Shown one piece after another: positions 1 to 24,000 of a stretch of 24,000 bases of DNA (position 1 is its first letter; each line of letters opens with the position of its first letter). The translations under genes were made by a program, and so were the position numbers. The notes beneath the pieces were generated by a model. The model was not told where the DNA came from. It worked only from the letters and a program-made list of their open reading frames with translations, and searched no databases. The DNA is from Plastoroseomonas hellenica (GTDB lineage Bacteria; Pseudomonadota; Alphaproteobacteria; Acetobacterales; Acetobacteraceae): positions 49,688 through 73,687 of the forward strand of contig NZ_JAAGBB010000018.1 in NCBI RefSeq assembly GCF_018129085.1. The letters are read 5' to 3'.

Positions 1-1
1 C

Positions 2-481
2 CACCTGATCGTGGAGGCGTTCAAGCAGCGCCACGGGCTCGACATGCCGGCGGTGCCCTATCGCGGCACGGCGGCGGCGCAGATCGACGTCATCGCAGGG
101 CAGGTGCCGCTGATGGTCGACAGCCTCGGCGCCGGCTACGGCAATATCAGCGCCGGGCGGGTGAGGGCGCTCGCCCTGACCTCGCGCGGTCGCGCCGAGC
201 GGGTGCCCGACTTGCCGAGCGCGATCGAGCTTGGGCTGGAGGATCGGGAATACGTGGCCTGGTACGCCTATATGGCGCCCAAGGCGACGCCATCAGCCGT
301 GCTGGCGCGGCTCAACGCCGGCATCAACGAGGTCGCGATGGGCGCCGAGGTCGCGGAGCGCCTGCATGGCATGGGCTCAGCGCCCGCCGCGATGACGCCG
401 GAGGCGCAACTCGCCTTCATGCGCTCGGAACGCAGCCTCTGGGGCGGCATCGCGCGGGCCGCCAATGTCGAGGTGCAGTGA
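2..481 (+). CDS. Bug-family (TctC-like) tripartite tricarboxylate transporter substrate-binding protein; C-terminal fragment, 5' end lies outside the window
   Basis: The reading frame is open to the window edge (HLIVEAFKQRHG...), so the listed ATG at 11 is internal. The strings VPYRGTAAAQIDVIAGQVPLMVDS and EYVAWYAYMAPKATP are typical of the C-terminal lobe of Bug/TctC periplasmic binding proteins. Stop codon TGA at 479-481. Confidence 0.8.
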   Translation, partial: HLIVEAFKQRHGLDMPAVPYRGTAAAQIDVIAGQVPLMVDSLGAGYGNISAGRVRALALTSRGRAERVPDLPSAIELGLEDREYVAWYAYMAPKATPSAVLARLNAGINEVAMGAEVAERLHGMGSAPAAMTPEAQLAFMRSERSLWGGIARAANVEVQ

Positions 482-500
482 CCCGGAGCGCTAGCGTGAT

Positions 501-527
501 GACTTGAGGCCGGTTCGGCCGAAAGTC
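501..527 (+). terminator. Candidate stem-loop downstream of the Bug-family gene
   Basis: GACTT-ga-GGCCG-gtt-CGGCC-ga-AAGTC: two perfect 5-bp helices separated by a 2x2 internal loop, starting 20 nt after the stop codon. No U-tract follows, so an intrinsic-terminator function is uncertain. Confidence 0.3.
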
Positions 528-665
528 TGAATCACGCGATCAAACGAAGTCCTTGAGCATGGTGCGTGAGCGGAAGCGAACGCATCAGGCTGTAGCGCGC
601 CGCATTGACAGGGCGGGCGCTCTGCCGAAGGCTGCCGGTATAGAAGTATACAGGAGTGATTGGGC

Positions 666-2267
666 ATGCCGCTTCGCCATCGCCTCGGCTTGGCGCTCGC
701 CTGCTGGCTTGGCTGCGTGGCGCCACTGCCGGCCGCGGCCCAGACCTTGACCATGGGCGTCGAGGCGCCCTTCGGCCTCGATCCGCATTTCCTCTTCGCC
801 GGCCCCAACATGGCCGCCGCCCGCCACATCTACGACAGCCTGATCAACCGCGATGCCGAAAGTCGCTTCGTGCCCGGCATCGTCGAGAGCTGGCGGATGC
901 TCGATGACCGCACCTGGGAGCTGACGCTGCGGCGCGGCGTCACCTTCCACAATGGCAGCCCCTTCACCGCCGAGGACGTCGCCTTCACCCTGGCTCGCGT
1001 GCCCAACCTGCCGAACAATCCCGGCCCCTATACCTCCAACCTGCGCACCATCAGCCGGGTCGAGATCGTCGATTCCCACACGGTCCGCATCCTCACGGAC
1101 CGGACCAATCCGGTGCTGGTCGGGCAGCTCACCAATATCTTCGTCCTGTCGCGATCCGCGGCGGAGGGCGCGAGCACGGGCGATTTCGACAGCGGCCGCG
1201 CCGCCATCGGCACCGGTCCCTTCCGGCTGGTCCAGGCGCGCGGCACCGAAGGCATGGTGATCGCGCGGAACGAGACCTACTGGGGCGAAGGCGCGGCCTA
1301 CGAACGCGTGGAGCTGCGCGTCATCGGCAATGACGCCACGCGCCTCGCGGCGCTGCTCGCGGGCGATGTCGACCTGATCGAATCCGTGCCATCGGCCAAT
1401 GTCGAGCGGCTGGAGCGGGACCCGCGCATCGCGATCTTCCGGCGCAATTCCGACCGCATCATGTACCTGCTGCCGAATATCCGCGCCGGCCTGACCTTGC
1501 TGACCGATGCGACAGGCCAGCCGCTGCGCGATAATCCGCTGCGCGACCTGCGCGTCCGCCAGGCGCTGTCGCTCGCGATCGACCGGCAGGCGCTGGTGTC
1601 GCGCGCGCTGGACGGGCAGGGGGTCGCGACGGCGCAGATGGTGCCGGAGCAGTTCGGTGGTCACGATCCGGGCTATGCCGTGCCGCGCGCCGATCCCGCG
1701 CGGGCACGCGCCCTGCTGGCGGAGGCCGGCTATCCCAGCGGCTTCGGGATGACCATCGGCTGTTCCAACAACCGCTACACCAATGATGCGCGGGTCTGCC
1801 AGGCGGCAGGCCAGATGCTGTCGCGGGCGGGGCTGCAGATCAAGGTCGAGACCCAGCCCTGGAACGTCTTCTCCCCCCGCACCGTGGAGACGCGGAACGA
1901 CCTGCCGGTCATGCTGTACGGCTTGTCGCTCTCCTCCTCGCGTGACGCCAGCTACATCCTCTCGACTGCCGTGCACACGCGCAACGTCGCCGAGGCCTTC
2001 GGGCAGGGCAATCGCGGCCAGTTCAGCGATGCCCGGCTGGATGGGCTGATCGACGCCGTCATCATTCGCTCCGATGAAGGGCGCGAAGCGGCGCTGCGGC
2101 ATGCGATGCGGGAAGCGATGGATCAGATGCCGATCATCCCGCTCTACAACCAGGTCGTCATCGCCGCCGCGCGGCGCGGCATCACCTACACGCCGCGCAT
2201 GGATGAGCAGATGGTCGCCTATCAGGCGCGGCCGGATCGCGGCACCGCCCAGGGAGCAACACGATGA
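666..2267 (+). CDS. ABC transporter substrate-binding protein, family 5 (peptide/nickel/glutathione type, DppA/GsiB-like)
   Basis: 533 aa. N-terminal signal peptide (LGLALACWLGCVAPLPAAAQ). Family-5 strings include FVPGIVESWRMLDDRTWELTLRRGVTFHNGSPFTAEDV and NETYWGEGAAYERVELRVI. AGGAG at 652-656 lies 9 nt before the ATG at 666, which is better spaced than the TTG at 660 in the ORF track. Confidence 0.9.
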   Translation: MPLRHRLGLALACWLGCVAPLPAAAQTLTMGVEAPFGLDPHFLFAGPNMAAARHIYDSLINRDAESRFVPGIVESWRMLDDRTWELTLRRGVTFHNGSPFTAEDVAFTLARVPNLPNNPGPYTSNLRTISRVEIVDSHTVRILTDRTNPVLVGQLTNIFVLSRSAAEGASTGDFDSGRAAIGTGPFRLVQARGTEGMVIARNETYWGEGAAYERVELRVIGNDATRLAALLAGDVDLIESVPSANVERLERDPRIAIFRRNSDRIMYLLPNIRAGLTLLTDATGQPLRDNPLRDLRVRQALSLAIDRQALVSRALDGQGVATAQMVPEQFGGHDPGYAVPRADPARARALLAEAGYPSGFGMTIGCSNNRYTNDARVCQAAGQMLSRAGLQIKVETQPWNVFSPRTVETRNDLPVMLYGLSLSSSRDASYILSTAVHTRNVAEAFGQGNRGQFSDARLDGLIDAVIIRSDEGREAALRHAMREAMDQMPIIPLYNQVVIAAARRGITYTPRMDEQMVAYQARPDRGTAQGATR

Positions 2268-3967
2268 GCACCACACGCCCCGTCGTAGCGGGTCCGCGCC
2301 ATGCGATCAGCGCCGGCCATTACCTGGCCGCCGCCGCCGGCCTGACCATCCTGGAGAATGGCGGCAACGCCATCGATGCCGGGGTCGCGGCCGGGCTGGT
2401 GCTCGGCGTGGTGCAGCCCGACATCGTCAATGTCGGCGGCGTTGCGCCGATCATCATCCGCCGCGCCGATGGGCGGATCGAGAGCATCGCGGGGCTCGGC
2501 CATTGGCCGAAATCCATGCCGGCTGATTATTTCATGACCCATCACGGCGGCAAGATGCCCCGCGGGGTGCTGCGCACCGTGGTGCCGGCCGCACCCGATG
2601 CCTGGATCACCGCGCTGGAACGTCACGGCACCATGGGCTTCGCTGAGGTGGCGGGGTCGGCCATCCGCTTCGCCGAGGAAGGCTTCCCCGTCTATCCGAT
2701 GTTCGCGGAGAGCCTGACGCAGCACAACAAGGACTACCTGGACTGGCCGAGCAATGCCGCGGTCTTCCTGCGCGACGGCAAGCCGCCCAGGGTGGGCGAG
2801 CGCTTCCGCCAGACCGAGCTCGCCGCCATGCTGCGCTTCATGGCCGAGGAGGATCGTCGCGCTGCCGCGACGGGCGGGCGGCTCGCCGGCCTCGCCGCCG
2901 CGCACCATGCCTTTTACCGCGGCGACATCGCGCGGGTGATGGTCGATTTCATCCAGGCCGAGGGCGGGTTCCTCTCGCGCGATGATCTCTCCAGCTACCG
3001 CTCCCGCATCGAGCCGGTGGTGACGCGGGGCTGGCGCGGCCATGCGGTCTCCACCTGTGGGCCCTGGTGCCAGGGGCCGGCGCTGCTGGAGGCGCTGCTG
3101 CTGATGGAGCGGGCGGGCTTCGAAGGCATGGCGCACAACTCGGTCGACTACCTGCACGTGCTGACCGAAAGCCTGAAGGTCGCCATGGCGGACCGCGAAT
3201 ATCACTTCGCGGATCCCGCCTTCACCGATGTCCCGATCGACACCTTGCTGAGCGACGCCTATCTCGCGGCGCGGGTCGCCGGTTTCGATCCGGCGCGCGC
3301 CCATCCCGGCATGCCGGAGCCGCTGCTCGGCCAGGGCACGGTGCTGCCGCCGCCGAGCCGGCTCGACAAGCCGATCGCTGACCCCGACACCTCCTATGTC
3401 GGGGTGGTGGATGCGGAGGGGAATGCGTTTTCCGCCACACCGTCGGACGGCACCTTCAACGGGCCGATCATTCCCGGCCTCGGCATCATCGCCTCCGGCC
3501 GCGGCACGCAGTCGCGGCCCGATCCCGCGCATCCCTGCGGCGTCGGTCCCGGCAAGCGGCCGCGGCTGACGCCGAATCCGGCCATGGTGGTCACTCGCGA
3601 CGGGGCCGCGATGCCTTTGGGCACGCCGGGTGGCGACGTGCAGGTGCAGGCCATGCTGCAGGTCATGCTCAACCACCTGCATTTCGGCATGGATGTGCAG
3701 GCGGCGATCGAGGCGCCGCGCGTCTCGACCTATTCTTTCCCGTCCTCCTTCGCGCCCTATGAGTATTTCCCGGGCCGCCTCGCGGTGGAAAGCCGCATCC
3801 CCGCCGCCACGCGCGACGCGCTGCGGGCGCGCGGCCATGATGTGAAGGACTGGCCGGACTGGACCTGGCTGGCCGGCAGTGTCGAACTCGTCACCAGCGA
3901 TCCCGAGAGCGGCATGCGCATGGCGGGCGCCGATCCGCGCCGGCCGGCCTACGCCATGGCGATGTGA
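2264..3967 (+). CDS. Gamma-glutamyltransferase family protein (Ntn hydrolase), apparently cytoplasmic
   Basis: 567 aa. N-terminus HAISAGHYLAAAAGLTILENGGNAIDAGVAAG. Autoprocessing/nucleophile region PDTSYVGVVDAEGNAFSATPSDG. C-terminal GTPGGDVQVQAMLQVMLNHLHFGMDVQAAIEAPR. No signal peptide is visible. The ATGA overlap with the upstream binding-protein stop (2264-2267) and AGGGAG at 2251-2256 indicate translational coupling. Confidence 0.9.
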   Translation: MSTTRPVVAGPRHAISAGHYLAAAAGLTILENGGNAIDAGVAAGLVLGVVQPDIVNVGGVAPIIIRRADGRIESIAGLGHWPKSMPADYFMTHHGGKMPRGVLRTVVPAAPDAWITALERHGTMGFAEVAGSAIRFAEEGFPVYPMFAESLTQHNKDYLDWPSNAAVFLRDGKPPRVGERFRQTELAAMLRFMAEEDRRAAATGGRLAGLAAAHHAFYRGDIARVMVDFIQAEGGFLSRDDLSSYRSRIEPVVTRGWRGHAVSTCGPWCQGPALLEALLLMERAGFEGMAHNSVDYLHVLTESLKVAMADREYHFADPAFTDVPIDTLLSDAYLAARVAGFDPARAHPGMPEPLLGQGTVLPPPSRLDKPIADPDTSYVGVVDAEGNAFSATPSDGTFNGPIIPGLGIIASGRGTQSRPDPAHPCGVGPGKRPRLTPNPAMVVTRDGAAMPLGTPGGDVQVQAMLQVMLNHLHFGMDVQAAIEAPRVSTYSFPSSFAPYEYFPGRLAVESRIPAATRDALRARGHDVKDWPDWTWLAGSVELVTSDPESGMRMAGADPRRPAYAMAM

Positions 3968-4041
3968 CGCGGCGGCCTGGCGCCGCATCGCGTGTCTTGC
4001 ATCGTCGCCGGCCATGGCCTCCCCTGGTTGCGGAGGAGGGT

Positions 4042-4860
4042 ATGGCCACGACCGAGACGATTCGGCTGTCGGGTGAGCGGGAGACGCTGCTCGTCACCCT
4101 CTATGCCAAGGCCCTCGAAAGCCGCTCACCGGCCTCGATCCTGAAGGACAGCGTCGCCGACGCGATCGTGCGCCGGCTCGATTATGATTTCGCGCGGCTC
4201 GGGCTCGGCGCCAGGGATGCGACCGGCCTGGCGATCCGGGCCAAGTTCCTGGACGACCTGGTGCGCCGCTTCATCGCCGCGCACCCGGATGGGATCGTGC
4301 TCAATCTCGGCTGCGGGCTGGACAGCCGCATCGCCCGGGTCGATCCGCCGGCCGGCACCCGCTGGTTCGACCTGGACTATCCCGACGTGATCGACATCCG
4401 GCGCCGCTTCTATCCGGCGCGCGACGGCTATTCGATGATCGGATCCTCGGTCACCGAAGTCGGATGGCTGGAGGCGGTGCCCGACGACGGCCGGGCAATC
4501 ATCATCGCGGAAGGCCTGCTCGCCTATCTCGGGAGCGACGATGTCCCGCGGCTGCTCGATCGCCTGACCGCGCATTTCCCCGGCGGCGAACTGGCTTTCG
4601 ATGGCTACAGCAGCCTTGGCGTCGCGCTGCTGCCGCTGCATCCGGCGATCCGCGCCACCGGCGCCACGCTGCACTGGGCCATCGACGATCCCCGCGATCT
4701 GGAACGGCAGGTGCCGCGCCTGACCTTCGTCGCGGAGATCGCCGGGTCCGATTTCGAAGACCTCGCCCGTGCACCATGGCCGATGCAGATGCTGGCACGC
4801 ACCTTCGGCGCCATCCCCTTCCTGCGCCGGATGGGCCGCATGCTGCGCTACCGCTTCTAG
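4042..4860 (+). CDS. Class I SAM-dependent methyltransferase, leucine-carboxyl / TcmP-like O-methyltransferase family
   Basis: 272 aa from the ATG at 4042, which is preceded by GGAGGAGGG at 4032-4040. SAM-binding motif VLNLGCGLDSR, then WFDLDYPDVI and IIIAEGLLAYL, as in LCMT/TcmP-type methyltransferases. The ORF-track start at 3964 adds an Arg/Pro-rich extension with no RBS. Confidence 0.8.
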   Translation: MATTETIRLSGERETLLVTLYAKALESRSPASILKDSVADAIVRRLDYDFARLGLGARDATGLAIRAKFLDDLVRRFIAAHPDGIVLNLGCGLDSRIARVDPPAGTRWFDLDYPDVIDIRRRFYPARDGYSMIGSSVTEVGWLEAVPDDGRAIIIAEGLLAYLGSDDVPRLLDRLTAHFPGGELAFDGYSSLGVALLPLHPAIRATGATLHWAIDDPRDLERQVPRLTFVAEIAGSDFEDLARAPWPMQMLARTFGAIPFLRRMGRMLRYRF

Positions 4861-4881
4861 ACCGGATCCCGGGCCCCCTCA

Positions 4882-4916
4882 GACGCCGGGCGCAAACCTC
4901 CGGTTTGCTTGGCGTC
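4882..4916 (+). terminator. Candidate terminator hairpin after the methyltransferase gene
   Basis: GACGCC-gggc-GCAAACC-tcc-GGTTTGC-tt-GGCGTC: a perfect 7-bp inner stem plus a 6-bp outer stem, 22 nt after the stop codon. No clear U-tract. Confidence 0.35.
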
Positions 4917-4957
4917 GTGCGAAGAGCACGCCTCCGGCGTGACGCAGCACGTGCGGC

Positions 4958-4998
4958 GGGCCGCATTCGCGGCCCCGGACGGTCAAGAGACCGGTCCG
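4958..4998 (-). terminator. Two adjacent GC-rich hairpins immediately downstream of the minus-strand ABC exporter gene
   Basis: 4958-4975 is GGGCCGC-attc-GCGGCCC, a perfect 7-bp stem. 4976-4998 is CGGACGGTC-aaga-GACCGGTCCG, 9 bp with a one-nt bulge. The second hairpin ends 7 nt from the exporter stop codon (TAA, 5005-5007 on the minus strand). Confidence 0.35.
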
Positions 4999-5004
4999 TT
5001 GGTA

Positions 5005-6825
5005 TTAGTCCGCGGCGGCGCTGATCCGTTCCAGCGCCTGCTGCTCCAGCAGGACGCGATAGGGGCCGGGGCGCCGCGCCAACTGACCGGGCGTCCCATC
5101 ATCCACCATGCGGCCGCTCTCCATCACGACGATCCGATCGAAGTTGCGCAGCGTCGCCAGGCGGTGCGCCACCGCGATGACGGTGCGCCCCTGCATCAGC
5201 CGGTCGAGCGCGCGCTGCACCTCGGCCTCGGACTCGCTGTCGAGCGCGCTGGTCGCTTCGTCGAGCAGCAGGATCGGCGCATCCTTCAGAAGCGCGCGCG
5301 CGATCGCGATGCGTTGGCGCTGCCCGCCGGAGAGCTTCGTGCCGCGATCTCCGACGACGGTGTGGAAGCCTTGCGGCAAAGCCTCGATGAAGTCGCGGCA
5401 GCGGGCGGCCTCGGCGACGGCGAGGATCTCCGCATCGCTCGCATCGGGCCTGCCGTAACGGATATTCGCCAGCACGGAGCGGTGCAGCAGCGGCACGTCC
5501 TGCGGCACTACTGCGATGCTGTGTGCCAGGCTTTCCTGGAGCGTCCGGGCGATGTCCTGTCCGTCGACCAGGATCCGGCCTTCCTGTGGCATCGCGGTAC
5601 GCTGCAGCAGCGCGAGCACGGTGGACTTGCCGGCGCCGGAGCGTCCGACCAGGCCGACGCGCTGGCCCGCGGGAATCAGCAGGTCGAGCCCGCGCAGCAC
5701 CGGGGCGCCGCCGGGATAGGCGAAGTGGACGTCGCGGAACTCCACCGCGCCACCGCGCGGGCGGAGCGGGGCGGCGCCGGGGGCATCAGGCAGCTCATGC
5801 GGCACCAGCAGGGTCGCGACCGCTTCCGAAAGCCGCGCCATGTGCTGGGTCAGCTCCACCAGCGCGACGGCCAGATCGCGGCTGGCATGCAGGATGGTGA
5901 AGCCGAGCGAGCAGACCAGCACGATGTCACCGGTCGTCGCCTGTCCGCGCTCCCACATCCCCATGACCCAGGCGAGCAGCGCCGTCGTCAGCACAGCGGT
6001 CACGGCCGCGTGCAACAGCCGCAGGCCTTCGAGGTAACGCAGGCTGCGCGTGCGATGCGCCACCTCGTCGCCCACCACGCGCCCGAACCGGCGACGCTCG
6101 CGGCCGATGCCGCCGAAGGCGCGCACCAGGCCGATATTCTGCACGACATCCACTAGCTCACCATCCACCGCCGCCGCCTTTGCCGCGTAGGACACATGCA
6201 GCGGCTGCCCCCGCGCGGCGAGGCGCGCGATCACAAAGCTGAGCGTCGCTGCGGCAGCGACGAGGGCTGCACCCATGAGAGGGTTCACCGTTGCCAGGAG
6301 CGTGATGGCGAAGCTCACCGCGACGGCCGGCGGCAGCGCGTGCCAGGTGAAGTTGTAGAGCATGGTGTAGGCTGCGTTCGCGGTGGCGGTTACCCGGCTG
6401 GCGAGGACGCCGGCGGAACGACCGGCGAAGAAGGCCGGTGCGTGACCGCCGAGATGATGGAACAGATCGGCGCGCATGGCCGCCGTGACCGCCGGAAAGG
6501 TGGCGGCCGAGATCCAGCCGCCGATGCGCCACAGCATGTTGTCCGCTGCCAGCACCGCGGCAAGCACGGCGAAGGCCATCCAGGCGGCGGCGCCCGGCCC
6601 GCCCGCCAGCGTATCGACCAGCATCTTCACGGCATAGTGTGTGCCGACCGAACAGGCGACGGCGGCAATGACGGAGCCGAGCACGACACCGTGCGCCAGG
6701 CCACGGCTGCGCACATAGCGCAGCAGGAAGCCGAGCGGGCGCGTTCGATAGCGCAGCAGCGCCTCGGTTCCCGCATTTTCCTGCCGGCGTTGTTCCTCTT
6801 GGTTCCAGATGGCCGTAGCGCTCAT
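5005..6825 (-). CDS. ABC transporter ATP-binding protein/permease (fused TMD-NBD exporter, MsbA-like architecture)
   Basis: About 606 aa from the ATG at 6825 (MSATAIWNQ...), preceded by GAGAGG. The N-terminal half is hydrophobic with multiple TM helices. The C-terminal NBD has Walker A GRSGAGKST, signature LSGGQRQRIAIARALL, Walker B ILLLDEATSALD and an H-loop VIAVAHRL. The ORF-track start at 6972 adds 49 aa with no support. Confidence 0.9.
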   Translation of the reverse strand: MSATAIWNQEEQRRQENAGTEALLRYRTRPLGFLLRYVRSRGLAHGVVLGSVIAAVACSVGTHYAVKMLVDTLAGGPGAAAWMAFAVLAAVLAADNMLWRIGGWISAATFPAVTAAMRADLFHHLGGHAPAFFAGRSAGVLASRVTATANAAYTMLYNFTWHALPPAVAVSFAITLLATVNPLMGAALVAAAATLSFVIARLAARGQPLHVSYAAKAAAVDGELVDVVQNIGLVRAFGGIGRERRRFGRVVGDEVAHRTRSLRYLEGLRLLHAAVTAVLTTALLAWVMGMWERGQATTGDIVLVCSLGFTILHASRDLAVALVELTQHMARLSEAVATLLVPHELPDAPGAAPLRPRGGAVEFRDVHFAYPGGAPVLRGLDLLIPAGQRVGLVGRSGAGKSTVLALLQRTAMPQEGRILVDGQDIARTLQESLAHSIAVVPQDVPLLHRSVLANIRYGRPDASDAEILAVAEAARCRDFIEALPQGFHTVVGDRGTKLSGGQRQRIAIARALLKDAPILLLDEATSALDSESEAEVQRALDRLMQGRTVIAVAHRLATLRNFDRIVVMESGRMVDDGTPGQLARRPGPYRVLLEQQALERISAAAD

Positions 6826-7008
6826 CGGCACCTCTCTTCGCTTTTCGTCACCGCCCACATACGCGTGAGCACGCAGCGCGTTGCTGTGCAGATGCGAGAA
6901 ACGCCTTCTTGTCGTCAGAATCATGGCGTTCCTAAAGATCTCCGACCACTCCGCGAGAAAGGTCCGGCACACGGCGGGACCTTGATCCGTTCAGGAGAAT
7001 ATTGGCCG

Positions 7009-8070
7009 ATGAAGATCGCGCAGATTGCGCCGCTGACCGAGGCGGTACCTCCGAAGGGCTATGGCGGGACCGAAAGGATCGTCTCCTTTCTCACCGAAGA
7101 GCTCGTTGGGCTGGGCCATGATGTCACGCTGTTCGCCAGCGGTGATTCCGTGACCTCGGCCCGCCTCGCCCCGATGTGCCCGCAGGCGCTTCGCCTCGCG
7201 CCGGACGTGCGCGATGCCCTGGCGCCGCACTTCATGATGATGGAGACGGTGTTCCGGCGTGCGCATGAGTTCGACGTGCTGCACTTCCATCTGGATTACT
7301 GGCCCTTCTCGCTGTTCAGCCGGCAGGCGACGCCGTTCCTGACGACGCTGCACGGAAGGCTGGACCTGCCGGAGCTGTGGCCGCTCTACGAAACTCACGC
7401 GAATGTGCCACTGATCTCGATCTCCGACGCGCAGCGCGCGCCGATGCCCAACGCCAATTGGGCCCGGACGATTCATCACGGGCTGCCCGGGAATCTGCTG
7501 ACGCCGATCGAGGGCGTGCAGCCTTCCTATCTCGGCTTCATCGGGCGGATCTGCCCGGAGAAGCGCGTCGATCGTGCCATCGAGATCGCGGAGCGCTGTG
7601 GCCTGCCGCTGAAGATCGCGGCCAAGATCGATCGCGTGGACCGCGACTATTACGAGCAGCAGATCCGCCCGCTTTTGGCGCGCTCGCCGCACGCGGAGTT
7701 CATCGGCGAGATCTCGGACAGCGAGAAGGCGACCTTCCTGGCCGGCGCGCAGGCGCTGCTGTTCCCGATCGATTGGCCGGAGCCCTTCGGCCTCGTCATG
7801 ATCGAAGCCATGGCCTGCGGCGTGCCGGTCATCGCCTTCGGCCATGGTTCGGTGCCGGAGGTGATCGAGGACGGCCGGACCGGCTTCATCGTCGATGATG
7901 TCGGCGGCGCGGTGCATGCCGTCGATCGTGCATTGCACCTGTCACGGGACGATGTGCGCCGCCGCTTCGAGGAGCGTTTCACGGCCCGCCGCATGGCGGA
8001 GGATCACGTGGCGCTTTACACGCAGCTCGTGCACGGCAGGCGCATCCGGATCCCGGCCGCGGCGGAGTGA
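7009..8070 (+). CDS. Glycosyltransferase family 4 (GT-B fold, Glycos_transf_1 type)
   Basis: 353 aa from the ATG at 7009, with AGGAGA at 6993-6998. N-terminus MKIAQIAPLTEAVPPKGYGGTERIVSFLTEELVGLGHDVTLFASGDS. C-terminal retaining-GT motif EPFGLVMIEAMACGVPVIAFGHGSVPEVIEDGRTGFIV. The upstream part of the 624-aa ORF (6196-7008) is antisense to the exporter gene and is not coding. Confidence 0.9.
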   Translation: MKIAQIAPLTEAVPPKGYGGTERIVSFLTEELVGLGHDVTLFASGDSVTSARLAPMCPQALRLAPDVRDALAPHFMMMETVFRRAHEFDVLHFHLDYWPFSLFSRQATPFLTTLHGRLDLPELWPLYETHANVPLISISDAQRAPMPNANWARTIHHGLPGNLLTPIEGVQPSYLGFIGRICPEKRVDRAIEIAERCGLPLKIAAKIDRVDRDYYEQQIRPLLARSPHAEFIGEISDSEKATFLAGAQALLFPIDWPEPFGLVMIEAMACGVPVIAFGHGSVPEVIEDGRTGFIVDDVGGAVHAVDRALHLSRDDVRRRFEERFTARRMAEDHVALYTQLVHGRRIRIPAAAE

Positions 8071-8098
8071 CGGCCGGGACAAGCCCCGGAACTTCGCT

Positions 8099-9715
8099 TC
8101 AACTCTCCGCGGCCCTGCCCGGGGCCGCGGGCAGGATGATCTCGAAGACAGCGCCCGGCCCAATGGGCAGAAGGCGGAGGCTGCCGCCCGCGGCCTCCGT
8201 ATGGCTGCGTGCGATGGACAGCCCGAGGCCGGTGCCGCCGCTCTCGCGCGCGGTGGTGAAGAAGCGGTCGAAGACCCGGGCCGCATTCGCGGCGGTGATG
8301 CCGCGCCCGCTGTCGCTCACCCGTATCAGCACCTGACCTTCCGCGATTTCCCAGGACAGGTTGCAGCGGGCCTCTGCTCCGGCGTGCTGGCGCACATTCT
8401 CGAACAAGATCGCGAAGACGCTGCGCAGCGTCTCCGGCGCGATCGCCGCGGTCGCGGCCGCGCCGCGCCATGCGATGGCGAGGCCCTGCGCGATGAAGGG
8501 TGCCGCCGCCACCTCCACGACCGCGCCGATCGTGGCCGCCGCGGGGCCCTGCGCGTGCGGCGCTTCGGCGCGCGCGAGCTCCAGCAGGCGGCGCACCAGC
8601 CGGTCCAGCCGCTCCACATCCGCCGCAGCCTGAGCCAGGAAGCCAGCGCGCTCCTCCGGCGTCATCGTCGCGGCATGGTCCTGCAGCAGCTCCAGCGCGC
8701 CGCGCAACGCGGCGAGCGGGGTCTTGAACTCATGGCTGACCTCGGCGGCGAACTGGCCGATATAGTCGGCGCGGCGCTCCAGCGTGCCGGCCATGCTGGC
8801 GATCGCGGCGAAGAGCTCATCGGCCTCGCGCACTGCGCTGCGCCTTGTACGCTGCATCGGCACCCGCGCGCCGGCCGCCACCGCCTTGGCCTGTTCCGCG
8901 ACGGCGCGGATCGGCCGACCGACCGTATAGGCGGTGAAGGCGGCGAGCGCCGCCGCCACCAGCACCAGTGCCAGGGTCAGACCCGCCAGCTCCCACCGCT
9001 TGCCATAGAGCGCCTGGGCGATGCTGGATGGCGTGCGGGAGAGCCCCACGGCGCCGATGACATGCGGCCCGGCCCGCACCGGCAGCGCCACGAAGACGCG
9101 GAAGGGCGCCGCGCGGCTGATCGAGGCGAGCCCTGCCGGCGTTGCCGGCTCTCGTCGCGCCCGCAGCCGGGATGCAGGGTTGCCGGCCAGCGCGGCGGCG
9201 ACCTCCTCCAGTCCCGCCAGCGACAACCCGCGTTCCCCGCCACTGGTCGCGACCACGATGCCCGCGTGGTCGGTCACGCGCATGCCGGCCAGGGTGACGC
9301 GCTGCGCCTCGGCCAGCACAGGCCCCAGCGCCTCCCCGGCGATGCGGGCAAAGCGATCGGCGGGTGCCGCGGGCAGCGTAGGCTCAGGCGGGGGCGACAG
9401 GATCGGGTCGCGCGCCAGGTCGAGCGTCGCGAAGCGCGGCGCCCAGCCTTCCGACGGCGGCACCAACGGCAGCGCCGCGAGCGTGGCCTCCGCCTCAGGC
9501 CCCGCCGCCTGCAGCCAGCCGGCATGGAAGGCGGCGCCGATCACCGCGGCCTGGGCCACCAGTTCGGTTTCGGTTTGGCGCACCAGCGCGCTTTCATAGA
9601 TGCGCAGCATCCAGAGCCCACCGAGCGGCAGCGCGAGCAGCAGCAGGTTCACCAGCAGCAGCACGGTGCGGATGCGCGGCTTGCGCCGGATGGATGGCCT
9701 CGGTTCAGCCGCCAT
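8099..9715 (-). CDS. Two-component sensor histidine kinase (two TM segments, HAMP, HisKA, HATPase_c); possible CreC-type partner of the adjacent regulator
   Basis: 538 aa from the ATG at 9715. TM1 is TVLLLVNLLLLALPLGGLWML. A periplasmic region of about 250 aa follows, then TM2 WELAGLTLALVLVAAALAAFTAYTV and a HAMP domain (GRPIRAVAEQAKAV). H-box EVSHEFKTPLAALRGALELL, N-box FENVRQHAG, and G-boxes DSGRGI and GGTGLGLSIA. The 11-nt overlap with the upstream response-regulator gene supports the start choice. Confidence 0.9.
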   Translation of the reverse strand: MAAEPRPSIRRKPRIRTVLLLVNLLLLALPLGGLWMLRIYESALVRQTETELVAQAAVIGAAFHAGWLQAAGPEAEATLAALPLVPPSEGWAPRFATLDLARDPILSPPPEPTLPAAPADRFARIAGEALGPVLAEAQRVTLAGMRVTDHAGIVVATSGGERGLSLAGLEEVAAALAGNPASRLRARREPATPAGLASISRAAPFRVFVALPVRAGPHVIGAVGLSRTPSSIAQALYGKRWELAGLTLALVLVAAALAAFTAYTVGRPIRAVAEQAKAVAAGARVPMQRTRRSAVREADELFAAIASMAGTLERRADYIGQFAAEVSHEFKTPLAALRGALELLQDHAATMTPEERAGFLAQAAADVERLDRLVRRLLELARAEAPHAQGPAAATIGAVVEVAAAPFIAQGLAIAWRGAAATAAIAPETLRSVFAILFENVRQHAGAEARCNLSWEIAEGQVLIRVSDSGRGITAANAARVFDRFFTTARESGGTGLGLSIARSHTEAAGGSLRLLPIGPGAVFEIILPAAPGRAAES

Positions 9716-10388
9716 CGAGGAAGCGGTAGCCGAGGCCATGCACGGTGCCGATCGGCTCGGCGCCCAGCGCCGCGAGCTTGGCTCGCAGATGCCGCACATG
9801 GCTGTCGATGGTGCGGTCGCTGACGATGCGCGGCTCGGCATGGGCGGCCGCCATCAGCATCTCCCGCGTGTAGACGCGGCCCGGCTGCGCGGCCATGGCG
9901 CCGAGCAGGCGGAACTCGGTGACGGTCAGCGGGATGGGTTGACCGTGCCACTGCGCCTCGAAGCGTTCGGCATCGAGGCTGAGCGGGCCGCGGCGCAGCG
10001 GCGCGGCGGCGGGCGCGGTGACGCGCCCCTCCGCGCGGCGCAGCATGGCGCGCACCCGGGCCACCAGCTCGCGCGGGCTGAAGGGCTTGGTGACATAGTC
10101 GTCGCCGCCGAGCTCGAGGCCGAGCACCCGGTCCAGCTCCTCGTCGCGGGAGGAGAGGAAGATCACCGGCACGTCGTGACTGCGGCGCAGGCGCCGGCAG
10201 ACCTCGGTGCCGTCGAGCTCCGGCATGGTGACATCGAGGATGATGAGGTCGGGACGCTCGCGCTCGAAGAGACCGAGCGCGGCAGCGCCGTCCGCGGCCT
10301 CCACGGTCGCGAAGCCGTCCCGGGCAAGCGCGAAGCGGATCACGCTGCGGATATGGGGGTCGTCGTCCACGACCATGATCTTGGGCAT
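9705..10388 (-). CDS. OmpR-family DNA-binding response regulator; possible CreB-type, inferred only from the creD neighbour
   Basis: 227 aa. Receiver domain MPKIMVVDDDPHIR...PDLIILDVTMPELDG...DYVTKPF. Winged-helix output domain LTVTEFRLLGAMAAQPGRVYTREMLM...IDSHVRHLRAKL...VHGLGYRF. Confidence 0.92.
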   Translation of the reverse strand: MPKIMVVDDDPHIRSVIRFALARDGFATVEAADGAAALGLFERERPDLIILDVTMPELDGTEVCRRLRRSHDVPVIFLSSRDEELDRVLGLELGGDDYVTKPFSPRELVARVRAMLRRAEGRVTAPAAAPLRRGPLSLDAERFEAQWHGQPIPLTVTEFRLLGAMAAQPGRVYTREMLMAAAHAEPRIVSDRTIDSHVRHLRAKLAALGAEPIGTVHGLGYRFLDGG

Positions 10389-10400
10389 GCGGGCGGGGAA

Positions 10401-10425
10401 TCACTCCTCTGCACGATCTTTGCAC
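10401..10425 (+). promoter_or_regulatory. Direct-repeat operator candidate: TCAC-N6-TGCAC-N6-TGCAC, helically phased, with cre-tag-like architecture
   Basis: The sequence reads aaTCACtcctcTGCACgatcttTGCACagg. The two TGCAC pentamers (10410-10414 and 10421-10425) are separated by exactly 6 nt, the same 5+6+5 layout as the E. coli CreB site TTCAC-N6-TTCAC. The site lies about 90-105 nt upstream of the creD ATG, in the divergent promoter region. A further TGCAC occurs at 10467-10471. Confidence 0.4.
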
Positions 10426-10515
10426 AGGATTTCCTGCGGCGCTGCAAGGCCTGCGGATAGCGGCTGCACATGGGCGGGGCAGGGTGCGGGGTGTCCAGAG
10501 GGGAGACCTGACCGC

Positions 10516-11868
10516 ATGTCCGCCACCGAACCGCCATCCGGGGTGATCCCGCCCATGCCGGCGCCGCCGACCCGCCCGCGCAGCCTCGCCGCCAGCCTTG
10601 GCATTCCGACGATCAAGCTTGGCATGCTCGCCGGCCTGTTGCTGGCGCTGCTGCTGCCGCAGTACTTCATCGCCGACCTCATCGCCGAACGCGAAGGACG
10701 GCAGGAGGAGGTCCGGCGGGAGATCGGCGCATCCTGGGGGCAGCCGCAGACCGTGCTCGGCCCACTCCTGGTGCTGCCCTACCGGGTCCCAAGCTCCCGC
10801 GCACCGAGCGGCTGGGACCGCGCAGCGATTGCCATCCCGCCGGCCGAGCTTTCCACGCAGGCGGCAGTGATGCCGGAGCGGCGTCGACGGGGCCTGTTCG
10901 AGACAGTGGTCTACACTGCGCGGATCGATCTCGCCGCGCGCTTCGCCATCGAGGCGGTTCTACCGGACGGGGCGGAAGCGTTGTGGGGCGATGCCTATCT
11001 GCTGACCGGATCCAGTGACCAGCGGCCGGTCGCTGCCGCACCCAACTTGCGTTGGGGCGGGCGGGTGCTGACTCCGGCCGAGGGAGGCCAGGAGCGTTGC
11101 GGCGGCCTGGAGACGCTACGCTGGCCGCTGCGGCTCGAGGGGCCGCCGGAGCCAGGGCAGGCCATCGCCGTGAGCGGCGAGATGGAGCTGCGCGGGACGA
11201 GCAGCCTCGGGTTTCTGCCATTCGCGGCACGGGCCCGTTTCACGGCGGCTGGTGCCTGGGACAGCCCAAGCTATATCGGGGGTAACCTACCATCCCGCAC
11301 CACGCTCGACGATGCCGGCTTCCGTGCTGAATGGTCCGGCGGCGTGGCGAGGCGAGCCTTTCCGACGGCTGCTGCGGGTGGCTGCGGGCCGAGCATCGCG
11401 GAAGTGCCCAGCATGGGCGTCGCCCTGCTGGAGGCCGTGCCGACCTACCGCATGGTCAACCGCGCCGCGAAATACGCGCTGATGTTCCTGGTGCTGGCCT
11501 TCCTGACCTATTTGCTCTTCGAGCTGGTGGCGGGACTGCGCATCCATCTCGTGCAGTACGGGCTGCTCGGCTTCTCGGTGGTGCTGTTTCCGCTGCTGCT
11601 GCTGGCGATCGCGGAACCGGCCGGCTTCGCGGCCGCCTATGCGATCAGCACCGCGATGGTGATGGCGCAGGCCAGCCTCTACACCGCGTCCGTCACCCAT
11701 GACCGCCGGTTGGCGCTGATCTTCGCGGGCGTGCTCGCGACGCTGTTCGGCTTCCTCTACGTGGTGCTGAGCCTCGAGAGCCTCGCACTGCTGACCGGCG
11801 CTGTCGCGCTCTTCGCTGCGCTCTCGGTGGTGATGCTGGTGACGCGCCGGATACGCTGGGGCGCGTGA
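10516..11868 (+). CDS. creD: Cell envelope integrity inner-membrane protein CreD
   Basis: 450 aa from the ATG at 10516, with a GAGGGGAGA purine tract upstream. This matches the length of E. coli CreD as I recall it. Shared strings (E. coli from memory): N-terminal TM followed by IAEREGRQEEVRREI...GPLLVLPY (E. coli VERADYRSDVEDAI...GPLIAIPV); NRAAKYALMFLVLAFLTYLLFELVAGLRIHLVQYGLLGFSVVLFPLLLLAIAEPAGF (E. coli DRATKYAILLIALTFMAFFVFETLTAQRLHPMQYLLVGLSLVMFYLLLLALSEHTGF); C-terminal VMLVTRRIRW (E. coli MMFVTRNIDW). Confidence 0.9.
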   Translation: MSATEPPSGVIPPMPAPPTRPRSLAASLGIPTIKLGMLAGLLLALLLPQYFIADLIAEREGRQEEVRREIGASWGQPQTVLGPLLVLPYRVPSSRAPSGWDRAAIAIPPAELSTQAAVMPERRRRGLFETVVYTARIDLAARFAIEAVLPDGAEALWGDAYLLTGSSDQRPVAAAPNLRWGGRVLTPAEGGQERCGGLETLRWPLRLEGPPEPGQAIAVSGEMELRGTSSLGFLPFAARARFTAAGAWDSPSYIGGNLPSRTTLDDAGFRAEWSGGVARRAFPTAAAGGCGPSIAEVPSMGVALLEAVPTYRMVNRAAKYALMFLVLAFLTYLLFELVAGLRIHLVQYGLLGFSVVLFPLLLLAIAEPAGFAAAYAISTAMVMAQASLYTASVTHDRRLALIFAGVLATLFGFLYVVLSLESLALLTGAVALFAALSVVMLVTRRIRWGA

Positions 11869-11910
11869 AGCTCGGAGCCTGGCCGCAGCGCGGCCAGGCT
11901 CCGGAGCTTC
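11867..11910. terminator. Long near-perfect inverted repeat (20-bp stem, one bulge, 3-nt loop); candidate bidirectional terminator
   Basis: GAAGCTCGGAGCCTGGCCGC-agc-GCGGCCAGGCTCCGGAGCTTC. It starts inside the creD stop codon (11866-11868) and ends 3 nt before the stop codon of the convergent binding-protein gene (11914-11916). It therefore fills the whole convergent intergenic gap. Confidence 0.55.
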
Positions 11911-11913
11911 AGG

Positions 11914-13194
11914 TCAGCGCGGCAGCAGGCGGCGCACGCCATTGGCCATGTCGCCGAGCGCGGCCTCCGGCGTCGCGTTGCTTTCGACCACGCGGGCGAT
12001 GTTGTTCACGATGGTCTCGGTGATGCGCACGCCATTGGTGCCCGGGAAGGCGTACCAGGCCTGGGCGATCGGCATCTGCTCCATCGCCGGGCGGAACAGC
12101 GGGTTCTCCCGGTAGAAGCTACCGAGGAAGCGGTCGTCGCGGGCGGCGATGGTGTTGCAGGGCACATAGCCGGTGCCGCGCGTCATCAGCTCCTGCCCGC
12201 GCGGGCCGGTGGCGAAGGTCACGAACTTCCACGCCGCCTCGTGCCGCGCGGCATCGCGGGTCAGGATCACCGCGGCATTGCCGCCGGTCGGCAGGCGGCC
12301 CTTCTCGGCATCGATCACCGGCATCTTGGTGGTGCGCAGATCGACATCGCGGCCGATGCTGCGCTGCATGGAGCCGATATAGGCCGTCGTGCCGGAGAAG
12401 ATGCCCATCTTGCCGGCATAGAAAGCCTGCAGCGCCGCATCCACGGTGAAGGCCGGCATCCGGCCTTCCTTCACCATGCGGTCGATCAGGCGCATGGAGG
12501 CAAGGCCCTCGGCACCGTTGAAGGCGACGTCACGCTCATCGGCGGCCAGCATGGTGCCGCCATGGCCGTAGAGCAGGGCGGAGAACATCCAATCATCACC
12601 GGCCCAGCGGAAATGCATGCTGCTGTTGCCGTCGCCGAGCGCCTGCACGCGGCCGGCGAGTGCGATCAGGCTGTTCCAATCGGTCGGCAGGTTGTCCGGG
12701 TCGCCGCCGGCGCGGCGCACCAGGTTGGCGTTGTAGTAGACGATCGGGTTGGAGGAGGCGAAGCCCATGCCCGCCTGCACCTCCCTCACCTGACCGAGGC
12801 CGAGCAGGTTCGGCGTCCAGCCCTTGGCAGCGACATCCCCCTCCCGTTCCAGGAAGGGGCGGAGGTCGACCGGCAGGCGGCGCTCCACCAGCATGCGCAA
12901 CCGGTTGAGTCCCTGGAAGCTGACATCCGGCAGCCCGCCGGCGACACCCTGGCGGAGCACCTGCTGCACGGCGTCCTCGTAGGAAGGGGAGGGCGCGGTG
13001 TAGCGCACCGAGAGCCCCGGATTGGCGGCGGCGAATTCCTCCGCGATCTTCTCCATCACGTCCTTGAAGAAGGCCGGCATCGGGTAGTGGACGACGAGCT
13101 CGGTCGGGCTGCCCTGGGCCGCCAGGATGCGTGGCGCGGCCAGCGTGCCGGCGAGCGCGGCACCGAGTGCTGCGCGGCGCGTGAGGATGGTCAT
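11914..13194 (-). CDS. ABC transporter substrate-binding protein, family 1 (sugar / glycerol-3-phosphate type, UgpB-like)
   Basis: 426 aa from the ATG at 13194, with AAGGAG 6 nt upstream. Tat/Sec-like leader MTILTRRAALGAALAGTLAAPRILAAQG. The body resembles family-1 binding proteins (ELVVHYPMPAFFKDVMEKIAEEFAAANPGLSV...). Last gene of the five-gene operon. Confidence 0.85.
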   Translation of the reverse strand: MTILTRRAALGAALAGTLAAPRILAAQGSPTELVVHYPMPAFFKDVMEKIAEEFAAANPGLSVRYTAPSPSYEDAVQQVLRQGVAGGLPDVSFQGLNRLRMLVERRLPVDLRPFLEREGDVAAKGWTPNLLGLGQVREVQAGMGFASSNPIVYYNANLVRRAGGDPDNLPTDWNSLIALAGRVQALGDGNSSMHFRWAGDDWMFSALLYGHGGTMLAADERDVAFNGAEGLASMRLIDRMVKEGRMPAFTVDAALQAFYAGKMGIFSGTTAYIGSMQRSIGRDVDLRTTKMPVIDAEKGRLPTGGNAAVILTRDAARHEAAWKFVTFATGPRGQELMTRGTGYVPCNTIAARDDRFLGSFYRENPLFRPAMEQMPIAQAWYAFPGTNGVRITETIVNNIARVVESNATPEAALGDMANGVRRLLPR

Positions 13195-13220
13195 GGCAAT
13201 CTCCTTCGGAGGATGAGCGG

Positions 13221-14063
13221 TCAGCCCTTGAGGCCCGCGGTCGCGATGCCCTGGATGAAGCGGCGCTGCGCGAGCAGGAACAGGATCACCATCGGCGCGG
13301 TCACCATCACGGCGGCGGCCATCAGCGCGCCGACATCGTTGCCGGCCTCCTCGGCGCGGAAGAACAGCACCCCGAGCGCCGGCGTCGCCATGCCGTGCGA
13401 CTGCACGACGATCAGCGGCCAGAACAGGTCGTTCCAATGCGCGACGATGGAGAAGGTGGCGAAGGCGGTTGCCGCCGGCCAGGCATTCGGCATGACCACG
13501 CGCCAGACGATCGACATCTCGCCCATGCCGTCGATGCGCGCGGCATGGATCAGCTCATCCGGCAGGGAGCGGAAGGCCTGGCGGAACAGGAAGATGCCAA
13601 AGACCGAGATGCTGAAGGGCGCGACCAGCGCCGTGAAGCTGTCGAGCAGCCCGAGCCGGGCGAAGCCGACATAGAGCGGCAGCGCCGGCACGTGGTAGGG
13701 GATCAGCAGCCCGAGCATGACCAGGCCGAACAGCACCTCCCGCCCGCGCCAGCGCAGTTTTGCGAGTGCATAGGCGGCGGGCACGGCGAAGAGGGTCTGG
13801 AAGAACAGGATCAGCGCGCAGACCACGACGCCGTTGAACAGGAAGCGCAGCATCGGCACTTCCCTGAGCGCCTTGCCGTAATTCTCCAGCGCGTAGAACC
13901 GCTCCGGCAGCAGGGAGAGTGAGTTGCTGAACACCTCGCTGCCCGGCTTCAGGGAGGCGAAGAACATCCAGACATAGGGCGCGAGAACGATGACCGCGCC
14001 GAGGCCGAGCAACGCCAGGCGCGGCAGGTCCTGGATCAGCGTGCGGTTAGCGCCAGGCGTCAT
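13221..14063 (-). CDS. Carbohydrate-type ABC transporter permease (MalG/UgpE-like)
   Basis: 280 aa from the ATG at 14063. Contains the EAA-loop region LPDELIHAARIDGMGEMSIVWRVVMPNAWPA and six predicted TM stretches. An ATGA overlap with the upstream permease stop codon (14060-14063) indicates coupling. Confidence 0.9.
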   Translation of the reverse strand: MTPGANRTLIQDLPRLALLGLGAVIVLAPYVWMFFASLKPGSEVFSNSLSLLPERFYALENYGKALREVPMLRFLFNGVVVCALILFFQTLFAVPAAYALAKLRWRGREVLFGLVMLGLLIPYHVPALPLYVGFARLGLLDSFTALVAPFSISVFGIFLFRQAFRSLPDELIHAARIDGMGEMSIVWRVVMPNAWPAATAFATFSIVAHWNDLFWPLIVVQSHGMATPALGVLFFRAEEAGNDVGALMAAAVMVTAPMVILFLLAQRRFIQGIATAGLKG

Positions 14064-14986
14064 CCGTAGTGCACGCGGCGGTCGAGGATGCGCGTCTGCA
14101 CCAGCATCAGCACCAGCACGATCCCTAGGAAGACCACGGTGATGGCGGCGGAATAGCCGATGCGGAAATAGGTGAAGCCTTCCTGGTACATGGTGTGCAG
14201 CAGCACCTCGGAGGCGTTGTTCGGCCCGCCGCGGGTCAGCGCCTGCACGGTGTCGAAGACGCGGAGGCACCGGATGGCGGTGATGGTCACGACGAAGAGC
14301 GTGGTCGGGCCCAGCAGCGGCCAGGTGACCAGCCGGAAGCGGTCGAGCGCGGAGCGCGCGCCGTCGAGCTCGGCAGCCGCGTAGAGCTCGCGGGGGATGG
14401 CGGTGAGGCCGGCCATGAACAGCACCACGACGAAGCCCAGATTCTCCCAGACCCCGATCAGACAGAGCGAAGGCATCACCCAGTCGGAGGAGCCGAGCCA
14501 GTTGATCGGCGCGATACCGATCATCCCGAGCAGCTTGTTCACGGGACCGATGGTCGGGTGCAGCAGGTATTGCCAGGCCGTCGCCATGGCGACGAGCAGC
14601 GAGACCACCGGCAGGAAATAGATGGCGCGGAAGGTGGCGCGCAGCCTGGTGCCGCCTTCGATCAGCAGCGCGATGCCGAGGCCGAGGCCGATCGAGGCCG
14701 GTATCACCACGCCGACATAGAGCAGCGTGTTGCTCAGCGCGATGCGGAACACCGGGTCGGTCGTCAGCTCGGCGTAGTTCTCGAGGCCGATCCAGGCGAG
14801 CTCCGGCGCCCCCAGCTCCCAATCGGTGAAGGAGAGGCCGAGCAGGGCTGCGCTGGGACCCAGCAGCAGCAGGAACAGCGCGATGGTGGCGGGGGCGGCC
14901 AGCAGCCAGCCCGCCGCACCCTCGCCGAGGCCGCGCGCGGTGCCGGCCGCACGCCGGGGCGCCGGCAGCGCCAGCGCCTCAGGCAT
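14060..14986 (-). CDS. Carbohydrate-type ABC transporter permease (MalF/UgpA-like)
   Basis: 308 aa from the ATG at 14986. EAA-loop region IPRELYAAAELDGARSALDRFRLVTWPLLGP. The start overlaps the end of the ATPase gene by 8 nt (ATPase stop at 14979-14981). Confidence 0.9.
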   Translation of the reverse strand: MPEALALPAPRRAAGTARGLGEGAAGWLLAAPATIALFLLLLGPSAALLGLSFTDWELGAPELAWIGLENYAELTTDPVFRIALSNTLLYVGVVIPASIGLGLGIALLIEGGTRLRATFRAIYFLPVVSLLVAMATAWQYLLHPTIGPVNKLLGMIGIAPINWLGSSDWVMPSLCLIGVWENLGFVVVLFMAGLTAIPRELYAAAELDGARSALDRFRLVTWPLLGPTTLFVVTITAIRCLRVFDTVQALTRGGPNNASEVLLHTMYQEGFTYFRIGYSAAITVVFLGIVLVLMLVQTRILDRRVHYG

Positions 14987-16133
14987 GGACGCGCCGGTCC
15001 GCAGGGACGGTGCGCAGCCGCTTTCCATCGGCGCCGAAGAGCAGCGCCTCCGGCCATTCGGCGCCGAGCCGGATGGCATCGCCGCGCCGCAGCCCACCGG
15101 CGATGGCGACCGGCAGCTTGGCGACCAGCGGCGCGTCCGGTGCCGCCAGCCGGGCATGCAGCAGCACCTCGGCGCCGAGGAATTCCAGATGCTCCACCGT
15201 CGCCGCCAACCCGTCGCGGGTCAGGCTCAGCGCCTCCGGCCGCAGCCCGAGAGTGAGCGTCGTGCCGGCCGGCGCTTCCGCCAGCATGGGCAGCAGCAGC
15301 GGGCCGACTGCCACACCACTCGGGGTGGCCAGCGCGGGCAGGGTGTTGATGCGGGGGCTGCCGAGGAAGCCCGCGACGCTGAGGTCGCAGGGGTCGTCAT
15401 AGACCTGGCGTGGCGTGCCGAGCTGCAGCAGCTCGCCTTCCATCATCACCGCGACCCGGTCGGACATGGTCATCGCCTCGACCTGATCATGCGTCACATA
15501 GATGGTGGTGACGCCGGCGCGGCGGTGCAGCTCCACGATCTCCCGCCGCGTGCCGGCACGCAGCTCGGCATCGAGGTTGGAGAGCGGCTCATCCATCAGG
15601 AAGGCAGAGGGTTCGCGCACCAGGGCGCGGCCGAGCGCCACGCGCTGGCGCTGCCCGCCGGAGAGCTGCGCCGGGCGGCGCTGCATCAGGTGCCCGAGGC
15701 GCAGCATCTCCGCCGCCTCCCGCACGCGCGTCGCGATGGCACCGCGCCGTCCCGCCTGGCCAGGGACCAGATGGCGCAGCAACGGCAGCCGCTCCAGCGC
15801 CGAGAGCCGGCGCATCACCAGCGGCACGGCCAAATTCTGCTCGACGGTCAGGTGCGGATAAAGCGCGTAGTTCTGGAACACCATGGCGATGTCGCGATCC
15901 GCGGCGCGCAGCCGCGTCACGTCGCGCCCGCCGATGGTGATGCGCCCTGCATCCGCGGTCTCCAGACCGGCGATGATGCGCAGCAGCGTGGTCTTGCCGC
16001 AGCCGGAGGGGCCGACCAGGGAGAGGAATTCGCCCTCACGCAACGCGATGGAGACGCCTTTCAGGACCCGGGTCGCGCCGAAGGTCTTTTCGATGCCTTC
16101 GATCAGGATCTCCCGCCCCGCTTCACGCTGCAT
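14979..16133 (-). CDS. ABC transporter ATP-binding protein (UgpC/MalK-like, with C-terminal regulatory/TOBE-like domain)
   Basis: 384 aa. Walker A GPSGCGKTT, Q-loop MVFQNYALYPHLTV, signature LSGGQRQRVALGRAL, Walker B FLMDEPLSNLD and H-loop TIYVTHDQ. A C-terminal extension of about 130 aa follows, as in MalK/UgpC. Confidence 0.93.
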   Translation of the reverse strand: MQREAGREILIEGIEKTFGATRVLKGVSIALREGEFLSLVGPSGCGKTTLLRIIAGLETADAGRITIGGRDVTRLRAADRDIAMVFQNYALYPHLTVEQNLAVPLVMRRLSALERLPLLRHLVPGQAGRRGAIATRVREAAEMLRLGHLMQRRPAQLSGGQRQRVALGRALVREPSAFLMDEPLSNLDAELRAGTRREIVELHRRAGVTTIYVTHDQVEAMTMSDRVAVMMEGELLQLGTPRQVYDDPCDLSVAGFLGSPRINTLPALATPSGVAVGPLLLPMLAEAPAGTTLTLGLRPEALSLTRDGLAATVEHLEFLGAEVLLHARLAAPDAPLVAKLPVAIAGGLRRGDAIRLGAEWPEALLFGADGKRLRTVPADRRVHA

Positions 16134-16974
16134 CGGGTTGCGCTTTCAGCAGATCGGAATTTGGATAGGCCTCGGCCCGCACCTGGTGGATGAAGGGGCG
16201 TTCCATGCCATCAGGGACGACCAGACTGGTCTCGACATGATCGGCATCGAAGCGGTGCAGCAGGTAGCCGCAGGGCCGGGCGCCGGGCAGGTCCGGCTGT
16301 TCATCCTCGGCGACGATGAAGCCGACCGAAGGCGCCCAGGCAAAGCGTACCGCGCCGCGCGCCACCTCGTGATGCAGGTGCAGGTGGCCGGAGGCGACGA
16401 GGCGGAGCGCCGGATGCGCCAGCAGCGGCAGGAAGGGCGCGCGCGCAAAGGGCGGCACCGACCAGTAATCGAACAGCGGATCATCGGCGGTGGTGACGAA
16501 GACCGGCTTGTGTAGGAACACCGCCAGCCGCCGATCGCCGAGGCTCGCCAGCGCCTCCGCGATGAAATCCGCCTGCGCCACTTCCTCGGGGTGGCCGGTG
16601 CCGCAGACCTGGCTGTTCAGGCCGAGCAGGCGCCAGCCATCCCTGTCCAGCACCCACCGCTCCTGCCCGAAATGCCGGCGGAAGCGCAGCAGCCGTTCCG
16701 TGTCGAAGGGCTGGCGCGGTGCGCGGTCGGGATGGTCGCCGACATCATGGTTGCCCGGCACCGCGAGCACCGGGCGCGGCAGCCGGGCGAAGCTCGCGGC
16801 GGCGAAAGCCATGTCAGCCTCGCTGTCGGCGCCATCGAGGGAGACGTCGCCGCTCGCCACGATGATGTCCGGGATCTCGGCCGCCAGCGCGGCCGCCACG
16901 GCGTCGAAATTCGCGCGGAACAGCGCGGTCCCCGCACCGAGATGCGTGTCGGAGATCTGGGCGAGCGTGAACAT
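16123..16974 (-). CDS. Calcineurin-like metallophosphoesterase (GpdQ/CpdA-like phosphodiesterase candidate)
   Basis: 283 aa. It carries the ordered metallophosphoesterase motifs: ISDTHLG (DxH), ASGDVSLDG (GDxxDxG-like), VPGNHD (GNHD), VFLHKP (H) and ASGHLHLHH (GHxH). It is the first gene of the operon and overlaps the ATPase start by 11 nt. Confidence 0.85.
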   Translation of the reverse strand: MFTLAQISDTHLGAGTALFRANFDAVAAALAAEIPDIIVASGDVSLDGADSEADMAFAAASFARLPRPVLAVPGNHDVGDHPDRAPRQPFDTERLLRFRRHFGQERWVLDRDGWRLLGLNSQVCGTGHPEEVAQADFIAEALASLGDRRLAVFLHKPVFVTTADDPLFDYWSVPPFARAPFLPLLAHPALRLVASGHLHLHHEVARGAVRFAWAPSVGFIVAEDEQPDLPGARPCGYLLHRFDADHVETSLVVPDGMERPFIHQVRAEAYPNSDLLKAQPDAA

Positions 16975-17020
16975 GGGGCTTCTCGGCGATCGTATGCCGG
17001 CGCTGTCTTAGGGAGGCTGG

Positions 17021-17038
17021 ATTGCAGTCGCGTGACAG
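17021..17038 (-). promoter_or_regulatory. Pho-box-like 18-mer (PhoB binding site candidate) upstream of the metallophosphoesterase/ABC operon
   Basis: On the minus strand the sequence reads CTGTCAC-gcga-CTGCAAT. The E. coli-type Pho box is CTGTCAT-N4-CTGT(C/A)A(C/T), so each 7-mer matches 6/7. Exactly 10 nt downstream lies TAAGAC (17005-17010, minus strand), a possible -10 element. The operon ATG is at 16974. Confidence 0.4.
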
Positions 17039-17074
17039 AATGATGAGCGTTTTGCGGTTGCGAAGGCCGTTCCG

Positions 17075-18886
17075 CTAGCGGAGCGCGGGATCGGGCGACG
17101 GCGCCGCTTCCATATCCGCGAGCACCCGCGCGACATGCGCGGCGAACAGGTCGACCAGCGCCAGCGCCTCGCTGGCCAGGGCCTCGCCATGGCGACGGAC
17201 CAGGCAGATCTGCCGTTCCAATGGCGGATCGCTGATCGCGTTGATCTGGAGCGCGCCCAATTGCACGGCGCCGCGCAAGGCGCCGAGCGGCAGCAGCGTC
17301 GCCCAGCCACCAGCCCGGACCAGCCGGATCGTCGCGGCGAGGCTGTCGATCTCAGCATCCGGTGCCACGTCCAGCCCGACGCGGGCGGCACCCCGATCCA
17401 CGATCCAGCGCAGCCCGTGATGGCGCGCCGGAAGTGCCAGGCGCAGCCTGGCCAGCATGCCGAGCGGCACCGGGCCCGTTGGCAGCAGGCCGGAGCCCGC
17501 GGCGGTCACGGCGACCAGCGGCTCGCGCGTGATCGGCCGCACCACGAGGCCGGGCTGCACGGCGTCATTGTCGACGAAGGCGCAGTCGATGCTGGAATTC
17601 AGGACCATCCGCCGCAACTCGTCGCTCAGCCCCTCCACCAGGTGCAGGCGTCGGTCGGGGAAGCGCTGGTTCCAGTCCGCGGCGCTGCGCGCCACGACCT
17701 CCGCCAGCAGGCTCATCTCGTCGAGCGCCGGGACGCAGCCGGCGCGCACCTGGCCGCGCGGACGGATGAGGCTGGGCCCGAGGCGGCCGAGATCCTGGAT
17801 GAAGGCCGCCGCCGGCGGTGCCAGCGCGTTGCCGAGCACGGTCGGCGTCAGCCCGTGCGGATGGCGCTGGAACAGGCGTTGCCCCAGCGCCGCCTCCAGG
17901 TGCTGCAATCGCAGGGTGGCAGCGGGCTGGGCGATGCCGAGTTCCCGCGCGGCCCGGGTCAGGCTCGCGTGCCGCCAGGCGGCTTCGAAGCAGTCGAGAT
18001 GCTCCCGCTCGATCGCCGTCGGCCAGGGGACCTGCGCCGGTGGCCGCAGGGCGGCAGCACCGATATGGCGAAGGATGCCGTGGGCCAGGATCGGTTCCAG
18101 GGCGGCCTCCCACGCATCCGCCGTGCCGGCGCTGCCGAGCAATTGCCAGCCGGGGCCGTCGGGCAGCGGCGACAGCAGGCGCAGGGTGGTCCTGCCATCG
18201 CGCAGCCAGCCCGGCAGCAGGAGCGAGGGCAGCAGCACGGGCCGGCGCCAGGGGCGCAGCGCTTCGTCGAGGCGATCCGGCGGCACGCCGAGCGGCACCG
18301 GCGTCAGCCCGCACGCCGCCGCCTGTGCCGCGGCGCCCTGCATCAGGGCAGGGGGCAATTCCGGCAGGCCGACGCTCTCCGCGCCGTCGGTGGGGCCGGC
18401 GAGGACCCAATGCTCGACCAGCCTCCCCGGCCGCTCACAGGCGTCCAGGGTGAAGCCCGCCTGCACCGCGGCGGCACCGGCCGGCAGCGCAAAGACATGC
18501 AGGTGCCGTTGCGGCATCTGCGCGGCGAGCTCGGTTGCGATTACCGCGGCGGCCTCCCGCGCCGGGCAGCCAGGTGCTGCGAGGCGCAGCCCGATCGCCA
18601 GCACCGCCGCAGGCTGCGAGACCCCGGCCGCGATCCGGCGCAGCGCCGCCTCCAGCTCAGCGAGCAGCGGCCTCGCAATGCGCTCGAATTGCCGTCCCGC
18701 GGCCGTCGGCACCAGGCCGCCTGCCTGGCGATCGAACAGCCTGGCGCCGAGGGCTTCCTCCAGCGCGCCGATCTGCACGCTCAGCGTCGCCGGTGCGCGG
18801 CCCATCTGGCGCGACGCGGCAGAGAGGCTGCCGGTATCGAAGGCGGCCAGGGCGCAGCGAAGCTGGCGGATCGTCGGCGGGTGCAG
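17075..18886 (-). CDS. Tandem (duplicated) LysR-type transcriptional regulator: two HTH plus effector-domain modules in one reading frame
   Basis: The frame is open from the TGA at 18893-18895 (minus strand) down to the TAG at 17075-17077. HTH-1 (about 18728-18874) is TIRQLRCALAAFDTGSLSAASRQMGRAPATLSVQIGALEEALGARLFDR. HTH-2 (about 17864-18001) is HLDCFEAAWRHASLTRAARELGIAQPAATLRLQHLEAALGQRLFQR. Each HTH is followed by an effector-domain-sized region of roughly 200-260 aa. The first ATG (18805) falls inside HTH-1. The 5' end given here assumes a CTG start at 18884-18886, preceded by AAGGGGG. The start codon is uncertain. Confidence 0.75.
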   Translation of the reverse strand: MHPPTIRQLRCALAAFDTGSLSAASRQMGRAPATLSVQIGALEEALGARLFDRQAGGLVPTAAGRQFERIARPLLAELEAALRRIAAGVSQPAAVLAIGLRLAAPGCPAREAAAVIATELAAQMPQRHLHVFALPAGAAAVQAGFTLDACERPGRLVEHWVLAGPTDGAESVGLPELPPALMQGAAAQAAACGLTPVPLGVPPDRLDEALRPWRRPVLLPSLLLPGWLRDGRTTLRLLSPLPDGPGWQLLGSAGTADAWEAALEPILAHGILRHIGAAALRPPAQVPWPTAIEREHLDCFEAAWRHASLTRAARELGIAQPAATLRLQHLEAALGQRLFQRHPHGLTPTVLGNALAPPAAAFIQDLGRLGPSLIRPRGQVRAGCVPALDEMSLLAEVVARSAADWNQRFPDRRLHLVEGLSDELRRMVLNSSIDCAFVDNDAVQPGLVVRPITREPLVAVTAAGSGLLPTGPVPLGMLARLRLALPARHHGLRWIVDRGAARVGLDVAPDAEIDSLAATIRLVRAGGWATLLPLGALRGAVQLGALQINAISDPPLERQICLVRRHGEALASEALALVDLFAAHVARVLADMEAAPSPDPALR

Positions 18887-18994
18887 CGCTGAAGCCCCCT
18901 TCGCTCAATCTTATGGCCTTCGTCACCAAACCATATTGGACGCGCCGCCATGCACTGCAACACGCTCGTCATCGGAGAGCGAATGGGGATGGTG

Positions 18995-20614
18995 ATGGCA
19001 CGCAACATCAAGGCCCAGCGGGGTAACCTCCTGCGCTGCAAGGGATGGCGGCAGGAGAGCATCCTGCGGATGCTCGAGAACAACCTCGAGAATGGCGAGG
19101 ATCCCGAGAACCTCATCATCTACACCGGCGCCCGCGCCGCGCGGAGCTGGGCCGATTACGACCGCATCGTCGGCGCGCTGCAGGCGCTGGAGGCGGATGA
19201 GACGCTGATCTGCCAATCCGGCCGCGCGGTCGCGAAGTTCCGGTCCCATGTGCGGGCGCCGCGCGTGGTGATGGCCAATGGCAATGTCTTGGGACGCTGG
19301 GGTACGCCCGATCAGTTCCATGAGCTGGAGCAGAAGGGCCTGACGGTGACGCCGGGCATGACCGCCGCCGCCTGGCAGTATATCGGCAGCCAGGGGATCC
19401 TGCAGGGCACCTACCAGTCCTTCATGGGCGCCGGGCAGCAATTCTTCGGCGGCGACCTGCGCGGCCGGCTGATCCTGACCGCCGGCTGCGGTGGCATGGG
19501 CGGCGCGCAGCCGCTGGCCGGCAAGCTCGCGGGCGCCGCGATCCTGGTCGTCGAACCCTCCCGCGCGCGGATCGAACGCCGTATCGCCAGCGGCTATTGC
19601 GACCGCATCACCGAGGATCTGGAGGAAGCGCTGCGCTGGGTGCTGGATGCCAAGGCATCGCGCAGCGCGCTGTCGGTCGGCCTGGTCGGCAATGCGGCCG
19701 TGGTGCATCCGCTGCTGCTGGAACGCGGCATCTTCCCGGACATCGTCACCGATCAGGTGAACACCGACCCCTATCGCGGCTACATCCCCGCCGGCATGAC
19801 GCCGGAGGAAGCCGCGGCGCTCGCGCAATCCGACCAGGCGGAGCGCAAGCGCCGCGCCGAGGCAAGCCTCATCGTGCATGCGCGGGCGATGCTGGAGTTC
19901 CGCCGCCGCGGCGCCATCGTCTTCGAATACGGCAACGGCTTGCGCCTGCGCACCGCCGATCTCGGCGAGACGGAGATGCTCTCCATGGAGAGCTTCGTCA
20001 CCATGTTCATCCGGCCGCTGTTCTGCGACGGCTATGGCCCCTTCCGCTGGCTCGCGATCTCCGGCGATCCGCAGGACATCGCGGAGATCGACGGCATCGT
20101 GGAGGAGACCTTCTCCCACAACCATTCGATCAACCACTGGATTCCGCTGGCGCGGGAGCATGTGCACTTCACCGGCCTGCCGGCGCGCATCGGCTGGCTC
20201 GGTCATGGCGAGCGCAGCCTGCTGGCGACCAAGGTGAATGAGGCGGTGGCCCAGGGCCGCACCAAGGGGCCGATCGCCTTCACCCGCGATCACCTCGATG
20301 CCGGCTCGGTCGCCAACCCCTTCCGGGAGAGCGAGAAGATGCAGGACGGGTCGGAGGCGATCTCGGACTGGCCGATCCTGAACGCGCTGCTCGCCTGTGC
20401 GAATGGCGCCGATCTCGTCGCCGTGCACTCGCGGGGTGGCTATTCCAATCAATCTGCTGGCCAGACCACGATCGCCGATGGCGATCCGCTGTCGGCGGAG
20501 CGGCTGCGCGCGGTGCTGGATGGCGATACCGGCATCGGCATCATGCGCCATGCCGAAGCGGGGTATGAGCGCGCGCTGACGAACAAGGCCAATTTCGGCC
20601 TGGGCTTCGCCTGA
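18995..20614 (+). CDS. Urocanate hydratase (urocanase) family protein, divergent paralogue in a non-hut context
   Basis: About 539 aa. Alternative in-frame ATGs lie at 18983 and 18989, and the ORF-track ATG is at 18950. Urocanase fold motifs are present: the NAD-binding segment LTAGCGGMGGAQPLAG, QYIGSQGILQGTYQSF, FIRPLFCDGYGPFRW, TRDHLDAGSVANPFRESEKMQDGSEAISDWPILNALL and GIGIMRHAEAGYE. Several motifs that are near-invariant in canonical HutU are altered; see findings. Confidence 0.88.
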   Translation: MARNIKAQRGNLLRCKGWRQESILRMLENNLENGEDPENLIIYTGARAARSWADYDRIVGALQALEADETLICQSGRAVAKFRSHVRAPRVVMANGNVLGRWGTPDQFHELEQKGLTVTPGMTAAAWQYIGSQGILQGTYQSFMGAGQQFFGGDLRGRLILTAGCGGMGGAQPLAGKLAGAAILVVEPSRARIERRIASGYCDRITEDLEEALRWVLDAKASRSALSVGLVGNAAVVHPLLLERGIFPDIVTDQVNTDPYRGYIPAGMTPEEAAALAQSDQAERKRRAEASLIVHARAMLEFRRRGAIVFEYGNGLRLRTADLGETEMLSMESFVTMFIRPLFCDGYGPFRWLAISGDPQDIAEIDGIVEETFSHNHSINHWIPLAREHVHFTGLPARIGWLGHGERSLLATKVNEAVAQGRTKGPIAFTRDHLDAGSVANPFRESEKMQDGSEAISDWPILNALLACANGADLVAVHSRGGYSNQSAGQTTIADGDPLSAERLRAVLDGDTGIGIMRHAEAGYERALTNKANFGLGFA

Positions 20615-21234
20615 TGTACGTCCTGCATGATAGCCGGCTGTCCGGCAATGCCTGGAAGGTGCGGATCCTGCTCTCGCAGCTCGGCCTGCCCTTCCGCCGC
20701 GTCAGCTATGTGCTGCCGGAAGGCCGCACCCGCACGCCGGAATTCCTGGCGAAGAATCCGGTCGGCAAGGTGCCGATGCTGGAGCTGCCTTCGGGGGAGG
20801 CGCTGTTCGAATCGAATGCCATCCTCTGCCACCTGGCGGAAGGCACGCCCTTCCTGCCGGAGGGCCTCGACCGCGCGCGCGTCCTGCAATGGATGTTCTT
20901 CGATCAGTCGGAGGCGCTGAAGGCGCTGGCAGGCGCACGCTTCTGGATCGGCATCGCGAAGAAGCCGGAGGAGAAGGCGGCCGAGATTCCGGTCTGGCAT
21001 GCTGCCGGCAACAAGGCGCTCGGCATTCTCGACGGCCATCTGGCGGCGCGGGATTTCCTGGTGGGAGAGCGCTACACGATCGCCGACCTCGCCAACTTCC
21101 CCTACGTCGCCATGGCGCATGAAGGCGGCTTCGATATGGCGCGCTATCCGAACGTGACGGCCTGGATCGACCGCATCCGCGCCCAGCCCGGCCATGTGCC
21201 GCTGATCCAGGATGACGCGAAGGGAGTGGTGTGA
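20614..21234 (+). CDS. Glutathione S-transferase family protein
   Basis: 206 aa. N-terminal thioredoxin-like domain: SGNAWKVRILLSQLGLPF...FLAKNPVGKVPMLELPSGEALFESNAILCHLAEG. C-terminal helical domain: RARVLQWMFFDQ...YTIADLANFPYV. The start overlaps the upstream stop codon by 1 nt (TGATG at 20612-20616). Confidence 0.88.
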   Translation: MYVLHDSRLSGNAWKVRILLSQLGLPFRRVSYVLPEGRTRTPEFLAKNPVGKVPMLELPSGEALFESNAILCHLAEGTPFLPEGLDRARVLQWMFFDQSEALKALAGARFWIGIAKKPEEKAAEIPVWHAAGNKALGILDGHLAARDFLVGERYTIADLANFPYVAMAHEGGFDMARYPNVTAWIDRIRAQPGHVPLIQDDAKGVV

Positions 21235-22295
21235 TGCGGGTGAAGCTCGATCTCGACGCGCTCGAAGGCGCGGTCCTCGGCGGGCTGGTGCTCTCGGCGG
21301 GCGGCAGCGGCGTGAAGCGCGGCGAGCGCAACCGCCGCATCGGCGAACAGGCGCTGGACTACGGCCCGCTCATGATGGTGACCCTCGACGAGCTGGAGGA
21401 TGACGCCGGCATCATCGTCGCGACTGGCGTCAGCGCGCCCGGCTTCGCCAAGGCGATCACCTCGATGCGCGATTCGATCCAGTCGGCGGAGATGCTGATT
21501 GCCGCGACCGGCGGGGGCAGGCCGGCGGGCGTGATGCCGGGCCATGTGCCGGGGCTGATGGCCTGGATGCAGGCGGCGGTGCTCGGCATCCCCCTGGTCG
21601 ATGCCGCGACCAATGGGCGCGGTCATCCGACGGTGAAGATGGGCGGCATGGGCCTCGCCTCGCGGCCGGAGGTCGCGGTGACCCAGGCCGGCTGCGGCGG
21701 CGCCAGGGATGACCGGGTCGAGATCGTGGTCACCGGCAGCATGGCCAAGACTTCGACCATCATGCGCGCCGCCTCGGTGCAGAATGGCGGCAGCCTCTAC
21801 GCGACTCGCGGGCCCTTCGCCGCAAGCTTCGTCCGCCAGGGCGGCGCGCCGGGCGCAATGAGCTTCGCGACCAATCTCGGCCGCGCCATGCTTGCCAAGC
21901 CGGCTGGCTTCGCCCGGGTGGAGGCGGCCGCTGCCTTCCTCGAGGGCGAGGTGCTGGTCGTCGGCCGGGTCGAGGCCAATGACGTGCGTTACGATGGCGG
22001 CTTCGATGTCGGCCGGGTGGTCATCGCCGGCGATGGCGGGCGCATCACCCTGCATGTCTACAACGAGTACATGGCGGCCGACGCCGACGGCGTTCGCGTC
22101 CGCACCTTCCCGGACATGATGGGGTCCTTCGATCCGGCGACCGGTGCGCCGATCGCGATCAATGAGATGCCGGTGGGCCGCGAGGTCGCCATCGTCTCCG
22201 GCCCGCGCAGCGCCTTCCCGGTCGGCGCCGGCGCCACCGATCCCGCCGTCTTCCCGGAAGTGGAGGAAAAGCTGGGCGTACCGCTCGCCCCCTGA
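21234..22295 (+). CDS. DUF917-like protein (hydantoinase-neighbourhood family); function unknown here
   Basis: 353 aa from the ATG at 21234, with AGGGAG 7 nt upstream. A GTG at 21231 is an alternative start. The N-terminal pattern LDALEGAVLGGLVLSAGGSG...GPLMMVTLDELEDDAGIIVATGVSAP resembles my memory of the DUF917 N-terminal consensus (Gly-rich loop, then ...ELPDD...G.P). The length also fits that family. The call is from memory, not from an HMM. The start overlaps the GST stop codon by 1 nt (TGATG). Confidence 0.5.
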   Translation: MRVKLDLDALEGAVLGGLVLSAGGSGVKRGERNRRIGEQALDYGPLMMVTLDELEDDAGIIVATGVSAPGFAKAITSMRDSIQSAEMLIAATGGGRPAGVMPGHVPGLMAWMQAAVLGIPLVDAATNGRGHPTVKMGGMGLASRPEVAVTQAGCGGARDDRVEIVVTGSMAKTSTIMRAASVQNGGSLYATRGPFAASFVRQGGAPGAMSFATNLGRAMLAKPAGFARVEAAAAFLEGEVLVVGRVEANDVRYDGGFDVGRVVIAGDGGRITLHVYNEYMAADADGVRVRTFPDMMGSFDPATGAPIAINEMPVGREVAIVSGPRSAFPVGAGATDPAVFPEVEEKLGVPLAP

Positions 22296-22389
22296 CGGGG
22301 TGCGGGGAGGAGGAAGCGGGCGCCAGACCCGCGGACAGTCACGGCACTCGCACTGCCGCCATCCATCCGCTGACGAGACGGAGAGACGC

Positions 22390-23979
22390 ATGCAACGCCG
22401 CCATTTCCTCGCTGCCGCGACCTCCCTTGCCGCCGCGCATTCACTCGCGCGGCCCGCCTATGCGCAAGGCGCCGCCAAGGTCCTCCGCGTCATCCCAGCG
22501 GCCAATCTGACCAGCCTGGATCCGATCTGGACCACGGCGCCGGCCACCAAGAATCACGGCTATCTCGTCTATGACCAGATCGCCGCGGTCGACGCCGAAT
22601 TCGTCCCCCGCCCGCAGATGGCCGAAGGCTGGGAGATCGGTGATGACGGCCGGAGCTGGACCTTCATGCTCCGCGAAGGGCTGCGCTTCCATGATGGGGA
22701 ACCGGTGCGCAGCGCCGACTGCATCGCCTCCATCCGTCGCTGGTGGGCGCGCGACGTCTTCGGCCAGGTGCTGGCATCCCAGACCGATGATATCGAGGCG
22801 CTCGACGACCGCCGCTTCCGCTTCCGCCTGAAGCGGCCCTTCCCGATGCTGGCCGCGGCACTCGGCAAGTCCAACTCCTCACAATGCTTCATCATGCCGG
22901 AACGGATCGCGCGGACCGATCCCGGTCAGCAGATCACCGATCCGACCGGCAGTGGGCCCTTCCGTTTCCTGCGCGAGCAATGGGTGGCCGGCGTCAAGGC
23001 CGTCTATGCGAAGCACGAAGCCTATGTGCCGCGTAGCGAGCCGGTCAGCAGCATCGCCGGTGGCCGGGTGGCGCGGGTCGACCGCATCGAATGGACGGTG
23101 ATCCCCGATGCCGCGACGGCGGCCGCCGCGCTCCGCACCGGGGAGCAGGATTACTGGGACCAGGCGATGCACGACCTGCTGCCGTCCCTCCGGCGCGACC
23201 GCAACATCGTGGTGGAACCGCGCGATCGCTCCGGCACCTATGCGATGCTGCGCTTCAACCACCTGCAGGCGCCTTTCAACAATCCGGCGATCCGCCAGGC
23301 GGTGGCGATGGCGGTTGACCAGTCGCAGTACATGCAGGCCGTCGCCGGCAACGAACCCGGCGCCTGGGGCACCTGCGAGGGCTTCTTCGCCTGCAGCGGT
23401 CCGATGGCGAGCGAGGCCGGTAACGCCGTGCTGAAGACCCGCAGCATCGAACGCGCCCAGGCGGCACTGCGCGCCGCCGGCTACAATGGCGAGAAGGTGG
23501 TGCAGATCGCAGCGACCGACAGCGCGCCGCTCACGGCGGTCAGCGAAGTCACCGCCGACCTGTTGCGGCGCATGGGCTTCAACCTCGACTACGTCGCGTC
23601 CGACTGGGGCTCCATGCTGCAGCGGCGCAACAGCCGGGAGCCGGTGGAGCGCGGCGGCTGGAGCGTCTTCCACACCGTCTGGAATGGCGCCGATATCCTG
23701 AGCCCCGCGGTCAACACCCTGGTCCGCGCCAATGGCGGCGCCGCCTGGTTCGGCTGGCCGAGCGATCCCGAGCTCGAGACGCTGCGCAACGCCTGGTTCG
23801 AAGCGCCGGATCTCGCGAGCCAGCAGGCGGTGGTCCAGCGGCTGCAGGAACAGGCCTTCCGATCGATGCCCTATGTGCCGCTTGGTTATTACGTGCAGCC
23901 CGCGGCGTGGCGACGGAACGTGACCGGCGTCTTCCCGGTGCCGACGACGGTCTACTGGAACATCGGCAAGTCGGATTGA
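22390..23979 (+). CDS. ABC transporter substrate-binding protein, family 5, with twin-arginine signal peptide
   Basis: 529 aa from the ATG at 22390, with GGAGAG at 22380-22385. Tat motif MQRRHFLAAATSLAAAHSLARPAYAQG. Family-5 strings FVPRPQMAEGWEIGDDGRSWTFMLREGLRFHDGEPV and YVPLGYYVQPAAWRRNVTG. The 246-nt upstream part of the ORF-track entry (22144-22389) overlaps the preceding gene and has no support. Confidence 0.9.
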   Translation: MQRRHFLAAATSLAAAHSLARPAYAQGAAKVLRVIPAANLTSLDPIWTTAPATKNHGYLVYDQIAAVDAEFVPRPQMAEGWEIGDDGRSWTFMLREGLRFHDGEPVRSADCIASIRRWWARDVFGQVLASQTDDIEALDDRRFRFRLKRPFPMLAAALGKSNSSQCFIMPERIARTDPGQQITDPTGSGPFRFLREQWVAGVKAVYAKHEAYVPRSEPVSSIAGGRVARVDRIEWTVIPDAATAAAALRTGEQDYWDQAMHDLLPSLRRDRNIVVEPRDRSGTYAMLRFNHLQAPFNNPAIRQAVAMAVDQSQYMQAVAGNEPGAWGTCEGFFACSGPMASEAGNAVLKTRSIERAQAALRAAGYNGEKVVQIAATDSAPLTAVSEVTADLLRRMGFNLDYVASDWGSMLQRRNSREPVERGGWSVFHTVWNGADILSPAVNTLVRANGGAAWFGWPSDPELETLRNAWFEAPDLASQQAVVQRLQEQAFRSMPYVPLGYYVQPAAWRRNVTGVFPVPTTVYWNIGKSD

Positions 23980-24000
23980 GCGAGGCTCAGCCCAGTTCCG

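Follow-up and report, generated by a model that had tools for sequence, protein, structure and literature searches.

The window, a 24,000-nucleotide stretch of Plastoroseomonas hellenica DNA, carries on its minus strand a long gene encoding two LysR-type regulator (LTTR) modules in series and, on the plus strand and divergent from it, genes for the breakdown of S-methyl thiourocanate. The main features are:

17075..18886, minus strand: complete coding sequence for the tandem LTTR (603 codons and a stop)
18887..18994, unstranded: divergent control region of 108 bp, with conserved blocks from an alignment of six to seven loci
18995..22295, plus strand: divergent operon, the probable target, followed by an SBP_bac_5 binding protein
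18995-20614, plus strand: S-methyl thiourocanate hydratase (NCBIfam 974 bits, cut-off 880)
20614-21234, plus strand: GST, second gene of the operon
21231-22295, plus strand: S-methyl thiohydantoin desulfurase, S-Me-THD (NCBIfam 528 bits, cut-off 450)

For the hydratase, a start at 18950 is rejected; the ATG at 18995 gives a protein of 539 aa, as in all relatives.

In the translation of 17075-18958, the minus-strand frame is open from a stop just above 18904 to the stop at 17075-17077. The encoded protein is identical to RefSeq WP_281417377.1 (603 aa, P. hellenica) and, from Met28 on, to GenBank MBR0665871.1 (576 aa, P. hellenica). These public annotations conflict over length (603 versus 576 aa), and both entries are labelled merely 'LysR family transcriptional regulator', a generic name. 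The length of the frame is itself no proof of coding, because the DNA is 70% GC and its antisense strand has a shadow ORF of 585 aa across the same gene. That the frame is a real coding sequence follows instead from its domain matches, its homologs, its dN/dS values (see below) and its codon composition: GC3 is 0.87-0.89 and GC2 is the lowest in every segment of the gene, the same as in neighbouring genes. An earlier note, made from this DNA alone, had described one minus-strand frame holding two LTTR modules, and this description is borne out by the 603 open codons, by two matches to the Pfam family HTH_1 and by purifying selection on both modules.

The start codon

Three features near the 5' end of the gene bear on where translation begins:

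18884..18886, minus strand: probable CTG start codon, kept in the three closest loci (the window, L004 and L005)
18895..18901, minus strand: AAGGGGG, a Shine-Dalgarno-like element 8 nt 5' of the CTG (sequence read directly)
18803..18805, minus strand: first canonical ATG (Met28), inside the first DNA-binding head (HTH1); the GenBank start (576 aa)

Between the upstream stop and 18805, ahead of HTH1, the window contains no ATG, GTG or TTG. In the three closest loci AAGGGG(G/A) stands 8 nt ahead of the conserved CTG, and the purine run AAGGGGG arises from a clade-specific 5-nt insertion. In two more distant loci (L001 and L007) the codon just upstream of the CTG position is an ATG. Among close relatives the 26 codons from the CTG to Met28 show 9-10 synonymous as against 2-4 non-synonymous differences, and since this amounts to a pN/pS of only 0.09-0.18 these codons appear to be translated. 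Judged from the sequences compared, the CTG at 18886, with its AAGGGGG element, is the likely start of the tandem LTTR and the 603-aa RefSeq model is better than the 576-aa GenBank model. The limits of the frame given in the earlier note (17075-18886) thus stand as described, but the note had overlooked that the N-terminal codon is a non-canonical CTG.

Could the protein nevertheless start at the ATG at 18805? This would yield 576 aa with a truncated, non-functional HTH1 and so a single working DNA-binding head. The ATG is the sole canonical start in the open frame ahead of module 2, and it is the start used in GenBank MBR0665871.1 and MBR0643579.1. We nevertheless regard initiation there as quite improbable: the 26 codons 5' of it show the low pN/pS just given, Met28 itself is not conserved (it is Leu in L004 and L005), the more distant relatives have their ATG 5' of a complete HTH1, the AAGGGGG element and the CTG are conserved together, and the RefSeq annotation is of 603 aa.

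Two modules in one chain

The domains of the chain, in order from the N-terminus, are:

18692..18871, minus strand: winged HTH of module 1 (HTH1), Pfam HTH_1, residues 6-65, 59.6-63.4 bits
18629..18703, minus strand: predicted linker helix of module 1, residues 62-86 (AF2 secondary structure)
18062..18625, minus strand: divergent effector-binding-like domain of module 1 (EBD1), residues 88-275, with a predicted PBP-II / LTTR effector-domain fold
18011..18061, minus strand: inter-module linker, residues 276-292, variable in sequence and in the window without a stop or canonical start
17831..18004, minus strand: winged HTH of module 2 (HTH2), Pfam HTH_1, residues 295-352, 63-66 bits
17765..17839, minus strand: predicted linker helix of module 2, residues 350-374 (AF2 secondary structure)
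17135..17761, minus strand: canonical effector-binding domain of module 2 (EBD2), Pfam LysR_substrate, residues ~376-584, 109-112.5 bits

Both heads score far above the HTH_1 (PF00126) cut-off of 26.6 bits. The two modules were also scanned apart, as residues 1-292 and 293-603, and module 1 alone matched HTH_1 and no other Pfam family. The earlier note had expected two matches to each of the two LTTR families; HTH_1 is indeed found twice, whereas LysR_substrate (PF03466) is found only once, in module 2. The recognition helices of the two heads are unlike each other yet each is conserved (..RAPATLSVQI.. in HTH1, ..AQPAATLRL.. in HTH2), and Q320-L327 of HTH2 is invariant across the core family.

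In the protein of the window the two heads, HTH1 and HTH2, share 41% identity across 58 residues. Across the family their mean identity is 36%, as against 38-39% between either head and those of unrelated single LTTRs, and the nearest single-module LTTRs to module 2 reach only 33-35% identity. The fusion is judged to be old, and the tandem may have come either from an internal duplication or from the joining of two different LTTR genes.

The region that follows HTH1, some 200 aa rich in Ala, Pro and Leu, had been called degenerate-looking but effector-sized. Sequence comparison places it in no family: a search of Pfam with 10 members (E ≤ 10) gave no match, nor did hmmsearch of PDB sequences with two profiles (E ≤ 10). 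It has its own conserved motifs all the same (PGSPAR, PDRLD and LLPSLLLPGWLR). Its predicted structure is that of an LTTR effector domain, a kinship that shows in comparisons of fold only. AF2 run on residues 88-285 with a 13-sequence alignment gave a model of high confidence (pLDDT 91.1, pTM 0.87), in which beta and alpha elements alternate. In a Foldseek search of the PDB this model had 162 matches at E ≤ 1e-3, headed by the regulatory domains of the LTTRs CcpE, NodD, OxyR2, CynR, MexT and LrhA (E 2e-6 to 1e-5, with TM scores of 0.45-0.58, which at around 0.5 are moderate). Alignment of the domain with the module 2 effector domain by hhalign was collinear but weak (125-160 columns, E 0.031 and 0.012, with a probability of only 1.6-3.6%). 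A gap of ~17 residues falls after strand 2 at the position of the RD-I helix, and one RD-I helix is missing. Because this fold is preceded by a winged HTH and a predicted linker helix, module 1 can be regarded as an LTTR module that has diverged greatly but is complete, though going by the models it is complete only at the level of the fold.

The AF2 model of the full chain is of moderate quality (pLDDT 75.5, pTM 0.61). Its matches in the PDB are all chains of 272-326 residues, each covering at most half of the model (TMq ≤ 0.35), and this structure search of the PDB found no solved tandem LTTR.

Conservation of the fusion

To collect relatives, 5.8 billion proteins were searched with a word index and 1.84 billion representatives with HMMER. 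The fused layout is shared by no fewer than 12 distinct relatives of full length, which are as little as 29% identical and 581-643 aa long as called. The word-indexed search returned ten clusters of 566-624 aa (50-99% identity, 94-100% query coverage), of which the shortest were truncated by the gene caller where the same start is missing; overall the relatives span 566-646 aa, as against ~300 aa for a single-module LTTR. Four distant members (P0011, P0013, P0014 and P0017; 29-50% identical, 593-643 aa) likewise have two HTH_1 matches and one LysR_substrate match.

Does module 1 occur on its own? An exhaustive HMMER search of the 1.84 billion representatives with a profile of the C-terminal part of module 1 alone gave nine matches at E ≤ 0.001, of which seven are real. 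Six of these are fused-type proteins of 593-643 aa with the module 1 region at residues ~90-300, and the seventh, of 472 aa, breaks off within module 2; the other two, a fragment of 74 aa and a repeat protein of low complexity, were dismissed. No stand-alone module 1 protein was thus found among the 1.84 billion representatives, and since the real matches, apart from the one cut short, are fused-type proteins of ~590-646 aa, the module 1 domain appears to exist only within the fused architecture. Genome and metagenome scans for further members yielded only a Rubritepida MAG and one contig already in the set, and of the 778 plasmid records in which a tblastn search matched LTTRs, not one spanned at least 80% of the query. 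In the genome and metagenome collections scanned, the family is rare.

Selection was estimated as dN/dS (Nei-Gojobori) over eight locus pairs, with these ranges:

HTH1: 0.08-0.23
Module 1 effector-like domain: 0.18-0.34
HTH2: 0.09-0.17
Module 2 effector domain (EBD2): 0.03-0.18

Substitution patterns of this kind indicate that module 1, though under weaker constraint than module 2, is clearly subject to purifying selection. HTH1 ranks with the most conserved parts of the protein, with a dN/dS of 0.08 between the window and L004.

These data allow the other readings of the locus to be weighed. If a stop codon or frameshift had been lost in sequencing or assembly between two ordinary adjacent LTTR genes, the tandem would be an artefact; nothing beyond the a priori rarity of such an architecture speaks for this. 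The continuous fused frame recurs in two P. hellenica isolates, in the Rubritepida MAG and in numerous metagenomes that were assembled independently, which makes an artefact extremely improbable. The comparison with related genomes that the earlier note had asked for shows the same layout in at least 12 relatives from independent assemblies. A fusion that is real might still carry dead weight: an upstream LTTR gene that lost its stop codon, and so became joined to a functional LTTR, could be decaying as a functionless passenger. The Ala/Pro/Leu-rich composition of the module 1 effector-like region, its invisibility to Pfam and its faster evolution (0.18-0.34 versus 0.03-0.18 for EBD2) would all suit such a passenger. 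Yet module 1 remains under purifying selection, its domain and motifs are kept down to 29% identity, it is confidently predicted to form a compact PBP-II fold, HTH1 is as well conserved as noted above, and no family member has a disrupted frame. A passenger module 1 is accordingly very unlikely. For the gene as a whole the pseudogene alternative, which the earlier note had raised, fails on selection, all parts including module 1 having purifying dN/dS values (0.03-0.34).

A further alternative is that the gene has two products, an LTTR of ~310 aa corresponding to module 2 being made also, or mainly, by internal initiation, with the long chain as a minor or regulatory isoform. The junction bears on this directly. 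As the earlier note had found, and as our own reading of the codons over ~17990-18140 confirms, the junction of the window is free of stops and of in-frame ATG, GTG and TTG codons, and the note had concluded that module 2 could not be translated separately. This holds in the window, where codon 290 (18017-18019) is ACG (Thr), but not everywhere, because the sister P. hellenica strain has ATG at this codon (T290M). In that strain and in P0002 the junction WPMAIEREHLDCF places an in-frame ATG exactly at the position of a normal LTTR N-terminus. All other relatives lack this Met, having I, N, S, F or L instead, and no Shine-Dalgarno-like purine run precedes the position; a module 1 that is under purifying selection and never found alone also fits poorly with a mainly internal start. 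On balance we consider separate production of module 2 unlikely.

Control region, mechanism and relation to known systems

The earlier note had pointed out that the gene is divergent to a urocanase-like operon. It is, across the gap of 108 bp, and the arrangement is kept in at least six loci. Divergent urocanase-like, GST and S-Me-THD genes accompany the regulator in L001, L004, L007, L008 and L010 as well, with protein identity falling to 43%; for L003 and L005 the sequence upstream can likewise be aligned, and P0014 (29% identical) adjoins an S-Me-THD/transporter cluster. The tandem LTTR probably controls the S-methyl-thiourocanate breakdown operon.

Within the control region three blocks are conserved:

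18898-18925, minus strand: TGACGAAGGCCATAAGATTGAGCGAAGG, a 28-mer reaching the ribosome-binding site
18933-18941: GTCCAATAT
18955-18962: TGTTGCAG

A scan of the 108 bp for sigma-70 consensus promoters found none, and a search of the same region for T-N11-A dyads found no clear dyad. TTGCAG-N16-CAATAT is a plausible promoter of the regulator gene and would overlap a divergent -10 element on the other strand. The 28-mer TGACGAAGGCCATAAGATTGAGCGAAGG is a candidate operator, though these readings find support neither in the promoter scan nor in the repeat search.

Taken together, the observations lead us to propose, with a probability of about 0.7, that the locus encodes a selectively maintained single-chain tandem LTTR, initiated at the CTG at 18886, that serves as the dedicated regulator of the divergent S-methyl-thiourocanate operon. 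The chain would run from wHTH-1 through a linker helix and a diverged effector-like domain to a flexible linker of ~13-17 residues, and then through wHTH-2 and a second linker helix to a canonical effector-binding domain. Each chain may replace two subunits of a classical LTTR, so that a pair of chains would restore the normal assembly with its four heads. EBD2, the canonical domain, would sense a metabolite or intermediate of the pathway, EBD1, the degenerate one, being mainly a structural or oligomerization partner. The two types of head may read different half-sites within the 108-bp control region.

Among bacterial transcription factors the LTTRs form the largest family. They work as four identical subunits in non-equivalent conformations, with two identical pairs of heads on two different sites. 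The asymmetry that ordinary LTTR tetramers owe to conformation could in the tandem protein be hard-wired into the heads. A more specific version of our proposal, tentative and in our estimate somewhat short of an even chance, is a hard-wired asymmetric LTTR: a pseudo-tetramer of two chains with specialized heads, in which the first effector domain is a ligand-blind pseudo-receptor. One type of head might then serve the recognition site and the other the activation site, or the two might form obligate hetero-pairs on non-palindromic half-sites. With EBD1 a pseudo-receptor, just half of the sensor positions, two out of four, would therefore answer the inducer. If true, this would make the compact/extended subunit asymmetry of LTTR tetramers open to genetic dissection, through parts that can be separated.

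On each of the domain criteria the protein qualifies as an LTTR, yet it departs from the rule of one module per chain and corresponds to none of the named equivalogs. All NCBIfam equivalogs (CynR, NAC, PcaQ and others) score below cut-off; module 2 is closest to the CynR and NAC models but far under their cut-offs, the best being CynR with 116 bits versus 277. Each module shares with the classical LTTRs (CbnR, BenM, OxyR, CcmR, CynR, NAC) the plan of a wHTH, a linker helix and a two-lobed effector domain, module 2 can be aligned over its whole length with structures of full-length LTTRs, and the gene, like those of classical LTTRs, is divergent from a catabolic operon. A classical LTTR, however, is one module of ~300 aa, whereas the tandem LTTR has two in 603 aa; its first effector domain, unlike theirs, is beyond recognition by sequence and lacks the RD-I helix, and its chain carries two different recognition helices.

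The earlier note had known of no description of this architecture. Some proteins with two HTH_1 matches are listed in domain databases. No tandem, double, fused or duplicated LysR protein was described in the 8 million full texts searched, which cover few subscription journals, and none of the papers listed there brought an LTTR together with a pseudo-dimer or single-chain dimer; together with the lack of a solved structure this agrees with the note, as absence of evidence only. The single-chain double LTTR thus appears to be a rare, conserved and seemingly undescribed architecture.

In regard to the pathway, the nearest comparison is with clusters of thiourocanate type carried by plasmids of Agrobacterium and Lichenihabitans, which have homologous DUF917 (S-Me-THD), GST and urocanase-like genes, the urocanase-like protein being 59-60% identical. 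The adjacent regulator there is of the IclR family, not an LTTR, and because these clusters use an IclR regulator the tandem LTTR is a lineage-specific means of controlling the pathway. It is the probable regulator, in Acetobacteraceae, of the recently defined catabolic genes for S-methyl thiourocanate (of the methylated ergothioneine type).

AraC/XylS proteins have two HTH units per chain, and single-chain Arc, TetR and 434 repressors have been engineered. In these too DNA-reading units are covalently joined, allowing non-identical heads and asymmetric operators, but they belong to other folds and families and the engineered ones are artificial. In the tandem LTTR the repeated unit is a whole regulator, DNA-binding and sensor domain together, and unlike the engineered single-chain repressors it is natural and old. 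Since its modules are covalently joined and evolve separately, each LTTR role could be mutated on its own, which is impossible in a homotetramer, and the protein could be a template for engineered biosensors with two different DNA-reading heads.

Gene identities in the divergent operon

The operon that lies opposite the tandem LysR-type regulator (18995-22295, plus strand) was described in the earlier note as unusual and urocanase-like. NCBIfam now gives it a more specific identity: the first gene scores as S-methyl thiourocanate hydratase (974 bits against a cut-off of 880) and another as S-methyl thiohydantoin desulfurase (528 bits against a cut-off of 450), and a GST is also encoded. Taken together, the hydratase and desulfurase assignments point to a catabolic role for the operon, acting on an S-methylated thiohistidine-derived compound. 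An alignment with six loci, and the length of 539 aa shared by every homologue, place the hydratase start at ATG 18995 and not at ATG 18950, the position given in a mechanical ORF list.

Translation starts in the regulator gene

Public annotations disagree on where the regulator begins: RefSeq has a 603-aa protein starting at CTG 18886, GenBank a 576-aa protein starting at ATG 18805. A Shine-Dalgarno element, AAGGGGG, lies 8 nt upstream of CTG 18886, and arises from a clade-specific 5-nt insertion.

A further start is possible, in some strains, in the linker between the two modules. Codon T290 (18017-18019) is ACG in the window but ATG (Met) in a sister P. hellenica strain and in the related database protein P0002, and this ATG coincides exactly with the expected N-terminus of a stand-alone module 2. 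T290 is possibly a strain-variable internal start. Separately, a 210-aa JGI metagenome protein (P0023) lacks an HTH and matches the regulator, at 79% identity, only over the module 2 effector domain; a fragment or a split gene could account for it.

Features opposite and downstream of the regulator gene are:

16123-16974, minus strand: calcineurin-like metallophosphoesterase gene, 100 nt downstream of the regulator gene, same strand
17135-18892, plus strand: antisense ORF of 585 aa, opposite the regulator gene
17457-18995, plus strand: antisense ORF of 512 aa, opposite the regulator gene

The two antisense ORFs are shadow ORFs of the kind typical at 70% GC, and their presence does not point to genes.

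Comparison with other loci

The metallophosphoesterase gene also occurs in L004, the locus of the 89%-identical relative, and is absent from more distant loci. In L004 the operon is extended by an aromatic-amino-acid-lyase family gene (PF00221, 527-2221), possibly specifying an ergothionase-type lyase, whereas in the window and other loci this position is occupied by an SBP_bac_5 binding-protein gene. Lichenihabitans and Agrobacterium plasmids (L011 and L012) carry homologous clusters of DUF917, GST, Zn-hydrolase and urocanase-like genes, but the regulator flanking them is of the IclR family, in place of the LTTR that adjoins the window operon.

Follow-up and report, generated by a model that had tools for sequence, protein, structure and literature searches.

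The locus analyzed here, in a stretch of 24,000 nt from Plastoroseomonas hellenica (the window), raises the question of what a urocanase homologue does in an operon that also encodes a glutathione S-transferase (GST) and a former DUF917 protein. Four genes on the (+) strand form this operon, with a regulator gene running divergently from it on the (−) strand. In order, they encode a urocanase homologue of the S-methyl thiourocanate hydratase type (18995..20614; 539 aa; assigned by NF058531 and by identity to PDB 8Q9V), a cluster-associated GST of a subgroup marked by the motif DS(R/K)LSGNAWK (20614..21234; 206 aa; Pfam GST_N and GST_C), a predicted S-methyl thiohydantoin desulfurase (21234..22295; 353 aa; NF058532, PF06032, and PF20906), and, after a gap of 95 nt, a periplasmic family-5 solute-binding protein with a twin-arginine-like signal (22390..23979; SBP_bac_5). 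The TGATG overlaps by which an earlier note on this DNA had coupled the first three genes were confirmed in the sequence at 20612-20616 and 21232-21236. The first ORF spans 18995 (or 18950) to 20614; its start is ambiguous, with ATG codons at 18983, 18989, or 18995, and the alignment to the curated model begins at residue 3 when the protein is read from 18995. A 512-aa ORF at 17457-18995 likewise terminates in TGATG at the hydratase start, but it was rejected as a fourth coupled gene, being an antisense shadow of the LysR gene on the (−) strand.

The first enzyme scored 973.7 bits on the NCBIfam model for S-methyl thiourocanate hydratase (NF058531; cut-off, 880), and the Pfam domains Urocanase_N, Urocanase, and Urocanase_C (PF17391, PF01175, and PF17392) all matched it at full length; its NAD-binding glycine motif, read from the sequence, is GCGGMGGAQPLAG. 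The nearest solved structure, at 62% identity, is that of the Variovorax sp. RA8 enzyme (PDB 8Q9V), which is named S-methyl thiourocanate hydratase in UniRef. Both proteins carry the signatures PGMTAA, TDQxxxDPYRGY, and FEYGN, together with ~16 other discriminating columns. In the S-methyl type, the stretch TDQ-3 residues-DPYRGY is one residue shorter than TDQTSAHDP, and the discriminating residues, which include G96, T117, S333, S408, A417, and D509, are absent from thiourocanate hydratases and HutU. Four segments had previously been singled out as divergent from HutU, and the comparison upheld this: a canonical HutU at a related locus has VVYGGIGRAARDW, FGQMTAGSWIYIGTQG, TDQTSAHDPVNGY, and HHGGGVGMGFS, the last of which is truly replaced by HSRGGYSNQSA in the window enzyme. 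Judged by these features, the hydratase belongs to the S-methyl branch of the urocanase homologues, an already-curated family. Since the generic hutU model accepts it as well (648 bits; NCBIfam cut-off, 375) and its public homologues are labelled "urocanate hydratase," the warning that such a gene is prone to misannotation was justified.

The third gene had been described as DUF917-like, and a PF06032 search indeed returned a match (S-Me-THD_N, 33.9 bits; cut-off, 27), as did Pfam S-Me-THD_C (PF20906, 76.3 bits; cut-off, 27). With 528 bits on the NCBIfam model for S-methyl thiohydantoin desulfurase (NF058532; cut-off, 450), its sequence identifies it as a member of that curated family. The pairing suggested in the earlier note, an (S-methyl-)thiourocanate hydratase with a DUF917 thiohydantoin desulfurase, is thus borne out by both enzymes passing curated S-methyl models. 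The pathway is already curated, and both enzymes are new members of described families rather than parts of a new pathway.

As had been noted for the window, none of its other 15 genes is hutH, hutI, hutG, hutF, or hutC, and none of these was found within 8 kb past its 3′ end; a canonical hut operon (hutU with hutH, hutI, hutG/hutF, and hutC) is therefore absent from the 24 kb plus 8 kb covered, and in related loci the true hutU-hutI-hutF-hutC sets sit separately. The window and the 8 kb downstream of it likewise yielded no HAL-family lyase (PF00221-type), and a lyase lies within 10 kb at only 6 of ~70 related loci. The same region contains neither ErtD (hydantoin-5-propionate amidohydrolase) nor ErtE (N-carbamyl-glutamate amidohydrolase), so the locus does not hold a complete utilization cluster (lyase, hydratase, desulfurase, ErtD, and ErtE). 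Four relatives (L049, L058, L069, and L071) do have ErtD and ErtE.

From these sequence matches, we consider it likely that the genes make up a compact module, catabolic or sulfur-releasing, whose substrate is S-methyl thiourocanate (the acrylate that S-methyl-ergothioneine yields), under a divergent tandem LysR regulator. The family-5 binding protein would capture the substrate in the periplasm, with permeases presumably encoded elsewhere. By analogy with the characterized Variovorax homologue, the urocanase homologue, with its tightly bound NAD+, would add water across S-methyl thiourocanate to give 3-(2-methylthio-5-oxo-imidazol-4-yl)propionate; the preference for this S-substituent is extrapolated from that one homologue, at 62% identity. 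The DUF917-type desulfurase, as its family name implies, may then hydrolyze the S-methyl-isothiourea carbon, yielding methanethiol and hydantoin-5-propionate. The translationally coupled GST could be a dedicated accessory of the desulfurase step; it keeps an intact glutathione site, and its two extra conserved basic residues would suit a carboxylate-bearing ligand. Our best guess is that the GST brings glutathione to bear on the C2-thioether intermediate, which is electrophilic, or else on the thiol that leaves it, whether by thiol exchange, by adduct rescue, or by reducing methyl mixed disulfides or S-oxides. The lyase step that makes the acrylate from the betaine, and the conversion of hydantoin-5-propionate to glutamate by ErtD and ErtE, would depend on genes at other sites in the genome or on other organisms.

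The S-methyl-ergothioneine operon of Variovorax sp. RA8, the hydratase of which has been crystallized (PDB 8Q9V and 8Q9U), resembles the window locus in several respects. In addition to the hydratase, the desulfurases (47% identity) and the GSTs (50%) are related, and the hydratase and desulfurase of both organisms score above the cut-offs of the same curated NCBIfam models; each locus has a GST gene directly next to that of the desulfurase, a LysR regulator in divergent orientation, and no lyase in the cluster. However, the GST gene comes last in Variovorax (hydratase-desulfurase-GST) and stands in the middle in the window (hydratase-GST-desulfurase). ErtD and ErtE lie upstream in Variovorax, and a TctC receptor, a cysteine-dioxygenase-like protein, and a BisC-family molybdoenzyme lie downstream, none of which occurs in the window, whereas the window has the family-5 binding protein and a double-length LysR.

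Two better-known pathways have to be weighed against this assignment. That the enzyme is an ordinary HutU of histidine catabolism beside unrelated genes is hardly credible: it does share the three-domain, NAD+-containing urocanase fold with HutU (e.g., PDB 1UWK), passes the hutU model, and has homologues that databases call urocanate hydratase, but its S-methyl score is far higher, its substrate-region motifs are unlike those of canonical HutU of the same genomes, and its gene is translationally coupled to those for a GST and a desulfurase in a region lacking a hut neighborhood, where a DUF917 desulfurase takes the place that imidazolonepropionase has in the Hut pathway. Ergothioneine utilization (Beliaeva et al., 2021, cited in PMC12922746) comprises ergothionase, thiourocanate hydratase (PDB 7NED), thiohydantoin desulfurase, ErtD, and ErtE. 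It draws on the same superfamilies as the window locus and would follow the same logic, in which a 2-thio-substituted urocanate is hydrated and its sulfur then removed to leave hydantoin-5-propionate; the leaving group is H2S, in contrast to the methanethiol predicted here. A pathway of this H2S-releasing type at the window locus is very improbable, even with a common fold and chemistry and a hydratase 52% identical to 7NED, because the scores on the thiourocanate hydratase and thiohydantoin desulfurase models (674 and 252 bits) fall far under the NCBIfam cut-offs of 930 and 440. In related loci, the pairs that are truly of the ergothioneine type share just 47-50% and 33-40% identity with the proteins of the window, and their clusters are without the GST that the window has; no GST was found in two fully visible ergothioneine-type plasmid clusters.

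Other readings keep the enzymes of the S-methyl module but change its purpose or its substrate. With the same chemistry, the four-gene unit could serve sulfur scavenging instead of carbon and nitrogen catabolism, with methanethiol assimilated and hydantoin-5-propionate discarded; three related loci (L002, L003, and L067) retain only the hydratase, GST, desulfurase, and SBP5 genes, with no ErtD, ErtE, or lyase nearby, and the regulator is of the LysR type, which many sulfur-starvation regulons also have. We regard this as unlikely, as ErtD and ErtE accompany the triad in four relatives (L069, L071, L058, and L059) and may lie elsewhere in this genome. A slightly smaller chance attaches to the same enzymes acting on another S-substituted or S-oxidized 2-thioimidazole acrylate (S-alkyl, sulfoxide, or Se-methyl), with the GST handling the substituent. 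Clusters in Agrobacterium, Pantoea, and Variovorax and a second one in Bradyrhizobium contain a BisC-family S/N-oxide reductase, those of Variovorax and Caenimonas a cysteine-dioxygenase-like protein, and the transporters vary widely among clusters (Opp/SBP5, Liv, ProX, TRAP, TctC, and TauA-like); however, both window enzymes pass cut-offs curated around S-methyl enzymes, and none of the extra sulfur genes is in the window.

The GST had been regarded in the earlier note as an extra element. In its occurrence, the GST is a regular member of this cluster type, neither incidental nor peculiar to the Plastoroseomonas locus, and is included in the reference operon of Variovorax (ErtD-ErtE-hydratase-desulfurase-GST). 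A check of triad conservation, which the note had called for, revealed that in 44 of 51 evaluable species loci from GTDB, the S-methyl-type desulfurase has a GST homologue next to it. These loci show at least five different gene orders and come from three proteobacterial classes; the pairing also occurs on Agrobacterium and Lichenihabitans plasmids. The pairwise identities of the hydratase, GST, and desulfurase co-vary (r = 0.96-0.97 overall; r = 0.73-0.82 among 10 non-redundant representatives), and five of seven look-ups starting from the GST fell in hydratase/desulfurase clusters. The GST is not strictly required because it is missing at 7 of the 51 loci. GSTs of the same subgroup also occur outside such clusters (Caenimonas P0030) and beside ErtD alone (L065).

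The protein matches Pfam GST_N, GST_N_2, GST_N_3, and GST_C and passes no NCBIfam model. Assignments to the nu class (71.7 bits against a cut-off of 332 for YfcG, and 57 against 325 for YghU) and to zeta-class MaiA (58.3 against 171) were rejected. Its best structure matches, 3M3M from Pseudomonas (174 bits), 3M8N from Rhodopseudomonas (153), and 4HZ2 from Xanthobacter (144), are SGNxYK GSTs, structural-genomics proteins without an assigned function. The glutathione-site residues S10, N12, cis-P54, and E66-S67 are conserved, with P54, E66, and S67 kept in ≥98% of the subgroup (n = 96). Cluster and SGNxYK GSTs have in common the S-G-N catalytic loop, the cis-Pro, E-S, W93, Q98, R109, D158, and Y164; the cluster GSTs alone have S7, R/K8, L9, A13, W14, and (D/E)100-x-x-(R/K)103, of which R/K8 and R/K103 are the subgroup-specific basic residues, whereas the sister SGNxYK subgroup has invariant L8, G13, Y14, and S-H-E-P. 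No database name was found for the role of the cluster GST. We tentatively propose, as a possibility still on the doubtful side, that the DS(R/K)LSGNAWK subgroup supplies S-alkyl-thioimidazole catabolism with a sixth, dedicated enzyme and that such clusters feed on free acids. If so, the GST would perform a glutathione-dependent step absent from the published five-step scheme; candidates are thiolysis or a rescue reaction at the C2-thioether, an electrophilic site in the S-methyl-isothiohydantoin, and processing of the released thiol or of S-oxidized substrates. Most of these clusters have no lyase, and they may use free S-methyl thiourocanate or related acids that other organisms release, instead of S-methyl-ergothioneine itself.

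The divergent regulator (17075..18805, (−) strand; 576 aa) is a tandem, double-module LysR-type protein, with Pfam HTH_1 in two stretches plus LysR_substrate. Homologues of 620-660 aa, with identities of 26-31% and 70%, occupy the same divergent position at 38 related loci, and the complete N-terminal HTH is probably encoded up to about 18880; the in-frame upstream sequence, ...LHPPTIRQLRCALAAFDTGSLSAASRQM, contains no ATG, GTG, or TTG. The intergenic region at 18806..18994, defined by position only, is presumably where the promoter and operator lie; it showed no sigma-70-like site, and its single imperfect palindrome (18869-18906) is not above chance. At the other end of the operon, the Tat-signal family-5 binding protein noted previously after the triad scored 212 bits on Pfam SBP_bac_5, and its N-terminus, MQRRHFLAAATSLAAAHSLARPAYA, appears Tat-like by eye. 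Its closest structure is 8VDX (448 bits), for which the table names no ligand, and no permease or ATPase genes adjoin it. This protein is probably the receptor through which the pathway substrate is taken up. Four related loci (L002, L003, L004, and L067) have the same gene after the triad, and in L069 the genes of a full OppBCDF-type transporter (permease and ATPase) come after it, beside the same triad.

The operon opens with three (+)-strand genes, translationally coupled by TGATG stop/start overlaps at 20612-20616 and 21232-21236: a hydratase gene (18995-20614; full three-domain urocanase in Pfam), a GST gene (20614-21234; two-domain GST) and a desulfurase gene (21234-22295). A gap of 95 nt separates the last of these from a binding-protein gene (22390-23979), whose product matches SBP_bac_5 and begins with MQRRHFLAAATSLAAAHSLARPAYA. 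This arrangement, described in the earlier note, was seen throughout in the sequence, and the DUF917 assignment of the third gene was borne out by a match to PF06032 (now renamed S-Me-THD_N), accompanied by PF20906 (S-Me-THD_C). As also claimed there, the window contains no hut genes; neither hut nor Ert genes occur in the 8 kb that follow on the identical public contig, which hold a P-type ATPase, Nramp and regulators, and no HAL-type lyase, ErtD (hydantoin-5-propionate amidohydrolase) or ErtE (N-carbamyl-glutamate amidohydrolase) was found in the window or these 8 kb. An ORF at 17457-18995, likewise ending in TGATG, was considered as a fourth coupled gene and rejected, since it runs antisense to a LysR gene whose Pfam matches and codon-position GC pattern mark it as genuine. 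Scans for promoters, terminators and palindromes between the genes returned nothing above chance.

Both enzymes were scored against curated NCBI models (NCBIfam) that carry cut-offs and are dedicated to this pathway. Specifically, the hydratase reached 973.7 bits on the S-methyl thiourocanate hydratase model (cut-off 880), compared with 674 bits on thiourocanate hydratase, which fails the cut-off of 930, and 648 bits on generic hutU. The desulfurase scored 528 bits on S-methyl thiohydantoin desulfurase (cut-off 450) and 252 bits on thiohydantoin desulfurase, failing the cut-off of 440. Both are further members of described, curated families. Of the solved structures, 8Q9V and 8Q9U matched the hydratase best, with 7NED next; a Variovorax sp. 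RA8 protein that UniRef lists as S-methyl thiourocanate hydratase has exactly the sequence of 8Q9V (100% identity). The window hydratase shares 62% identity with this Variovorax enzyme versus 52% with 7NED, and has in common with the former PGMTAA.WQY, a shortened TDQxxxDPYRGY, FEYGN and ~16 further discriminating columns. The four divergent motifs singled out in the earlier note coincide exactly with the stretches in which the three enzyme types differ. Its proposal of a thiourocanate-type pathway is therefore supported by the curated scores, the identity of 8Q9V and the discriminating motifs, with the S-methyl type as the specific answer. The suspicion that the gene could be mis-annotated as hutU was equally justified: generic models would say hutU, and public homologues are still so named. 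With the correct name, the predicted metabolism is no longer histidine use but the breakdown of an ergothioneine derivative with release of methanethiol. The system as a whole is of a known kind, and the remaining interest lies in a conserved, unexplained GST.

The triad of hydratase, GST and desulfurase is conserved across genomes. Searching with the desulfurase gave 56 species-representative loci, of which 51 were evaluable; a GST homologue lay directly beside the S-methyl-type desulfurase in 44 of them and was dispensable in 7. The same adjacency was found on the pAt plasmid of Agrobacterium tumefaciens Ach5 and on a Lichenihabitans plasmid. Gene order is hydratase-GST-desulfurase in Acetobacteraceae, desulfurase-GST-hydratase in Bradyrhizobium and Pantoea, hydratase-desulfurase-GST in Variovorax, some Xanthobacteraceae and a TRAP-linked variant, and desulfurase-GST-ErtE-hydratase in Agrobacterium, the full Variovorax reference operon reading ErtD-ErtE-hydratase-desulfurase-GST-TctC-CDO-like-BisC-like. 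Gene order and transporter type change with lineage, yet the GST keeps its place beside the desulfurase and regularly belongs to clusters of this kind. No GST was present in the ergothioneine-type clusters (ErtD-ErtE-DUF917-hydratase) on Paracoccus and Rhizobium plasmids. Context look-ups from the GST side placed five of seven homologues in hydratase/desulfurase clusters, one with ErtD only and one alone beside a transposase.

The GST passes no NCBIfam model, the best being YfcG-like (72 bits versus 332) and MaiA (58 versus 171). We do not favor the view that it is a generic enzyme recruited repeatedly, given that GST identities track those of the hydratase and desulfurase and that subgroup-specific residues are present. 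For the three triad proteins, pairwise identities are correlated at r = 0.96-0.97 overall and at 0.73-0.82 when ten non-redundant representatives are used. Conserved glutathione-site residues are S10-G11-N12, cis-P54 and E66-S67, and the cluster GSTs are marked by S7, R/K8 (96%), L9, A13, W14 and (D/E)100-x-x-(R/K)103, whereas a sister subgroup has L8, G13, Y14 and an invariant S-H-E-P instead. From the GST fold, we take the subgroup-marking positions to lie in the catalytic loop and helix 4, lining the second-substrate site; the two extra basic residues would fit a ligand with a carboxylate group, for instance an intermediate of the pathway. The nearest structures, 3M3M, 3M8N and 4HZ2, are uncharacterized structural-genomics GSTs. 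The cluster GST is strongly co-inherited and translationally coupled, appears glutathione-competent and has no assigned role. None of the database names queried covers the role of the GST, the minimal lyase-less architecture or the tandem LysR; primary papers may already discuss the GST.

In its logic, the pathway follows the ergothioneine route of Beliaeva et al. 2021 (cited in PMC12922746) and the S-methyl variant of that route. For the S-methyl variant, the chemistry set out here draws on database names and general background. By the family definitions, the hydratase would add water to S-methyl thiourocanate, and the desulfurase would then hydrolytically free methanethiol to give hydantoin-5-propionate. 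The GST goes with the S-methyl branch and is missing from those ergothioneine-type clusters that were examined, and on this ground we tentatively place it at the desulfurase step. Chemically, the branches are set apart by an S-methyl-isothiourea carbon that is electrophilic and by a thiol as the leaving group; the most economical guess is therefore that the GST might perform an exchange, a rescue or a reduction that depends on glutathione. Accounting for the GST would either complete the pathway or lead to its revision, and would provide a first function for a large bacterial GST family known only through structural-genomics entries.

Several loci depart from the common arrangement. At L065 (6298-12008), a tandem LysR stands in front of ErtD and a GST belonging to the cluster subgroup, with an SBP5/Opp transporter, an M20 hydrolase and a BisC-like reductase on the other side, and both hydratase and desulfurase are absent within 10 kb. 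L072 and L060 lie on one 117-kb Caenimonas soli contig, in which the S-methyl-type desulfurase lies apart from the hydratase without an adjacent GST, and two subgroup GST copies occur elsewhere, one of them next to a transposase and a truncated LysR, as if the cluster had been rearranged. A GST-hydratase fusion at L037 was rejected as Rosetta-stone evidence, as frameshift errors in a long-read MAG let the frame run on.

The closest relatives (L002, L003 and L067) have the same minimal set of hydratase, GST, desulfurase and SBP5. In L069, which is related somewhat more distantly, OppBCDF-type permeases/ATPases are present as well, together with ErtD-like and ErtE-like genes, and this supports the binding protein as the pathway receptor. 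In the window itself, direct evidence on substrate supply is confined to this family-5 receptor. A close solved homologue, 8VDX (448 bits), is described only as a bacterial extracellular solute-binding protein, and its ligand, if any, could point to the pathway substrate. HAL-family lyases occur within 10 kb in only 6 of ~70 loci: the Lichenihabitans lyase (L059, 16697-18229) has a genuine histidine ammonia-lyase score (680 bits; cut-off 539), whereas the Agrobacterium lyase (L058, 23137-24630) is divergent (427 bits) and adjoins a ProXWV betaine-type transporter, which suggests different entry substrates, amino acid versus betaine. Given the rarity of lyases and the differences between them, the cluster type may therefore accept a betaine, an amino acid or a free acid, depending on lineage. 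With most clusters lyase-less and transporters varying, the question arises of which compound is taken up in soils. At L070 (941-8923), a TRAP transporter precedes hydratase-desulfurase-GST, and an Asp/Glu-racemase-family protein and a CN-hydrolase replace ErtD/ErtE, a variant that points to free-acid uptake and a different downstream route.

The divergent upstream LysR regulator (576 aa) has two HTH_1 matches, i.e., it is a tandem LysR, and double-length homologues occupy the same position in 38 related loci. Its region (17075-18900, (−) strand) encodes a full first helix-turn-helix (…LHPPTIRQLRCALAAFDTGSLSAASRQM…) without an ATG, GTG or TTG start, unlike relatives, which begin with MPTLPTLRQLRC; this may reflect CTG as the start codon, degradation of the first module or an error in the sequence.

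The window further contains a TctC fragment, an ABC exporter, a glycosyltransferase, a sugar ABC system and a metallophosphoesterase. At 8099-11868, (−)-strand genes for a histidine kinase and an OmpR-type response regulator, followed by a divergent CreD-family inner-membrane protein, form a CreBC/CreD-like set with no relation to the operon. At 660-4860, stop/start overlaps at 2264-2267 and 3964-3967 couple the genes of another orphan family-5 binding protein, a gamma-glutamyltranspeptidase and a leucine-carboxyl-methyltransferase-like protein; membership of this trio in the system is unsupported, as it lies 14 kb off with unrelated genes between and was not seen in related loci.

Some relatives carry BisC-family S/N-oxide reductases and a cysteine-dioxygenase-like protein, both absent from the window, which fits accessory sulfur handling. 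The molybdopterin-type BisC reductases lie inside S-methyl-type clusters at L058 (16572-18902), L063 (10613-12955), L071 (14395-17286) and L072, and the cysteine-dioxygenase-like protein is found in the Variovorax and Caenimonas clusters, the latter also holding a family-III CoA-transferase and an enoyl-CoA hydratase; taken together, these genes suggest that the sulfur group may undergo additional processing. At L049 (4121-5476) and 37 other Bradyrhizobium/Xanthobacteraceae loci, the operon starts with the gene of a UbiD-family (prFMN-type) decarboxylase. These operons also carry a Liv-type transporter, desulfurase, GST and hydratase, with no lyase, and are often followed by ornithine-cyclodeaminase-like and PhnD-like genes.
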